The notes under the pieces were generated by a model that did no database searches, was not told the origin of the DNA, and saw nothing but the letters and a program-made list of their open reading frames with translations. A stretch of 64,000 nucleotides of DNA. Source: an uncultured archaeon. GTDB taxonomy: Archaea > Asgardarchaeota > Hermodarchaeia > Hermodarchaeales > Hermodarchaeaceae. A program made the position numbers and the translations under genes. The stretch lies in NCBI GenBank assembly GCA_964347045.1, contig CAYFXC010000001.1:128001-192000 (forward strand), given 5' to 3'. The stretch's first letter is position 1; every line of letters begins with the position of its first letter. Of the stretch, positions 1-64,000 are shown one piece after another.

Positions 1-1
1 A

Positions 2-520
2 TGGGGCTACACTGTGGTAAGCAAAACTGGAAAGAAAGTATTTCCAATCACGGATAACATCATTGTTGGTAGTGCTGGGGTAAGCGGAGACTATCAAATG
101 CTTTCATCTTTCTTAACAGCTGAATCCAGTCTTTTCGAGTTGGAGAATAGAAGACCTATTACGGTAAATGCTGCAGCCCAACTCCTTTCCAATATTCTTT
201 TTAGTCGCAAATACATGCCTTTCCTCACCCAGACACTAATAGGAGGAGTTGACGAGAAAGGTTCGCACCTGTTTAGTCTTGATCTTGCAGGTTCACTTAT
301 GGAAGAGAAATTCGCTGCGGTTGGTACTGCAACTTCTCTTGTGTTAGGGGTTCTTGAGGCCAATTATCATGAAAATTTATCAAAATCCGAAGCAATGGAA
401 CTTGCAGTTAAGGCAATCCGCTCTGCTACACGGCGAGATGCAATGTCGGGTGACGGAATTGACCTTCTCGTTGTTACTTCGGATGGTTTGGAATCAAAAC
501 ACATTCCACTCGCTGAATGA
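2..520 (+). CDS. psmB: Proteasome beta subunit (5'-truncated by window edge)
   Basis: Frame open from window start; KKVFPITDNIIVGSAGVSGD, DLAGSLME, GVLE, RRDAMSGDGID are Ntn-hydrolase/proteasome beta motifs. Confidence 0.93.
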   Translation, partial: WGYTVVSKTGKKVFPITDNIIVGSAGVSGDYQMLSSFLTAESSLFELENRRPITVNAAAQLLSNILFSRKYMPFLTQTLIGGVDEKGSHLFSLDLAGSLMEEKFAAVGTATSLVLGVLEANYHENLSKSEAMELAVKAIRSATRRDAMSGDGIDLLVVTSDGLESKHIPLAE

Positions 521-531
521 GGATATTTCCA

Positions 532-1488
532 TTATACTTTCTCTAGGAGTATCACGCGGCTTACAGAATCCTCTTTTGAAATAATATAGTCAGATTCATC
601 AGCTAGTTCTTCAGCGAAATCTCGGATTTCTTTCATATTTGGCATATTCTCACGAGAAAGCCGTTGCATGCTGCCACCAACGTGCATAAAGGCTTTGCAT
701 TCAATGAAATCGGAACCTGCTCCATCAAGGATTTTTGCATATTTGGATACACTGTGCATGTTGTGACCCATTACAAGAGTCATTCGTATTACACTAGGAC
801 AGGAGAAAGTAGACAGAAGGCCTAATGAATCCTGTAGCCTTTCCCAGGCTATAGGTACTAAAGGGCGACATAATTCTTGATGTGTTTTTTTATCTGGAGC
901 AACAAATGAGATGTATAACTGTGTGGGTTCCTCAATTTGTTCAAGAACTTGTGGATTGGTACCGTTACTTACAAGATAGCTTGTCCAATTACGATGTTTA
1001 CATTCTTCAATTAAATCTGAAAGTCGTTCATAACGTGTAGGTTCTCCCACCAGACTAATTGCCACGTGTTGTGGGTTTCGTGCCTCTTCATACATTTTCG
1101 GAAGAACTTTGGGATGGCAAATGGGATTATATCCATCGAGAATCTTTCGCTGTTCAATAATGGCATTGTCTAAAATTTCTGAAGGTTCATCAGATACTTC
1201 TCTCTGCAAATGATTAGGAAAGCCTTCGTCCCCAGGCATAGTTCGCCAACAAAATTGACATGATTGGCTACATTGTAGCGTAGGAGAAAGTTGCATGCAC
1301 CTATGAGTAACTATCGTTTCATAGAAAGTTTGTTTGTAACATGGACGCTGCTGGGTCAAAGCCTTGTGAAGGTGATAACATTTCTTCAAAACACTATTTC
1401 TACCAATGAAACGATAACGTTGTCGACGGTAAATTTTAACTAAATCAGTAGAAACCACAAGACCAACCGTGGATTCAGCCAGAGCCAA
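532..1488 (-). CDS. taw1: 4-demethylwyosine synthase TYW1/Taw1 (radical SAM)
   Basis: CYKQTFY, THRCMQLSP, CSQSCQFCWR, AISLVGEPT, SNGTNP, ECKAFMHVG. Confidence 0.93.
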   Translation of the reverse strand: MALAESTVGLVVSTDLVKIYRRQRYRFIGRNSVLKKCYHLHKALTQQRPCYKQTFYETIVTHRCMQLSPTLQCSQSCQFCWRTMPGDEGFPNHLQREVSDEPSEILDNAIIEQRKILDGYNPICHPKVLPKMYEEARNPQHVAISLVGEPTRYERLSDLIEECKHRNWTSYLVSNGTNPQVLEQIEEPTQLYISFVAPDKKTHQELCRPLVPIAWERLQDSLGLLSTFSCPSVIRMTLVMGHNMHSVSKYAKILDGAGSDFIECKAFMHVGGSMQRLSRENMPNMKEIRDFAEELADESDYIISKEDSVSRVILLEKV

Positions 1489-1539
1489 TCATTTAAGTAT
1501 TCTGTTTTCACAGCACCCACACACGACCAAATTGTTCGC

Positions 1540-2184
1540 ATGGGGTCTTCCACCATGAGCCTTAAAAAAATTGGCGATGCAATCTATGCAAATCTAGCAG
1601 TTCAAAACAAATCTCGTGATCTTCTTATTGATGAGATGCATAAAGTGCTAAAAGTAACAAGGGAAGCAATTTCTGCTATACACCAGGATGAAATGAATAA
1701 GGCCGGAAAATCAATTGAAAAAGCCCAATCACTTTTGAAGGCAGCGCAAACTCATGTTGAAAAACTCAGTCAACTCCCTGTTATTGGATTAGTACACGAT
1801 GCTGAAGGCGAAGTCGCTGAGGCTTCTTTATTTTACTCATTTCGCCGTAAAGAGAAGTTACCAGATCCCGAAAAAATTGGTGTAGGCGTCATCGGCTATC
1901 TCCAAGGGCTTGGAGATTTTGTCGGAGAGCTCCGAAGATATTCAATCGATTCCTTAATAAACGATAATCCTGATGAAGCAAAAAGAGCATTTAATCAAAT
2001 GGAACAGGTTTATGCTACTTTAATGACATTCGATTTTCCTCACGGCTTAACACCAGGGATTAGACGAAAAACAGATTTAGCTCGTGGGTTAATTGAACGA
2101 ACTCGTGCTGATCTCAGTACAGCTGTTGAAAACCGTCGGTTACTTGCAGGAATATTCTCTTTACAAAAATCGCTTGGAAAATAA
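1540..2184 (+). CDS. Translin/TRAX family (C3PO-like) RNase
   Basis: All-helical; EVAEA, YLQGLGDFVGELRR, IRRKTD translin motifs. Confidence 0.88.
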   Translation: MGSSTMSLKKIGDAIYANLAVQNKSRDLLIDEMHKVLKVTREAISAIHQDEMNKAGKSIEKAQSLLKAAQTHVEKLSQLPVIGLVHDAEGEVAEASLFYSFRRKEKLPDPEKIGVGVIGYLQGLGDFVGELRRYSIDSLINDNPDEAKRAFNQMEQVYATLMTFDFPHGLTPGIRRKTDLARGLIERTRADLSTAVENRRLLAGIFSLQKSLGK

Positions 2185-2857
2185 AGGAGGGCTATCATCC
2201 CTGCCAAACAAGTTCTCTACTATAAGAGCCCGGCAAGTTCAACAAAGTCTAGTTAAATGCCTTATTGAAGAAGATGCATTCCCTAATCCACCTCTTACGG
2301 TATGCGGTTTAGACGTCTCTTATTTTGATCAGACAGCCATTGGAGTCGCTGTCATACTTAGCTTTCCAGATCTAAATCTAATAGAACAAAAAATTGTGTA
2401 TACCAAATCAACAGTTCCATATGTTCCCACATTCCTATCTTTCCGGGAATATCCCCCACTTTCGTTGGCTTATAATGCACTTTCAACTAAACCTGATCTT
2501 TGTTTTGTTGATGCACATGGTCGAGCACACCCCCGAAAACTTGGTGCGGCTAGTCATTTTGGCATTTTAAGAAATGTGCCCACAATAGGAGTGGCGAAAA
2601 GCTTACTGTGTGGAACCATCCAACTCAATACTAAACCGTTTGAAACAATAATTCTCGATGGTGAAGTACTTGGTGCAAGGCTATTTACAAGATACGGGTG
2701 CAACCCAATTTATGTCAGTGTTGGGCATCGAATATCATTAGCAACTGCTGTTGAAATGACCCAACAATGCGTTAGTAAGTATCGCCTTCCTGAACCCACG
2801 CGTCTTGCACACCGCATGGCAACTGAGGCACGACTTAAATTAAAAAATATGCGATGA
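2174..2857 (+). CDS. nfi: Endonuclease V
   Basis: GLDVSY, PYVPTFLSFRE, VDAHGRAHPRKLGAASH, IGVAK, YVSVGH, LPEPTRLAH; start uncertain (TTG 2093/2174, or CTG 2201 after GGAGG). Confidence 0.93.
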   Translation: MENKGGLSSLPNKFSTIRARQVQQSLVKCLIEEDAFPNPPLTVCGLDVSYFDQTAIGVAVILSFPDLNLIEQKIVYTKSTVPYVPTFLSFREYPPLSLAYNALSTKPDLCFVDAHGRAHPRKLGAASHFGILRNVPTIGVAKSLLCGTIQLNTKPFETIILDGEVLGARLFTRYGCNPIYVSVGHRISLATAVEMTQQCVSKYRLPEPTRLAHRMATEARLKLKNMR

Positions 2858-3552
2858 TACACTTGAAAGAACAGCTTTGGTTTACTCTTTTGGCATTGGC
2901 TCAACTTGGCGCTGTTTCTACCGATATTCGAACATCAACTTCACGGCTAGCTCAGCTTCTACAGATTAGTCAACAAACAGCTTCACGAAGACTTTATGTC
3001 CTGGAAAGAAGGGGTTTCATTCGCCGGGTTCTTGATAATCGCGGACAACTAATTCGCCTAGAACCCAAGGGGATATCGAAATTAGCCAAAGTTCAGTCCA
3101 TCCTAGAAATAGCTATAGCCAAAAAACGATATCGAAGTTTTAGAGGACGAGTCTTCACAGGGCTAGGTGAAGGCGCATACTATATCCGTTTAGAAGGCTA
3201 CCGAAAACAATTCAGAAAAATGTTAGGTTACAATCCGTACCCCGGAACACTAAATATTCAACTATTAGCCGAAACAGACGTGGACGAATTTCAGCTGCTT
3301 AAAGCAACTGTTGGTATCAAAATCTTTGGATTCGTAACTGGGGATAGAAGTTTTGGACCAGTTATATGTTATCCTGCAACAGTAAATGGTGAACAAAAAG
3401 CTACTGTCTTGTTGATTGAACGCACTCACCATCATCCAAATGTCGTTGAAATCATTGCTCCTATTTGTCTTCGTGAAAAACTCGAAGTTTCGGATGATGA
3501 TGTTGTCACTGTGAAATTCGATCTTTCTGTTTTGCAAAGGCCTTCTCAATAA
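2854..3552 (+). CDS. ribK: CTP-dependent riboflavin kinase with N-terminal HTH (RbkR type)
   Basis: HTH SQQTASRRL; GRVFTGLGEGAYY, PYPGTLN, ERTHH, EIIAP. Confidence 0.92.
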   Translation: MIHLKEQLWFTLLALAQLGAVSTDIRTSTSRLAQLLQISQQTASRRLYVLERRGFIRRVLDNRGQLIRLEPKGISKLAKVQSILEIAIAKKRYRSFRGRVFTGLGEGAYYIRLEGYRKQFRKMLGYNPYPGTLNIQLLAETDVDEFQLLKATVGIKIFGFVTGDRSFGPVICYPATVNGEQKATVLLIERTHHHPNVVEIIAPICLREKLEVSDDDVVTVKFDLSVLQRPSQ

Positions 3553-3976
3553 TCCGGGTTGTGCTGTTCAGCTGAAATTCATCATACAATCTTTCTAACC
3601 GAATTACCTGAGTCGAAAATCCTTTTCCTTTTAATCGCTTCTGAATTTCATCTAATGAGAACTTTTGGTTAGGACCCAACATGAGAACATCTGGATTCAA
3701 TTCTTCAATGATGCTTACAAAATCACGACCAGGGTTACCCAAAACTGCTTTTGAAACACCTTTCAAAGCTTCAACCATAAAGAGACGCTGTTTTTCGGGA
3801 ACAATAGCAGGATGCCCTTTCGTATGGATTACATTTTCATCACGAGCAATAACTACAATAACCTCACCTAGCTTTGCCGCCTCCATAATCAGAAAAACAT
3901 GACCGGGGTGAAGAATATCGAAGGTTCCAGTAATAACAATTCGCTTTTTCGTCATCCTGTTTGCCTTTCTATACAT
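3506..3976 (-). CDS. ribL: Archaeal FAD synthase (cytidylyltransferase fold)
   Basis: GTFDILHPGH, VIARD, LGPNQ, NSTTRII; adjacent to ribK. Confidence 0.88.
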   Translation of the reverse strand: MYRKANRMTKKRIVITGTFDILHPGHVFLIMEAAKLGEVIVVIARDENVIHTKGHPAIVPEKQRLFMVEALKGVSKAVLGNPGRDFVSIIEELNPDVLMLGPNQKFSLDEIQKRLKGKGFSTQVIRLERLYDEFQLNSTTRIIEKAFAKQKDRISQ

Positions 3977-4174
3977 GCAACTATAAAATCTTAGGGCTTG
4001 TCTCTTATGCAGAAAGTTTTAAAATCAGTGGTAGAAAAAAATGCTCAATCACGGGCTCGTAGCTTAGCCAGGCAGAGCGTCGGGCTCTTAATCCAATTGT
4101 ATTGGAGACACCCGATTGTCGGGGGTTCGAAAGTATGCGAATATGTATCCGAAAATCCCCCCGAGCCCGCCATT

Positions 4175-5182
4175 TCATCTTTTACGAAAATGTTCATATC
4201 CCTTTGGTTCAATTACTCTCTCTTCTCCATTAATTCGTAAGACTTTGTCAGGCTCTTCGACAATTTTACCAATAGGAGTAAGAGATCCACCTGCTTGTTG
4301 AATAATTTTCGATGCTTTTTCCAACTTTTGAGCAGGTAAGGTTACGATGAGTTCGAATTCTTCACCTCCGTAAAGTGCAAGATCAATCGGATCCAATTTG
4401 TTTGCTGCAGCAAACTTTTTACAAATTTCAGGAATTGGTAAGTTGTCTATTTCGACTCCAACGCGGCTAGCCGCGGCGAGTTCATGTAATGACCATGCCA
4501 ACCCATCACTGCTGTCAATGGATGCAGACACAATTCCAGCACGAGATAATGCTACTCCTTCTTTTATTCGCGCCTTAGGATGAAGTGCCTGTTCCCGAAT
4601 CTGATCAACAAGCTTGGTAGGTTTCGAATGCCCCCGTAACAAAGCTTCAAACAAAGCCCCAGTATACCCGAAATCACCCGTGGTAGCAATCAAATCACCT
4701 GGTTTCGCTCCTTTCCTTCGAAGAATTTGATGTCGAGGTGCCTTACCTATTGCAGTACAATCAATCACGAGTTCCAAACATTGGTTTGTATCTCCACCCA
4801 GATAGTATGTTTCATGTTCACGAAAAACACAATTTAATCCTCCAACGAGAGCCGCCGCAAAATTCGTTGGGGTATCTGCGGGAAGACCCAAAGATACCAT
4901 CACCCCTAACGGTGTTGCTCCTTTTGCCGCTAAATCACTTAGTCCCATCACCCCCGCTTTCCATGCAATTTCACTAGCTGTCATTCCTGGTAAAACATCC
5001 GTTGATTCTACGAGCATGTCACTGTTTACAACAAGAGCAACTCCATTCAAAGGAACAGCCACGGCATCTTCCATACCAGATAGAAGTGCTTCATCGTAAG
5101 GAGTAATCAAATCCTGAAACCAACGGATTAGTCCTCTTTCTCCAAGTTCGCGTAGTGTGGTATGTTTTTTTGACATGAACAA
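4175..5182 (-). CDS. thiL: Thiamine-monophosphate kinase
   Basis: LGERGLI, EDAVAV, SDLAAKGA, GGDT, DSSDGL, GGEEFEL, GYEHF. Confidence 0.93.
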   Translation of the reverse strand: MFMSKKHTTLRELGERGLIRWFQDLITPYDEALLSGMEDAVAVPLNGVALVVNSDMLVESTDVLPGMTASEIAWKAGVMGLSDLAAKGATPLGVMVSLGLPADTPTNFAAALVGGLNCVFREHETYYLGGDTNQCLELVIDCTAIGKAPRHQILRRKGAKPGDLIATTGDFGYTGALFEALLRGHSKPTKLVDQIREQALHPKARIKEGVALSRAGIVSASIDSSDGLAWSLHELAAASRVGVEIDNLPIPEICKKFAAANKLDPIDLALYGGEEFELIVTLPAQKLEKASKIIQQAGGSLTPIGKIVEEPDKVLRINGEERVIEPKGYEHFRKR

Positions 5183-5253
5183 TCCCTTCGCATTCTACTA
5201 TTCACAACAGTGTCGAAATCTTTTTGGGTGTCCCTATTCAACCCATGTACAGT

Positions 5254-5353
5254 GCCTCGGTAGCTCAGTGGTAGAGCGACAGCCTCGTAAATTCTGAAAT
5301 CGTGTTGTCGAGTAAGCTGCTGGTCGCGGGTTCAATCCCCGCCCGAGGCTCCA
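5254..5353 (+). tRNA. tRNA-Thr(CGT) with 25-nt intron at 37/38 (5290-5314); encoded CCA
   Basis: Acceptor GCCTCGG/CCGAGGC, D-arm GCTC-AGTGGTA-GAGC, CT-CGT-A loop, T-arm GCGGG-TTCAATC-CCCGC, U73, CCA; BHB helix CTCG/CGAG with TAA bulges. Confidence 0.93.
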
Positions 5354-5440
5354 TTTTTTGAAGTGCTTGTTAAGCTGGTTTCACGCGAGAATCTACGATT
5401 TCTTGGAATTTCAGATCTCCAGCCTGTTTCAAAAGCGTAT

Positions 5441-5626
5441 CTAAATCCATGAAATTAATGTAAGATCAAAGGGGTCTACCTTGTGTTTTTTGAATAGCCG
5501 CCGATAAAAAGGATGATTCGGATAAATCTGGTAGCGGATAAAAGCGCGGAATTTTCGATTCTGCATAGCTTCAATTTATTCATAGCTTAGTGATTTCAGC
5601 TCATCGAAGGCTAGAAACCGTTTCAT
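5441..5626 (-). pseudogene. Truncated N-terminal remnant of a phenylacetate-CoA ligase (PaaK/F390)-like gene
   Basis: Manual translation MKRFLAFDELKSLSYE*IEAMQNRKFRAFIRYQIYPNHPFYRRLFKKHKVDPFDL..*; resembles the PaaK-family N-terminus (PFYRxLF..xDP); in-frame TAA at 5576-5578. Confidence 0.55.
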
Positions 5627-5809
5627 ATTCAACACATAACAAGAGATACCATAATGACGAATTACAATGCCTGTTTTTTAATTGCAAAAAGCGTTTCGAT
5701 GATTTAAAAGAAGCACCTGCATTCCCCTGTCTAAGTACAGATAACTGTGCATTCTAAACAGGCATTATTCTGCAAGCTTATGAGAAAAAGAAATTTAGAG
5801 CGGAGTGAG

Positions 5810-6058
5810 CTAATCGACAAGGTCAATTAGTGCGACATCTTCGAATGTTCCCGAGGGTAATTTCCGTCTGATAGTAATTGGGAGAACTCGTTTTTGTAAT
5901 TCCAATTCAGCTATTCGTATCGGATCGTGGAAATTCGAAGAAATACGAGTAAGAATTGGGGCACCCATGGATATTTGAAGGGCACGAGCTCCCACTACTC
6001 GGGATTTTTCGTATCGGGTCATTCGTTTAGGACCGATTTCAGGTCCTTTCTTTGCCAC
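5810..6058 (-). CDS. rpoK: DNA-directed RNA polymerase subunit Rpo6/K
   Basis: TRYEKSRVVGARALQISMGAP, LPITIRR. Confidence 0.96.
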   Translation of the reverse strand: MAKKGPEIGPKRMTRYEKSRVVGARALQISMGAPILTRISSNFHDPIRIAELELQKRVLPITIRRKLPSGTFEDVALIDLVD

Positions 6059-6085
6059 ATTTTCCGCCCCTTTTAGTATGCTTTC

Positions 6086-7711
6086 TTAGTCTTCAAAGTC
6101 TTCGCCGCCAGGGGGTCCGCCTGGACCACCGCCGCCTTCCATGCCTTTTGAGGCTATTACATCATCAATACGAAGAAGCATTTGTGAGACTTCGCTTGCT
6201 GATTTAACGGCTTGACGCTTGACAATTAAAGGTTCCCAAACATTAGCTTTTGCGAGATCGCCTACTTTACCCTTAAGCCCATCAACGCCGGCAGCGACCT
6301 CTGCCTTTTCATGACGCGCTTTAAGATCGGTAATGATATCAATAGGATCAAGACCTGCATTTTCAGCTAAGGTCTTGGGAATTATTTCCATCGCTTCGGC
6401 AAAAGCAATGACAGCTAATTGTTCACGACCAGGAAAACGTTCTGCATACTCTAAAAGTTGCCCGGCGACATGGATTTCAGGTGAACCGCCACCTGCAACC
6501 ACTCGTCCATCCTCAACAACGTTTCGAATTACACAAAGTGCATCGTGTAAGGCTCGTTCAGCTTCATCGACGACAAGGTCAGTGCTTCCTCGAAGAAGAA
6601 TACTAACCGCTTTCGGGTTCTTACATCCTTCAACAAAGATCATTTTGTCATCGGCAATCTTTCGTTCTTCGAGAAGTTGAGCTGTTCCTAAATCTTTCTT
6701 TGAAAGATCATCAAGGTTTGAAATTAGTTTTCCACCTGTAGCACGGGCTAGTTTCTCCATATCGCTTTCTTTAATTCTTCGAACAGCAACAATGCCTTCC
6801 TGTGCCATGAAGTGTTGAGCTACATCGTCAATGCCTTTTTGGCAAAGAACAACATTAGCACCAACTTTTTTGACCTTGGCAACCATTTCCCGCAACATTC
6901 GCTCTTCTTCATCAAGGAATGCTTGCATCTGGGATACTTCACGAATATCAATTTTAGCTGTGAACTCAGTTTTTTCCACTTCAAACGCACTTTGAATAAG
7001 AGCAATTTTGGGGTTCTGTACAACTTTGGCCATTCCAGGATGAACGATTTCCTTATCGAGTACAATCCCTTCAATGAAGACGGTGTCGCGAATCGTACCA
7101 CCTTGTTTCTTCTCAACCTTGACATTATCAATATCAGCCCGTTTAGTACCATCTATTGTATCAGTGATGCGTTGGATGGCAGTAACAGCTAAATCAGCTA
7201 AGAACTTCCGAAACTCAGATACGACCTTTGATTGCATGGACGTCATCGCGACCTTCTTGAGCATCGCATCGCTTGAATCATTCACAGCAATGGAATCTAA
7301 AACATCAAGAGCTTTCTCCGTCGCCTTTCGATATCCTTCCACAATGACTGTGGGGTGAATCTTTTGGTCAATCAGCATTTCAGCTTGTTTAAGTAATTCA
7401 CCAGCCAAAACGACAGCAGAAGTGGTTCCATCGCCCACTTCATCATCTTGGGTCTTAGCTACTTCTACAATCATCTTAGCAGCAGGATGTTCAACATCGA
7501 TTTCTTTTAGAATAGTAGCTCCATCATTAGTAATTGTAACATCACCAAAGCTATCAACCAGCATTTTATCCTGTCCTTTTGGGCCAAGGGCTGTTCGAAT
7601 AGCCTCTGCTATTGCTACGGCCGCCATTATGTTATTGTGTTGTGCATCGCGGCCACGTTCTCGCTTTGTACCTTCTTTAAGTAACAGTACGGGGGTTCCA
7701 CCGAGTGCCAT
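6086..7711 (-). CDS. ths: Thermosome (group II chaperonin) subunit
   Basis: [27 protein letters not shown]-rich C-tail. Confidence 0.97.
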
Positions 7712-7799
7712 GGTGGGTCACCTCTTTGAATAAAAGTAAGGATGTTGCACTTTGCGCTTCAATATAAGCATTTCTCTAGTTCTTACCGAGATTTCTATA

Positions 7800-8951
7800 T
7801 TACAACTGGAGCCGCCCACCAAGTAAACCAATATTTCCAATGTGGGGTGGTTTACCAAGTTCACGTTTGACAGCATCATAACAACGTTGAGCCTGTTTTA
7901 ATGGCGTAAAAGTCAAATCACGCATTAGATGGCGCGGATGAAATATCAAAAGACTATACTCAATGCTCGGTTGATTGAGGTCTTTAAGAAATCGAGCTAT
8001 CTGAGTCACTTCATATTCATCAATATAATGGGGAACAAGAAGGGTGGTTGCCATCAATGGAGGATAATCACGGTCGTCAAAACAAAGATTATCAGCAAGC
8101 ATTGTAAAATTATCAAAACTCGCCTTTTTTGAATTACCACAGAGGGCCTGATATACTGAATCCGAATAAGCCTTTAAATCAAATTTAATAATTCCACCAC
8201 TGTCCTCAGCTAACTTTCCCATCTTTTTTATTACGGCAGGTTTCCCTTGGCCATTCATTTCGAAACATTGTCGGAGTAACCGATTTTTAAAGCGTGTTTT
8301 ACATGCTTCCATAACACGTATTGTAAACGGTAGTTGAGGTTCTGGTGAACCACCGAAATAACACACGCAAGATATCTTCGAATTTTGTTCAATAACATAA
8401 AGAAAATCATCTAATTCTACTGAACTTCCTTGATCAATTTTTTTATGGGATACATTTTGGCAAAACAAACAATCCAGACTACATCCATAGAAAAAGACTG
8501 CAAGATTTGAATAACCATATTCTGCCCGTGGTTTCTTTGCCCATTTAGGATAACCTATTCCCGTTCCACCAGGACAGAAATATGATCCGCAACAATTTGT
8601 AATATGAGGGTCCAAATAATAGTGCATTAGTGCCCTAGTGGCCGAGACTTTTTGTTCAAAACGCCCTTTTTGATTACTTCGTAACCCACAGTAACCAAGA
8701 GCTCCAGGAGGAATTCGACATTGATTTGCACAGATCTTACATCGAATCCCGTTTTTCATTTGAGGAATAGTTTCTGGTAATTCAAATAGATAAGAACGCC
8801 ATTTATGGGCGTTCTGGACAATTTCTTTAATCTCATCAGGCGCGGATCGTATGCAAGATGCACATACAGGGAGAACTTCCGCTAAACCTGTTTTCTGCTG
8901 GCAAATAACACAACGGGTCATCGTCCTTTCAGATATAGAGCCAAAAGGCAA
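7800..8951 (-). CDS. Radical SAM protein, PflA/AmmeMemoRadiSam-related family
   Basis: CKICANQC..GYCGLR N-terminal cysteine cluster; GCSLDCLFCQN CxxxCxxC; GGSPEPQL; FDLKA. Confidence 0.85.
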   Translation of the reverse strand: MPFGSISERTMTRCVICQQKTGLAEVLPVCASCIRSAPDEIKEIVQNAHKWRSYLFELPETIPQMKNGIRCKICANQCRIPPGALGYCGLRSNQKGRFEQKVSATRALMHYYLDPHITNCCGSYFCPGGTGIGYPKWAKKPRAEYGYSNLAVFFYGCSLDCLFCQNVSHKKIDQGSSVELDDFLYVIEQNSKISCVCYFGGSPEPQLPFTIRVMEACKTRFKNRLLRQCFEMNGQGKPAVIKKMGKLAEDSGGIIKFDLKAYSDSVYQALCGNSKKASFDNFTMLADNLCFDDRDYPPLMATTLLVPHYIDEYEVTQIARFLKDLNQPSIEYSLLIFHPRHLMRDLTFTPLKQAQRCYDAVKRELGKPPHIGNIGLLGGRLQL

Positions 8952-9028
8952 AAGGGTTCCGTTGGTGTTGTCTAGTGGTGTAAGTATCTTTTTGTCTGAT
9001 TACGTACCTAAAATATTGGCGAGAACAA

Positions 9029-10804
9029 TTGCTGTATCGTGAGCTTTGTCTGTATTACAATCAGCTAGAAAACACCACCAAACGGCTAGAAATGATTGAC
9101 ATCCTAGCCAGCCTTCTAACGAAACTAGCTGACACGGTTAGCGCAGAAACTTTAGGACGAGTTGTTTATTTAACACAAGGTAAACTCTATCCCGATTGGA
9201 CAGGACTACCCGAAATTGGGATAGCAGAAAAAATGGCTATTAATGCAATTGCAATAGCCTTGGGGATAAGCAATAAACAGGTAATTAAAACTGTTAACGC
9301 AACCGGAGATATCGGAATCGCTTGTGAGCAATTGTTAAAAGCAAAACAGCAAACCGCGCTTTTCCAAAGACCTCTCTCTATCCAACATGTCTATGAATCC
9401 TTGGTTAAAATCGCATCAGCAAAAGGTTCAGGAAGTGCTGATTTTAAAATCCGCACCTTAGCAGGCTTAATTAATGCTGCTGTCCCTCTTGAAGCACGAT
9501 ATTTACTTCGAACCGTTACCGGGAGTTTAAGACTAGGTATTGCAGAAATGACTGTCATCGACGCGCTTGCTTTAGCTTTTGCTGGTGGAAAACAATACCG
9601 GGACACAATAGAGCGTGCCTATAACATATCAAGTGATTTGGGATATATCGCAGGGCTTATCGCATACGAGGGGTTTCAAAGTATAGAGAATGTAAAAGTT
9701 ACAGTGGGAAAACCAATTCGCATGATGGCGGCTCAAAAACTTTCGACCCCAGATGAAATCATTGAAAAATTGGAAGGTAAACTTGCAAGTGAATGGAAGA
9801 TCGATGGAGAGCGAATGCAGATTCATAAAGACCATGAAAAAGTAATAATATTTTCTCGACGGCTCGAACAAATTACATCTATGTATCCGGATATTGTTCG
9901 CATCGCAAAAACGAAACTAAAAGCGGAACAGTGTATTGTGGAAGGTGAGGCAGTAGCAGTCGATAAGAAAGACCCTCAGAAACTATTACCCTTCCAAGTT
10001 CTTATGCGGCGGCGACGAAAATATAAAATCGATGAAATGGTCAAACAAATTCCAATTGCAATATTCTTTTTTGACTGTTTATTTGAAAACGGCAATGACC
10101 TCACCCAGCAACCATATCTGCTTCGTCGAAACCAACTTGAGCAAATTGTTACCCCAAGTGAGAATGCACGTCTGGTTCCTGCACAAAGACACTCTACCAC
10201 CTCTGAAATCAATTCCATGTTTCGCGAATCAATTGATCATGGTGGGGAAGGTCTAATCGTGAAATCCACAAGTTCAGATTCAATATATCGTGCAGGAGCT
10301 CGGAGTTGGCTTTGGGTGAAACTCAAAGAATCATATCAAGCTCAGGCAATAGGACCTATTGACCTTGTAGTTGTTGGAGCCTTCTGGGGTAGGGGTCGCC
10401 GTGCAAAGACTTATGGCGCCCTTCTGGCTGCTGTACGCGATGAGGAAAGTGGTGAATTCAAAACCGTGTGCAAGGTAGGATCTGGTTTCAGTGATGAAGA
10501 ACTAGAACAATTACCCAAACGACTTGAACCACACTTACTTGGACACAAGGATGCATTAGTTGATTCAAAAATGAAAGCTGACGTGTGGTTCAAACCAGCT
10601 TTAGTGTTTCAGGTAGTTGGTGATGAAATAACACGAAGCCCAATACACACCTGTGCTTTTAACCAAGTTGCCCCAAATGAAGGATTAGCTATCCGCTTTC
10701 CTCGATTTGATGGCACTTGGCGAGACGACAAATCTCCTGAAGAGGCGACATCTACTGAGGATATCATCACAGCTTATGAGGCTCAGAAAAAAATCACAAA
10801 ATAA
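9029..10804 (+). CDS. lig: ATP-dependent DNA ligase
   Basis: EWKIDGERMQIH (motif I), EGEAV, FFFDCL, EGLIVK, WVKLK, IRFPRF. Confidence 0.97.
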   Translation: MLYRELCLYYNQLENTTKRLEMIDILASLLTKLADTVSAETLGRVVYLTQGKLYPDWTGLPEIGIAEKMAINAIAIALGISNKQVIKTVNATGDIGIACEQLLKAKQQTALFQRPLSIQHVYESLVKIASAKGSGSADFKIRTLAGLINAAVPLEARYLLRTVTGSLRLGIAEMTVIDALALAFAGGKQYRDTIERAYNISSDLGYIAGLIAYEGFQSIENVKVTVGKPIRMMAAQKLSTPDEIIEKLEGKLASEWKIDGERMQIHKDHEKVIIFSRRLEQITSMYPDIVRIAKTKLKAEQCIVEGEAVAVDKKDPQKLLPFQVLMRRRRKYKIDEMVKQIPIAIFFFDCLFENGNDLTQQPYLLRRNQLEQIVTPSENARLVPAQRHSTTSEINSMFRESIDHGGEGLIVKSTSSDSIYRAGARSWLWVKLKESYQAQAIGPIDLVVVGAFWGRGRRAKTYGALLAAVRDEESGEFKTVCKVGSGFSDEELEQLPKRLEPHLLGHKDALVDSKMKADVWFKPALVFQVVGDEITRSPIHTCAFNQVAPNEGLAIRFPRFDGTWRDDKSPEEATSTEDIITAYEAQKKITK

Positions 10805-10811
10805 GCAGTAA

Positions 10812-11090
10812 TCACCTTAATGCAGCTAATACTGACTGTGAATCCATTCCCTCAATGAGCAGAATCTTTGTTGATTTTTTTTCACCTGAAATGATTCGAA
10901 TACAATGACGTGGAATTCTTAGCTTATTTGCTATGAGTTTTATAACTTCGATGTTTGCTTGACTACGCGTTGGTGCTGCTTTTACATAAACACTGCAAAC
11001 ACTTTCTCCTTCAAGTAAAATTGCCTGCTTTTTCGAACGCGGCTTCACACGAATTCTTAGTAAGGTTCCCTTATTATGCGACTCTAACAT
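10812..11090 (-). CDS. DUF167/UPF0235 family protein
   Basis: IRVKPRSKK, VKAAPTRSQAN, IISGEKKSTK; ATG at 11090 preferred over overlapping 11201. Confidence 0.85.
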   Translation of the reverse strand: MLESHNKGTLLRIRVKPRSKKQAILLEGESVCSVYVKAAPTRSQANIEVIKLIANKLRIPRHCIRIISGEKKSTKILLIEGMDSQSVLAALR

Positions 11091-11179
11091 AGCTATCTGC
11101 CAGAACCTTTTAGTAAGCGATTTCAAAAATGTCTTATTAAACCATCTGTAATCTGGCAGTGAGAGGTGTAGGCACAAAA

Positions 11180-11551
11180 ATGTCTGATAATATTCAAGCA
11201 TGGGTCAACTACATGCAACAAGTCGATAATACAATAATGGCTGTTTCTGTTGTTAGAAGTGATGGAACTGTGCTTTTCACGACACCAAACTGGACGGTCC
11301 CGGGGGCTGAAATCCTTTCAGCCATTCAGAGCAAACCTCCTAGTATAACGATTCAAGGGGTGAAGTATAGCACTATCCAAGCCACTGATCATCACCTAGT
11401 AGCCACTAATGTTCGTGGTCAAGGATCAATTGTTATCACTGCCGCGCGTGACAAGGGCTATGTTATAGCTTATGTTTCTCCTCAAGGCGATGTACAAGGC
11501 GCTTACATCGAAATTGCAAAAGCATCAGCCAATATCGGAGGATTCATGTGA
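11180..11551 (+). CDS. Profilin (Asgard type)
   Basis: N-terminal WVNY helix, TPNW, SITIQGVKYSTIQ, LVATNVRGQGSIV; 123 aa; GAGGTG SD upstream of ATG 11180. Confidence 0.85.
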   Translation: MSDNIQAWVNYMQQVDNTIMAVSVVRSDGTVLFTTPNWTVPGAEILSAIQSKPPSITIQGVKYSTIQATDHHLVATNVRGQGSIVITAARDKGYVIAYVSPQGDVQGAYIEIAKASANIGGFM

Positions 11552-11617
11552 TAACCCCCTCAACTTTCTCTGTATATCCACTTAAAATCACAGGACAATT
11601 AACACTATGTACGGGGA

Positions 11618-12064
11618 GTGTGTATTTCCATCAATCCGTCTTCGCGTTCAAAAAAACCTTCTCCAAAACCGCAAGGAAACGATGAAACACAAAATGAACA
11701 ATGGATGCTAGATCTTCGGCGAAAACGAGATCTTCAGATAACGGGCAAGCCGAAACCTACGCAAAATCGAAACCTCGAAGGGTTGAAACAGATTCTTCTC
11801 TCCGAAGGCTTCAAAATTCGTGGTAATCGAATGGTCATCCAACGAGAAGAGGCAACCTTCGAAGTCGATTTAAAAATGGGGCACGTATACGCTTTGAAAG
11901 AAGGCAAAGAGCCTCTTGTTCTATGTGTTACACTTGAATCAACTCCTTGGGCTAATATTGATGATCTCTCAGATTTTGATTTGTTCATTCTTTCAGTTAT
12001 CTACCTTCTAGCCCGTGAGCCTTTACCTCAAAGCATCACTGGACAAATTACCAACGAATCTTGA
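11618..12064 (+). CDS. Hypothetical protein
   Basis: 148-aa ORF with GGGGAG upstream; see findings for weak domain resemblance. Confidence 0.6.
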   Translation: MCISINPSSRSKKPSPKPQGNDETQNEQWMLDLRRKRDLQITGKPKPTQNRNLEGLKQILLSEGFKIRGNRMVIQREEATFEVDLKMGHVYALKEGKEPLVLCVTLESTPWANIDDLSDFDLFILSVIYLLAREPLPQSITGQITNES

Positions 12065-12175
12065 GCGTCTGTTTTTAATAGGTACTATATACTTTTCATC
12101 CAAAAAAAGCAAGAAACGCGGAAACACTTATAGCCATGAAATATTGAATCGGCAATCCCCGTGGAGGGATACTTT

Positions 12176-13180
12176 ATGGCTGTAAAAGTTGCCATCAATG
12201 GTCTTGGCCGAATCGGTCGAAACTTCCTTCGTGGAGTCATCCACGCCAAAGACGTTGAACTCGTTGCTGCCAACGATTTAGGCGATTCTCAAATTTTGTC
12301 CCATCTCTTGCGTTATGACTCAATATATGGACGATACAACGGTTCAATCGAAACTGCCAAAGAAGAACTAATCGTCGATAATCACTCGATTAAACTATTC
12401 CAAGAACGAGATCCTTCGAAGCTCCCATGGAAACAATTGGGTATTGATATCGCTATCGAAGCCACTGGTGTTTTTCGGGATCGCGACAAAGCCGCTTTAC
12501 ACCTTCAAGCGGGTGCACAAAAAGTCATCATCTCAGCACCTGGAAAAGGCGAGGATGCTATGTTTGTCCTAGGGGTCAATGACAATACCTATGATCCAAC
12601 CAAACACCATATCATCTCAAATGCGTCCTGTACAACAAACTGTTTCGCTCCAATTATCAAAGTTCTACTCGAAAATTTTGGGATTAAGCATGGCTTCATG
12701 TCAACCATCCACGGTTACACATTAGGCCAAAATCTTCTTGATGCTATCCACAAGGATTATAGACGCGCTCGTGCCGCCGCCCTAAACATCATTCCCACTA
12801 CTACTGGAGCAGCGAATGCGATAATTCGTCTCTTTCCACAACTCAAAGGCAAAATGGCTGCCATGTCCTATCGTATACCAGTTCCCGACGGCTCAATAAT
12901 TGATCTTAGCGTTGAACTTGAAAAATCAACTACAAAAGATGAAATAAACCAGATTTTCCGTAAAGCTGCCAATACCCACCTTAAAGGAATTCTACAATAT
13001 AATGAAGACCCAATCGTATCAACCGACATCATTGGAAATACTCATTCTTCAATTTTTGATAGTGATCTTACGGCGATTCTTGACAACAACTTCGCCCATG
13101 TTGTTTCTTGGTATGATAACGAAGCGGGATTCAGTACACGATTAATTGAGCTAACTCAACTGGTAGCCTCTAAATTATAA
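12176..13180 (+). CDS. gap: Glyceraldehyde-3-phosphate dehydrogenase, class I (bacterial/eukaryotic type)
   Basis: INGLGRIGR, SNASCTTNCFAP, NIIPTTTGAA, SWYDNEAGFS. Confidence 0.96.
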   Translation: MAVKVAINGLGRIGRNFLRGVIHAKDVELVAANDLGDSQILSHLLRYDSIYGRYNGSIETAKEELIVDNHSIKLFQERDPSKLPWKQLGIDIAIEATGVFRDRDKAALHLQAGAQKVIISAPGKGEDAMFVLGVNDNTYDPTKHHIISNASCTTNCFAPIIKVLLENFGIKHGFMSTIHGYTLGQNLLDAIHKDYRRARAAALNIIPTTTGAANAIIRLFPQLKGKMAAMSYRIPVPDGSIIDLSVELEKSTTKDEINQIFRKAANTHLKGILQYNEDPIVSTDIIGNTHSSIFDSDLTAILDNNFAHVVSWYDNEAGFSTRLIELTQLVASKL

Positions 13181-13194
13181 GAAAGAAAAAGAAC

Positions 13195-13223
13195 CATGGG
13201 GTCTACGTAATGTAGTCCCCATG
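13195..13223. terminator. Inverted repeat between convergent genes (possible terminator hairpin)
   Basis: CATGGGGTCTAC-gtaat-GTAGTCCCCATG, 11/12 paired, between gap and the HTH gene. Confidence 0.45.
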
Positions 13224-13241
13224 ATGCTACTAGGAGCTTCG

Positions 13242-13619
13242 TTACTCTGTATTGGGTTCAGAGAGAAGCTGGATAAGGAGTTGCCCGCCAAATGAAAGAC
13301 AGACTGTGTTTCTTCCATTTTTTGTTGAGCTTTTCTTTAGCAGACCGGCTTTTTTGAGAACATTCAAGTTAAATTTGGTTGTACTGAGCGGCAGCTGCCA
13401 TTTGCGTGCTAAATAGTCTGCAAGAGCGGTCGGAGAGAGGTTCGGATGATAACGAAGCGCTTGCTGTGTCGCAAATAACAGGAATCGTTGCTTATCAGTT
13501 AGCCGTGTCTTGGCAAGCTGAGCGAAAGTCGAAGCTAGATGCTGTAAAAAATGCTCTTGAAGCTGCGTTAAACTCAAATCATCAAAGAAGCTGTCTTTCA
13601 TGGAGGATTTCGCAGCCAA
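13242..13619 (-). CDS. Winged-helix DNA-binding protein (ArsR-like); start uncertain
   Basis: LSPTALADYLARKWQLPLSTTKFNLNVLKKAGLL followed by a beta wing and LSFGG. Confidence 0.7.
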   Translation of the reverse strand: MAAKSSMKDSFFDDLSLTQLQEHFLQHLASTFAQLAKTRLTDKQRFLLFATQQALRYHPNLSPTALADYLARKWQLPLSTTKFNLNVLKKAGLLKKSSTKNGRNTVCLSFGGQLLIQLLSEPNTE

Positions 13620-13778
13620 CCCCGTCTTGACTAGTTGTCATGCATAACACCTCCAAACTCATAAGGATTCGAGTGAAATCCAAGAGGGATTTACTGCGTA
13701 TAAAGTTTTGGTCAAGAAAAATTGTTGGATTTACTTGCGTTTGACTTACTGAACCTCATTTAGTTTGAAATTAAATGG

Positions 13779-15293
13779 TTAATTCCATTCTTGTGGAACT
13801 CTATACTCAAAGCGGGGAATTCGTTCCGAGTCCGATAGCATCTTCAACATTTCTCTTCCATTCACCAAGTCGTAGGGAGTGACAATTCCACCAATTTGTA
13901 AAACACTGCCAATTCTTCGATTTGCACCTGTTAAATCTTCCAAATCACGGAACAATGCAGATTTATTACCTGCCGTTGAACCTGATGGAACACCAAGAAG
14001 TGCAAGGGTTAGAAGAACGGTTGGCCAACCTGTTAGATGTTGCATCGCTGTAAAAGCCTGAGACTCTTCAACTTCAGAATCATCGTGGAGCGCAAGGATT
14101 TCAACTTTAGCGGGCTGGTCTATTGCTGCTGATTGAACCCAAACTCTAAGTAATGCCATATCAGGAAATCCAGCCACTTCGGGGTCATTTATTCTAGCTT
14201 TCCACTTTTGGAGTAAATTTTCAAGGGTTTCTTCCTTTTTCAATCGACTCCAAGTTTGATAATGTGGAATAAATCGTAAGGTTTTATATTCCAAGTTTTT
14301 CACTTTAGAGCGGTAAAGGTCATCAAAGCACATTCGCGAGGTTCCATCGGCGGTTGGTCTTGCTTGAAATCCCTTTAAGTAGAAATTTCCCTTGGATTCT
14401 TCAATGAACTTTTCCTGTACACGATTCTTGAGAATACTTTGAATCTCAACTGATTTCACAAGAAATGGCATCACACCAAATGGAATTGGAGCGAGATCAG
14501 AATCCTCCCAGAATTCTTTTTGGGAAAATGTAGTCGGTGTTATTAGAACTCCATCTCGAATTCCATATGCAACATTTTCATATTCGTATAAAAGACCTTC
14601 AACTGAAAATGTTGGACCATAATGGAGGTTTCCGCCCTTTGTAGTATGTTGGGGTAGCCCTCCTACTCGCATTTGAAGAGAATGTATCATTTCATTTGGG
14701 GTAGCTTTAACAGCTAGCTCATACAAACTTGCGGCAATGATATTAGCTAATCCTGGTGCAAGACCACTTTCGTGAACAATTCGCGAACCACTTTCTTGTT
14801 TTATAATTAATGATTCCATAACACGCTGTTCTTTGACTGATGAAACTCCTTGTCCAAGATCGATATAATCAATACCTAACTCGATCGCCAAAGGGACGTA
14901 GATCTTATGAGCAAAATACGTAGCTGTATTTATTATGATACGAGGCTGCAGTTTGCTTATTGGTCCTCTCATGATTGAGATAATTTTTCTTACTCGCTCT
15001 GGTTGCACTTGAACCTCTTTCATGATTTTTGTCAATTTGGAATAATTGACTGAAGATTCAATTGTGCGGAGCCTTTGAATTTTGGCATTGGTAAAACCAT
15101 TTTCAAGCTCTTGTACACACCTTTGTTCTGCAACTTTATTAGGATCATAAACCCAAAGTTCAAATTGTTCATTTTGCCGTTTTTGCTCTAGGCGAAGCAT
15201 TCGACTGATTCCGCGCCCCATTTGTCCACAGCCGATTATTAGAACACGTGGTTGTGCCATTTTAGACAACTTCATTTTCTGGTTTAATTTCAT
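13779..15293 (-). CDS. Saccharopine dehydrogenase / lysine 6-dehydrogenase-like oxidoreductase
   Basis: IIGCGQMG Rossmann, DYIDLG, ESGLAPGLANI, RVGGLPQ, TFSVEGLLYEY, YKTLR, TAMQHLTGWP. Confidence 0.82.
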   Translation of the reverse strand: MKLNQKMKLSKMAQPRVLIIGCGQMGRGISRMLRLEQKRQNEQFELWVYDPNKVAEQRCVQELENGFTNAKIQRLRTIESSVNYSKLTKIMKEVQVQPERVRKIISIMRGPISKLQPRIIINTATYFAHKIYVPLAIELGIDYIDLGQGVSSVKEQRVMESLIIKQESGSRIVHESGLAPGLANIIAASLYELAVKATPNEMIHSLQMRVGGLPQHTTKGGNLHYGPTFSVEGLLYEYENVAYGIRDGVLITPTTFSQKEFWEDSDLAPIPFGVMPFLVKSVEIQSILKNRVQEKFIEESKGNFYLKGFQARPTADGTSRMCFDDLYRSKVKNLEYKTLRFIPHYQTWSRLKKEETLENLLQKWKARINDPEVAGFPDMALLRVWVQSAAIDQPAKVEILALHDDSEVEESQAFTAMQHLTGWPTVLLTLALLGVPSGSTAGNKSALFRDLEDLTGANRRIGSVLQIGGIVTPYDLVNGREMLKMLSDSERIPRFEYRVPQEWN

Positions 15294-15494
15294 TTCTATA
15301 AAAAATACAAATTAGTATTACTTTGGTCAAAAAAATTGCCCATTTTGTTCATTTTGAAGATTAACAACAGATATTCTAACTCATACGAATACAATGTTTA
15401 TTGTAAAATCTGGAAAAAGGTATTATGACAATTTAGCTATTAGATACAGAACTGATAGGGACCCGAGTTTTGCCTAGGTTGGTGATTACCGTTT

Positions 15495-15737
15495 CTAGTT
15501 TCTTGAAAGCAATCTTCCAAGCTTTCTCAAAATAGTTTCTGGCTTCATTCCATGCTTCAGAACCCCTATCCAAATGAATAATGTCGTAAGAATAGTAATA
15601 AACAAGCCCCAGAGAAGAAACAGCAGAATCGGTAAAAACCAAGTTGCAGCTAATTTTTCGTTGAGTTCAAGCAATAGAATCAATCGAAATCCGACTAGTA
15701 AGATATTATCTAATAAAAAAGGAATGAAAAAAGATTC
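15495..15737 (-). pseudogene. Possible membrane-protein gene fragment
   Basis: Hydrophobic open frame (..WFLPILLFLLWGLFITILTTLFIWIG..) with no ATG, in an AT-rich gap. Confidence 0.3.
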
Positions 15738-15753
15738 CTAAAAAGAGTGAATT

Positions 15754-16317
15754 TTAGGATTCTTCTTTCTTATCTTTTAGCATCACCCAGCCTAAGTATA
15801 CTAGTCCGCCAATGCAAACAGGTAATAAGGCCCACAGAAATGCTGCTATCCATGTGAATATCCAATCATTGAGTGGCCATGTTTGAAAGGTAAGGTTCCA
15901 CCGACCAGTAAACCACACAATGACTAGCCATATCAATGAAACGAAACCCGAAAAACCACCGCTGCCACCAGTTTCTGCACCGCGTCGCGGCCCTTCGTAT
16001 TCTTTTCGTTCTTCTTCTGGAAGTTTTCTATACCATAGAAAAATTGTTATCACGGCTATCGGAATTGCCCAACTTGCCACAAAGGCAAGTTCCCATATTA
16101 TCACAGTTATACAAAATATGAATACAATACCAACGGTCCATAATCCAAGTGTCACCGGCACAAAACCTAGTATTTGTGCATCTACTGCTACCTTGAGAAA
16201 TACCAAAAATGCCACAATTATGGCTACCACGAGATAAACAGCCATCACTATCGTCATTTTCCAATGTCTTTGTAGAAACTTTTTCATTCGCGCTTCGCTT
16301 TGTTCATCAGTTTCCAT
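15754..16317 (-). CDS. Hypothetical integral membrane protein (~4 TM)
   Basis: Several hydrophobic segments; AGGAG SD upstream of ATG. Confidence 0.8.
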   Translation of the reverse strand: METDEQSEARMKKFLQRHWKMTIVMAVYLVVAIIVAFLVFLKVAVDAQILGFVPVTLGLWTVGIVFIFCITVIIWELAFVASWAIPIAVITIFLWYRKLPEEERKEYEGPRRGAETGGSGGFSGFVSLIWLVIVWFTGRWNLTFQTWPLNDWIFTWIAAFLWALLPVCIGGLVYLGWVMLKDKKEES

Positions 16318-16783
16318 AACTTCAGGCTCCTAAAATTGATTAGGTCTGATTACATTCATTGTCTCTTTACTTAAAATTAATCATATTTATAAGAAAAACA
16401 CTTCATCAGGATTTCTTTTTACTCAACTCCGCTTCAGTAGTAGCTGATAATCCTTTTATTCGAATTTCTTTGAAAACTCTATAGGTGAATTGCTCTTGAA
16501 AGATTTCGACTTTGAATATGTTTGTGTACAAGTAAACCATCATAGGAACATTGCTAAGACAATATCCGAATATCAGAAAGAAGGATGGAGGCTTCATACC
16601 TATCAAGCAACAGGCGATCCAAACTGGGTCAACCATTACCTACTTTTCCAACGAGAAATATCTTGGTAAGGTAAAAAAGGGTGAATTGCTTTCCTACACT
16701 TCACCTTCGGTATTGTCACAAAACGTTATTATAACGGATGGAAGCGTTATGGAATTTGATATCATCACTGGGGACGACGATTA

Positions 16784-17968
16784 ATGGTATATCTTGTTGG
16801 TGAAGCCCTCGTAGGTAAAGGAAACGAAATTGCTCATATAGACCTCATCATAGGCGAAAAATCGGGACCAGTTGGAACGGCCTTTGCTCATGGAATGACC
16901 AATGTGTCTCATGGTCATTCGCCATTGTTAGCAGTAATTCGACCGAATCTGCCACCTAAACCGCATACACTCATTATCCCCAAAGTTACTGTGAAAGATA
17001 TGGGTGATGCAGAGAAAATCTTTGGTCCGGCACAAGCAGCAGTAGCGAAAGCCGTGGCTGACGCTTTAGAAGAGGGAATAATTCCAAAGGCAAAAGCGGA
17101 TGAATGGGTAGTCATTTGTAGCGTGTTCATTCACCCCGACGCAAAAGATTACCGAAGGATTTATCATTATAATTATGCTGCGACCAAGCTGTCGATTCAG
17201 CGTGCCCTTTCCAATTATCCCCCGGTGGACAAAATCATGTATGACAAAGATCGAGCAACCCACCCAATCATGGGTTTTCGAGTACCGCGATTATGGCGAC
17301 CACCGTATTTACAAATTGCATTGGATATTCCAAGCCTTGATAAGACAAAGAAGATTATCACAGCCTTACCACGAAGCGATAACATCATTTTAGAGGCGGG
17401 GACCACCCTCATCAAACGCTACGGCACTGCAGTGCTCAGTGACATCCGTGAAGTAGCGAAAGACAAATTCCTTGTTGCTGATCTCAAAACACTAGATGTA
17501 GGAAAGGTTGAAGTCGATTTAGCCTTTGATGAATCCGCCGATGCAGTTGTCGTCGCAGGATTGGCTTCAGTGGATACAATTGATCAATTCATCTATGAAA
17601 CCAACCGGCTTGGGATTTATTCCTTTGTTGATATGATGAACGTAGAAGACCCCATTGTAAAGCTCCAGAGTCTGAAAATGCCACCCAATGTCGTTATTAT
17701 GCATCGGGGAATTGACACAGAGGGTCGTGCAGACCATAAATGGGCCGTCGTAAAGGCTATAAAAACGGCATTCAAAGGCAAACGATTACTAATATCCGTG
17801 GCTGGAGGTATACGTCCAGACAATATTGATGCCGCCCTTAAAGCTAAAGCCGATATCATCGTTGTTGGACGATATATTACGCAATCTCGAGACGTTGAAA
17901 GATCAACTCGGGAATTCCTCACACAGATGCAAGGAGATATCGACTTGTTTAGGGTCCACACCGAGTAG
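16784..17968 (+). CDS. fae-hps: Bifunctional formaldehyde-activating enzyme / 3-hexulose-6-phosphate synthase
   Basis: [31 protein letters not shown] (Fae); [36 protein letters not shown] (Hps). Confidence 0.95.
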
Positions 17969-18006
17969 ATCTTTTGAAATAAAGTGAAAAGAATTAGGCG
18001 AGTTCT

Positions 18007-19617
18007 CTATTTTTTCCAACATTTTTTTCTTATGTTATAGTAGATTTTCCATTTGGGATAGGAAAGACCATATTCATCAAAAATTGTTTCAGCGATTTCT
18101 CCGCATGATTTCCCCTTGTTCAAAAGGTTCAATATTATCGTAGAAACACCATCAGGTATTGGTTGTCTTATATTCGTAGCTCTTAACTTAATCATCTCAC
18201 CAACCTTTTCTGCCTTAACCTGGCGTCCGGAGGCATGCAAGAAAAAAGGCAAAGTTATGGCCTTAAGGAGGCTTTCTGCATTAACAATAACTACTTCGAT
18301 TTCGTTTCCGCGCGATATTATTCCGAATTTTTTCAATAGCTTCATAACAAGATGTTTATTTGGTCCGCAGGCATTGCCTAGAACTTGTGATTGGGTACTC
18401 GCATAACCATCACCATCATTAATACTCTGTAGAAACATTAAACGGACTTCATAGGGAGCATCGATTAGCCAGTCAGCTCTAATAGGGTCGTAAGTAGTCA
18501 GTTTCTTTGGTCCCATGCTAAGGCAGCTTCGCATTATCCAAGTAATCAATGGAGAGACCCCAGAAACACACAAATATTCTAATTCAGATTCAGAATAGCT
18601 GAAAGAGATTCCAAGTTGAGAAAGATAGAAGCAAGTAGCTTCGATTACCTGTTTACTCCATTTATACGATTTCGAAAGGCGGAGAGTTATTCCTGTTGAT
18701 GCATGGCTATTATTCGGTTTACTTGCGTCACTTACCATCATTCCTAAAACATAAGCAAAGGCTTGTTCTTTACTTGTGACGCCAAATTGTTCACAAAAAT
18801 AGTGTCTTTCTTCTGTGATTATTGGTGTCAGCAGATCAAGAACTTTACAAATTTGGTTCCAATTAGTAATTTTTACAGGAACCTGTATGAAATTAGTAGG
18901 TTCAAAACCGTGTCCAGCTTTCAATGTTCTTGGTAACCATTTATGTCCAGGTTCAACTTCTTCAGTGGGTATTTGCCGGGCAAGGTTGACTAAATCAGGC
19001 CTTATCTTGTTTAGTAACCATTTTCTCACAAACCCACGATCTTTCCCGATTTCTTTAGCAATATCTGCAATATTTCCTCCCTCTTTGAATAGTTCAATTG
19101 CATGAAAGTATTTTTCAACTTGAGTGAGACGATGTTGATAACCGAATAGCCCAGTTAACTCCTGGAAATGATAATAGGATTTTAGACGACCCATAAGGTC
19201 ATTAATAGAGCAAATACCATTATTTTCCCGATTTATCTCAGTAATTTTAGCAAGAGCTTCGGTCTTAGAAAAGGCATTTTCAAGGAGTTGGTATAAGCGA
19301 GGTCGACGAGCCTTCTTTATATAAGCCGTTATAAGAACCAATTGAGCCTCAAGAGACCTAGTTCTACAGGTTTTCCGGGCAAGATTAGTTAAGTACCCAA
19401 ATCTCAGATGTTTTTTATTTCTTAGCTTTTTTACGAGGTCGAAATGCAGCTCAGCATTTTCAAGTAACCTATGAAACCGTCGATTACGTTTGATACCGGG
19501 GTATTCACTGTCAATAATAAGGTGAAGGTGTTCTTTTTCCTTAATACCAAATTCACCAATACGAGGATGCCAGATCTTAACATTAGCTGAAATTCTGTTT
19601 GTCCCTTCTTTGAAGTA
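18007..19617 (-). mobile_element. Free-standing LAGLIDADG-like endonuclease with HTH repeats (frame open 18007-19617; possibly pseudogenised at 5' end)
   Basis: AFAYVLGMMVSDAS and FLQSINDGDG motifs; HTH IADIAKEIGKDRGFVRKWL; frame extends 92 codons upstream of the ORF-track start. Confidence 0.7.
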
Positions 19618-19668
19618 CTATCAGTTATTCATTTTTAAACTAAAGAACTCCACGACCCAGGATTATTA

Positions 19669-20181
19669 TTAGAATTTGTATTCAACTTCTATTTCGTGGA
19701 GAGAAATCTCTGGTGGGAGCCAGCTTCTAAGATGCTGTTCGAGCATTTCCGCGAGGAGTACTCCCGGTTCAGCCAATGATTGGTGCCGAATTTCCATCTT
19801 GATGTGGAGTGTGCCATACAGAAGGTGGAGGTGGAAACTTAAGTCCGCAAACAGTATACTGCTACTAGGGTCGCCCCATATTGGGTCAGCTTCCGGGAAT
19901 TCGCGGTTCGGTCGGTTACACCCAAACGTAGTGATTGCACTGCGACCCATGGCGTTTTCAGAGGCAGAAACTCTATACGGTTCATTTAGATCGTAGATGA
20001 TTGGCACAAGCTTCTGTTCGCTAGCCCACAAGCGCATGATGTCGGCGACTTCTTGATAGATTCGTTCGAAGTGTGGGGGGAGCTTATCGAACTGCTTGAC
20101 TTTCACCATGCCATTTCCACTCATCACATAGATGGTGGTTCTCTTTGAAAAATCTGACCATAACGAATTTAATAGACTCAA
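19669..20181 (-). CDS. Hypothetical protein
   Basis: 170-aa ORF, no recognised motif. Confidence 0.55.
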   Translation of the reverse strand: MSLLNSLWSDFSKRTTIYVMSGNGMVKVKQFDKLPPHFERIYQEVADIMRLWASEQKLVPIIYDLNEPYRVSASENAMGRSAITTFGCNRPNREFPEADPIWGDPSSSILFADLSFHLHLLYGTLHIKMEIRHQSLAEPGVLLAEMLEQHLRSWLPPEISLHEIEVEYKF

Positions 20182-20472
20182 ATCACGATATGTTGGTGCA
20201 GCTATCGTTGTAGTCGTAGTGCTGTCGTGGTTCTGCTTGTCAAACGTCGAGAATAGGATCTTACTAACGAGAACCGCCTTGACTCGGAGAATGAGTAACT
20301 GAATTAGTGCTTATTGAAGAGTATCTATGACATGCACCGAAGGTAACGCTACCTATTGGAGTTTGCTCAGTTTCTGCGGATACTTCTGTTGAATAGAAAA
20401 ATTCAAGAACCTACACAAACCTAACAAACCTAAGCAATTATTTATGAAAATTGCTGGGAGTGTATTCCTAAG

Positions 20473-20772
20473 ATGCCTTCGGGTATCAAACGACTCGTTC
20501 TCGATGTTCTCAAACCACACATGCCGAACCTTGTTGAAATAGCAACATTGGTCGGAAAAATAGATGGCGTCGTTGGTGTTAACGTCGCCCTTGTCGAAGT
20601 CGACTCTGCTACGGAGTCAATAAAAGTAACTGTTGAAGGCGATAACCTCGAATTTGAAGAGGTTAGATGTGCCCTCGAAGCCTGTGGCGCTTCCGTTCAC
20701 TCAATTGATCAAGTAGTTGCCGGACGTACAGTTGTGGAAGAGGTAAAAACCCATATGGAAAACCGCGGTTAG
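20473..20772 (+). CDS. DUF211 family protein
   Basis: IKRLVLDVLKPH, SVHSIDQVVAG. Confidence 0.92.
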   Translation: MPSGIKRLVLDVLKPHMPNLVEIATLVGKIDGVVGVNVALVEVDSATESIKVTVEGDNLEFEEVRCALEACGASVHSIDQVVAGRTVVEEVKTHMENRG

Positions 20773-21479
20773 ATTCCTAACACCCACTTAGAATTCTCAA
20801 TCAATGCTTCTACATGAGGTGCTAAAAGCTCGTAAAGCGAATTATAAAACACTCTTGGAAGAATCTGTAGAACATTAAAAATCCGATTCAATAGACCACT
20901 CATAACCGGTTCTAAAAGTTCAGGACGGCTACTAATTTGCGAGGTTAAAACTGCGTCAATAGCAGCTTCTTCGGCTAATCCATCAATTAGGCGATAGATT
21001 GGTCCTGATCTTTCAAGAAAATATGGAAGACCCCGTTCGTCATAAAGGACAATAATATTTAGTTTTTCGACAACACGTTTTGCATACCAGTCTATGCTCG
21101 AATCCTTAGCTGAAAACGATTCATGAAAAAGAGGTTCGGCTGGTCGTCGTTTTGTGATCTTTGATGATTCGGCTGAAAAGTAACTCCGAGGAACAAGATT
21201 GGGGTATGTGTTGGGATGTCGGAATGCTATGTAAGTGACTGCAGCAAAGAGTGCTTCCGGTTCGCGACCAATTTCTTGAGTTCCAAGATGGCTCGCTAGA
21301 ATGCGAAGCGATGGAAGAATTAAATCCTGACGAACCTTCTTTGAAGTAAACAAACGGTATGCTTGTTTTAGGTATACTGATGGTGTCTTCAGATCAGTTC
21401 GTACGGTTCCTTCTACTCTGATCTTTGACGCCAAATCCATTTGTCTCCGCAGGAAATTACTACCCCATGTATGAGACAT
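20769..21479 (-). CDS. Hypothetical protein with cyclin-box/TFIIB-repeat-like segment
   Basis: GREPEALFAAVTYIAFRHP resembles the TFB GRxxxxxAAAxxYxAxR helix. Confidence 0.6.
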   Translation of the reverse strand: MSHTWGSNFLRRQMDLASKIRVEGTVRTDLKTPSVYLKQAYRLFTSKKVRQDLILPSLRILASHLGTQEIGREPEALFAAVTYIAFRHPNTYPNLVPRSYFSAESSKITKRRPAEPLFHESFSAKDSSIDWYAKRVVEKLNIIVLYDERGLPYFLERSGPIYRLIDGLAEEAAIDAVLTSQISSRPELLEPVMSGLLNRIFNVLQILPRVFYNSLYELLAPHVEALIENSKWVLGI

Positions 21480-21535
21480 AGGTCCTAAATATATTTTAGG
21501 CGAGGCTCATGTTCAAGCTTGATGTTCACCTTTCT

Positions 21536-21913
21536 CTACGTAATGTGGCCTGCTTCTTCAAGGTATTGCTTTTCTTCTGGTGTAAGGTGTGTTTGTACAA
21601 ATTCTATACCTTTTTCCGTCATTGAAACTTGTGCCATCGTATTAGTCTTTGAAAATATGGTTACAAATCCTCTTTCTTTTAATCTTTGAAGCACAGCAAA
21701 GACAATTTGGTTCAATTCCTTATCAGTGACATTTGGTTTTCCGTTAGGGCGTTGAAATTCCGGAATGTGTTTTAGAACATGACGTAGAGATGCCAGCGTA
21801 CGTCGCCTTGTTTCATGGGGGTTGGAATAGAGCCAGAGAATGAGTACATAATCTATTACTTCGCCTGAATGCTGGCGATGCAATTGACGGGCAAGATAGT
21901 AAACGGCGGGCAA
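21536..21913 (-). CDS. Hypothetical winged-helix protein
   Basis: VLQRLKERGFV...VSMTEKG wHTH wing signature. Confidence 0.65.
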   Translation of the reverse strand: MPAVYYLARQLHRQHSGEVIDYVLILWLYSNPHETRRRTLASLRHVLKHIPEFQRPNGKPNVTDKELNQIVFAVLQRLKERGFVTIFSKTNTMAQVSMTEKGIEFVQTHLTPEEKQYLEEAGHIT

Positions 21914-21967
21914 TATCTTCGCTTTATGTTAGTTGAATAATTGTTTAAAAGTTACCAAACGTCCTGT

Positions 21968-22708
21968 TTAATCCCCTGTCCATTGGTAGGTTCCTTTTGA
22001 AGTCTTGATGATATAGCCTTGGCTTCTTAGCAGATTCAATGCTTCTTCTATTCCCGCACTGGGTCCCACTATGTCTTCAAGTCGTTTGATCAGTTCTTTG
22101 TGGCTAAGGGAAATTTGTGCATCACGTAGAATAGTTCCAATTATGCGTGCTAGTTTTGTAGGGCTGGCTTTTCTAAGTTGTTTATCGATTGATGTATTTT
22201 CATCCATTACTAACCTGACTTGCCAAGGTTTAGGTAAAATGAGATGACCAGTTCGAATGAGGGTTTCAATTTGCTGTGTAGCCCAATCCCAAGGGATTCC
22301 AGCTTTAAGGCACTCTTGTTCTAAAACCTGTAAATCAAGAGGGCTTGTTTGGGCATGTTCATGTAGAATCCGCTCTAATTCTTGGTGTCGGGTCGAAGCT
22401 GTTTTTATTCTTTGCTTCGAATCCTGCAGGTGTTCTAAATTTATTTTTTTATCTGGAATTAGATTGTGGATTTTATCTCGTGATTTCTCCATTGCTTCTA
22501 TGAATTCCTTATGATGTTTTCCTGTTTGATAGAGTTTTACTCGGGTTCTCGCGGTATTTGCATCCTCTACAAACACTGCACTTAATGGGTTAATTTTGAA
22601 AATTCGTTGGCAATATACACATAATCGCGTCTTTTGGCGAGTGGGAGCATATGTGTAACGTCCACATCTTGGGCATCGAATTATGTAAAATCCTTCCCGT
22701 GACATCAA
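21968..22708 (-). CDS. Zn-ribbon (DUF1922-like) protein with C-terminal wHTH modules
   Basis: RCPRCGRYTYA...KTRLCVYCQR; LIRTGHLI and LRSQGYIIKTSKGTY wHTH-like ends. Confidence 0.72.
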   Translation of the reverse strand: MMSREGFYIIRCPRCGRYTYAPTRQKTRLCVYCQRIFKINPLSAVFVEDANTARTRVKLYQTGKHHKEFIEAMEKSRDKIHNLIPDKKINLEHLQDSKQRIKTASTRHQELERILHEHAQTSPLDLQVLEQECLKAGIPWDWATQQIETLIRTGHLILPKPWQVRLVMDENTSIDKQLRKASPTKLARIIGTILRDAQISLSHKELIKRLEDIVGPSAGIEEALNLLRSQGYIIKTSKGTYQWTGD

Positions 22709-22772
22709 GACAACCAGCGCCGTAAGCCTAATTAGCCTTTCGTGTTAAATGTCCTCAATTGGGAACACTCAT

Positions 22773-23087
22773 ATGAGTTTTGGATTAGATCAGTATTTTA
22801 AAAAGAAAAAGCCTACCAAGAAAAATGAGACTGAACCTAAAGAAGAAGAGGTCATAGAAATATTAGAAACTGGTTCGTCAGAAACTCGAAATTGGCCTTT
22901 AATTTTAGAAGAGACTGTTAAATCCATGGTACTCTATCCCCATCTACTTGATTATACACGAACCAATATATTTCCCAAACGTCCCCAAATAACTGCTGAA
23001 GAGCTTGCAATTCAACTTCGAGTTCCTTTGGGGGTTGCAATTGTTCTTCTTGACAAGCTTCATAGTGAGATTCAGGAAACGAAATAA
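22773..23087 (+). CDS. Hypothetical protein with C-terminal HTH-like segment
   Basis: MSFGLDQYF N-terminus; ITAEELAIQLRVPLGVAIVLL. Confidence 0.65.
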   Translation: MSFGLDQYFKKKKPTKKNETEPKEEEVIEILETGSSETRNWPLILEETVKSMVLYPHLLDYTRTNIFPKRPQITAEELAIQLRVPLGVAIVLLDKLHSEIQETK

Positions 23088-23094
23088 CGCAGTC

Positions 23095-23859
23095 TCATGT
23101 TAGTGGTTCAGCCGATTGATAGAGATAGAGAAAATATATTTTGGCTAATTCTCCTAATTCAGTGTGGCTTGTCCAGATAGCTAGCGATTCAGCTGGTTGT
23201 GCTGTTAGCATGATAATTGCTTGCTTTTCATCAATAATAGCGCCGCCACCGTAGATTTCTTTTCGTTTCCGTCCCTCGCCAACTGCAAAGATTAGTCGTT
23301 TAACTTTGTCTGTTAATGTCTGTTCAGATACAAGGATTTGGATTTTAACTCCGCGGTCACGAAGGTGTAACAGTGTCGGGCTAATGAACTCGATGTCTTC
23401 TTCGTTAATAATCCCCCAAGAAAGAAGAACGCTTCGTTCTGCTTGTCCAAGTGCAACATTCAACTTTGCTCGGACATTATTTGATCCATGGAGAATGTGG
23501 ACTTCTGGAGCAGAGATTTTCGTTTTTTCATCAAACAAAGGTTGTAGATTCTCAATGACCCTTTGTTCCCATTCCGCTAGACGATCTTGAGCTGAGAGAA
23601 CCGCTGCCTTGGATGTTTCGCGAGGGCTTTTTGGAACATATCGTTTAGGGCGTCCCTGCTCAATGGTTATCCATCCTCCTTTATCAAGAGCTGCTAATAC
23701 ATCGTAAACACGGCTAAACGGAATCCGAGAATGTGAACTCACTTCACTTGCAGTTAGAGCTCCATTTCTAACCAAAGAGATATACACCCGAGCTTCGTAA
23801 CTACTCAACCCTAAGTTTCGGAGTGCTCGCATTGTTCCTTCATCTATGCGCTCACCCAT
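23095..23859 (-). CDS. TrmB family transcriptional regulator
   Basis: LGLSSYEARVYISL, SRVYDVLAAL, GRPKRY; C-terminal PLD-like effector domain. Confidence 0.92.
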   Translation of the reverse strand: MGERIDEGTMRALRNLGLSSYEARVYISLVRNGALTASEVSSHSRIPFSRVYDVLAALDKGGWITIEQGRPKRYVPKSPRETSKAAVLSAQDRLAEWEQRVIENLQPLFDEKTKISAPEVHILHGSNNVRAKLNVALGQAERSVLLSWGIINEEDIEFISPTLLHLRDRGVKIQILVSEQTLTDKVKRLIFAVGEGRKRKEIYGGGAIIDEKQAIIMLTAQPAESLAIWTSHTELGELAKIYFLYLYQSAEPLT

Positions 23860-23925
23860 TTCAATCACACTCCGACAGCACATAACCTGCGAAAAAACCT
23901 TTTTGGTCACCGAGTGAAATGTACT

Positions 23926-24861
23926 ATGGGTGACACAATGGGATTTATACGGCAGCCTGTTGCGATCGGCTTTTATCCACCGGAGAAAGTGGCTCTTGAA
24001 GAATCAATTAAAACCGCTTTTGCTGACCCACATGGAGCGGGACAGATTCCTTCTATTAATCCGAAGCGCATAAAGAATTTAATTGCGGGTGTAGCTCCTC
24101 ATGCGGGCTTCATCTACTCAGGACCCATCGCTTCGCATTTATACAAAGCCAGTGCGGAGGATGGATTTCCTGAGACATTCCTACTAATTGGTGCAAAACA
24201 TAGGCTGTTGCAGTTCCCAGGTGCGGCTTTAATGGTTGAGGGGGCTTGGGAAACGCCTCTCGGAAAATGCAATATTGACTCCCCTTTTGCCAAACTTTTA
24301 TTAAAGCAAAGTCAAGATTCTGGGACAAATTGCATAATCGAAAGTACTGAAGCCCACATGGGCGAGCATTCAATTGAAGTTCAATTGCCTTTTCTCCAGT
24401 TTTTAGGGAAAAATCACGATTTTCGAATTGTTCCCTTAGTAATTTCTTCTTCAAAATATTCCGTTTGCGAGAAAGTGGGAAATACAATTGCTGATGCGGT
24501 TCAAAAAAGTAAACGAGATGTGTTTATTATTGCTAGTACGGACTTCACTCATTATGGTAAATACTTTTACGATTATGCTCCTGTTGGAAGTGGTCCTGTC
24601 GAAAAAATAATCAAATGGATTCATGAAACAGATGGTGACCTAATAAGCAAAATTGAGCAATTAAACGGTAAAGCTCTCTTGGACACCGTGGTGAAAGAAA
24701 ATCGAACTATGTGTGGGGCAAGTGCCGTAGCCACAACAATTGCAGCAGCAACACATCTTGGTGCAACAAATGGGACATGCCTAAAGTACGCAACAAGTTA
24801 TGATATTCGCGGGAGTTCAGAAGCAATAGTTGGCTATGCTTCAATTACCTTAAATCGTTAA
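23926..24861 (+). CDS. MEMO1 family protein (AmmeMemoRadiSam protein B)
   Basis: RQPVAIGFYP, PHAGFIYSG, EHSIEVQLPFLQ, ASTDFTHYG, TMCG, VGYAS. Confidence 0.93.
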   Translation: MGDTMGFIRQPVAIGFYPPEKVALEESIKTAFADPHGAGQIPSINPKRIKNLIAGVAPHAGFIYSGPIASHLYKASAEDGFPETFLLIGAKHRLLQFPGAALMVEGAWETPLGKCNIDSPFAKLLLKQSQDSGTNCIIESTEAHMGEHSIEVQLPFLQFLGKNHDFRIVPLVISSSKYSVCEKVGNTIADAVQKSKRDVFIIASTDFTHYGKYFYDYAPVGSGPVEKIIKWIHETDGDLISKIEQLNGKALLDTVVKENRTMCGASAVATTIAAATHLGATNGTCLKYATSYDIRGSSEAIVGYASITLNR

Positions 24862-25460
24862 GTAGTAATTGTCTTCTTTGGCGCATTTTTACCCATTTCT
24901 AGAGCTGAAATGTTCATTTCGTGATACCGATTAGGTAGAATATCCCTAATTGTAGTAATTACCGTTTCTTCTTTGATAGGAAGTAACTTCAAACCAATAG
25001 CCGCACCAATAAGCACTATATTCATTGTCAGAATTCCACCTGCTTCTTGGGCAAATTTGGCTGCATCAAAGGTTATGACCTTGGCGAACTTCGCTAAATT
25101 CTGTAAAATTGTTTCATCGCTAGGATATTCTGCACGACCAAGAAGTACTGCTGTTGGAGTAATTCGATACTGTCCAACAATAATGGTTCCTGAAGGCATT
25201 ACTCGATTTACGTTACGAAGGGCTTCAATGGGTTCGATGCTTAAGAGTAAATCCGCTTTACCCGTAGGAATAATTGGGCCATGAACGTTTTCTCCAATTC
25301 TGATGCTGCATTTCACAGCCCCGAGGCGTTGAGACATACCGTGAATTTCCCCCAATCTGACATTCAGCCCTTCATTAAGTGCTGCGGATGCTAAAATTCG
25401 TGCTGCAGTAATAACGCCTGTTCCGCCCACTCCTGTAAACATAATATTAAACTCTTTCAT
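24858..25460 (-). CDS. iorB: Indolepyruvate ferredoxin oxidoreductase beta subunit
   Basis: GVGGTGVI, EIHGMSQRLGAV, EPIEALR; downstream of iorA. Confidence 0.93.
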   Translation of the reverse strand: MKEFNIMFTGVGGTGVITAARILASAALNEGLNVRLGEIHGMSQRLGAVKCSIRIGENVHGPIIPTGKADLLLSIEPIEALRNVNRVMPSGTIIVGQYRITPTAVLLGRAEYPSDETILQNLAKFAKVITFDAAKFAQEAGGILTMNIVLIGAAIGLKLLPIKEETVITTIRDILPNRYHEMNISALEMGKNAPKKTITT

Positions 25461-27339
25461 TAGCCTCTACCTCACGGATCGCCTTGTAGGGACAAATCTC
25501 GGCACAGACTCCACATCCTGAACAAAGCTCTGCATCAATAGCAGAGTGTTCACCAGTCCAGATAGCCGCAGCACAACCTAGTTTATCTATGCATACTCGG
25601 CAGCCTTGACAAGTTTCAGGATCAACCTCGTAGGGGATAATTGGTTCATTATCACGACGCTTCCTTGCTCTTTCTAGGAGTTGACAAGGGCTTCGTGAGA
25701 TAATCACCGCTGGTCCATCAAAGGCAACCGCTTCTCGAATTACACGAATCGATTCTTTGACTTTTAAGGGATCAATAACTTTAACAAATTCAATTCCAAC
25801 GCCTCGTGCCACTTCTTCAATTTTGATTTGTGCGGCTTGAACGCCCATTCCGGTTAGTCCTGTTCCTGGGTGAGGCTGGTGTCCTGTCATTGCAGTTGTA
25901 TGGTTATCCAATACAATGATTTTCACAGGATGCTGGTTATATACTGCATTAACTAGTCCAGGAATCCCCGAATGGAAAAACGTTGAATCACCAATCGCTC
26001 CAACAATTGGTTTGTCTAAAACAGCAGTTAGTCCACACGCAGTTCCGATACTTGACCCCATGCAAAGCAATAGATCAGCCATTTCTAGGGGAGGTTGTAT
26101 TGCCAATGTATAGCACCCAATATCTGTGGGGTATATCCCCTTTCGTGCTGTGGCGACTGCGACTTCATAAAAGGTTGCGCGGTGCGAGCAACCTGCGCAA
26201 AGTATGGGAGGTCGGGGAGGAACCTCCAAATGAACTTCAGAAAATTTGTTATCAATTTGCTCGAAACTTGGTGGAATCTCTTTTTCTAATGCTTTTGCAA
26301 TACCCTCGATTACTTTTCTTGGTGAAAATTCACCTATTTCAGAGAAGTACTCCTGGCTCTTTCCTAAAATAGGTGTCATAATTCCCTTTTCTTGTGCAAA
26401 AGCACGAGCGTGATTCTCAAGATAAGGCTTTAATTCTTCAATGACGATGACTTTTTCCTTCGATTTTATGAATTTCTGTATCTTTTTCTTTGGAAGTGGG
26501 TAAGTCATTCCAACTTTGAAAACGGCTGCTTTCAATTGTAATGCTTCAAGAGCTTCCATCACATAATTGAAACTCACACCCGAAGTGAGAATACCGAGTT
26601 TACCTTTTCCAAAGATTTTGTTCCACTCGCTATTCTCTGAAATTTCAGTAGCCTGTTTTACCTTTTCAACTAAAATTGGGTGACGTTTTCTAGCTACAGA
26701 AGGAACGGGCACAAATCGAAATGGGTCGCGTTCAAAGTTCGGGTTCTTTCGTGGCTGGCGAATAGGACCTAACTCAACTCCTGATCGTGTATGGCTTACA
26801 CGTGTTGTAATTCGTAGTAATACTGGTTGTTCTAATTTTTCTGATAATTCAAAAGCTGCAACTGTCATGTCTTTTGCCTCTTGGGGATCTGCAGGCTCAA
26901 GCATTGTTGTATCGCCTAACATAGCGTACAACCGATTATCTTGTTCATTTTGAGAACTCCAACAACCTGGGTCGTCTGCAGAGACAATTACAAGTCCTGC
27001 TCGAACGCCAATGTAATTTAGTGTCATAAAGGCATCCGAAGCAACATTCAGACCTACATGTTTCATAATCACGAGAGCTCGAGCATTAGCCACTGCTGCT
27101 GCACCTGCCACCTCCATTGCGACTTTTTCATTCGTGCAGTATTCAAAGTAATAATCACCTTTTTTGACTGCTTGAAATAATCTGTCAGCAATCTCTGATG
27201 AAGGGGTACCAGGATATGTTGCAGCAAGTTCTAATCCGGCTTCAATCGCACCGCGTGCAATTGCCTCGTTCCCAAGAAGCAGAATACGTCTACCAGCCGC
27301 ACCCTTTGTAAGAATCTCAGCCATGTCCATTGAATTCAC
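25447..27339 (-). CDS. iorA: Indolepyruvate ferredoxin oxidoreductase alpha subunit
   Basis: GNEAIARG, YPGTPSSEI, MKHVGLNVA, SSQNEQDNR, DIGCY, GDSTFFHSG, C-terminal 2x[4Fe-4S]. Confidence 0.96.
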   Translation of the reverse strand: MNSMDMAEILTKGAAGRRILLLGNEAIARGAIEAGLELAATYPGTPSSEIADRLFQAVKKGDYYFEYCTNEKVAMEVAGAAAVANARALVIMKHVGLNVASDAFMTLNYIGVRAGLVIVSADDPGCWSSQNEQDNRLYAMLGDTTMLEPADPQEAKDMTVAAFELSEKLEQPVLLRITTRVSHTRSGVELGPIRQPRKNPNFERDPFRFVPVPSVARKRHPILVEKVKQATEISENSEWNKIFGKGKLGILTSGVSFNYVMEALEALQLKAAVFKVGMTYPLPKKKIQKFIKSKEKVIVIEELKPYLENHARAFAQEKGIMTPILGKSQEYFSEIGEFSPRKVIEGIAKALEKEIPPSFEQIDNKFSEVHLEVPPRPPILCAGCSHRATFYEVAVATARKGIYPTDIGCYTLAIQPPLEMADLLLCMGSSIGTACGLTAVLDKPIVGAIGDSTFFHSGIPGLVNAVYNQHPVKIIVLDNHTTAMTGHQPHPGTGLTGMGVQAAQIKIEEVARGVGIEFVKVIDPLKVKESIRVIREAVAFDGPAVIISRSPCQLLERARKRRDNEPIIPYEVDPETCQGCRVCIDKLGCAAAIWTGEHSAIDAELCSGCGVCAEICPYKAIREVEANERV

Positions 27340-27418
27340 CGTTTTGCCAAATCGTTTAAACGGGGTTGCAATACACTATTTTACAGTTTGTGATTTATAG
27401 TAAAGTGGGTGGCGTCCA

Positions 27419-27811
27419 GTGGACCAATGGCGAGTAACTCTTCAAGCAAAAGAACATGTTCTACATGATGTACTCAATAAAACAGGAGCTTTAATGATCC
27501 GTCCAAGATATATCAATGAGTTACGAGCAATATCACAAATTCATAGGGTGCCATTTCAGGTAAAGTCGCCCGAAGGAATAAACAAACTTCCTTCGAGCTA
27601 TTTTGTTGTTGAACTAATAAGCCCTGATAATCAGATGCCACCAGTTACTGGTCTTTTTGAATATTCGTATGGAGCGATTCGGCTTGTAGCATTAGATAAT
27701 GAAGGGCTTACAAAGAGAAGTGGTGATGAGATGGTTGCCTTTTTCGAAGCGCCTCTTCAACAAAAAACTGGAATTACCATTCGGATATATGAAGCTAAAA
27801 ATAACTTCTAA
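27419..27811 (+). CDS. Hypothetical protein
   Basis: 130-aa ORF filling the gap between iorA and cca. Confidence 0.6.
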   Translation: MDQWRVTLQAKEHVLHDVLNKTGALMIRPRYINELRAISQIHRVPFQVKSPEGINKLPSSYFVVELISPDNQMPPVTGLFEYSYGAIRLVALDNEGLTKRSGDEMVAFFEAPLQQKTGITIRIYEAKNNF

Positions 27812-29238
27812 TCTCGCATTGTTTTAGCAAATGGTTGAATAGCTCTAAGAAGTATCCATAGAGCTTGTTTACCAATCTTTGTAGCCCCCTCTCTAGTCAC
27901 ATCAATAATCTGTAATTTCGGAGAGATTTGATTTTTTGAAAAATAGAAACGAAGCGCTTGCTCTGCATTCGAGAACGGTCTTAAGATTTCAACATAATAA
28001 CGCCCATTTTTTAAAAACGCATCAGGATGTTTTTCAAAAAATTCGTTTACACCTTTGACGTGATCCTGAGAGGGTCCCACTCTGATGTAAGATTGGCTAA
28101 GCTCTACATTCGCAATATGAAGAGCCACGGCAAAAACATCTTCTTGAAAAAGTTCCTCAAAAGTCACCGATCCAAATCGAGGCTCACCAGTAGGTTCCTG
28201 TTTCATGAACCTTGAAAGCTTTGAAAAATAACGGTATAGTTTATCACGGGTTTTTGTATAGTGCCAACCCGTTTGGTCTTGAAACTCGACTACAAAATAA
28301 TTGGGTTCCAATTGGTTCAATTCAGCTATTGATAACTGGGGGACTGGTTTTCTCTCAAAATATCTTTTAGAGGGATTTTGAAGGAATTGACGTGCATTAT
28401 AGGTTGTGAAAAGATAAGCTCGTTTAGAGATACTCGACGCGATATTACGACTAGGATCTGTTGGATCTGAGATAATTAAGAAATCGCGAGAAAATTTTTG
28501 CCTTAATAAATCAGAGGCACGATTAAAGAAATCCAGCGGTTCCGGTTTATCTTGGGACAAAAATTCCAATGTTGACTCAAGCGTTTGCTTGTGGAAGATT
28601 AACATTTCAGTACTGAAACCAGTGAAACCACTACGTCCTATTGGACTCGAATCTCCGTAAACAAACGTTGATTGCAAGAAGGCTTTTAGAAGTCGAACAT
28701 CATCGCGTTGGGCATCAGTAAGGTTTTCTGTTACAAAGTTAGAGTGATGTGGCGTTCGGTCGACTGCGGTGATGGGGCCATTTTCAAAGATATATTCTTT
28801 GGTTAAATCGAAGCAAAAAACAACATCAACCTTATAATCATCTATTTTAGCAATAACATATGGATGCTCGGCATACGCTACTTGAAAATTCTCAGATCCT
28901 GCGCGTTTTACCGCGCCAACAGCTACATCCTTTACCATTTTTCTTAGGAACCGCTGAATGAATGGCTTTCTAGCTTTTTCATCCTTCATTGATTCTGGTA
29001 ATATGGAAACAGGTAACCCAATGAAAACATCTAACTCTTTCCAATTTCGAAGCTGTGTTTGTTTTCGTCCAGAAGAGCCTTCTAATTCGATAAAGGCGGC
29101 ATCAATTTTTTTCTCTTCTAATTCTATTTGAATAGCGTTGTACACTTTTTTGAAAACAGCTGCTGCTTCTTTCACATCGGACTGGGTTGGACGGATATTT
29201 TTTAGACTTTGAGCGCGAATTTTGTTAAGTATAGACAT
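27808..29238 (-). CDS. cca: Archaeal class I CCA-adding enzyme
   Basis: EGSSGRKQTQL..ELDVF, YAEHPYV, VDVV, AVDRTPHH, VRLLKAFL, GFTGF, DPTDPSRN. Confidence 0.9.
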   Translation of the reverse strand: MSILNKIRAQSLKNIRPTQSDVKEAAAVFKKVYNAIQIELEEKKIDAAFIELEGSSGRKQTQLRNWKELDVFIGLPVSILPESMKDEKARKPFIQRFLRKMVKDVAVGAVKRAGSENFQVAYAEHPYVIAKIDDYKVDVVFCFDLTKEYIFENGPITAVDRTPHHSNFVTENLTDAQRDDVRLLKAFLQSTFVYGDSSPIGRSGFTGFSTEMLIFHKQTLESTLEFLSQDKPEPLDFFNRASDLLRQKFSRDFLIISDPTDPSRNIASSISKRAYLFTTYNARQFLQNPSKRYFERKPVPQLSIAELNQLEPNYFVVEFQDQTGWHYTKTRDKLYRYFSKLSRFMKQEPTGEPRFGSVTFEELFQEDVFAVALHIANVELSQSYIRVGPSQDHVKGVNEFFEKHPDAFLKNGRYYVEILRPFSNAEQALRFYFSKNQISPKLQIIDVTREGATKIGKQALWILLRAIQPFAKTMRD

Positions 29239-29307
29239 CTAATGAATTCATGGCGACTAGGCTTTTAAGTCATGAAGCATATGCCCTAAACGGAGGACCC
29301 TATCCAT

Positions 29308-29760
29308 ATGGTAGATGAAGTGGATTTACAGATTCTCCAAGTTCTTCAATCAAACTCAAGAATATCGTTCTCCGAGCTGGGTCGTAGTGTCGGTCTAAGT
29401 GCCACTGCTGCACGGAACAGAATTAATAGTTTAGTCTCACGAGGAATAATAACAAAGCTTGGAGCTGAATTAGATTGGGGAAAAATTGGATGGCCTATCC
29501 AATCCCTTTTGCTCATCCGCACTGAGCACGGCAAAGCTGAAGCGGTAACAAAACAACTTCATAAAATCCCCCAGATTCTGTCCATTACAAAAACCGCTGG
29601 AAATGTTGATTTAGTAGTTCGATTACTTGCAGGCGGTATTTCTGATTTTACCACGATCTTACACAAATCATTATCCAAAATTCCTGGGATCACCAGCATA
29701 AACACCTTAATGGTACTCGATGAAGTGAATAATGCTCCTCCTCTCCCTTCTGAAATATAA
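29308..29760 (+). CDS. Lrp/AsnC family transcriptional regulator
   Basis: DEVDLQILQVLQSNSRISFSELGRSVGLS; RAM domain. Confidence 0.93.
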   Translation: MVDEVDLQILQVLQSNSRISFSELGRSVGLSATAARNRINSLVSRGIITKLGAELDWGKIGWPIQSLLLIRTEHGKAEAVTKQLHKIPQILSITKTAGNVDLVVRLLAGGISDFTTILHKSLSKIPGITSINTLMVLDEVNNAPPLPSEI

Positions 29761-29764
29761 TAAT

Positions 29765-30415
29765 CTAGAACTTGCGTTCTACGATTTTACCCTTGGGCAT
29801 TGTTTCTGAGAAAATTTGCGCTTGGAATTTCAAAATTTTTACATCTGAATCCAGAAAACAATCAGGTGGTAATCCCGCTTTTTGACAACAACCTTGTAAA
29901 AATTCTTCAGCCTTCCAACCTTGTTCTGGAGCCACTTGTGGGAGAAGAAGTCCACGATGCCACCCTTTCCCTTGAACAATTACTCCATCTCTACCAACAT
30001 TAATCTGCTCATGAAGATCCAATCTATTCTCAACAATAATCTCCTCGGGTAAGGTAAGGACACTGACTTCCACAAGGATTGATTCGAGTTCATCAACCTG
30101 CACTGGAGGAAATCGAGGATCATCGAGAGCCGAACTTAATGCCGCTTGACGAGTCGCTTCCAGAAGTGGTATTGGTTTATGGTGACTGTTTGGTCCCGGT
30201 TGTAAATGACCAATGCAACCTCGCAACCGCCATTTTGGCTCTTCAAGGGAATGACTTGCTTTCAACGTTACAAATACACCACGACGTTCTAGCAAAGTTT
30301 CAGAAGGGTGTTCAGGAAAGGCTAGTTTTTTCTTATCATGGAGAAATCTCTCGATTGTTTGTCGAGCAAATTGGGTGAGAGTAATTCCATCTTTAAGTGA
30401 TAATAGTTTGGACAT
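29765..30415 (-). CDS. AMMECR1 family protein (AmmeMemoRadiSam protein A)
   Basis: RGVFVTL, LRGCIG, DPRFPPV, EVSVLT, GLLLPQV, CQKAG. Confidence 0.94.
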   Translation of the reverse strand: MSKLLSLKDGITLTQFARQTIERFLHDKKKLAFPEHPSETLLERRGVFVTLKASHSLEEPKWRLRGCIGHLQPGPNSHHKPIPLLEATRQAALSSALDDPRFPPVQVDELESILVEVSVLTLPEEIIVENRLDLHEQINVGRDGVIVQGKGWHRGLLLPQVAPEQGWKAEEFLQGCCQKAGLPPDCFLDSDVKILKFQAQIFSETMPKGKIVERKF

Positions 30416-30434
30416 TCGTTCGTCTCCTAAATGC

Positions 30435-31244
30435 TCATGATTTTTTGTCTGGCATAAAATGATTTGCAACTAAATTCACAAGATTCCGCCTTATGAGGAT
30501 GTTTTCCATAGTTGTCTTTTTCATTACAGGCAAAAGGTGTTGGTGCTCTCGGAGAAGTAATTCTGCAGCTTTCCCAACTTCCATGTCAGGTGTTGTTGTC
30601 AACTCCGTAGTGGTTAATATGTTTGACACAAGGAAATCTCGTAAACGTGTACTTTGGTATTTCGCTGGGGTTTCTCGACGAAAGGCTGCAAAGCCAAGTG
30701 CTAGCCGTTTCTTTGTAACCAATCCAATAATCTTTCCTTCGTCAAAAACAGGTAGTCCTGGCATTTTTTCAGCTAAGAGCAATTGCCTAGCATGAACTAC
30801 ACGATCAGTGAGACGAACACTAATCGGTTTTTCTAAATGCAGATCGCGAACATAGTGGTTGTCTATATCTAAACATTGGCGTACAAAATGTGTATTAGTA
30901 ATTATCCCTACAATTTCTTCATCTTTCACAACGGGTAAAGCGCGCTCTTGACGTTGAAGGAGTAATTTTGCAGCCTCAAAAATATCTGTTGATGGTTGAA
31001 CGGTTTGGGGATTTAATTCCATAACTGAACTAGCGTAAATGCTAGCTGGCGATAATTTTCCAGCACGAGCTGAACCTAATCGGTCAACAAGATCCAGTTC
31101 TGTAATTAATCCCATTAAGCGATTACCATCCGTTACAGGAATTGCAGAGATACCCATCTTTGCCATGATATCTAAAACGACAGGTATTGCTTGGTCTTTA
31201 TCGATGGTCTTTACTGGACTAGCCATGATTTTCTGTACTTGCAC
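30435..31244 (-). CDS. CBS domain protein (4 CBS)
   Basis: Repeated IM..PV/LPV..G++T CBS signatures. Confidence 0.9.
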   Translation of the reverse strand: MQVQKIMASPVKTIDKDQAIPVVLDIMAKMGISAIPVTDGNRLMGLITELDLVDRLGSARAGKLSPASIYASSVMELNPQTVQPSTDIFEAAKLLLQRQERALPVVKDEEIVGIITNTHFVRQCLDIDNHYVRDLHLEKPISVRLTDRVVHARQLLLAEKMPGLPVFDEGKIIGLVTKKRLALGFAAFRRETPAKYQSTRLRDFLVSNILTTTELTTTPDMEVGKAAELLLREHQHLLPVMKKTTMENILIRRNLVNLVANHFMPDKKS

Positions 31245-31330
31245 CTACCTCACCTCGATATACATTATTTGCTAATTGACTTCAAAATACTTTGGCTCTT
31301 ACCTCTCCGCTTGTCAAAATAAATTATTAA

Positions 31331-33337
31331 TTACTTTACAAAATCGACAGAACCTGGTGGTAATACCGCAATGATTTCATCAACGCTCAAGACATGAACC
31401 TGCTTTTTTAGTTCTTCTGAAACTTGGTCAGCAAATTGCTTGCGTATCTGCTTTGCAGCATCTGAAACTTTTATTTTTCCTGGAATAAGCAACGCATAAA
31501 TCTTAGTTTTCAACTTAATTGCTTCTTCAGGTCCTGCAATGATAATCGGAAATCCCTCTTCAACAATCAATCCTAATGCTATACGCACAGGCGCATTACG
31601 AACATAGTTTCTTTCACCTCTCACCATAACAGCTCCTTTTGGAAGAAATTCTCCTGATGGTGCGCTCAACGAAACTTGATCACTATTTACCCAATAAGTA
31701 TCTGCGGCACTCCACCCCGCCTTCCATGCACGCGAATAACTTACAGCAAATGTTGCTATTTCGAGCAGCTCTTGGTCAGTAACCTCTTGGCCCTCCGTTT
31801 TTGCTACTACGACAGGAGCGCCAGCGAAATCAGCGTGGAAAAACAAATCCAGTTCTTCAAGATATTTACGGATTAATTGCTGATTACTGCTAGCATCGCG
31901 GCCTCCTAACACCAACATGTCATTCGAAGTTCGAAACCACCGAAATTTCTCAAACCATCGCTTTTTTCGACGGGTAACAAGTTTCTCAGACTCCATTAGA
32001 ATTAACTCATCATCTCTTTTTTCTAGTAGTTTGGCGATCTTGGTGTCTGTGTCTTTTATAGCAATTAACGCGCCTTTCACCTTTTTTTCTAGCTGTTTGC
32101 TTCGTTGAAATAATTGGTTCGCATTATCTGTCGCTGATAATCGAACATCTAAGGTTAACATCAATTTATCCAACTTAATATGGACACGCCCTGCATGCTG
32201 ATCAATTTTTAAAAAAATCATAGCAGCTGGAATTTCTTTTCGTTTACCTTCTTCAAGGCGATTAGTAATTTCGTTCCAAGATAGACCTTGTTGGCGCGCA
32301 TCTTGGATAGTTGAGAGAAGCTCTCCGACAACATCGAGATATTGATAAATTGCATTGGCAGCCTCGCGACTTTGTGCTGCACGGGTTTGCATAGTGTCCA
32401 GATGTTCTTTCTGCTGTTCTCGTAAACGATGAAGTTTTGCGAGATTACTTTGATATTTGTCCTCAACCTCATCAATGGCTGCTTCCTCTATTCGTGTCGA
32501 ATAGAAGCTATCCAGCGCCTCGTTGAATGTTGAAAATTTCTTCACTGTTGCATCGGGGTAAAGGGAACTTTTTGTGGGAATTACCCTAAAGGGGTCTTCA
32601 TTTTCATTGAGAATAATCTGAGGGCTCAGTGGTTCCTTTTCAAGAGTTTGAAAATACTTCAGCAAACCCTTATGAAGCTTTTTTTTCTGATTGGTGGAGA
32701 GCTCCGAGGCTATGAATGTAGGTTTCAGGTTCACAGTCGCAAGTATTTCTTCTGCGGTCGTTCCACTCATGTTCAAGTTTCGTGCAATTGTTCGAATCAA
32801 CTCATGAGTTGATTCATCAAGAATTTTGATTAGGCTCTCCAAAGAAACTTCGCGGGGGTCTACAGCTCTTAGTGGTGGGAACTTAAACGGTGCTCCCCGA
32901 ACGATATCACGATCTCTCATTCGTCGAAACGTCATAGCTGAAACAATTCTATTCTTCGGGTCAAGTAGAATAGCATTTCCACCACCAAATAGTTCTATCA
33001 CTAAGGTAAATTGCTTCTCAGGAGGTCCAGCTCGAAGATATACTACCCGATCAAAATCGTGTTGTTGAATATCCGTCACTTTATGATTGCGTAGTTGTTT
33101 TCTTAAAGCCTTACAAAAAGCTCGGAGTTTGGCTCCTCGCTCATAGGAAAATGACGTAAGATGCATCCGTTTTCCTGGCTCAATTAATAGCCAAATCTTA
33201 TTTGGTGAATCAGAACTGAATTTAAAAAGCAATGTACCGTTAAGTTGATAAACATTCAGAATCCATCTCCCGATTAATATATCCTTGATTTCACGTAACA
33301 TGACTAATATATCGGAAGCTGACATTCCAGAACTCAC
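31331..33337 (-). CDS. rqcH: Ribosome rescue factor RqcH (NFACT/NEMF homolog)
   Basis: FDRVV, IELFGGGN, WFEKFRWF, GGRDASSN, FFHAD, SRAW, GEFLPKGA. Confidence 0.94.
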   Translation of the reverse strand: MSSGMSASDILVMLREIKDILIGRWILNVYQLNGTLLFKFSSDSPNKIWLLIEPGKRMHLTSFSYERGAKLRAFCKALRKQLRNHKVTDIQQHDFDRVVYLRAGPPEKQFTLVIELFGGGNAILLDPKNRIVSAMTFRRMRDRDIVRGAPFKFPPLRAVDPREVSLESLIKILDESTHELIRTIARNLNMSGTTAEEILATVNLKPTFIASELSTNQKKKLHKGLLKYFQTLEKEPLSPQIILNENEDPFRVIPTKSSLYPDATVKKFSTFNEALDSFYSTRIEEAAIDEVEDKYQSNLAKLHRLREQQKEHLDTMQTRAAQSREAANAIYQYLDVVGELLSTIQDARQQGLSWNEITNRLEEGKRKEIPAAMIFLKIDQHAGRVHIKLDKLMLTLDVRLSATDNANQLFQRSKQLEKKVKGALIAIKDTDTKIAKLLEKRDDELILMESEKLVTRRKKRWFEKFRWFRTSNDMLVLGGRDASSNQQLIRKYLEELDLFFHADFAGAPVVVAKTEGQEVTDQELLEIATFAVSYSRAWKAGWSAADTYWVNSDQVSLSAPSGEFLPKGAVMVRGERNYVRNAPVRIALGLIVEEGFPIIIAGPEEAIKLKTKIYALLIPGKIKVSDAAKQIRKQFADQVSEELKKQVHVLSVDEIIAVLPPGSVDFVK

Positions 33338-33349
33338 GGAGGTTCACCT
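33338..33349. promoter_or_regulatory. Back-to-back Shine-Dalgarno sequences of divergent genes
   Basis: GGAGGT (+, 33338-33343) and AGGTGA (-, 33344-33349), each 6 nt from its start codon. Confidence 0.65.
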
Positions 33350-33706
33350 TTGTCTAAGAAATCGTTACCTGAAGAATCATTGCCATGGAATCAACTTTGG
33401 CGTCATCGAGTTACTCCTGAAGATTTAATCTACTTCACAAGACTTATCTTCGCACTTATTTCAGCAGCAATTGCCTTAGCCTTTAACCTTTCGGGTCCCC
33501 TCGGCCTGGTGGGATTTATTCTAGGGATAGTTTTAGTTGTTGTATCTTACTTCATTCCAATCTATGTCCTAGGCGTTAATCCTCAAGAAGTGGGGGGGAA
33601 CGCTAAAGGACTTATGAAGGGATTAGGCACGGGAGTTCTAATTTTCATTGTAATTTGGTTCGCAGTGTTTAATTTCGTTTACTATTACTCGGCTTTGCCT
33701 CCCTGA
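33350..33706 (+). CDS. EMC6/Rab5ip-like three-TM membrane protein
   Basis: IYFTRLIFALISA..L.G..G+ / KGLGTGVLIFIVIWFAVFNF matches the EMC6 pattern (Y.R...SG...GL.G..GF / GL.TY++FW.+.Y). Confidence 0.72.
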   Translation: MSKKSLPEESLPWNQLWRHRVTPEDLIYFTRLIFALISAAIALAFNLSGPLGLVGFILGIVLVVVSYFIPIYVLGVNPQEVGGNAKGLMKGLGTGVLIFIVIWFAVFNFVYYYSALPP

Positions 33707-33810
33707 ATTCCATTAAGGATTTCGCTTAAAAACCGTTCAATCTTTGAGGAAACCTTAATAGGTAACCTTCCCTATTTTCGTTTTAGACATTTTTTCATCG
33801 AGGGAGTTTA

Positions 33811-34338
33811 GTGAAACTTGATGATAAGGATCTGCATATTCTCTCATTGCTCCATAAGGATGGACGAGCGAAGTATACACAAATCGCAAGAACATTATCG
33901 AAAGCGATGAATCAAAACATCCCGGATACAACAATTTTGTTCCGAATTAGGAAACTTCAACAAGCCGGGGTGATTAAACGATTTACAGTGAGCATTGATC
34001 AAGAGATGCTTGGGTATACCGTCTCTGGTGTAATGTTTATTGAAATTGGTGGCCATATCCTTCGCGATATTACGATAGAACACACTCAGAAAATTAAGAC
34101 AGAACTTGAAAGCCGATCTAATGTCATTTTTCTTGCATTGAATGAGACTGAAACTGGCATTTTTGCATTTATTCTCGGTAAACAGACAACGGATCTTGAA
34201 GAGATTTTCAACAAATTAAAAGACAACCCCGATGTTGTTGATGCGAGATTGTGGTTTCTGAAGCAACCAACGAAGGGTGATAGCCTAATAGGAACGAGCT
34301 TACCTATCACCGAAAAGGAGGAAAATGATGATGTCTGA
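33811..34338 (+). CDS. Lrp/AsnC family transcriptional regulator
   Basis: LDDKDLHILSLLHKDGRAKYTQIAR..TTILFRIRKLQQAGVIKRF. Confidence 0.88.
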   Translation: MKLDDKDLHILSLLHKDGRAKYTQIARTLSKAMNQNIPDTTILFRIRKLQQAGVIKRFTVSIDQEMLGYTVSGVMFIEIGGHILRDITIEHTQKIKTELESRSNVIFLALNETETGIFAFILGKQTTDLEEIFNKLKDNPDVVDARLWFLKQPTKGDSLIGTSLPITEKEENDDV

Positions 34339-35068
34339 GACATCTGAACGAGTTAAGACGGGAATTCCTGGGTTAGACGGGATTCTTCATGGAGGGTTTA
34401 TACCTGGAAGCAATGTGCTTGTCTCTGGTGGGGCAGGTACAGGAAAAACTATCTTTTGTATGCAATTTATCTATTCAGGAGCGATGAAATACGGTGACAA
34501 CGGTGTGTTTGTCACTTTAGAAGAGCGACCAAAGGAGTTGCGTCATGAAGCATCGCGTTTTGGATGGAATTTTGAAAAATTGCAAGAAGAAGAAAAACTC
34601 ATCATCGTTGATGCAGCTTCTAGTAAAGCTGGATTACCGACAACAGAGCCTCATGCAATACGCACGGGGCTTGATATCAATGCTCTTGCACAGGAAATCT
34701 ATCGTGTCACAAAACGAATAAATGCGCGACGTATTGTCATTGATTCTGTATCCGGTCTTGGCATACGCTTTGAAGGAATAGCCGCAGTACGAAATGCCAT
34801 ATTCAAACTATCGAGCTTATTACGTGAACTTGGAGCAACATCAATTATGACTTCGGAGGTAGCCGAAGGGTCAACTGGGTTTAGCCGGTATGGAGTAGAG
34901 GAATTTATCGCTCAAGGGCTGGTCATTCTTTCACTCACTGAACAAGATCGTGAACTTCGACGAAGTCTTGTGGTTCGCAAGATGCGTCAAACTGGTCACA
35001 GTCTAAAACGATTTCCCTTTGAAATTAGCAGTTCTGGGCTAGTCGTCATGCCTGGTGGCGAACTTTAA
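34331..35068 (+). CDS. KaiC/RAD55-like single-domain RecA-superfamily ATPase
   Basis: RVKTGIPGLD, GGAGTGKT, TLEE, IVIDS, RKMRQTGHS. Confidence 0.92.
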   Translation: MSETSERVKTGIPGLDGILHGGFIPGSNVLVSGGAGTGKTIFCMQFIYSGAMKYGDNGVFVTLEERPKELRHEASRFGWNFEKLQEEEKLIIVDAASSKAGLPTTEPHAIRTGLDINALAQEIYRVTKRINARRIVIDSVSGLGIRFEGIAAVRNAIFKLSSLLRELGATSIMTSEVAEGSTGFSRYGVEEFIAQGLVILSLTEQDRELRRSLVVRKMRQTGHSLKRFPFEISSSGLVVMPGGEL

Positions 35069-35081
35069 ATCTTAGCGGAAT

Positions 35082-35663
35082 TTACTGCAACAATCCTATT
35101 AGTATTAACAAGAGCATGTAAATGATGAACAAATAGACAATCAGGGGAACATCAACCTCTTTCCATTCATTACTTTGTGATGGTAGAATAACTAAGGTTC
35201 TAGTTAACCAATAGAATTTCTTTTCTGGCTTTTGCATAGGATCTTGATTTTTTGAGTTTCTTTTCCAGACTAATAGGTTTCCTAACAGAAGCCTCAGGCT
35301 ATGAAATCCCACCAATAAGAACGCCCCAATTAACACCGTGACTGGTGCAAGTGCTAGCCAAAGTGGTTCTAATTTTATCCAGGGATAGATCAACGAGATT
35401 AAAAGAACTGCTTTCCCATCCGCACCGCCAAGAACTCCTAGTTGGAATCCACCTATAACTAGAACAAATACTAACAACACTTGCAAACTATACAAAAACC
35501 ACAGCCCTACAATTACTACACGAAAAAGGGTGAGAGGCAGAACAAATATTCCAACTATCCAAACCCCATTGGACACTTCTTTTCTCTGATAGTCTCTAAT
35601 TGCTGCGTACAGCAAAAGAAGAAAGATGAAGACTGTTGTTACAATTCCGAGTAGAATGTCCAC
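35082..35663 (-). CDS. A24 family prepilin/preflagellin peptidase (PibD/FlaK-like)
   Basis: AIRDYQRKEVSN (first Asp), LGGADGK (GxxD), multiple TM. Confidence 0.85.
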   Translation of the reverse strand: MDILLGIVTTVFIFLLLLYAAIRDYQRKEVSNGVWIVGIFVLPLTLFRVVIVGLWFLYSLQVLLVFVLVIGGFQLGVLGGADGKAVLLISLIYPWIKLEPLWLALAPVTVLIGAFLLVGFHSLRLLLGNLLVWKRNSKNQDPMQKPEKKFYWLTRTLVILPSQSNEWKEVDVPLIVYLFIIYMLLLILIGLLQ

Positions 35664-35723
35664 TAAATACCCTCAAGTATACAATTACTTATTCACCTTA
35701 TAGAGTCCACAGAAATTAATGGA

Positions 35724-35984
35724 TTATTCAGCGGTGATGCTTCTTCGTAGAAACCGAAAATAGAAGTAGAAACCTAAGAGAATTAGCGCGACTATTTGAG
35801 CCACTAAACCTATTGTGAGTAAGAGCAGTCCTCCACCAACTACTCCTGAGGCTTTACCAATAAATACGACCCCGATACCGCTAAATAAGAGAATAAAAAT
35901 AAAAACTGCCTCAATAAGAGTCCCAAAACGGCTGAGTAATGTTCGAATACGCGAACTATCAGTTGACAAGTTTTTTAACACCAT
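35724..35984 (-). CDS. Small 2-TM membrane protein
   Basis: Two hydrophobic segments with basic C-tail. Confidence 0.6.
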   Translation of the reverse strand: MVLKNLSTDSSRIRTLLSRFGTLIEAVFIFILLFSGIGVVFIGKASGVVGGGLLLLTIGLVAQIVALILLGFYFYFRFLRRSITAE

Positions 35985-36096
35985 ATATTCGGGAATTTAT
36001 TTTTTAATTGGAGGAGTTGAGCAGTATTCAGATTAGCATATAAATGTACGCCAAGCGGCTAGACATTGTTCGGTTCTAGACAAGGCTACTTGAGGA

Positions 36097-36378
36097 TTAC
36101 TTCACGGCATTAATTATGACTTGTTTAACAGCAGGTTCGCATACCTTACGAACACCATGCTCGCCTGGTTCATAGTGACTTTTGATAAGTCCTGCTTGTT
36201 CAAGAATTTTAACCTGTGCGCTGATATTTGCTTCAGTCTGTTTAAGCGCTTTCGCGATTCGGCTGACATCCATACTCTTGTCACGAAGAAGAGAAATGAT
36301 GTTCCACCTTGTTCTACTGGAGAGCGCCTTAGCCACACGCGGCACTTCTTCATCGGGTACTTCAAATCGTTCATTCAA
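36097..36378 (-). CDS. ArsR family HTH regulator
   Basis: AKALSSRTRWNII, ANISAQVKILEQAGLI, GVRKVC. Confidence 0.9.
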   Translation of the reverse strand: MNERFEVPDEEVPRVAKALSSRTRWNIISLLRDKSMDVSRIAKALKQTEANISAQVKILEQAGLIKSHYEPGEHGVRKVCEPAVKQVIINAVK

Positions 36379-36619
36379 TTTTATGGACTCCCGCCACAGC
36401 AGTACGATGAAACAGTAGGCAATTCATCGGCTCTCCCTAATATACGTTTCCCAATTTAATTAAGCGGAGAGCTATCTAAACATCTAATCACCAAATGGAA
36501 GCGTTCTTCATTAGATTCGGATGCGAATGATAGAGGCTCGTTAAAGTCGCCTGATAATTGAATCTTTAATCTGGTTGGATGTGCCCAATAGTTTTTTTCG
36601 GCACCAAATAATATTTAAA

Positions 36620-37528
36620 GTGATCAATGTGCATCGTCTAGCCAAAATTCTACCTGAAATTCAACCCGAAGAAATTCAAGTTCTTCAAACGCTCGAAGAA
36701 ACAGCTCACCGTTTTGAATACGTTCCACTCGATGAGGTCAAAAAACGAACCGACATTGATGCTGAAGATGTTTTATTTCTTCTGGGGCAACTAAATAAGA
36801 AAGGTTTAGTCCAAAGGAAAAAAGAACGCTATCTTGGCTATCGAATATCTCAAACAGGTTATGACGCTTTAGCACTCTATGATTTAGCCTTGAATGATGT
36901 CATTCTGTCCTTAGGACAACCTTATGGTGTCGGCAAAGAAGCGACGGTATATCGTGCTCTTGATGCAGAAAATAAAGAAGTTGCTGTTAAATTCCTCCGG
37001 TGGGGTCGAACAAGTTTTCGACGAGTTAGACGGCTTCGCACGTTGAAAGATGAGCCATTATACTCATGGATGGATTTCAGTAAGCGCGCGGCAAGCCGTG
37101 AGTTCACCGCGCTGCGAATATTGCAAAAGGTAGGAGGTAAAGTTCCTCATCCAAAGGAAGTCAACCGACATGTTATTGTGATGTCAAAAATGTCTGGTGA
37201 ACTTTTGTTGCACCTACTTGAATTAAGAAAGCCAGAAAAAGTATTTGAACAGATTATCCAACAAGTTCAGCTTGCATATCAAAAAGCAGAATTGATTCAT
37301 GGCGACCTTAGTGAATACAATGTGTTTGTTGATGACAAGGAGCAAATTACTCTCTTTGATTGGCCGCAATGGCAGCCTTTAACACATCCCAATGCTTTAT
37401 GGTTGCTGAAACGCGACATCACAAACGTTACAACGTTCTTTCAACGCAGATTCCGTATCCTAAGCGATGTTGACGAAATTCTGGCAAGAGTAACAGCTAG
37501 TCCAAAAGGGAAGAAAAAGAATGTCTGA
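36620..37528 (+). CDS. rio2: RIO2-type serine/threonine kinase
   Basis: N-terminal wHTH with GYDALAL; GVGKEATVY, HGDLSEYNV, FDWPQ. Confidence 0.93.
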   Translation: MINVHRLAKILPEIQPEEIQVLQTLEETAHRFEYVPLDEVKKRTDIDAEDVLFLLGQLNKKGLVQRKKERYLGYRISQTGYDALALYDLALNDVILSLGQPYGVGKEATVYRALDAENKEVAVKFLRWGRTSFRRVRRLRTLKDEPLYSWMDFSKRAASREFTALRILQKVGGKVPHPKEVNRHVIVMSKMSGELLLHLLELRKPEKVFEQIIQQVQLAYQKAELIHGDLSEYNVFVDDKEQITLFDWPQWQPLTHPNALWLLKRDITNVTTFFQRRFRILSDVDEILARVTASPKGKKKNV

Positions 37529-39593
37529 GACGACCACACCATTGATTATTGGCTTTGATATTCTTCCACAAAAGTCTCCATCAGCTCTAAAATCACTTCG
37601 ATACGCTATGGCAATTTTAAAAGGAGAGACCATTGAAACGCGTGATTCAATTCGACGAACAGAGTTACTGAAGAATGTTCGTCAAATTAAACCTGACATT
37701 CTTGCGACTGATAATTTACTTGAGTTGGCTTCCACTGAGAAGGGAGTAATAGATTTTCTTTCAAAGGTTCCCTCAAAAACTCGGGTCATACAGGTTACCG
37801 GGTCTCCGGTTTATGGTATGACATCAATAACGAAATTGGCGAAAAGACATGGACTGCGGATTAAAAGACATCCCACTCCGATTGAAACAGCAACACTACT
37901 CACACAGTTAGCTGCCCTAGGTGTCGGTACAGAAATTTCAGCAATAGCACGGGAAACGCGAATTTCGGTGTCGAGAGCCCGTAATGTTGGACCAGGTGGT
38001 TTTTCGCAAGCGCGATTTCAAAGGCGAATGCATGGAGCTATTCAACAGGTTGCTCGTAGTATTATAGAAAAAATTACAAAAGCTCAAATGGACTTTGATC
38101 AATATGAGACGCGAACATCTTATGGTTGGTCACGATGTTTGATACATGTTTATGATTCATTTGATAATCTGACTAAGATTGTAAAATCAGAAATTAATCG
38201 AGTTGCAGGTGTTGCAGTTCGAATTTCTCCAGTGAAGCATCGTACGATTTTGTATCTCCAAAGTAAGGATAAAAAAGATCAGATCAGTCCACGTAGATTA
38301 TTAGTCGTTGGTGTTGATGCAGGAACAACGGTTGGGATAGCAATTTCAGATGTCGCAGGACGAGTAATTGCCATTCATAGTGGGCGTGGCTTGTCCAGGG
38401 GAGATGTGATACGGTATCTCGTTGATTATGGAAAACCCGTTCTGATTGTTGCAGATGTTTCTCCCGCACCTAGCTTTATTGAAAAACTAAGTACATCACT
38501 TCAAACTCCACTCTTTGTGCCTGAGAAATTATTGTCAGTTGCTGAAAAACGACAGTTGGTAAAATCATTTACTAACGATTCTGGTGTGCAACATCAAAAC
38601 TCACATCAGCGAGACGCCTTAGCGGCTATAGCGAATGTATTTCATGTCTATGATCGAAAATTGAATCTTCTACGAAATCGACTTGCTGAAAGTGAAAAAC
38701 AACACAACGTATCAGAGGCCTTAAAGGTCGTTCTTCAGGGCGGTTCGGTTCATGATGCCATTGACCAATCCCTAATCTTTGAAGGTACTATGAAAATTGA
38801 ATCCCAACCTGCTGAACCATTAAAAGCAACAGAAAAATCATCCACTAATGAAAATCTACAGGAATATATTAACCGGTTGAGACGCCAAGTTGAATCGCTC
38901 AAACGTCAACTGGAATTTGAAAAAAATAAATTTCTTCATAGCCAGGAATCATTAAACCAACTGTGGAAAGATTATCAGAAAACTAAACGACAACTGAATC
39001 GAGTATTAAATATCGAACAACGTGAGAAACGTCGTGATGAACATATTAGAAGAAAAAATGAGGAGATCACACGCCTTCAGAAGACACTCAAGAAAGCCAA
39101 TGAGAAGATTGAAACCGCGGAACATACGATTTCAAACCTAAAATTGATGCGGCAACTTGAAACCCGTGGAGAAGTTCAGCCCATTCTCGTACTTCACCAT
39201 TTTTCGCAAGAAGAAATAAGACGAATAAAAACACGCTATTCAAAGAAAAAAGCAAAAATCGTTCTGATTCAAGACCCAAGTGGTGGAGGAAGCTCAACAG
39301 CAGAGCATCTAATTCAAAATGGCGTTCAAATCATCATTACGAAAGGAACTATGTCGCATTTAGCGCTCAACCAATTTACCTCTGCGCATATTCCTGTGAT
39401 TGAAGCGAAAAAACTGCGCATAACAATGGTTGATGAATTTGCAGTTGTTAATGTTCAGCAGTTGGATGAAGAAATCAGGAAATGGCAGGAAAGGCATAAA
39501 GTCGCTGAACGCGAAGCGGCAGCAGATTCCTTAGAACGTCTTATTGAGGAATATCGCCAAGAAAGGCGGAGTGAAGAATCCGAACGAAAATAA
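37521..39593 (+). CDS. DUF460 domain protein (RNase H-like plus coiled coil)
   Basis: ATDNLLEL, GPGGFSQARFQR, VGVDAGTTVG, HQRDALAA, C-terminal coiled coil. Confidence 0.9.
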   Translation: MSETTTPLIIGFDILPQKSPSALKSLRYAMAILKGETIETRDSIRRTELLKNVRQIKPDILATDNLLELASTEKGVIDFLSKVPSKTRVIQVTGSPVYGMTSITKLAKRHGLRIKRHPTPIETATLLTQLAALGVGTEISAIARETRISVSRARNVGPGGFSQARFQRRMHGAIQQVARSIIEKITKAQMDFDQYETRTSYGWSRCLIHVYDSFDNLTKIVKSEINRVAGVAVRISPVKHRTILYLQSKDKKDQISPRRLLVVGVDAGTTVGIAISDVAGRVIAIHSGRGLSRGDVIRYLVDYGKPVLIVADVSPAPSFIEKLSTSLQTPLFVPEKLLSVAEKRQLVKSFTNDSGVQHQNSHQRDALAAIANVFHVYDRKLNLLRNRLAESEKQHNVSEALKVVLQGGSVHDAIDQSLIFEGTMKIESQPAEPLKATEKSSTNENLQEYINRLRRQVESLKRQLEFEKNKFLHSQESLNQLWKDYQKTKRQLNRVLNIEQREKRRDEHIRRKNEEITRLQKTLKKANEKIETAEHTISNLKLMRQLETRGEVQPILVLHHFSQEEIRRIKTRYSKKKAKIVLIQDPSGGGSSTAEHLIQNGVQIIITKGTMSHLALNQFTSAHIPVIEAKKLRITMVDEFAVVNVQQLDEEIRKWQERHKVAEREAAADSLERLIEEYRQERRSEESERK

Positions 39594-39624
39594 CATTCTT
39601 CTGAGTATGTCGCCTTTTTTCGTT

Positions 39625-39885
39625 CTATTCTTTATTTTCCCAAATAATCTGTGTGAGATCGGGTTTAATATAGAGTATGTTATTCCCCCGAATTAAGACC
39701 TCACCAAATTTCGCAGTTGGGTTTCCTTCCATGAGTTCCTCGGCCCCTTCAAGAACAAGGTTCATATACACATCTATCTCCTTAAGGCGACCACGGTATT
39801 CCGTTCCATCTTTGAGTTTAATCAAAACAAGATTAGTAATCGCTTTTTGTAAGATTTTTATTGGCTGGTTCTCCACGGGTTTCAA
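39625..39885 (-). CDS. Sm-like (Lsm/SmAP) protein
   Basis: LKDGTEYRGRLKEIDVYMNLVL; LIRGNNILYI. Confidence 0.95.
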   Translation of the reverse strand: MKPVENQPIKILQKAITNLVLIKLKDGTEYRGRLKEIDVYMNLVLEGAEELMEGNPTAKFGEVLIRGNNILYIKPDLTQIIWENKE

Positions 39886-39969
39886 CCTCGAAAGTATCTC
39901 TGCTAATTGTAAAATGCCACTTAAAGCTAACGGTCAGATAAAAAGCTAGGAGAAGTTAAATAGCAAGTT

Positions 39970-40503
39970 TCATGACAGCTGGATAACTAGACCGTCATCT
40001 TCATCTGCGAGATTTTCAAATTTTTTTATAATATTATATCTTGTATTAAGATTTGCTTCAAGTTCATGAAGAGGAAATTTCTTTGAAAGGCTGGTTACAG
40101 CTAACATACCATCTTTATGCAATATGCGGATGAGTTCAACTAGCCCCTGGTGAATATCTGCCAGGTTTTGAATCACTGTAATGCAAACCACAGTGGGGAC
40201 ACAAAAGTCTCGAAATGGCAAAGCTTCAGCAAAGGCACATACCAAAGAAACAAATTCCCTTTTTTGTTCTAAGTCATTGATCTGCTCTGATGCAACTCGC
40301 AGCATCTCAATCGCTCCGTCAACACCAACAATTGGTAAAAAATCAACTAAAGAAGCTAATCCAATTCCGGTTCCTACTCCTACATCAATAATTGGACCTT
40401 TACATAGAAATGGCGTAATCGCTTGATATTTTACCTTTTGAATTCGACGATATCGTAGATTGTATATTGGTGCTGATTCGTCATATAATCGAATTTTTCG
40501 CAC
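39970..40503 (-). CDS. Class I SAM-dependent methyltransferase
   Basis: IDVGVGTG, VGVD, AEALPFRD. Confidence 0.87.
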   Translation of the reverse strand: MRKIRLYDESAPIYNLRYRRIQKVKYQAITPFLCKGPIIDVGVGTGIGLASLVDFLPIVGVDGAIEMLRVASEQINDLEQKREFVSLVCAFAEALPFRDFCVPTVVCITVIQNLADIHQGLVELIRILHKDGMLAVTSLSKKFPLHELEANLNTRYNIIKKFENLADEDDGLVIQLS

Positions 40504-40585
40504 AATTTCTACCTACGAGTGAATACTTATTTAGAATTATGGGGTGACATCGACAGGAAAGAAATTGCCTGACCATAAGTTTTCG

Positions 40586-41368
40586 ATGAGTGACAAAATT
40601 TGGCTTCTCCAATCCCCAACACTCAAAACAGCGTACGCTGTACTTGAAGATGCAATTTCTCAGAAACGATTTATCCAAATAATCGGTAGTTGCTTTGTTG
40701 AATATCAAGGACGGGCACGATCAGTTCTTACTGAAGGAGAACGTCTAATTCTGCTGAAACGTGATGGAACAATTCTGGTTCACAAAGAGAGTGGTGTTGA
40801 ACCAGTTAACTGGCAGCCACCTGGCGCAACAATTAAAGTGTTTTTCGAAGATGATGCCCTTTTTCTATTTGCAAATCGCGCTAAACCCCGTGAAACGGTT
40901 CGTATCGAATTCTCTTCTCTCACGATGGTGAGTGCAAGCCTTGTTGACGATCCTGGCGAATTCAGTATGTACTTGACGGAGGCTGAAATGCAGCAAGTTC
41001 TAAGCGCTCATCCTGAACTGATTGAACCGGGTCTTCGAACAATCAGTAGAGAACGACAGGTTGTACCAGGATTCATCGACATATTTGCACGTGATAGTGA
41101 AGGTCGGTTGGTAATCATCGAAGTTAAACGGCGTCGAGCCAACAGTGACGCCGTGCATCAACTTCATGGTTATATTAAGAGTTTTCAAACCGATGAATCA
41201 ACCAAACTCCGAGGCATTCTCGTTGCGCCAAGTCTTACTAAAGGCACCCAAACGTTACTCGAACAACTCAAGCTAGAATATCGGAAAATTGAGCCACAAC
41301 AATGCGCAATTTATCTTCATCAAACAAGCTCGCGCAAGCTAACTGATTTTCTATCGGATATAGATTAA
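40586..41368 (+). CDS. nucS: Endonuclease NucS/EndoMS
   Basis: YQGRARS, KRDGTILVH, PVNWQPPG, IDIFARD, IEVKR, QLHGY; C-terminal PIP-like KLTDFL. Confidence 0.95.
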   Translation: MSDKIWLLQSPTLKTAYAVLEDAISQKRFIQIIGSCFVEYQGRARSVLTEGERLILLKRDGTILVHKESGVEPVNWQPPGATIKVFFEDDALFLFANRAKPRETVRIEFSSLTMVSASLVDDPGEFSMYLTEAEMQQVLSAHPELIEPGLRTISRERQVVPGFIDIFARDSEGRLVIIEVKRRRANSDAVHQLHGYIKSFQTDESTKLRGILVAPSLTKGTQTLLEQLKLEYRKIEPQQCAIYLHQTSSRKLTDFLSDID

Positions 41369-41376
41369 CAGTTAGG

Positions 41377-41892
41377 CTAACTAATACACGACCATGCTAT
41401 TTGTCGGAAAGCATCTGTGACACCTTGCCCCTCCTTAGCACTGGTTTCGAAATATCCCCATCCAAGCTGCTGAGCATAAGCCATACCCTCCTCGGTTGTG
41501 GCTTGCCGTTGATCCACCAAATCCACTTTGTTTGCTAATAAAACAGTGGGCACAGTACCAGTTACCTGCGAGACCTCTGAAAACCATTCAGGAATAGCTT
41601 CAAACGTTCGACGGCGCGTAACATCATAGACTAAAATTACACCAGCGGCACCACGATAAAAGACAGGACGTACTGAACTGAAATGCGGTTGTCCAGCCAG
41701 GTCCCATAACTGTAACCGTACTAATGTATCACCGAAATTCAACTCTTTCACTGCGAACGAAGTACCCACAGTCATGATGTAGGATTCTCGAAAGTGCCCT
41801 TCGGTGTAGCGTATAATGAGACTTGTCTTCCCAACTGCACCATCACCGACGACACAGACTTTGAGTACGTATTGGCGTTGTTGCATACTCAT
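41377..41892 (-). CDS. Rab-like small GTPase
   Basis: GDGAVGKTS, TVG, WDLAGQ, FYRGAAG, NKVD, ETSAK. Confidence 0.93.
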   Translation of the reverse strand: MSMQQRQYVLKVCVVGDGAVGKTSLIIRYTEGHFRESYIMTVGTSFAVKELNFGDTLVRLQLWDLAGQPHFSSVRPVFYRGAAGVILVYDVTRRRTFEAIPEWFSEVSQVTGTVPTVLLANKVDLVDQRQATTEEGMAYAQQLGWGYFETSAKEGQGVTDAFRQIAWSCIS

Positions 41893-42060
41893 GTAGCTTG
41901 CTCCTTATGAGGGCTCGGTTTGTCTGACTTTCGTTTGTGAACATATATTGGTTTCGTTTACCATGGGCTTTTAGGCTTAGGTAATTAATTTCGCCCAATG
42001 ATTTTTATCCTGCTGAAGGTTGTTAGGGCAGGCTAGGAACTTATGGAGTGTATACTTACA

Positions 42061-45033
42061 ATGCCTGTTTCAGAGCTTCCCAAAAAATTTGATCTTCCCT
42101 CCTTAGAAGAGGAGGTGCTAAAATTCTGGCAAAAACATCGCGTGTATGAGCAAGTAACTGAACTGCTTCTTAATCGTCCTATCTTCAAGTTTTTGGATGG
42201 TCCTCCCTACACTACTGGCGCGATTCATTTGGGTACTGCATGGAACAAAATTATGAAGGACTTGGTCCTACGGTATCGTCGGATGCAGGGGTTTCGCGTA
42301 ATCGATACTCCTGGGTTTGATATGCACGGATTACCAATTGAGGTTCATGTTGAAAAAGAACTCGGCATAAAATCAAAGCTGGAAATTGAAACGAAAATTG
42401 GCGTTGATAAATTTATTTCACGGTGCCAAGAGTTTGCTCTTTCTAATTTGGGAATTATGACAGAACAATTCCAAAGGTTAGGTGTCTGGATGGACTGGAA
42501 TCGTCCTTATCGAACGATTGATAACCCATATATTGAAGGTACATGGTATTTGATGAAACGAGCCCATGAACGGGGATTCTTGTATCGTGGATTGCGTTCG
42601 ATTGATTGTTGTGTTCGCTGCGAAACAGCTCTAGCGAAACGTGAACACGAGTACCGGACAATTGTAGATTATTCGATTTGGGTCAAGTTTCCGGTTATTG
42701 ATCGACCAAACGAGTTCATTGTTATTTGGACTACAACACCTTGGACATTACCTGCTAATATGGCCGTAATGGTGAATCCAGAGTTTGATTATGTTCGCGT
42801 TCGTGTTGAAAACGAAGTATGGATTTTGGCGAAAGGATTAGCAAATATCATTTTACAAGGGCTATTAAACAAGCCTTATGAAGTCATAGAAGTGGTCAAT
42901 GGATCGAAACTTCTTGGTCTCCGATATGAACATCCTTTGGTAGAAGAAGTCCCTCGCCAAGCTGAACTCCACAAAGATTCAAAGAAAGTTCATTCCGTGG
43001 TTTTAAGTGATGAATATGTTACTTTAGAACAGGGTACAGGTCTTGTTCATATGGCACCAGGACATGGTCCCCAAGATTTCGAAGTAGGTGAAAGGGAAGG
43101 AATACCAATTTTTTGTCCGGTAACATTTTCTGGAACTTTTTCTGAAGATGGTGGAAAATACGCCGGGATGAAAGTTCAAAAGGTAAGTGAAGTTGTTCTT
43201 GAGGATCTACGTAGGAAGGATTTGTTAGTTCATCAAGATACTATTGAGCACGAATATGCTCATTGTTGGCGATGTAATAGCCCGTTAGTCTTTCTTGCTA
43301 CTGATCAATGGTTCCTACGCGTTAGTGATCTTAGGAATGATATTATCAAAAAGAACGAGGATGTTCGGTGGGTTCCGGATTGGGCTGGTCATACATGGTT
43401 TAGAAATTGGGTACAAAATCTTCGTGACTGGTGTATCTCACGTCAGCGTTACTGGGGTGCCCCTCTTCCCATATGGACCTGTGATAAATGTGATGAAATA
43501 GAAGTGATTGGGAGCATTGAAGAATTAAATGAAAAAACTGGCAAGGTTTTCGAGAACCTTCATAGGCCATGGGTTGATGAAGCGAATTGGACTTGCATGA
43601 AATGTGGAGGTAAAATGTCGAGAGTTCGCGATGTTCTTGATGTTTGGTTAGACAGTGGTGTTGCTCCTTGGGCAACACGATGGGCGACTTTTGGCACTAA
43701 AGATTTTGATAATTGGGAAACGGCTGAATTTGTTATTGAAGGCAAAGATCAAATCAGCAATTGGTTCAACACCCTCTTCAATTCGACCATGTTAGTTGCA
43801 GACCGAGAACCGTACAAAAATGTGTATATGCATGGATTTACGAGTGACGAACAAGGTCGGCCTATGTCCAAATCTAAGGGCGTTGGAGTTCTTCCAGAGG
43901 AGATAGTGGAAAAAGTTGGAGCAGAGACTCTTCGGATTTATAGTATCAAAAGCACTGGTCCTGGCGAGGATATGCATTTTCTCTGGAAAGATGTTGAAGA
44001 TACTCGGCGTGTTCTTTTGATTTTATGGAATGTATACGTTTTTGCATCAACATTCATGAAAGCAGCGAATTTTGATCCAAAATTACACAAAATGGAGCCC
44101 AAAAATCTTCAGTATGAGGATCGCTGGATTCTTTCTCAGTTAACCTCGCTCATTAAACAAGTCACCGAACGACTAGATAAATATGAATTACCATACGTGC
44201 CTCGTTTAATGGAAGACTTTGTTGTAAAAGATCTTAGTCGGTGGTATATCAAACTCATTCGGCCTCGAACTTGGGTTAGTTCTCAGGATGAAACAAAGAT
44301 TCAAGCATTTACAACACTTTATAATGTGTTACGCACTCTTTTGGCAGTCTTAGCTCCAGTTTTACCTTTCCTAACTGAAAAAATGTATCAGGCTCTCATT
44401 CGTTCGGTCGAACCTGATGCTCCGATTAGTGTTCATATGCTTCCTTGGCCTTCTGTGGATGAGCATCTTATAGATTCTGAATTAAGCCAAGAAATGGAGT
44501 GGGTATCTGAAATCGTTGAGTCAGTACAATATGTTCGGCAGGAAGCAGGTATTAAACTTCGATGGCCCTGTCAAAGATTGATTATTGTTCCATTGAAGAA
44601 GGAATTTCAACTAGATCACTTCAGCGACGTTGTCGCTAGCCAAGCAAATGTAAAAACCGTTGAGATTCTTAAAAAAATCAAGGGTGAATCTTTACTAGAA
44701 AAGGAGCTGGCCTTTGCTACGATTTATCTCGATATTTCAGAGACTCCTGAACTTCGTGCGGAACGCCTTGCACGAGATTTGATTCGTCAAATTCAATCTA
44801 CACGGAAAAAAGAGGGTTTACATGTTACACAGCGTATCAAACTTCATGTGGCAACTAAATCACCGGAACTACGATCGGCAATAGAAAATACTTCTGAGTC
44901 TATATCCGCAAAAGTGGGGGCTTCGGTGTTAAATATCTATGAAAATTTACCAATTATGAAGGGCGCTGCCAAGGGCAAGGTAAAATTCGCTGATGGTGAA
45001 ATCCAATTTGCATTTCTTGTGCAAGATGAATAG
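42061..45033 (+). CDS. ileS: Isoleucine--tRNA ligase
   Basis: DGPPY, HLGT (HIGH), WTTTPWTLPAN, GTGLVHMAP, DWCISRQRYWG, PMSKS. Confidence 0.97.
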   Translation: MPVSELPKKFDLPSLEEEVLKFWQKHRVYEQVTELLLNRPIFKFLDGPPYTTGAIHLGTAWNKIMKDLVLRYRRMQGFRVIDTPGFDMHGLPIEVHVEKELGIKSKLEIETKIGVDKFISRCQEFALSNLGIMTEQFQRLGVWMDWNRPYRTIDNPYIEGTWYLMKRAHERGFLYRGLRSIDCCVRCETALAKREHEYRTIVDYSIWVKFPVIDRPNEFIVIWTTTPWTLPANMAVMVNPEFDYVRVRVENEVWILAKGLANIILQGLLNKPYEVIEVVNGSKLLGLRYEHPLVEEVPRQAELHKDSKKVHSVVLSDEYVTLEQGTGLVHMAPGHGPQDFEVGEREGIPIFCPVTFSGTFSEDGGKYAGMKVQKVSEVVLEDLRRKDLLVHQDTIEHEYAHCWRCNSPLVFLATDQWFLRVSDLRNDIIKKNEDVRWVPDWAGHTWFRNWVQNLRDWCISRQRYWGAPLPIWTCDKCDEIEVIGSIEELNEKTGKVFENLHRPWVDEANWTCMKCGGKMSRVRDVLDVWLDSGVAPWATRWATFGTKDFDNWETAEFVIEGKDQISNWFNTLFNSTMLVADREPYKNVYMHGFTSDEQGRPMSKSKGVGVLPEEIVEKVGAETLRIYSIKSTGPGEDMHFLWKDVEDTRRVLLILWNVYVFASTFMKAANFDPKLHKMEPKNLQYEDRWILSQLTSLIKQVTERLDKYELPYVPRLMEDFVVKDLSRWYIKLIRPRTWVSSQDETKIQAFTTLYNVLRTLLAVLAPVLPFLTEKMYQALIRSVEPDAPISVHMLPWPSVDEHLIDSELSQEMEWVSEIVESVQYVRQEAGIKLRWPCQRLIIVPLKKEFQLDHFSDVVASQANVKTVEILKKIKGESLLEKELAFATIYLDISETPELRAERLARDLIRQIQSTRKKEGLHVTQRIKLHVATKSPELRSAIENTSESISAKVGASVLNIYENLPIMKGAAKGKVKFADGEIQFAFLVQDE

Positions 45034-45044
45034 GTGTGCCAACA

Positions 45045-45052
45045 CATTTAAG
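45045..45052 (+). promoter_or_regulatory. Putative TATA box for the tRNA-Ile gene
   Basis: CATTTAAG about 30 nt upstream of the tRNA 5' end. Confidence 0.4.
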
Positions 45053-45079
45053 CCACAATAAATATCACTCACTCGATAC

Positions 45080-45225
45080 GGGCACGTGGCTTAGCCTGAT
45101 GGAGCGCCGAACTATCGTGCATTTAGCGCGAAGTGTGTATGCCTTATATGGTGTCGCTCTGAACATTCGTTTGCGAAGCCTAGGTTAGCCGGAGGTCGCG
45201 GGTTTGAATCCCGCCGTGCCCACCA
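45080..45225 (+). tRNA. tRNA-Ile(TAT) with two introns (45110-45140 at 29/30; 45149-45186 at 37/38); encoded CCA
   Basis: Spliced: GGGCACG TG GCTT AGCCTGATG GAGC G CCG^GC CT TAT A^A GCCGG AGGTC GCGGG TTTGAAT CCCGC CGTGCCC A CCA; fully paired cloverleaf, A73, bulge-helix motifs at both introns. Confidence 0.85.
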
Positions 45226-45228
45226 TCT

Positions 45229-46767
45229 TCATTTAGTTCTTCCTTTCTTTTCAAATTTCTTAGTCATAGTTTCAAAATCTTCTCCAAAAGCCGTTTCTTT
45301 AGTTGTTCGTTTTCGGACCTGAATGAAAACTGGAAACCGAGTAGCCTGGCCAACTACTAATGCTTCTCCAACACTAAGGCTTGAAATAGACGTCAAAGTT
45401 GCTTTTGTGATTTTTTCTGATGTAGCTCTAATGTGATCTAAGTCATAGGGGTTAGTAATTCTAAGAAATATGTTAGATCCACATTGTGAGAGAACTGTGG
45501 TTGAGAGTCGAACTGGTCGTTGTGAAATAATACACAAAGAGAGGTTATATTTACGACCTTCTCGGGCAATAGTTTCAATTATTCCCTTTGAAAAAGCTAG
45601 GGCACGGCGTGCTTCAGGACAGAATTGATGAGATTCCTCGAGAAACACAATTGTAGGAGGTATTTCCTCATCTCGTCTCAAGTCGAATAAATGTCTAAGA
45701 ACAGCATCGACAATGATTTGCTTCTTTTGAAGACTCACCGTTTCACTCATATCAAGTATAACTCCATGGCCAGATTTCATTAACTTCTTCCATTCTGGTG
45801 TCGAAGTCTTTCCGAAGAGATTGAGACTTTGGAGATTATCTAACCATCCCAATAGTGCTTCACGCGTTCGAGTGTTTATCGAAGGATCCTTTTCTAGCGC
45901 TTCAATCAAATCTCCTAAATCATAGGGTCTTCCTTTTCGAACACTACGTAGTGTTCGAATAATACGTGTCAGTTCACGAACCTGGATTGTTCCCATATCT
46001 GGAGAATATATCGCAAAGGATTTTGCACTCATTCGTGGTGTTGCTATCTCAACTAGAGGGCTCCGAATTACTACGAGGCGTTTTTCAATGTTTTTTCCTT
46101 TGATTTCTTGAGTGTCTGCAAACCCTGTGTATTCACCATGAACGTCAATTACAAGTAATGCTGGACGCCCTTGAGCCACTCTTCTTGATAAGAGTTCTTC
46201 GAGCATAACAGAAGCGGCATAACTTTTTCCAGCTCCACTCATTGCCAAGAGTGCAACGTGCTTTTGATACATTTTTGTCAAATCAAAAGTCGCAGGAATA
46301 TTATGAAATAGTAAATGACCAAGCTCAATTCCCTCTTCAGCAAATCCAAGAAAACGTGACAAAATTTTTGGGTCTGGTGAAGAAACAATAGCGCCTGGCG
46401 AGGGAGGATACGTAATTCGGTGAATCTGCCCATTATCAAAAATCCCTAAAGGATTTGCTTCGGCTAACACGTATTCCCATCGGTCAATAGGAAAAATCGC
46501 TCCAAAGGGTCTTCCTGACCGTGTAAATTCATGTACGGCGTCAACTTGCGAAAAATAGCGGTTCGTCTTGAATACATGCTCAACATGAGCGATGACTAAT
46601 CCTTCTTCAGTTTCAACAGAAACGTATTGTCCTACGTGAACGGGTATCTCATTCTTAGTGTTTTGTTCATCACGTTTTCCAATGACAAAGGAAATCTTTT
46701 CTGTTGACGGGCTATCTTCAGTGCATACAACAGTTCCAAGCGATTCAGAGTTCATTTGAGTCTTCAC
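45229..46767 (-). CDS. herA: HerA helicase/ATPase
   Basis: N-terminal HAS barrel; HVALLAMSGAGKSY, IDVHGEY, LEESHQF, REGRKY, SQRP. Confidence 0.9.
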   Translation of the reverse strand: MKTQMNSESLGTVVCTEDSPSTEKISFVIGKRDEQNTKNEIPVHVGQYVSVETEEGLVIAHVEHVFKTNRYFSQVDAVHEFTRSGRPFGAIFPIDRWEYVLAEANPLGIFDNGQIHRITYPPSPGAIVSSPDPKILSRFLGFAEEGIELGHLLFHNIPATFDLTKMYQKHVALLAMSGAGKSYAASVMLEELLSRRVAQGRPALLVIDVHGEYTGFADTQEIKGKNIEKRLVVIRSPLVEIATPRMSAKSFAIYSPDMGTIQVRELTRIIRTLRSVRKGRPYDLGDLIEALEKDPSINTRTREALLGWLDNLQSLNLFGKTSTPEWKKLMKSGHGVILDMSETVSLQKKQIIVDAVLRHLFDLRRDEEIPPTIVFLEESHQFCPEARRALAFSKGIIETIAREGRKYNLSLCIISQRPVRLSTTVLSQCGSNIFLRITNPYDLDHIRATSEKITKATLTSISSLSVGEALVVGQATRFPVFIQVRKRTTKETAFGEDFETMTKKFEKKGRTK

Positions 46768-46775
46768 CTTTAATT

Positions 46776-47954
46776 TTAATGAAATGGCATCCTTTCACGG
46801 CGGAGTTTTAATACACTCTGGGGATATCCTAGCCGATTGGCTAATTGTGTAAAAAGAAAATCAAGATCATGTTCAATTAACCGGGCTTGAGAGTCAGCAT
46901 CGATTAGCACAGTAGGAAGCGCAAAGCCCTCATTATTTGAAGACATTGGAAATAACATCGCGCTAACTTTCTCAACAATTCGAATTGGGTCATAAGCTCC
47001 AGTGAGAATTTCAATTCGTAAAGGATAATCAAACTTGGCCGTTCGGAGATAAATACAAACAATATTTTTGCTAGTCTGTATGCTCTCGTCGCCGGATTCA
47101 AGTGAATCATCGATATTTAATTCGTTTAATCGGAGAATTGGCGAACGTTCTCCCACGTCTAGGATTCTGAAAAATAAATCTGTGTCGTAACTGGTTCGCA
47201 AAATCGATCGATAATCCATCTGTAACAACGGTTTCAACGCGGGATATTTATTTATCAAATGTGGAAGAATTTCACCTAGAATCTTAATGAACCGTTGACT
47301 TCGACTATCTTTCACAACACCAGCAAGAAGCGTCCCAGTTTCTTGAGCTTTTTTATAGAGCTCTTCATACAGCTTTGAAATCAGTTGAAACTTGGTTGAA
47401 AACATTGACTGACTTGGTGGGCGGTCACTTAAATGTGGACTCAGAGAGCCGTCTAGTAAAAGGAGCTCTACTGGATGGTGATCTTGGACACGGATTGCCA
47501 ATTCAAGTTCTGACTTGAGTCGTTCAAGGGAAGCGCTTACGTCTGCTTCGCGCCAAGAGATGGGATTGAATTCTGCTTTTACGGTTGGGGGCGTTGTTTT
47601 TTCAGGGAAATAGATTGCTGCTACTCGGTTTGATGGAGTATATTCAAAAATAGTGGCACAAGCTCGAGTAATTACTAGCTCGATACCTCGTAGGGTTTTT
47701 TTGAGTAATCCTCCATCAACTCCACCTACACGAAGTCCGGTTAAATCTATAGGCTTCACTGAATTGGCTAATTGATTATCAACAAGATAGTTTTGGGCTA
47801 GTGGTAGGTTCTGATGAAGATTTAGCTTGTTTCGTTCACTTCGAAGAATTGAAGCAAAGGTATTTCTTTTCTTTTCATAGGCTTGAATTTGCTCAGCGAT
47901 TTTCTGAATTGCTTTATCTAGCGGCCAAAGCTCCTGAACTGATTTCATATACAT
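46776..47954 (-). CDS. nurA: NurA nuclease
   Basis: GVDGG, LLDGSL, GVVKDS, P..LIDADSQAR; directly upstream of herA. Confidence 0.9.
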   Translation of the reverse strand: MYMKSVQELWPLDKAIQKIAEQIQAYEKKRNTFASILRSERNKLNLHQNLPLAQNYLVDNQLANSVKPIDLTGLRVGGVDGGLLKKTLRGIELVITRACATIFEYTPSNRVAAIYFPEKTTPPTVKAEFNPISWREADVSASLERLKSELELAIRVQDHHPVELLLLDGSLSPHLSDRPPSQSMFSTKFQLISKLYEELYKKAQETGTLLAGVVKDSRSQRFIKILGEILPHLINKYPALKPLLQMDYRSILRTSYDTDLFFRILDVGERSPILRLNELNIDDSLESGDESIQTSKNIVCIYLRTAKFDYPLRIEILTGAYDPIRIVEKVSAMLFPMSSNNEGFALPTVLIDADSQARLIEHDLDFLFTQLANRLGYPQSVLKLRRERMPFH

Positions 47955-48032
47955 TATCCCCGTCTAAATATTCTCATTTAGACTTATCAGAGTCTAAAAT
48001 TAAATCATGGTAACACACTAAAAACACCACCA

Positions 48033-48599
48033 ATGTCTATTGTTGTTCCCTCTATCCAGAAAGCTAGAATTCTGCTTAATGAATCTGTATCAGATCTAAA
48101 TATACGAAAACATTGTGAAGCCACTCGAGAAAAAGCGCTTCAAATCGCAATAATGGTTTCAGTAAAAAAACAAATCAACTTTCAATTAATAGAGGTCAGT
48201 GCATTGCTTCACGACATTGGACGAGCGCGCGTCCATGATGTAACACATGGGTATGTTGGTGGGAAGATTTTACAGCACCATTTGTATCCTTGGAGCGTTG
48301 TTAGGATCGTGGAAAGACACGTTTTGGGTGGATTTTCAGATATTGAAGCTGATATGGTTGGGCTTCCGAAACGTGATTTTGTACCTCAAACATGGGAAGA
48401 AAAGATTGTGTGTGTTGCCGATAAATTGGGAGTATTCGAATGGGCAGGAATTCGCCAACCACTAGGATGGTTAGCAGAGGTGAATGATCGCTTTGCTAGG
48501 CTTTCTAAAAGGTATGGGCTGGTTGAACCTTTCAAAGCTTCAATGAAACGTGCAAGGCGCTTTACTGAGGAATTGGCAGCTCTTGCCATATTAGACTGA
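48033..48599 (+). CDS. HD domain phosphohydrolase
   Basis: KHC, LLHDIGR, HG, ERH, EEKIVCVADK. Confidence 0.88.
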   Translation: MSIVVPSIQKARILLNESVSDLNIRKHCEATREKALQIAIMVSVKKQINFQLIEVSALLHDIGRARVHDVTHGYVGGKILQHHLYPWSVVRIVERHVLGGFSDIEADMVGLPKRDFVPQTWEEKIVCVADKLGVFEWAGIRQPLGWLAEVNDRFARLSKRYGLVEPFKASMKRARRFTEELAALAILD

Positions 48600-48603
48600 A
48601 AAG

Positions 48604-49392
48604 TTAGGGAAAAAGAATCATTGACAACATTGGTGGATAAATCAGCAACGCGCAAAGAAAAATTATCACAGCTGTAAGAAGTGGAACTGTAACATTGTCA
48701 AAACCTGCTGGACTAACTCCTTCAATTAAAGTTGCCGTTAAAGCACAAATCAGACCAAGAATGGCTATCTGCACTAAATTGAAAATTGGAAACCCACCTG
48801 TGGAATAAAAGTCTAAAACAACCCAACAAATCCATGCTCCTACAAATGATGCAAAAAATACAGCTATGGACCCCTCAAGGCTTCTGGTTGATTTGCCAAC
48901 CATATATTGATGCCTACCATATCTTGCTCCAATGATGGGGGCAATCCCATCACCTAGATACATTGCCGCGAGTGCCATCGCCGCCAAGACAAAGAATGGA
49001 GTTAGAATGGGGATTAGTGTGAAGGTCGAGACGAGGATTGTAATTGAAATGGCGTAAAGAAATGGCCCCCAAATATGTCCTGAGAGATAGTCTTCCTCTC
49101 GTGCCATTACTTCAAACATAGTTTTGAGACTCTTTATAGGACTTTTTGGTGAGGCAAGTAAAATAAGAATAACAAAGGAAAATGCCACAATTATTGCCGC
49201 CCAAGAATGTGTATAAAAAGGAACTGTAAACACTGAGAAACCAGCGAATAGATGAATAAATTTACGCGTCATGGCTGGTGGATAATTTCGCCAGCGGCGC
49301 AAGCCTTCTCCGATAACCAGAACTGCGATAACCCAAATGAAGGCAATTGCTAAAACTATTAAATCAATTGGGGTAGGAAACGGTTGTTGCAT
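48604..49392 (-). CDS. Dolichol/phytol kinase-like (SEC59/DGK1/VTE5) membrane protein
   Basis: TRKFIHL, GDGIAPIIG, RSLEGS, FDNVTVP. Confidence 0.87.
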   Translation of the reverse strand: MQQPFPTPIDLIVLAIAFIWVIAVLVIGEGLRRWRNYPPAMTRKFIHLFAGFSVFTVPFYTHSWAAIIVAFSFVILILLASPKSPIKSLKTMFEVMAREEDYLSGHIWGPFLYAISITILVSTFTLIPILTPFFVLAAMALAAMYLGDGIAPIIGARYGRHQYMVGKSTRSLEGSIAVFFASFVGAWICWVVLDFYSTGGFPIFNLVQIAILGLICALTATLIEGVSPAGFDNVTVPLLTAVIIFLCALLIYPPMLSMILFP

Positions 49393-49488
49393 GTAAAACC
49401 ACCTGGTTTATCGCCTCGCGTCTTATACTTCCATCTATTTATAGTCCGTGTGAGTCATCAAAGATGCTTTAAGGTGAGAGGTGTTTCT

Positions 49489-50235
49489 ATGGTTATAATG
49501 GACCAAGATACACGTGAAGACTTACTCCGAAGTATTGCTGGCGAAATCACGCTAGCTGAGAATCCAGGAAAGGTAATGCGTAAATGGCGCGAACAGTTTA
49601 GCGTAGCTCAACGTGAATTGGCGCTTCATCTTGAGATTTCTCCTTCAGTGATTAGTGACTACGAAAGTGGACGAAGGAAATCACCTCGCGTCGAAACAAT
49701 TCGAAAATTTGCTGAAAGCCTAGTAGCGATTGATGAAAGCCGGGGAGGTCAAATCGTCAAAGCTTTCATCCGGTTACTTGGACGGGATATCCCCTCTGAT
49801 ATTCTCTTAGATATTCGAGAATTTCCTGCCGCAATTCCTGCTAAACTCCTAATAGATCATCTTGAATGCAAAACCATAGTTCAGGACATCATTCAAGATC
49901 GTGAAATCTTTGGTTATACGACAATTGATAGTCTTCGTGCGATTCTTCAACTTACACCGGAACAAATGATCAAACTTTATGGGGCTACCCCGCATCGTGC
50001 CGCGATTTTTACACGTGTTAGTACAGGGCGATCACCAATGGTTGCTATTCGAACATCGCAAATGGGATTAGGTTCTGCGGTTCGTCCTTCAGTTGTCATT
50101 CTTCATGGGCCCAAAAAGGTGGATTCTGTTGCTTGTAAAATTGCCGAAGTTGAAAAAATTCCGTTGTATTTATCCCTAATAAAAGAAGCCTATGATCTTA
50201 TTCGAAGACTAAGAAACTTTAAGCCAGAGGTGTAA
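49489..50235 (+). CDS. Archaeal XRE-HTH transcriptional regulator (COG1709-like)
   Basis: IAGEITLAENPG..RKWRE, SVISDYESGRRKSP, VSTGRSPMVAIR. Confidence 0.88.
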   Translation: MVIMDQDTREDLLRSIAGEITLAENPGKVMRKWREQFSVAQRELALHLEISPSVISDYESGRRKSPRVETIRKFAESLVAIDESRGGQIVKAFIRLLGRDIPSDILLDIREFPAAIPAKLLIDHLECKTIVQDIIQDREIFGYTTIDSLRAILQLTPEQMIKLYGATPHRAAIFTRVSTGRSPMVAIRTSQMGLGSAVRPSVVILHGPKKVDSVACKIAEVEKIPLYLSLIKEAYDLIRRLRNFKPEV

Positions 50236-50242
50236 AACACAA

Positions 50243-51010
50243 TTGCACGCTCTCTATTTTGTTGGCACAGCTGGCTCTGGAAAATCAACCCTTACACATA
50301 ATTTTGCGCGTTGGCTGGGAGATGCGAAACTAAGTGTAGGTACAATAAATTTAGATCCTGGGGTTTTACAGCTACCTTATGGACCTGATATTGATGTTCG
50401 AGATTTCGTTTCTCTTCAAGGAATTATGGAAAAATACAATCTAGGTCCAAATGGCGGATTGATTGCATCAATAGACCTAATAAGTTCTCATCTTGAAACA
50501 ATTCAAGAAGAAATTAAAGATCTTGGCGTTGATTTTCTCCTCTTTGATACTCCAGGGCAAATCGAGCTATTTGCATTCCGAGAGACAGGACCCATAATTG
50601 TTTCCAGCCTTGCTGAAGAGAGCCGAATGCTAATCTATTTAGTTGACGCAGCCTTGGGAAAAACTCCTGCAGGATTGATTTCTTCGCTCTTGCTTTCGGC
50701 ATCAGTTTTAGTACGATTCAATTTACCACACCTTAACGTCCTCTCAAGGGCTGATCTACTCAATGAGCACGATATGGAACAATTGACCGACTGGCTTGAT
50801 GACCCAACTCAGCTCATTTACTCCCTTCAAGAATCGCGTAATGAATTACAAGCCGAATTATCCGGCGAATTGGTAAATGCTATTCACAAGATCTTTTCGG
50901 GTCTTGATGTAGTACCCGTGTCTGCATTGAATATGGAAAACCTAGACTTGTTATTCTCTCATGTTTCAAACACTTTAGTCGGGGGAGAAGGCTTTGAGAC
51001 GTTTAGATAA
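50243..51010 (+). CDS. GPN-loop GTPase
   Basis: GTAGSGKST, NLDPG, LGPNGG, DTPGQIELF. Confidence 0.94.
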   Translation: MHALYFVGTAGSGKSTLTHNFARWLGDAKLSVGTINLDPGVLQLPYGPDIDVRDFVSLQGIMEKYNLGPNGGLIASIDLISSHLETIQEEIKDLGVDFLLFDTPGQIELFAFRETGPIIVSSLAEESRMLIYLVDAALGKTPAGLISSLLLSASVLVRFNLPHLNVLSRADLLNEHDMEQLTDWLDDPTQLIYSLQESRNELQAELSGELVNAIHKIFSGLDVVPVSALNMENLDLLFSHVSNTLVGGEGFETFR

Positions 51011-51073
51011 CTTTGTTTTACTAAAAGATTTTAACTTGGCTAATCTTGTTGTATGAAGCACTCGGTGAACTCT

Positions 51074-51787
51074 ATGCCTAAAGTCAATGATATTATTTCA
51101 ATGGCGCGTTCCGAAAAGCGTACCTATCTACTGGAACATGAATCCAAGACAATAATGAAAATTTACAAACTTCCAGTAATGCAGTTTACGGTGGCTGAAA
51201 CAGAAGACGAAGCAGTAAAGGCGGCGGATACGATTGGCTATCCTGTGGTTTTGAAAATTCTAAGCCCCGATGTGATTCACAAAAGTGATGTTGGTGGCGT
51301 GATAATTAATGTCAAAGATGCTGATGAAGTTCGAGAGGGTTTCAAGACTATAGTTGCCAACGTTAAGAAACATAAGGAAAATGTACAAATTCGTGGAATA
51401 TTTGTTGAAGAGTTTGCCCCGAAAGGGGTCGAGGTTATCATAGGAGCAATAAAAGATCCTCAATTTGGTCCCGCACTCATGTTCGGATTGGGTGGCATTT
51501 TTGTTGAAGTACTTAAGGATGTGAGTTTCCGAGTAGCTCCGATTACAAGTTACGATGCTCAGGAGATGATTCAAGAAATCAAGGGTTATCCTATTCTAAC
51601 AGGAATTCGAGGGCAGGAAGCCCGTGACATAAAAGCGTTGGCTAATATTTTGCTTCAGGTCTCTAAGTTAGTAACAGATTATCCAGTTATTAACCAACTC
51701 GATTTGAATCCTGTCTTTTCTTATCCAAAAGGTGCAAAATGTGTCGATGCACGGATAATTTTGGAAGAATCTAATGAATCTGAATAG
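51074..51787 (+). CDS. acdB: Acetate--CoA ligase (ADP-forming) beta subunit
   Basis: GYPVVLKILSPDVIHKSDVGGV, DPQFGP, FGLGGIFVE, LDLNP, VDAR. Confidence 0.92.
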   Translation: MPKVNDIISMARSEKRTYLLEHESKTIMKIYKLPVMQFTVAETEDEAVKAADTIGYPVVLKILSPDVIHKSDVGGVIINVKDADEVREGFKTIVANVKKHKENVQIRGIFVEEFAPKGVEVIIGAIKDPQFGPALMFGLGGIFVEVLKDVSFRVAPITSYDAQEMIQEIKGYPILTGIRGQEARDIKALANILLQVSKLVTDYPVINQLDLNPVFSYPKGAKCVDARIILEESNESE

Positions 51788-51915
51788 ATTCATATTCTTT
51801 TATCAAGGATTTGCCTAGGAGGTGTTAGTGCTCCGTTAGTTTTAAAAATCCCTCTTGCATACTCCCTCTCACTTTAAAAAATCGCATTAGACGTTTTCTT
51901 GTATAAGGTGGTATA

Positions 51916-52785
51916 GTGGCCGAGGACGCGGTTCTGCAGCTTGCCGAAATTAACCGGCTCGCGACTTCATTGCGTGAGAAGCGTGATGAGCTAAATACTG
52001 AAGCTCAACAGCTAGTTAAAGAAAGGGATAAACTCAATGCACAGGTTGCTGAGTGGCTCTCAAAGGCTCGTGAGCATCGTGAGAAACGTGATGAGTATAA
52101 TCAGAAAGTCGCCGAATTCAAAGTTAAACGAGACGAAATCTATACGAAATTAAAAAGCAAAGTAGATGAGCGTCAGGACAATGAAGATGAGGTAGAAGGA
52201 ATTCAGAAGAAGACTTCGGCGCCATCACATGTTCTTCGCCGAAAAATTCGAGAACTCGATTGGTCTCTACAAACGCAAGTTTTAGATTTAAAACGTGAGC
52301 GGGAAATTATCGAAAACATTTCAGAACTTGAAGCGGAACTAAGAGTTGCAGAAGAGGCTGTAACAAAAAGAAAAGAAAGTGCAAAGGCGCGAACAGAAAT
52401 TGAGGACTTACGATTGCTAATGAATGCGCACCATAATTCTGTTCTTGAGTTTGCAAGACTTTCTCAAGAAGAGAACCAGTATATGATTGAAGCATATGCA
52501 GAGGTGGATGCACTTCGAAAACGGGCAGATGAAGCACATCGCAAATATTTAGAAACTCGACGTGAAGCTGATGAGACTCATCGACGATTTCTAGAAGCTA
52601 GACAAGAAAATACTCGCCTGAGAAAAGAACTAGGAGAAATCCGCATTCGAAGGCGTGTGGAGAAAATCCAGGAAATCGGGGAACGACTTGAAGAGAAAGC
52701 GTCTGTGGCTCTTGAGAAGCATAAACGTGGGGAACGTTTGACTATGGAAGAATTCTCTCTTCTCATGAAGCGTGGATTGCTTTAG
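51916..52785 (+). CDS. Archaeal coiled-coil protein (COG1340-like)
   Basis: Heptad-rich; RDELN repeats, LQTQVL, C-terminal GERLTMEE. Confidence 0.85.
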   Translation: MAEDAVLQLAEINRLATSLREKRDELNTEAQQLVKERDKLNAQVAEWLSKAREHREKRDEYNQKVAEFKVKRDEIYTKLKSKVDERQDNEDEVEGIQKKTSAPSHVLRRKIRELDWSLQTQVLDLKREREIIENISELEAELRVAEEAVTKRKESAKARTEIEDLRLLMNAHHNSVLEFARLSQEENQYMIEAYAEVDALRKRADEAHRKYLETRREADETHRRFLEARQENTRLRKELGEIRIRRRVEKIQEIGERLEEKASVALEKHKRGERLTMEEFSLLMKRGLL

Positions 52786-52791
52786 AAAATC

Positions 52792-53211
52792 TCAACTAGC
52801 GATTGGAAGAATTATGTCTGCGGCGTTTTGTAAACCTCTATTTATCTTAGCCGCAGTATATAACAAAATCACTTCTTTTCCAAGTTCCCTCGCGCGACTT
52901 AATAGTGGTAAAAGGTTTTCATTTTCGGTTGTAAGGGCAATCGTTGTGATTTTTTCATTATAAATGAACTCCATTGCCTCTAAAGCAAAATGGATATCGA
53001 GGTCATCGTGGACGATAACCGGAACGAATCCTTCCTCAGCAATAATTTTGGAATACTCAACAGCTTGATGTTGTAAAATGACTACCTTTCCAACCTTTAT
53101 GTCGCCAATTTCTTCTAGGAGTGGTCGAAGTTTGGGTAAAATTCCTGAAAGATCTGAGGAAACGCCGCTGTCAACCAATAACGCTACAGCGTTCTTCTTT
53201 TTTCGCCTCAT
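52792..53211 (-). CDS. NYN/LabA-DUF88 domain protein, degenerate active site
   Basis: LLVD, GDIKVGKV, DLDIHFALEAMEFIYN, GKEV, LQNAAD. Confidence 0.8.
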   Translation of the reverse strand: MRRKKKNAVALLVDSGVSSDLSGILPKLRPLLEEIGDIKVGKVVILQHQAVEYSKIIAEEGFVPVIVHDDLDIHFALEAMEFIYNEKITTIALTTENENLLPLLSRARELGKEVILLYTAAKINRGLQNAADIILPIAS

Positions 53212-53222
53212 TTCAGCTTCTC

Positions 53223-54014
53223 CTAGTTTCCAAACCGACGGTCTCTCTGTTGGTAGGTTCGTAGCGCACGCCAGAAATCAATTTTCCTAATCTCCGGCCA
53301 AAAAACATCTGCGAAATATAATTCAGAGTAAGCGGATTGCCAAAGTAAGAATCCGGACAACCTTTCCTCTCCCGAGGTTCGAATGATAAGTTCAGGATCA
53401 GCAATACCTGCGGTGTAGAGGTGTTTTTCAATTGTAGCATCTGTGATCTCGGATGGATTAAGTGTTCCTTTTTGAACTTTTTTGGCTATGCTTTTAACGG
53501 CGTCTACAATCTCTGTACGGCCGCCGTATCCAATTGCCACGTTTAGGTTAAAATTATCATAGTCAGCTGTTGCGTTCTCCGCTTCTTGAATTGCATTAAG
53601 CACACTAGTTGGGAGTAGAGTTAGTTGACCAATGGCACGAACTTTAACTTTGTGACGATGGACGACTTCTGATCGAGCTACAGTTTCAAATCTTTCTTGG
53701 GCTAAAGCCATGATATGTTGAACCTCTTCTTCTTTTCTGGTAAAATTCTCCGTGGAAAAGACGTAAATGGTTACAACTTTTACTCCGGCTTCAAAGCACC
53801 AGTCGAGAACTTCATCGATACGTTGAGCACCAACCGAATGTCCGAAGGTACTGTCTTGGTTCTGCTGTTTTGCAAATCGCCGATTTCCATCTAGAATAAT
53901 ACCTACATGCATGGGCATTGGGTTATCCTTGATTTGGCGCCAAAGATACCACGAGTATAGATGATAGATCGGTCCTACAAGGTTTGTCACTGATAAGTCT
54001 CCGGATAGAGCCAA
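53223..54014 (-). CDS. uppS: cis-Polyprenyl diphosphate synthase
   Basis: ILDGNRRFA, FSTENF, YGGRTE, RTSGEERLSGFLLWQ, RRFG. Confidence 0.96.
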   Translation of the reverse strand: MALSGDLSVTNLVGPIYHLYSWYLWRQIKDNPMPMHVGIILDGNRRFAKQQNQDSTFGHSVGAQRIDEVLDWCFEAGVKVVTIYVFSTENFTRKEEEVQHIMALAQERFETVARSEVVHRHKVKVRAIGQLTLLPTSVLNAIQEAENATADYDNFNLNVAIGYGGRTEIVDAVKSIAKKVQKGTLNPSEITDATIEKHLYTAGIADPELIIRTSGEERLSGFLLWQSAYSELYFADVFWPEIRKIDFWRALRTYQQRDRRFGN

Positions 54015-54059
54015 ATGCTCTAGGTATTTAACCTTTGTTTTTAAGAATTTTCGAAGTAA

Positions 54060-54443
54060 TTATCGGATCAACTTTTTGGCGATTTTCTTTGCCGCCCGTT
54101 CCATATTAATAAAAACTAATCCGAGACCAGCAAGAGATTCAGTATTGGTGCTCACCATTAACACTGAATCCGATCCAACTGCAACCATAATAACTGCTCC
54201 AGATCCTCCTTGAGCATAAACTTGGTGTAAGGCGCCTTTCTCTAAATCTGATGCTGCTCTTTCTCCAACGGTTAGTAAAGCTGCACTCATTGCTGCTAAA
54301 AGGGTTTCATCGTATTCTTCTGGAAGTTTGGCTGCAATGGGTAGTCCATCAATACCAACGACGACAGCGGCTTCTATTTCTTCAACTGTCTCTGTTAAGC
54401 TCTCCAAAATTTTTTCAATTTCTGGGGAACTTGATATCATCAA
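54060..54443 (-). CDS. Roadblock/LC7 domain protein
   Basis: AAVVVGIDGLPIA, AAMSAALL, LGLVF. Confidence 0.9.
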   Translation of the reverse strand: MMISSSPEIEKILESLTETVEEIEAAVVVGIDGLPIAAKLPEEYDETLLAAMSAALLTVGERAASDLEKGALHQVYAQGGSGAVIMVAVGSDSVLMVSTNTESLAGLGLVFINMERAAKKIAKKLIR

Positions 54444-54450
54444 TTTTAGT

Positions 54451-55038
54451 CTAACTCGCGGATGCTTTTGCAGAGGTTTTAGGATACAAATGATACATCA
54501 AAATATCACGAGTTACTTGGCGAAACGCACGTTTAACATTTTCACCTGTAAGGGCACAGGTTGTGAAATTTGGGGCGTTCCCTAACCCCAATTTAGCCAA
54601 CATGATGTCTTTTTTCATAGCATTTTGTAAATCTTGTTTGTTCAACATTACTACAAGACTGATGGAATGTCCGAGGTCCTCACTCACAAACGATCGAAGC
54701 TCTGCCATGCTCTCAATATTTGCGTCCATTTGATCAGGTGACGAGTCTGCAACAAAAATAATTCCATCAACACCGCTTAAGATAACCTTTCGTTGACCCC
54801 TGTGTCGACGCTGACCAGCAACAGTGTAAACATCAAATACTACCTGGGCTGTTGCCTGCATTGGTGTATAATCAAAAAATAGTGTTCGTCCAGTGTGATC
54901 CGCAACCGAAGTGAATCCGCCTTTATTTAGCCCCTCAACGTGATCGTAAATCCAACGTAGTGCTGTTGTTTTACCAGATAACGAAGGTCCCCAGAAGACG
55001 ATTTTAAAATGTATTCTTCCCTGCGTGTCTTTCTTCAA
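54451..55038 (-). CDS. MglA-type small GTPase
   Basis: FKIVFWGPSLSGKTT, RTLFFD, YTVAGQ, GVDGIIFVADS, NKQD, CALTG. Confidence 0.92.
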   Translation of the reverse strand: MKKDTQGRIHFKIVFWGPSLSGKTTALRWIYDHVEGLNKGGFTSVADHTGRTLFFDYTPMQATAQVVFDVYTVAGQRRHRGQRKVILSGVDGIIFVADSSPDQMDANIESMAELRSFVSEDLGHSISLVVMLNKQDLQNAMKKDIMLAKLGLGNAPNFTTCALTGENVKRAFRQVTRDILMYHLYPKTSAKASAS

Positions 55039-55084
55039 AGTAGGACGGCTCCTTTGTGTTCGCGTTGCTTCTATCCCGTCCCCA

Positions 55085-55555
55085 CTAACCCTTCTCGAGT
55101 TCTCCCAATGCAGCTTTAAGCTCTTCCCGCTCAGCGTCGGTCTTCCCTGCTGCTACAGCAGGCTTTTCAGCCATAAACTCATCAAGAACTTTCGCTAGCT
55201 CAGCAGCGGCCTTCATCATGGTTAAGCGTATCATTCCAATATTTACTTCCTTATCAGTAATTACACACAATACGCCTTTTCCTGCACCGGCTGCAAAAAT
55301 TTTACCATCACCAAACTCTGATGTCACGATTGTTAAATCACCGACATCTAAACTCTTCCCTTGTTCTTCACTAGCACAAAACACGGCACTCGCTATTGCG
55401 CCAATGCCATCTACATCCACTGGATAATATGAGAACTTAGAGACGTGAGCGATGGTTAGTCCTGTTCTATCGACGAGGATGGTCTTCTTGATTCCTGGTT
55501 CGGATTTGATGACATCGGAGAGGATTTCATCAAATTGCCGTACGGTTATGGACAC
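55085..55555 (-). CDS. Roadblock/LC7 (MglB-like) protein with C-terminal extension
   Basis: LVDRTGLTIA, IGAIASA, NIGMIR; linker plus terminal helix EREELKAALGELE. Confidence 0.88.
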   Translation of the reverse strand: MSITVRQFDEILSDVIKSEPGIKKTILVDRTGLTIAHVSKFSYYPVDVDGIGAIASAVFCASEEQGKSLDVGDLTIVTSEFGDGKIFAAGAGKGVLCVITDKEVNIGMIRLTMMKAAAELAKVLDEFMAEKPAVAAGKTDAEREELKAALGELEKG

Positions 55556-55636
55556 GGTTTATCCCTTTCCATGGGGCTAGCTTGGCTTTATCTTCGGGAG
55601 ATGACTTTTAATTCTTGTGTGGAGAACGTGGGAGTC

Positions 55637-55924
55637 TCATCCTCTCATGACGATGAGAATGTAGTCTTCTTCAGGGGCTACCATGACTTCTCCTTTGGGT
55701 GTTGAGATGGTAAGGAAGTTCATGCCGCCTTCTCCTAGTTCATCAACAACACGTTTGGCTTTGCCTACCAGCGATGTGACAAGTGCTGCAATAACCTCAG
55801 TTGTTTCAGCACTTAGATTGGAGCTAATTGGTAGACCTTCCATATTTGTAATAATGACGCCACGAACTCCTTCATGGGCGCCAAGGCGTTTGAGTGAGTC
55901 TTTTAGTGCTTTTCCGCCGATCAT
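55637..55924 (-). CDS. Roadblock/LC7 protein (short, DYNLRB-like)
   Basis: [42 protein letters not shown]. Confidence 0.9.
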
Positions 55925-56123
55925 TGTACTCCACACTCTCTAGCCACTGACTAGTGGTCTCTTATAGATGTTATAAAAGTTCCCTCTTGTTCGGAGATAA
56001 TGTAGAAGTTTTGAAAAAAACTATTGCTTCCGTCTTTCTGACGGACAGTTTTTAAACATTGACACCAAATCCTTTCTATCGCAACCATTATTGCCATGTT
56101 CACTGGCGATGGGTGTGGCTTTC

Positions 56124-56489
56124 ATGCTCGGAAAGAAAGAAGTTGAACAGATTCTTGCAGACATCATGGATACTATTCCTGAACTTGAGGGGATCATCGC
56201 AGCCTCTCAGAGTGGGAAGGTAATTGCAGGACAGACCTTGCGAGATATGGACCATAGTGCAATCACTTCAAGCGTTGTTGCCCTCTTAAAAGAAACAAAG
56301 ACGGTAAACAAGGCTGTCGATCAAGGCCCTGTGCAATCTATCTATTTGGAAACAGACAAAGGTTATACTGTGGCCGTTACTGCTTCAAAAACACTGGTTG
56401 TTGCCATCGCCGGAAGGGATGCGGCTCCCAGTTTGGGTCTTATAATCAGGAGCCTAAGATCAGCAGTTGATAAGATTGGAAAAAGCTAG
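56124..56489 (+). CDS. Roadblock/LC7 domain protein
   Basis: IPELEGIIAASQSGKVIA, SLGLIIRSLR. Confidence 0.8.
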   Translation: MLGKKEVEQILADIMDTIPELEGIIAASQSGKVIAGQTLRDMDHSAITSSVVALLKETKTVNKAVDQGPVQSIYLETDKGYTVAVTASKTLVVAIAGRDAAPSLGLIIRSLRSAVDKIGKS

Positions 56490-56502
56490 TAAAACTTTTT
56501 TT

Positions 56503-56736
56503 GGTTCTAGCTATCCTCCAAGTTTCGTTCTTTTTCCAATCTAAAGTCGGCGATCGTTTCTAGGTGGAGTTGTTTCTGGGCACGTCAGAGAAAACTGTGA
56601 ACAACTTCGCCTTGAAGTTTGGAGTTTCCTACTTTATTCCATCGACTCGTACCAGTTGAGCCGAAGGCTATACTTGTCGTTCCGATGGTGTTACCAGTCA
56701 TAGGAGTTTATTGCTATTTGAAAACAAACTAGAACC
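56503..56736 (+). ncRNA. Putative structured non-coding element
   Basis: Nested long stems: 56503-10/56729-36, 56516-27/56613-24, 56562-74/56600-12, 56626-31/56701-06, 56639-44/56683-88; G-U pairs work on the + strand. Confidence 0.5.
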
Positions 56737-56847
56737 TATTCAATAGCATATCAACGAATTTTTTAAGTTCCATAATTCATTTCCATTCTGTAGTACCAAG
56801 ATTTTAACTGGGTTAAAGATAAAAGGAAGAGAGTAGGCGTTTTTCTC

Positions 56848-59800
56848 GTGGCTTATTTACGTCAAATTTCAATTCAAGGGTTTAAAAGTTTCAGTCCAAA
56901 AAAAACCACTATTGATCTAAGTAGGGGTTTTACTGCAATCGTTGGTGAAAATGGCTGTGGTAAAAGCAACATTTTGGATGCTGTTTGCTTTGTACTTGGT
57001 CGTTTGAGTAGCAAATCTTTGCGTGCTGAGAATTTTGCTTCATTGCTATTTAATGGTGGTTCTGGTAATTCTCCCGCAAAATTGTGCCGTGTTAGTCTCG
57101 TTTTTGATAATACTGATCGCCAATTTCCCATTGATGCAAATGAAATAACAATAAGTCGAGAAGTCGATGAAACTGGAATTAGTGCATATCGAATAGGTGG
57201 CAAACGGGTTACGCGTACCGAAATGATTGATACAATAGCAGTTGCTGGGTTACATCCTGAAGGTCATAATATTGTAATGCAGAATGAATTAGCAAATGTC
57301 ATTACTATGACGCCAACCGAAATTCGTCAAATTGTTGAGGGAGTTGCAGGTATTTCCGTTTTCGACGAAAAGAAGCAGCAGATTGAAAGTGAATTAGTGA
57401 AAGTCGATCAAAACCTACACATGGTTCAAATGCGTACCGAAGAAATTCGTCAAGAATATTCTCGGTTGGAAAAGGATAGGAAAGATGCTCTCCGATGGCG
57501 GGAAATTACTGAAAAACTAACACAATTCGAAAGAGATTTGATTTTTGCGGAACTAGCCCGAGTTGAAGAACGTCTTACCGAAATGAAAAAAGAGTTTGTT
57601 TCATACTCTGATAATATTAAGGAACTTGAAACCAAACGCCAACAGGCTAAGAATCGTAAACTCGAACTTGAACAAATTGTAAAAACGGACGAACAAAAAA
57701 TCAAACAATTAGATCAAAAACAACGAAAAAGGGAAATTGAGGAAACGCGTATTCGAGAAATTTTGAAAGGACTGCAATTAACTTCTGAAAAACTTTCTCA
57801 AAATAAAAAATTACTTGCAGCAAGTGTTGAGCATCTCGAATCAGAAGAATCGAAGGAAAAGAATCAGTCCGCACAACTAGAAATGGAAATTGCAGCTCTC
57901 AACACTGACCAAGCTTCACACCGAGAACAAATTGAACCTATTCGAACGCGTCTCTCAAAATTATCTGAACAAACTGACTCTCCAGACACCGAATATGTAT
58001 CACTCAGAGAACAAATCTTAACACTAACTGAAACTATCGAAGCAAAAAAGAGTGCAATTGGCGAAACCACGGCATTAAACCAAGTTACTGAAAAAGGGAT
58101 TATTGAACTCATGGCGCAGATTGAGGATAGCTACGCCCTTCTTCCTGAGCAGGAATATTCCTTAGATAAAACAAAAACCCAGTGCCAAAGCATCGAAAAC
58201 GAACTCCACGATCTCCAAGCAGAGGTAACCACCCTTGAAAAACAAAAGAGCGAATTTCAAACTTCGATGCAAGAAAAACAAAACAAACAAGAAGAGCTCA
58301 ACCAATTAATTCAAGCTTCGAAAGAAGAACTCCTTGAAGCGCAAACTAGGCTAAAGACAATACGCGAATTCAAAAAGTATGGGCTAACGCGAAAAGCAGC
58401 AACTGATGCGGTTCTAAAATATGCAAAAGAAAACAAAGCTACAGGTGTTTATGGTACTCTAGGTAGCTTAGGTAAGACTTCCACCAAACACGCGACCGCT
58501 CTAGAAGTAGCAGGTGGGGGAAGACTTGATTTTATCGTTGTTGATAATGAAGAAACTGCTTCAAAATGTATTGAATATCTAAAAAAGAGCCATATTGGTC
58601 GTGCAACCTTTATCCCACTCGACACAATCAAAACCAATCCATACTCGTACAAAGGTGAACAAAAAGGCGTTGTAGGAAACGCACTCGAGCTTCTTACTTT
58701 TGAAGATCAATTTCGACCTGCATTTGAATTTGTATTTGGTAGAACTCTAATTGTGAAAGATTTGAAAATCGCACGCAATGTCAAAGCGGCTGGCGTTCGA
58801 AAAATCACAATTGACGGTGACATAGTTGAGCCCAACCGTACGTTAACTGGAGGGTTTTACAAAGGACTCTCCTCATTGACTTTGGAAGAAGAAGCAAGAA
58901 TTCCAGAGTTGCAGAAAAAACTCAAGGAGCTCCGCACACTTCATTCTAAAGAAGTGATTGAGTACCAGAAATGGACAGAAAAAACAAACCAATTAGAAGA
59001 TCAACTAAGAGAAAAGCAGAAGATGCTTGATGGTTTGAAAATAAAGTACAATAAAGCAGATGAAATGGCAACGGCTCAAGAAGAAGCTCTCATTGATTTC
59101 AAAGAGAGTATTTCAAAATTGCGTGAATCCTTGAAAGATAAAGAAAAAACCAAACAAACATTAGGACAGAAATTACAGACAGACCAATTAGAAATTCAAG
59201 AGCTAATCAACAAACGGGAAGAACTTCAACAAAGCCTTTCAACCTTAGAAAGAAGCAGCCTAGACCCCAATCTTACTGGGCTTCGTAAACAACTAGACAA
59301 GTATGAATCTCAACTACAGGAAACACAACTCAAACTAACTGAAAAAACAAGCGAAGCTAGACACACAAAAGGTGAAATCAATCGTATTTCTCAAGATCTC
59401 ACAAGTACGAAGACAGAGTTGGAACAAAAAGATAAGGAACTAATAGCTACAACTAAACAGATTGAACAAAATCAAACAGCTCTGACCAAAATTGAAGAAG
59501 ACGTCGTTAATCTAAGCGAACAGATTAGGGAGCTTGAAAATAAGATTATAACATGTGAGGCTGAAAACCGGCAAATAAACAATACAATTGATGAACTTCT
59601 TGATAAGATAAACGACGAAAAAATGAATCGCTCCAAAATCGAAGGGCGGATTGAACACTGGCAAGAACGGTTTACCGCTCAAAAAGAGAAGACAGTGGGA
59701 TTAGAACCACCATTACTTCCTATGGAACCTGCTCAAGTACAAAGCCTGCGTAGACAAATTTCAACTTTGCAAGAAGAAAGAGATCAAATGGGTCTTATTA

Positions 59801-60411
59801 ACCAAAAAGCCGTTGAACGTTTCGAAGAAATTCGTCACGCTTACGATGAAATCTTAGAAAAAGAAAGCAGAATTCGGGAAGAACGCGAAGCCATTCTAGA
59901 TGCGATGCGAAAGGCAGAGGAAGAAAAATTCCGCGTTTTTATGGCTGCATTTACAAATATCTCTAACAACTTTGCCGACGTCTATCAACAACTTACTCAA
60001 GGAGAGGGTCAACTCGAATTGGAAAATCCTGAAAATCCATTTTTAGGTGGCATTCGAATGAAAGTACGACCAGCTGGAAAACGCGTCCAATACCTCGATG
60101 CTCTTTCTGGCGGTGAAAAAGCCCTCACTGCCTTAACCTTTATGTTTGCACTGCAACTACATCAACCGGCGCCTTTCTATTTCCTCGATGAAATCGATGA
60201 GGCACTCGATCCCAACAATACAGATAGAGTCGCTCGATTAATTGTAAACCTTTCTGAAAACTCACAATTTATTGTTATCTCACACAACGAAATTTCAATT
60301 CGATTAGCAAAAACGCTTCTTGGTGTAGCATTAGCAGATGGTATATCACAGGTCTTTTCAGTACAATTTGAGGAAGGCCTACTCATGATTGAAGGAACAA
60401 GCAAAACCTAA
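56848..60411 (+). CDS. smc: Chromosome segregation protein SMC
   Basis: GFKSF, GENGCGKSN, hinge GVYGTLG..GRATFIPL..TGG, LSGGEK, LDEIDEALD. Confidence 0.97.
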   Translation: MAYLRQISIQGFKSFSPKKTTIDLSRGFTAIVGENGCGKSNILDAVCFVLGRLSSKSLRAENFASLLFNGGSGNSPAKLCRVSLVFDNTDRQFPIDANEITISREVDETGISAYRIGGKRVTRTEMIDTIAVAGLHPEGHNIVMQNELANVITMTPTEIRQIVEGVAGISVFDEKKQQIESELVKVDQNLHMVQMRTEEIRQEYSRLEKDRKDALRWREITEKLTQFERDLIFAELARVEERLTEMKKEFVSYSDNIKELETKRQQAKNRKLELEQIVKTDEQKIKQLDQKQRKREIEETRIREILKGLQLTSEKLSQNKKLLAASVEHLESEESKEKNQSAQLEMEIAALNTDQASHREQIEPIRTRLSKLSEQTDSPDTEYVSLREQILTLTETIEAKKSAIGETTALNQVTEKGIIELMAQIEDSYALLPEQEYSLDKTKTQCQSIENELHDLQAEVTTLEKQKSEFQTSMQEKQNKQEELNQLIQASKEELLEAQTRLKTIREFKKYGLTRKAATDAVLKYAKENKATGVYGTLGSLGKTSTKHATALEVAGGGRLDFIVVDNEETASKCIEYLKKSHIGRATFIPLDTIKTNPYSYKGEQKGVVGNALELLTFEDQFRPAFEFVFGRTLIVKDLKIARNVKAAGVRKITIDGDIVEPNRTLTGGFYKGLSSLTLEEEARIPELQKKLKELRTLHSKEVIEYQKWTEKTNQLEDQLREKQKMLDGLKIKYNKADEMATAQEEALIDFKESISKLRESLKDKEKTKQTLGQKLQTDQLEIQELINKREELQQSLSTLERSSLDPNLTGLRKQLDKYESQLQETQLKLTEKTSEARHTKGEINRISQDLTSTKTELEQKDKELIATTKQIEQNQTALTKIEEDVVNLSEQIRELENKIITCEAENRQINNTIDELLDKINDEKMNRSKIEGRIEHWQERFTAQKEKTVGLEPPLLPMEPAQVQSLRRQISTLQEERDQMGLINQKAVERFEEIRHAYDEILEKESRIREEREAILDAMRKAEEEKFRVFMAAFTNISNNFADVYQQLTQGEGQLELENPENPFLGGIRMKVRPAGKRVQYLDALSGGEKALTALTFMFALQLHQPAPFYFLDEIDEALDPNNTDRVARLIVNLSENSQFIVISHNEISIRLAKTLLGVALADGISQVFSVQFEEGLLMIEGTSKT

Positions 60412-61186
60412 TGAAAATCAGATAATACATCAGGTTATATATGATGCATTTACCAGATACTACGAAAATGTGAAACAAAGGGAGAACAAAAAGCCGTTGA
60501 CAGAAAGTAGCCCTGAGCCATTCTGGTTTCATCAACCGTGGCGAGTCCTTACTGACATTCTTGAATTACAAAAAATTAGTCCATGGGAACTTGACTTAGC
60601 TGAGCTCGTTAATGGGTTTATTGGTCGATTACTTACTGCTGAATATATAGACTTTCGTATTTGTGGTCGTGCGCTCCTATCCGCTGCCATACTTCTTCGA
60701 CTGAAAACGGAATATCTGCTTGAATTTGGTCGAGAGGAAGAAGAAATTATTCGTGTAATCGAAGAAGACATCTTCCTTCCGCCAATCCGGCCTCCCTTTC
60801 GGCAAAATATCCGTCCAACATCATCAGCAGAATTTTTTGAAGCATTACGTGAACTTGTTTTCCCTCCACAAAAACGAAGAAGAAAACTTACCGTGACAAG
60901 TGATTCTTTACTTTCAATACCTCAATTTGGCGGCTCACAAATTGAGCTAAACAAATCAATGAAACAGATATACGCGCAATTAACCAAAGCAAGTCTTGAG
61001 CACAATCCAATCTCTTTTATTAAATTTGTACATGGAATGTCACACATCGAAATCATCCGGGTTTTTCTCACCCTCCTCTACTTGTTAGGTGATGGTAAAG
61101 TTCGTGTTAATCAGGATCAACAATTTGGAAATATTATGATCTGGGTTCAAGAACCTCACAGTGAGGAGGCCAGTACTGGTGGATGA
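60389..61186 (+). CDS. scpA: Kleisin ScpA
   Basis: ISPWELDLAEL, GRALLSAAILLRLKT, FLTLLYL..G...QDQQFGNI. Confidence 0.9.
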   Translation: MKEQAKPNENQIIHQVIYDAFTRYYENVKQRENKKPLTESSPEPFWFHQPWRVLTDILELQKISPWELDLAELVNGFIGRLLTAEYIDFRICGRALLSAAILLRLKTEYLLEFGREEEEIIRVIEEDIFLPPIRPPFRQNIRPTSSAEFFEALRELVFPPQKRRRKLTVTSDSLLSIPQFGGSQIELNKSMKQIYAQLTKASLEHNPISFIKFVHGMSHIEIIRVFLTLLYLLGDGKVRVNQDQQFGNIMIWVQEPHSEEASTGG

Positions 61187-61730
61187 CGCTACACGATTAG
61201 TTGAAGCCGCGCTCTATATAGCTGGACGACCTCTCACCATTCATGAAATTCAACAAGCCACGTTAATATCTACTATAAAGAAAGTTCGGGAAAGTATTCA
61301 ATTCCTAATTGATGAATACGAAATTCGTTCTGGAGCTTTAGAAATTGTACGACTTCCCCACCAACGATTTGTTCTCCAATTAAAACCAAATCTAAGTGAA
61401 CACGTTGGCAATCTAGCCCCTCAAGGTTTACTTTCTTTAGGGGAGTTAAAAACCCTCATCTATGTTGCTCTTTCTCAACCAATTCTCCAATCAGACGTTG
61501 TTGTGTACCGCGGTTCCCATAGCTACAAGCATATTAAAAACTTAGAACGTCATGGCTTCATTGAATCCACTCCATTTGGACGAACCAAAGAACTCACAAC
61601 AACAGAATTGTTTGCGGATTACTTTGGCTTCGATTATGAAGTTGACAAGCTAAAAGGTCAGCTCCGAAGAATGATTAGGCAAATTCGGATAGAACAATCT
61701 GAATTAGCCGCCGCAGCAGAGGAAAAATAA
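61176..61730 (+). CDS. scpB: ScpB (kite) subunit; start uncertain (61161-61179)
   Basis: VEAALYIAGRPL, TLIYVALSQPI, GRTKELTTTELFADYFG. Confidence 0.9.
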   Translation: MVDDATRLVEAALYIAGRPLTIHEIQQATLISTIKKVRESIQFLIDEYEIRSGALEIVRLPHQRFVLQLKPNLSEHVGNLAPQGLLSLGELKTLIYVALSQPILQSDVVVYRGSHSYKHIKNLERHGFIESTPFGRTKELTTTELFADYFGFDYEVDKLKGQLRRMIRQIRIEQSELAAAAEEK

Positions 61731-61831
61731 TCAGCAAATAATCGAATCAATTCGATGTTTACCGCACACTTTGTAAGTTTATATCTTCTTCTATAAATCC
61801 AACAGAAGCCAAATAACTCGAGGTCCGTAGT

Positions 61832-62308
61832 GTGGTTCGTCCTCCTCAATCTTCTTTATCTCAATCTACCCATAGAAATGAAACTTCTAGCATTGCTCCG
61901 CCTGAAGGAATCTACTCATTATTTATTCTCAAGGAATCAGGATGCCCATTTTATTATCGCATATTTACACCAAAGGAAGATCATCCTGACCCCGCCATTC
62001 TTGGAGGGTTTTTCATTGCGCTCTCACTTTTTGCTAAAGAGGTTACTGATGGACAAATTGAAACTGTTACAACTGAGCCCTGCAGATATACCTTTCATCC
62101 ACTTCAAAATGGGCTATTAGTAATTAGTAGTGCAAAAACGTTCAACCCAATATTTATTGAAGCAATTGCTAAGCGCATCGCAAAGTTATTTCTCACCAAA
62201 TATCGTGATCGACTTATCAAACCTCAACCGGCTTCTATTTGCGCACCTGATCTCAATCAGCAAATCGAACAAATATTCGGTGAAACATCAGTGAAAACCT
62301 CGCAATAA
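61832..62308 (+). CDS. Longin-like domain protein
   Basis: IYSLFILKESGCPFYYRIF, LGGFFIALSLFAKEV, IAKLFLTKY: beta-beta-alpha-beta-beta-beta-alpha longin pattern. Confidence 0.75.
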   Translation: MVRPPQSSLSQSTHRNETSSIAPPEGIYSLFILKESGCPFYYRIFTPKEDHPDPAILGGFFIALSLFAKEVTDGQIETVTTEPCRYTFHPLQNGLLVISSAKTFNPIFIEAIAKRIAKLFLTKYRDRLIKPQPASICAPDLNQQIEQIFGETSVKTSQ

Positions 62309-62327
62309 TGCTAGGGTGTAACTTGAG

Positions 62328-63359
62328 CTAACAGACACGAGGAATAGCTTCTGCCCACGGGTGTTGAATAATTCTAGAACCGCCAACTTCTGTTCGCATC
62401 ACTACAAGACCTGGGCGGTCATCTTTTGCCTCTCCAATGATTTGCGCATCTTTTCCATATTTGTTGTTACGAATAACTTTTAGAACGCTCTCAGCTTTCT
62501 CGGCCTCCACTGCTATTAGGGCTTTTCCTTCACAAGTTACTTGCAAAGGGTCAAGACCAAGCATTTGACTTGCTGCTAGCACTTCTCGTTGATATGGCAG
62601 TCTAGTCTCATCTATTACCAAACTAACATTCGACTTTTTTGCGAATTCATTTAGTGTTGCTGATAGTCCTCCACGTGTAGGATCCTTCATGGCATGAATG
62701 CCACCTACTTGTAATGCTGAATTAACTAATGACCACAGTGGCGCAATATCAGATTTTAGATCAGTTTCAAAGGAAAGTCCTTCACGGCTTGCTAACAACG
62801 CAATTCCATGATCCCCTATGGTTCCGGTCATTATCAGTTTGTCACCGACTTTTACACCGCTATCTGTGATTGCCTTTCCTTTGTCAATTACTCCAAATCC
62901 AGTGGTACATATTATCATTTCATCAAGCCCGCCAGTTGGTATTATCTTCGTGTCTCCTGCAACAACTGCTACTTGGTCTTCTGCTGCAGTTGAAGCCATT
63001 GATGTTAAAATCGTGTGAAGTGCTTCGATGCTAAATCCCTCTTCAATTACCAAAGCACTAGTCATGGCCAATGGTCGGGCACCCATCATCGCCACATCAT
63101 TAATTGTACCTGCAGCGGCAAGGCTCCCAATATTTCCACCTGGAAAAAACAACGGTGATACCGTATGACTGTCGGTAGAAACCACAACCTCACATTTTTC
63201 TAAAGGAATTGAAGCTCCGTCATCTGCTTCGGGTAATCCAATTCCCGTTTCAAAACGATTGAGCGTGAAATGGGGAAAAATAATATCCGCTAGAAATTGA
63301 GCCATTGCACGACCGCCAGCTCCATGGGCTAATTCAACAAGGGGCGTTCCTTTTGACAT
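62328..63359 (-). CDS. hypE: Hydrogenase maturation carbamoyl dehydratase HypE
   Basis: LAHGAGG, TDSHTVSPLFFPGGNIG, GDTK, DPTRGG, CEGK, C-terminal PRVC. Confidence 0.96.
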   Translation of the reverse strand: MSKGTPLVELAHGAGGRAMAQFLADIIFPHFTLNRFETGIGLPEADDGASIPLEKCEVVVSTDSHTVSPLFFPGGNIGSLAAAGTINDVAMMGARPLAMTSALVIEEGFSIEALHTILTSMASTAAEDQVAVVAGDTKIIPTGGLDEMIICTTGFGVIDKGKAITDSGVKVGDKLIMTGTIGDHGIALLASREGLSFETDLKSDIAPLWSLVNSALQVGGIHAMKDPTRGGLSATLNEFAKKSNVSLVIDETRLPYQREVLAASQMLGLDPLQVTCEGKALIAVEAEKAESVLKVIRNNKYGKDAQIIGEAKDDRPGLVVMRTEVGGSRIIQHPWAEAIPRVC

Positions 63360-63485
63360 TGTAATCACTACTGATTGACTATATGAAAGTCAAAGCGCTA
63401 GAACCTAAAGTCTTTACCATTATCGGGTTGGCGAAACGTTTATAGCTCCTTGTCAGTGTCTCGTCTCAAATCCGAGGTCACAGAA

Positions 63486-63866
63486 ATGCCCCTATGGCAA
63501 GGTAAATCAAAACGGTACCACAGTGGTGCTAGACGGCGGTCGTCGCGCAAGCACCGTAAATTCGAAAGAGGTAGTCAAGCCACAGAAACCATAATGGGAG
63601 AAAAGAAGCTCCGATTTAAGAGAGCGCTAAGTGGGGATAATAAACTTCGTTTATTAGCTGCCTCTTATGCTAATGTTACTGATAAAGCCACAGGGGAATC
63701 AGAAAAAACAAAAATTATCCAAGTCCTCCAAAATCCGGCAAATGTTGATTTTGATCGTCGTGGAATCATAACAAAGGGAGCTATCATTGAAACCGAAAAA
63801 GGGAAAGCCGTCGTAACCAGTCGTCCAGGTCAAAATGGAGTAGTGGACGCGATTAAAATTGAATAA
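63486..63866 (+). CDS. rps8e: 30S ribosomal protein S8e
   Basis: WQGKSKR..SG, NPAN..RRGIITKGAII, VTSRPGQNGVV. Confidence 0.96.
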   Translation: MPLWQGKSKRYHSGARRRSSRKHRKFERGSQATETIMGEKKLRFKRALSGDNKLRLLAASYANVTDKATGESEKTKIIQVLQNPANVDFDRRGIITKGAIIETEKGKAVVTSRPGQNGVVDAIKIE

Positions 63867-63875
63867 ATAAATCAG

Positions 63876-63998
63876 CTAGCTATTTTTTACTTCAGCTTGA
63901 ATATCCTTGATGATGCATTCTCTTCCCTGAATTACATCTACATCCTTAGTTTTACATTTTGAACAAGCCAAAGATGATAAGATTTCATAAAGGGCCCC
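63876..63998 (-). CDS. hypA: Hydrogenase nickel metallochaperone HypA, C-terminal part (truncated by window edge)
   Basis: Manual translation GALYEILSSLACSKCKTKDVDVIQGRECIIKDIQAEVKNS*: second CxxC plus GRE motif. Confidence 0.8.
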   Translation of the reverse strand, partial: GALYEILSSLACSKCKTKDVDVIQGRECIIKDIQAEVKNS

Positions 63999-64000
63999 TT

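What the first reader, a model, noticed from the sequence alone, without database searches (positions are those of the whole stretch)
45080..45225. Cryptic tRNA-Ile(UAU) whose anticodon sits on an 8-nt micro-exon between two introns
Seen: a clean tRNA 5' half and 3' half separated by about 77 nt. Removing 45110-45140 (31 nt, non-canonical position 29/30; helix GCGC/GTGT, bulges CG^A and AT^G, inner hairpin ACT/AGT + TCGTGC/GCGCGA) and 45149-45186 (38 nt, canonical 37/38; helix CTTA/TAGG, bulges TA^T and TT^A, inner GGT/GCC + TCGC/GCGA) gives a perfect CCGGC/GCCGG stem with loop CT-TAT-AA, A73 and CCA. The middle exon is only GCCTTATA. Established: most archaea read AUA with tRNA-Ile2(CAU) modified to agmatidine by TiaS. 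UAU-anticodon tRNA-Ile is the eukaryotic solution (intron-containing, with intron-dependent pseudouridines) and is a rare exception in archaea, e.g. Nanoarchaeum and Korarchaeum. Inference: this probable Asgard lineage may use a eukaryote-like AUA decoding system that standard tRNA finders could miss or mislabel. The full second BHB needs the anticodon stem, so splicing may be ordered.
Basis: partly seen in the sequence, partly recalled or inferred. Interest (0 to 1): 0.9.

Follow-up and report, generated by a model that had tools for sequence, protein, structure and literature searches.

The report
Two-intron Asgard tRNA-Ile(UAU) beside ileS
This is a real isoleucine tRNA gene with the rare UAU anticodon, hidden by two introns and lying just after the isoleucyl-tRNA synthetase gene. 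It sits in a Hermodarchaeota (Asgard) genome whose whole family lacks TiaS, the enzyme most archaea need to read AUA. A few other archaea are already known to read AUA this way.

Summary
Removing 45110-45140 and 45149-45186 leaves a 77-nt cloverleaf that ARAGORN calls tRNA-Ile(tat). An exhaustive search of splice choices gives this as the clear best solution.

The gene is found in 17 of 19 genomes of the family (Hermodarchaeota, Asgard):
- Exons and the 8-nt anticodon micro-exon are essentially invariant.
- The intron-1 hairpin has compensatory changes in 8 of 9 pairs.
- One relative lacks intron 1 and reads the predicted junction as contiguous DNA.

TiaS was not found in any of the 19 family genomes with two independent queries, and there is no TilS. 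This genome has only two CAT tRNA genes, an initiator and an elongator-like one. AUA makes up 17% of Ile codons. Two EndA paralogues fit the broad-specificity (alpha-beta)2 type.

New here: the tRNA starts 46 nt after ileS. That pairing holds in all 17 family loci and in two other TiaS-less Asgard families. Most TiaS-less Asgard IleRS carry a reduced C-terminal domain.

The "eukaryote-like" label covers only the anticodon and the 37/38 intron. No Pus1/TruA-family enzyme was found.

This scan has already reported the same arrangement in other Asgard genomes. I rate it a new member of a known kind.

The parts
42043..45033 (+). ileS (isoleucine--tRNA ligase, 996 aa), ending 46 nt before the tRNA
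   Evidence: TIGR00392 scores 911 bits against a cut-off of 621. Pfam finds tRNA-synt_1, Anticodon_1 and a partial DUF5915. The ileS-to-tRNA adjacency holds in all 17 family loci and in two other TiaS-less Asgard families.
45039..45053 (+). Conserved upstream element CCAACACATTTAAGC, a TATA-like box centred about 31 nt before the tRNA 5' end
   Evidence: Nearly identical in the 14 genus-level orthologues, with a TTTAAA/TTAAAA box at the same place in the second genus. Its promoter role is inferred.
45080..45109 (+). Exon 1: acceptor 5' strand, D-arm, position 26 and anticodon-stem positions 27-29
   Evidence: Invariant in the orthologues except position 5, where A changes to C with a compensating U68 to G change in the second genus.
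45110..45140 (+). Intron 1 (31 nt, position 29/30), relaxed BHB
   Evidence: BHB scores are H 4/4, inner helix 3/3, outer helix 2/3. The unconstrained minimum-energy fold of the precursor forms this BHB. Eight of 9 inner-helix pairs have compensatory changes. The intron is absent in genome G018, which reads the junction as contiguous DNA.
45141..45148 (+). Exon 2: 8-nt micro-exon GCCTTATA (positions 30-37), with anticodon TAT at 45145-45147
   Evidence: Invariant in 17 of 17 orthologues. The same 8 bases are found in the ileS-linked tRNA of two other Asgard families.
45149..45186 (+). Intron 2 (38 nt, canonical position 37/38), BHB
   Evidence: BHB scores are H 4/4 (CTTA with TAGG), inner helix 3/3, outer helix 2/3 before intron 1 is removed. 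Present in 17 of 17 orthologues. 26 of its 38 positions are invariant, against 6 of 31 in intron 1.
45187..45225 (+). Exon 3: position 38, anticodon-stem 3' strand, variable loop, T-arm (loop TTTGAAT), acceptor 3' strand, A73 and encoded CCA
   Evidence: U56 in the T-loop is matched by A19 in the D-loop, so an A19-U56 pair replaces the usual G19-C56.

Best explanation
This is a functional, intron-split gene for tRNA-Ile(UAU).

The precursor is probably transcribed from its own TATA-like promoter just after ileS. The heterotetramer-type splicing endonuclease EndA cuts it at two bulge-helix-bulge motifs, at 29/30 and 37/38, and the pieces are ligated. The 77-nt product carries anticodon UAU.

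It is charged by the single IleRS encoded next door and reads AUA. In this family it stands in for the usual archaeal pair of tRNA-Ile2(CAU) and the agmatidine synthase TiaS, which is missing.

Shown here: the gene, its splice junctions, its conservation, the failure to find TiaS or TilS, the two-CAT tRNA set, the two EndA paralogues and the ileS linkage.

Inferred: transcription, the order of splicing, charging with Ile, the chemical state of U34, and how AUG misreading is avoided.
For: - **Gene and cloverleaf:** Rfam tRNA hit at 39.6 bits. The spliced product is called tRNA-Ile(tat) by ARAGORN.
- **Splice choice:** it is the only solution in the genome-wide pass and the top-scoring solution in the exhaustive pass.
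- **Conservation:** 17 orthologues have invariant exons and anticodon. There is a compensatory A5-U68 to C5-G68 change between genera. Intron-1 covariation exceeds 0 of 500 shuffles, with 8 of 9 pairs changed on both sides.
- **Junction:** G018 lacks intron 1 and has the exon 1-exon 2 junction as contiguous DNA.
- **No C34-modifying enzyme:** TiaS_FLD is found in 0 of 19 family genomes but 4 of 4 archaeal controls. A full-length Asgard TiaS protein query also finds 0 of 19. TilS matches are only below the cut-off.
- **tRNA set:** my census recovers 43 anticodons, including Ile(GAT), and only two CAT genes. One is an initiator with A1-U72 and GGG/CCC in the anticodon stem. The other is elongator-like.
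- **Need for a decoder:** AUA is 13.6 per 1000 codons and 17% of Ile codons.
- **Splicing enzyme:** two EndA paralogues, one catalytic-type and one matching the N-terminal/beta part. Published work reports the (alpha-beta)2 type with the L1 loop and broad specificity in Asgards (PMC5829648).
- **ileS linkage:** ileS lies directly upstream in all 17 family loci and in two other TiaS-less families, whose tRNAs also resolve to TAT.
Against: - There are no expression, splicing or aminoacylation data.
- The genome is 88.9% complete, and my home-made tRNA census misses a few expected anticodons (Arg CCT, Leu CAA, Pro CGG). An unseen third CAT tRNA cannot be excluded.
- Similarity to the genome's own tRNA-Ile(GAU) is the highest of all its tRNAs, but only narrowly: 62 of 77 against 60 of 77 for Val and Lys.
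- The outer helix of both BHBs is weak (2/3). The central helix of BHB-1 borrows D-stem and anticodon-stem bases, so the two motifs and the cloverleaf cannot all form at once.
- U34 in an Ile tRNA can misread AUG. A haloarchaeal U34 mutant bound AUA > AUG > AUU (PMC3895270). Nothing here shows how that is avoided.
Confidence: 0.85

Rival explanations
1. The UAU tRNA is redundant or minor. AUA is mainly read by an undetected tRNA-Ile2(CAU) whose C34 is modified by an enzyme unrelated to TiaS or TilS.
For: The MAG is 88.9% complete, and my census lacks three or four expected anticodons. Intron-rich tRNAs are easy to miss: the Rfam-based genome search missed this very gene.
Against: - Only two CAT genes were found, and both have non-Ile2 features.
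- TiaS was not found in 19 of 19 family genomes with two queries, which incompleteness of 72-91% per genome cannot explain.
- No TilS was found.
- The UAU gene is under strong purifying selection. Its exons are invariant while the neighbouring IleRS C-terminal region falls to 61-82% identity.
Confidence: 0.07
2. The mechanism is eukaryotic in style. The 37/38 intron is kept because it is needed for pseudouridine formation at U34 and U36 in the precursor, and Psi34 restricts reading to AUA.
For: - The canonical intron is present in 17 of 17 orthologues and in the ileS-linked tRNA-Ile(UAU) of two other Asgard families.
- It is far more conserved than intron 1, with 26 of 38 against 6 of 31 invariant positions.
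- Most eukaryotes encode a tRNA-Ile with Psi at the wobble position, thought to pair with A but not G (cited in PMC3895270). That this modification depends on the intron is from my own knowledge.
Against: - No TruA/Pus1-family synthase (PF01416) was found in any of 19 family genomes, though 13 of 14 controls have one.
- Canonical introns are common in this genome's other tRNAs, so their presence here is not specific.
- BLAST did not find intron 2 outside the family.
Confidence: 0.15
3. The locus is a decaying or non-spliced tRNA relic, or it is spliced to give another anticodon, such as ARAGORN's Asp(atc) reading with one 51-nt intron.
For: ARAGORN with -i proposes Asp(atc) on the unspliced sequence.
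Against: - The ATC solutions score 6.5 or less against 9.0 on BHB quality.
- The anticodon micro-exon is invariant in 17 genomes.
- The intron hairpin and the acceptor stem show compensatory changes.
- G018 supplies a natural intron-1-less allele.
Confidence: 0.02

Closest known systems
tRNA-Ile(UAU), also called tRNA-Ile3, of Nanoarchaeum equitans and Candidatus Korarchaeum cryptofilum (PMC8450103, PMC6000648, PMC3895270)
   Same: An archaeal genome-encoded UAU anticodon for AUA that makes tRNA-Ile2(CAU) unnecessary (PMC8450103). That these two archaea lack tiaS is from my own knowledge. The Korarchaeum gene also carries an intron, and its closest relative is the same genome's tRNA-Ile(GAU) (PMC6000648), as here.
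   Different: - The lineage is Asgard (Hermodarchaeota), not DPANN or Korarchaeia.
- It has two introns here, and three or four in relatives, with the anticodon on an 8-nt micro-exon.
- It is conserved next to ileS.
- It is a family-wide trait shared with other Asgard families rather than a single-species oddity.
Eukaryotic cytoplasmic tRNA-Ile(UAU)
   Same: UAU anticodon, and an intron directly 3' of position 37 in every copy examined.
   Different: - No Pus1/TruA-family enzyme was found in the family.
- Splicing is by archaeal BHB recognition.
- There is an extra non-canonical intron at 29/30.
- The IleRS C-terminal domain does not align with the eukaryotic one.
Mycoplasma mobile tRNA-Ile2(UAU) with an adapted IleRS (PMC3575796)
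   Same: Loss of the C34-modifying enzyme goes with a UAU tRNA and a changed C-terminal, anticodon-recognising domain of IleRS.
   Different: - It is bacterial, intron-less and has a bacterial-type IleRS.
- There the change is a single residue (Arg865) and was shown biochemically.
- Here the change is a shortened or divergent DUF5915 domain seen only by sequence.
Multi-intron tRNA genes of Thermoproteales and of Asgard Atabeyarchaeia, Freyarchaeia and Jordiarchaeia (PMC11291895; bioRxiv 10.64898/2026.10.13.758758; PMC4090602)
   Same: Several BHB introns per gene at non-canonical positions (D-arm, anticodon stem, T-loop). Standard annotators under-call them. The (alpha-beta)2 EndA forms the background.
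   Different: Those papers do not discuss tRNA-Ile(UAU), TiaS or Hermodarchaeota.

Membership tests
tRNA (Rfam RF00005) | Covariance-model score above the gathering threshold, and a complete cloverleaf after intron removal | tested here: met
   39.6 bits against 29 on the unspliced DNA. ARAGORN calls the 77-nt spliced product tRNA-Ile(tat). It has U8, A14, U33, A37 and A73. C56 is replaced by U56, with A19 replacing G19.
Archaeal BHB intron | A 4-bp central helix flanked by two 3-nt bulges on opposite strands, cut after the second bulge base, with flanking helices | tested here: met
   Both introns score H 4/4 and inner helix 3/3, with outer helix 2/3, i.e. a relaxed motif. BHB-1 appears in the unconstrained minimum-energy fold. 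The inner helix of intron 1 covaries.
Archaeal BHB intron | A splicing endonuclease able to cut non-canonical or relaxed motifs is encoded | tested here: met
   There are two EndA paralogues of 186 and 199 aa. One is above the TIGR00324 cut-off with a C-terminal catalytic match. The other matches the N-terminal half and beta-subunit models. The presence of the L1 loop was not examined.
tRNA-Ile(UAU) AUA decoder replacing tRNA-Ile2(CAU) | Genomically encoded TAT anticodon | tested here: met
   The anticodon is at 45145-45147. It is invariant in 17 orthologues and is the top-scoring splice solution.
tRNA-Ile(UAU) AUA decoder replacing tRNA-Ile2(CAU) | No C34-modifying enzyme (TiaS or TilS) | tested here: met
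   PF08489 is found in 0 of 19 family genomes and 4 of 4 archaeal controls. The TiaS protein query finds 0 of 19. TIGR02432 matches are below the cut-off only.
tRNA-Ile(UAU) AUA decoder replacing tRNA-Ile2(CAU) | No tRNA-Ile2(CAU) gene | tested here: inconclusive
   Only an initiator and an elongator-like CAT gene were found among 43 anticodons. However, the genome is 88.9% complete and the finder is home-made.
tRNA-Ile(UAU) AUA decoder replacing tRNA-Ile2(CAU) | Charged with isoleucine, and reads AUA but not AUG | not testable with these tools
   Indirect only: A73, the closest paralogue is tRNA-Ile(GAU), and the gene is conserved next to ileS.
Eukaryote-type tRNA-Ile(UAU) system | Intron at 37/38 in every copy | tested here: met
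   Seen in 17 of 17 family orthologues and in the two ileS-linked genes of other families.
Eukaryote-type tRNA-Ile(UAU) system | A Pus1/TruA-family pseudouridine synthase acting on the intron-containing precursor | tested here: not met
   PF01416 is found in 0 of 19 family genomes and in 13 of 14 controls. Other pseudouridine routes (Pus7, Pus10, Cbf5 with guide RNA) were not examined.

The most novel reading that the evidence does not exclude
ileS and tRNA-Ile(UAU) form an old, co-adapted AUA-decoding pair. It combines an IleRS with a remodelled C-terminal anticodon-binding domain and an intron-bearing UAU tRNA kept right behind it. This pair replaced TiaS and agmatidine in the ancestor of several Asgard classes. 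The eukaryotic habit of reading AUA with an intron-containing tRNA-Ile(UAU) would then descend from this Asgard state.
Probability: 0.2. Interest if true: 0.85.

Novelty: new member of a known kind. Interest (0 to 1): 0.6.

Why it matters
AUA is the one sense codon for which bacteria and nearly all archaea need a dedicated C34-modifying enzyme. Surveys of 167 and 217 archaeal genomes found a UAU tRNA in only two species (PMC6000648, PMC8450103).

Here a whole Asgard family does without TiaS. In my sample only 122 of 268 Asgard genomes have it. In three TiaS-less families the UAU tRNA sits directly behind ileS.

Asgards are the closest archaeal relatives of eukaryotes, and eukaryotes also read AUA with an intron-containing tRNA-Ile(UAU). 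The origin of the eukaryotic solution therefore becomes testable with cultured Asgards.

There is also a practical consequence. Annotation pipelines will report these genomes as lacking an AUA decoder, or will mislabel this gene.

Tried and rejected
- **Rfam search of the whole genome.** It listed 27 tRNAs and missed this one, so I wrote my own census from acceptor, CCA and arm filters plus BHB enumeration.
- **BLAST of the gene against 22 non-family Asgard genomes.** Only 3'-half hits came back. On inspection these were Pro, Arg and Ala tRNAs and one Ile(GAT), not orthologues.
- **My first manual splice of the elongator-like CAT tRNA.** It had poor BHBs. Enumeration moved intron 1 to 30/31 with a perfect motif.
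- **A C/D-box guide in intron 2.** The CTGA seen in this genome is CCGA in most orthologues, so I rejected it.
- **A tRNA behind the short IleRS paralogues of a TiaS-bearing family.** None was found.
- **A tRNA behind ileS in five TiaS-bearing genomes and in two genomes of the largest TiaS-less family.** None was found.
- **A eukaryote-like IleRS C-terminus.** Rejected. The Hermod-type distal domain aligns with no solved IleRS, whereas the TiaS-bearing type aligns with eukaryotic and type-2 IleRS along its whole length.
- **Literature.** No paper in the searchable library combines TiaS with Asgard. The Asgard tRNA-intron papers do not mention Ile or UAU.

Full report
**What is there**

Window 45080-45225 (+) lies in a 195-bp gap between two genes. 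Upstream, a 996-aa ORF ends at 45033. Downstream, a convergent 512-aa ORF ends at 45229.

Rfam's tRNA model matches 45080-45222 at 39.6 bits, above its gathering score of 29. It aligns both halves of a tRNA and leaves 80 nt unaligned in place of the anticodon arm. ARAGORN in default mode finds nothing in the window. With introns allowed, it mislabels the locus as Asp(atc) with a 51-nt intron.

**The splice model**

These segments are 45110-45140 and 45149-45186. The product has:
- a perfect 7-bp acceptor stem;
- the anticodon stem CCGGC/GCCGG;
- the loop CTTATAA;
- A73 and an encoded CCA.

Both introns have a 4/4 central helix, 3-nt bulges cut after the second base, and a 3/3 inner helix. The outer helices are only 2/3.

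I enumerated every removal of one or two segments that leaves a 5-bp stem, U33 and a purine at position 37. This gave 28 solutions:
- variants with the same TAT anticodon score 7.5 and 6.5;
- the best other anticodon (ATC) scores 6.5.

In a genome-wide pass the locus had a single solution.

RNAfold's unconstrained minimum-energy structure of the precursor already contains BHB-1. The central helix of BHB-1 uses tRNA positions 24-27. The outer helix of BHB-2 is the anticodon stem, which is whole only after intron 1 is removed. So "intron 1 first" is plausible, but it is only an inference.

**Comparative evidence**

A DNA search of 40 relatives found the locus full-length or nearly so in 13 of 14 other genomes of the genus. 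It was also found in 3 of 4 genomes of a second genus of the family.

In the alignments the exons are invariant except position 5. That position changes from A to C together with U68 to G in the second genus, a compensatory acceptor-stem change. The micro-exon GCCTTATA is invariant.

For the intron-1 inner helix, 8 of 9 pairs have changes on both sides. 96.7% of cells are paired, against 25-46% when partners are slid, and 0 of 500 shuffles reach the observed covariation.

Genome G018 has no intron at 29/30 and reads ...GAGCGCCGGCCTTATA... as contiguous DNA. This is a natural confirmation of the junction. It carries a D-loop intron instead. G007 and the second genus have an additional T-loop intron at 59/60.

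A conserved TATA-like element lies about 31 nt upstream.

**Who it is**

A pattern scan of named genome records returned 15 contigs. Most are titled Candidatus Hermodarchaeota or Promethearchaeota, including Ca. Hermodarchaeum yapensis. Their sequences are identical to the anonymous relatives.

**Is it the AUA decoder?**

- **TiaS.** The diagnostic domain PF08489 gave no hit in this genome or in any of the 18 other family genomes (72-91% complete). All four archaeal controls have it, as do 14 of 22 other Asgard genomes sampled. A full-length TiaS protein from a TiaS-bearing Asgard also found nothing in the 19 genomes. It gave only two marginal hits (E about 0.002-0.004) to part of its C-terminal region.
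- **TilS.** Only generic PP-loop matches below the cut-off were seen.
- **tRNA census.** My census of the 2.58-Mb, 88.9%-complete genome recovered 43 anticodons. These include tRNA-Ile(GAT) and exactly two CAT genes.
  - One is an initiator, with A1-U72 and GGG/CCC in the anticodon stem.
  - The other is elongator-like, starting GCCGAGG. It has three introns, and its anticodon sits on a 7-nt micro-exon.
- **No third CAT gene was seen.** The census lacks a few CNN anticodons, so this point stays inconclusive.
- **Codon use.** AUA accounts for 13.6 per 1000 codons and 17% of Ile codons in 932 long ORFs. A decoder is therefore needed.
- **Splicing enzyme.** The genome encodes two EndA paralogues. 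This fits the (alpha-beta)2 type reported for Asgards (PMC5829648).

**New context: the ileS linkage**

The upstream ORF is ileS (TIGR00392, 911 bits). The tRNA starts 46 nt after its stop codon.

The adjacency holds in all 17 family loci, even though IleRS identity over its C-terminal region falls to 61-82%. It also holds in two other TiaS-less Asgard families:
- a closed 2.8-Mb genome (G029);
- a closed 1.4-Mb genome (G019).

The gene downstream of ileS in those two genomes resolves to tRNA-Ile(TAT). It has the same anticodon arm, with four and three introns respectively, always including one at 37/38.

No tRNA follows ileS in two genomes of the largest TiaS-less family, or in five TiaS-bearing genomes.

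**IleRS C-terminal domain**

In ten IleRS C-termini examined directly:
- the five from TiaS-bearing genomes match Pfam DUF5915 along its full length (profile 2-194, 101-146 bits);
- the five from TiaS-less genomes match only its distal part (37-58 bits) and are 26-74 aa shorter.

Across 268 Asgard genomes of at least 85% completeness:
- 122 have TiaS.
- All 17 TiaS-bearing families have strong full-length DUF5915 matches.
- Eight of 11 TiaS-less families have only weak or partial matches.
- Two small families are exceptions, and the largest TiaS-less family is mixed.

Related genomes are not independent, so this is a trend, not a test.

The literature says this domain is required for anticodon recognition. 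In tilS-less Mycoplasma mobile it changed to accept UAU (PMC3575796). The Hermod-type distal domain aligns with no solved IleRS. The TiaS-bearing type aligns fully with type-2 and eukaryotic cytoplasmic IleRS. The remodelled domain is therefore derived, not eukaryote-like.

**Limits of the eukaryote analogy**

The UAU anticodon and an ever-present 37/38 intron match eukaryotes. However, no TruA/Pus1-family synthase was found in any of the 19 family genomes. Canonical introns are also common in this genome's other tRNAs.

How AUG misreading is avoided is open. A haloarchaeal U34 mutant tRNA-Ile bound AUA > AUG > AUU (PMC3895270).

**Novelty**

- tRNA-Ile(UAU) without the C34 enzyme is known in N. 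equitans, K. cryptofilum, some bacteria and eukaryotes (PMC8450103, PMC6000648, PMC3575796).
- Multi-intron Asgard tRNAs are also known (PMC11291895; bioRxiv 10.64898/2026.10.13.758758).
- I found no paper linking TiaS loss or tRNA-Ile(UAU) to Asgards.
- Earlier notes of this scan report the same arrangement in Odin-, Loki- and Hel-type genomes. My TiaS survey and the G019 locus agree with them.

I therefore file this as a new member of a known kind. The conserved ileS linkage and the IleRS domain trend are the added leads.

Noticed in passing
window 44131-45030 (IleRS C-terminal 300 aa); L053-L062: IleRS of TiaS-less Asgards (5 of 5 examined) match only the distal part of DUF5915 and are 26-74 aa shorter. 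IleRS of TiaS-bearing Asgards (5 of 5) have the full domain. Across 268 genomes the trend holds for 17 of 17 TiaS-bearing families and 8 of 11 TiaS-less families. The Hermod-type distal domain aligns with no solved IleRS.
   Followed up: partly
G000:C1:238246-238427 (outside the window; L052): An elongator-like tRNA(CAT) with three introns, at 30/31, 37/38 and 59/60. Its anticodon sits on a 7-nt micro-exon, ACTCATA. Anticodon micro-exons are therefore not unique to the Ile gene.
   Followed up: partly
window 45098-45099 and 45205-45207: The D-loop has G18-A19 and the T-loop reads TTT (U56). The universal G19-C56 tertiary pair is therefore replaced by A19-U56. Both are invariant in the 17 orthologues.
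   Followed up: no
window 45149-45186: Intron 2 is much more conserved than intron 1, with 26 of 38 against 6 of 31 invariant positions, including its unpaired loop. A CGCTC-type stretch recurs in the 37/38 introns of the two other ileS-linked tRNA-Ile(UAU) genes: CGCTC in G019 and CGCTT in G029. It is complementary to the D-arm GAGCG. This is unexplained.
   Followed up: partly
L014-L017 (G007, G015, G016, G018): Introns turn over within one family. A T-loop 59/60 intron is present in one genome of the genus and in the second genus. A D-loop intron replaces the 29/30 intron in G018.
   Followed up: partly
window 5254-5353: A second tRNA in the window. It scores 57.4 bits in Rfam, and ARAGORN with -i calls it Thr(cgt) with a 13-nt intron, although its length (100 nt) implies more inserted sequence.
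   Followed up: no
window 45229-47954 (- strand): A HerA-like helicase (DUF87 and HerA_C) and a NurA nuclease gene pair converge on the tRNA. HerA is syntenic in the genus.
   Followed up: no
G079:C2:65181-65483, G083:C2:11176-11475, G084:C14:151172-151471, G086:C460:1092-1397: One TiaS-bearing Asgard family carries a second, shorter IleRS of about 995 aa. It has only the distal DUF5915 part and sits beside a full-length IleRS. No tRNA follows it.
   Followed up: partly
G000:C1:239537-239797 (outside the window; L040): The beta-like EndA paralogue lies inside a cluster of intron-containing tRNA genes spanning C1:236282-240981.
   Followed up: no
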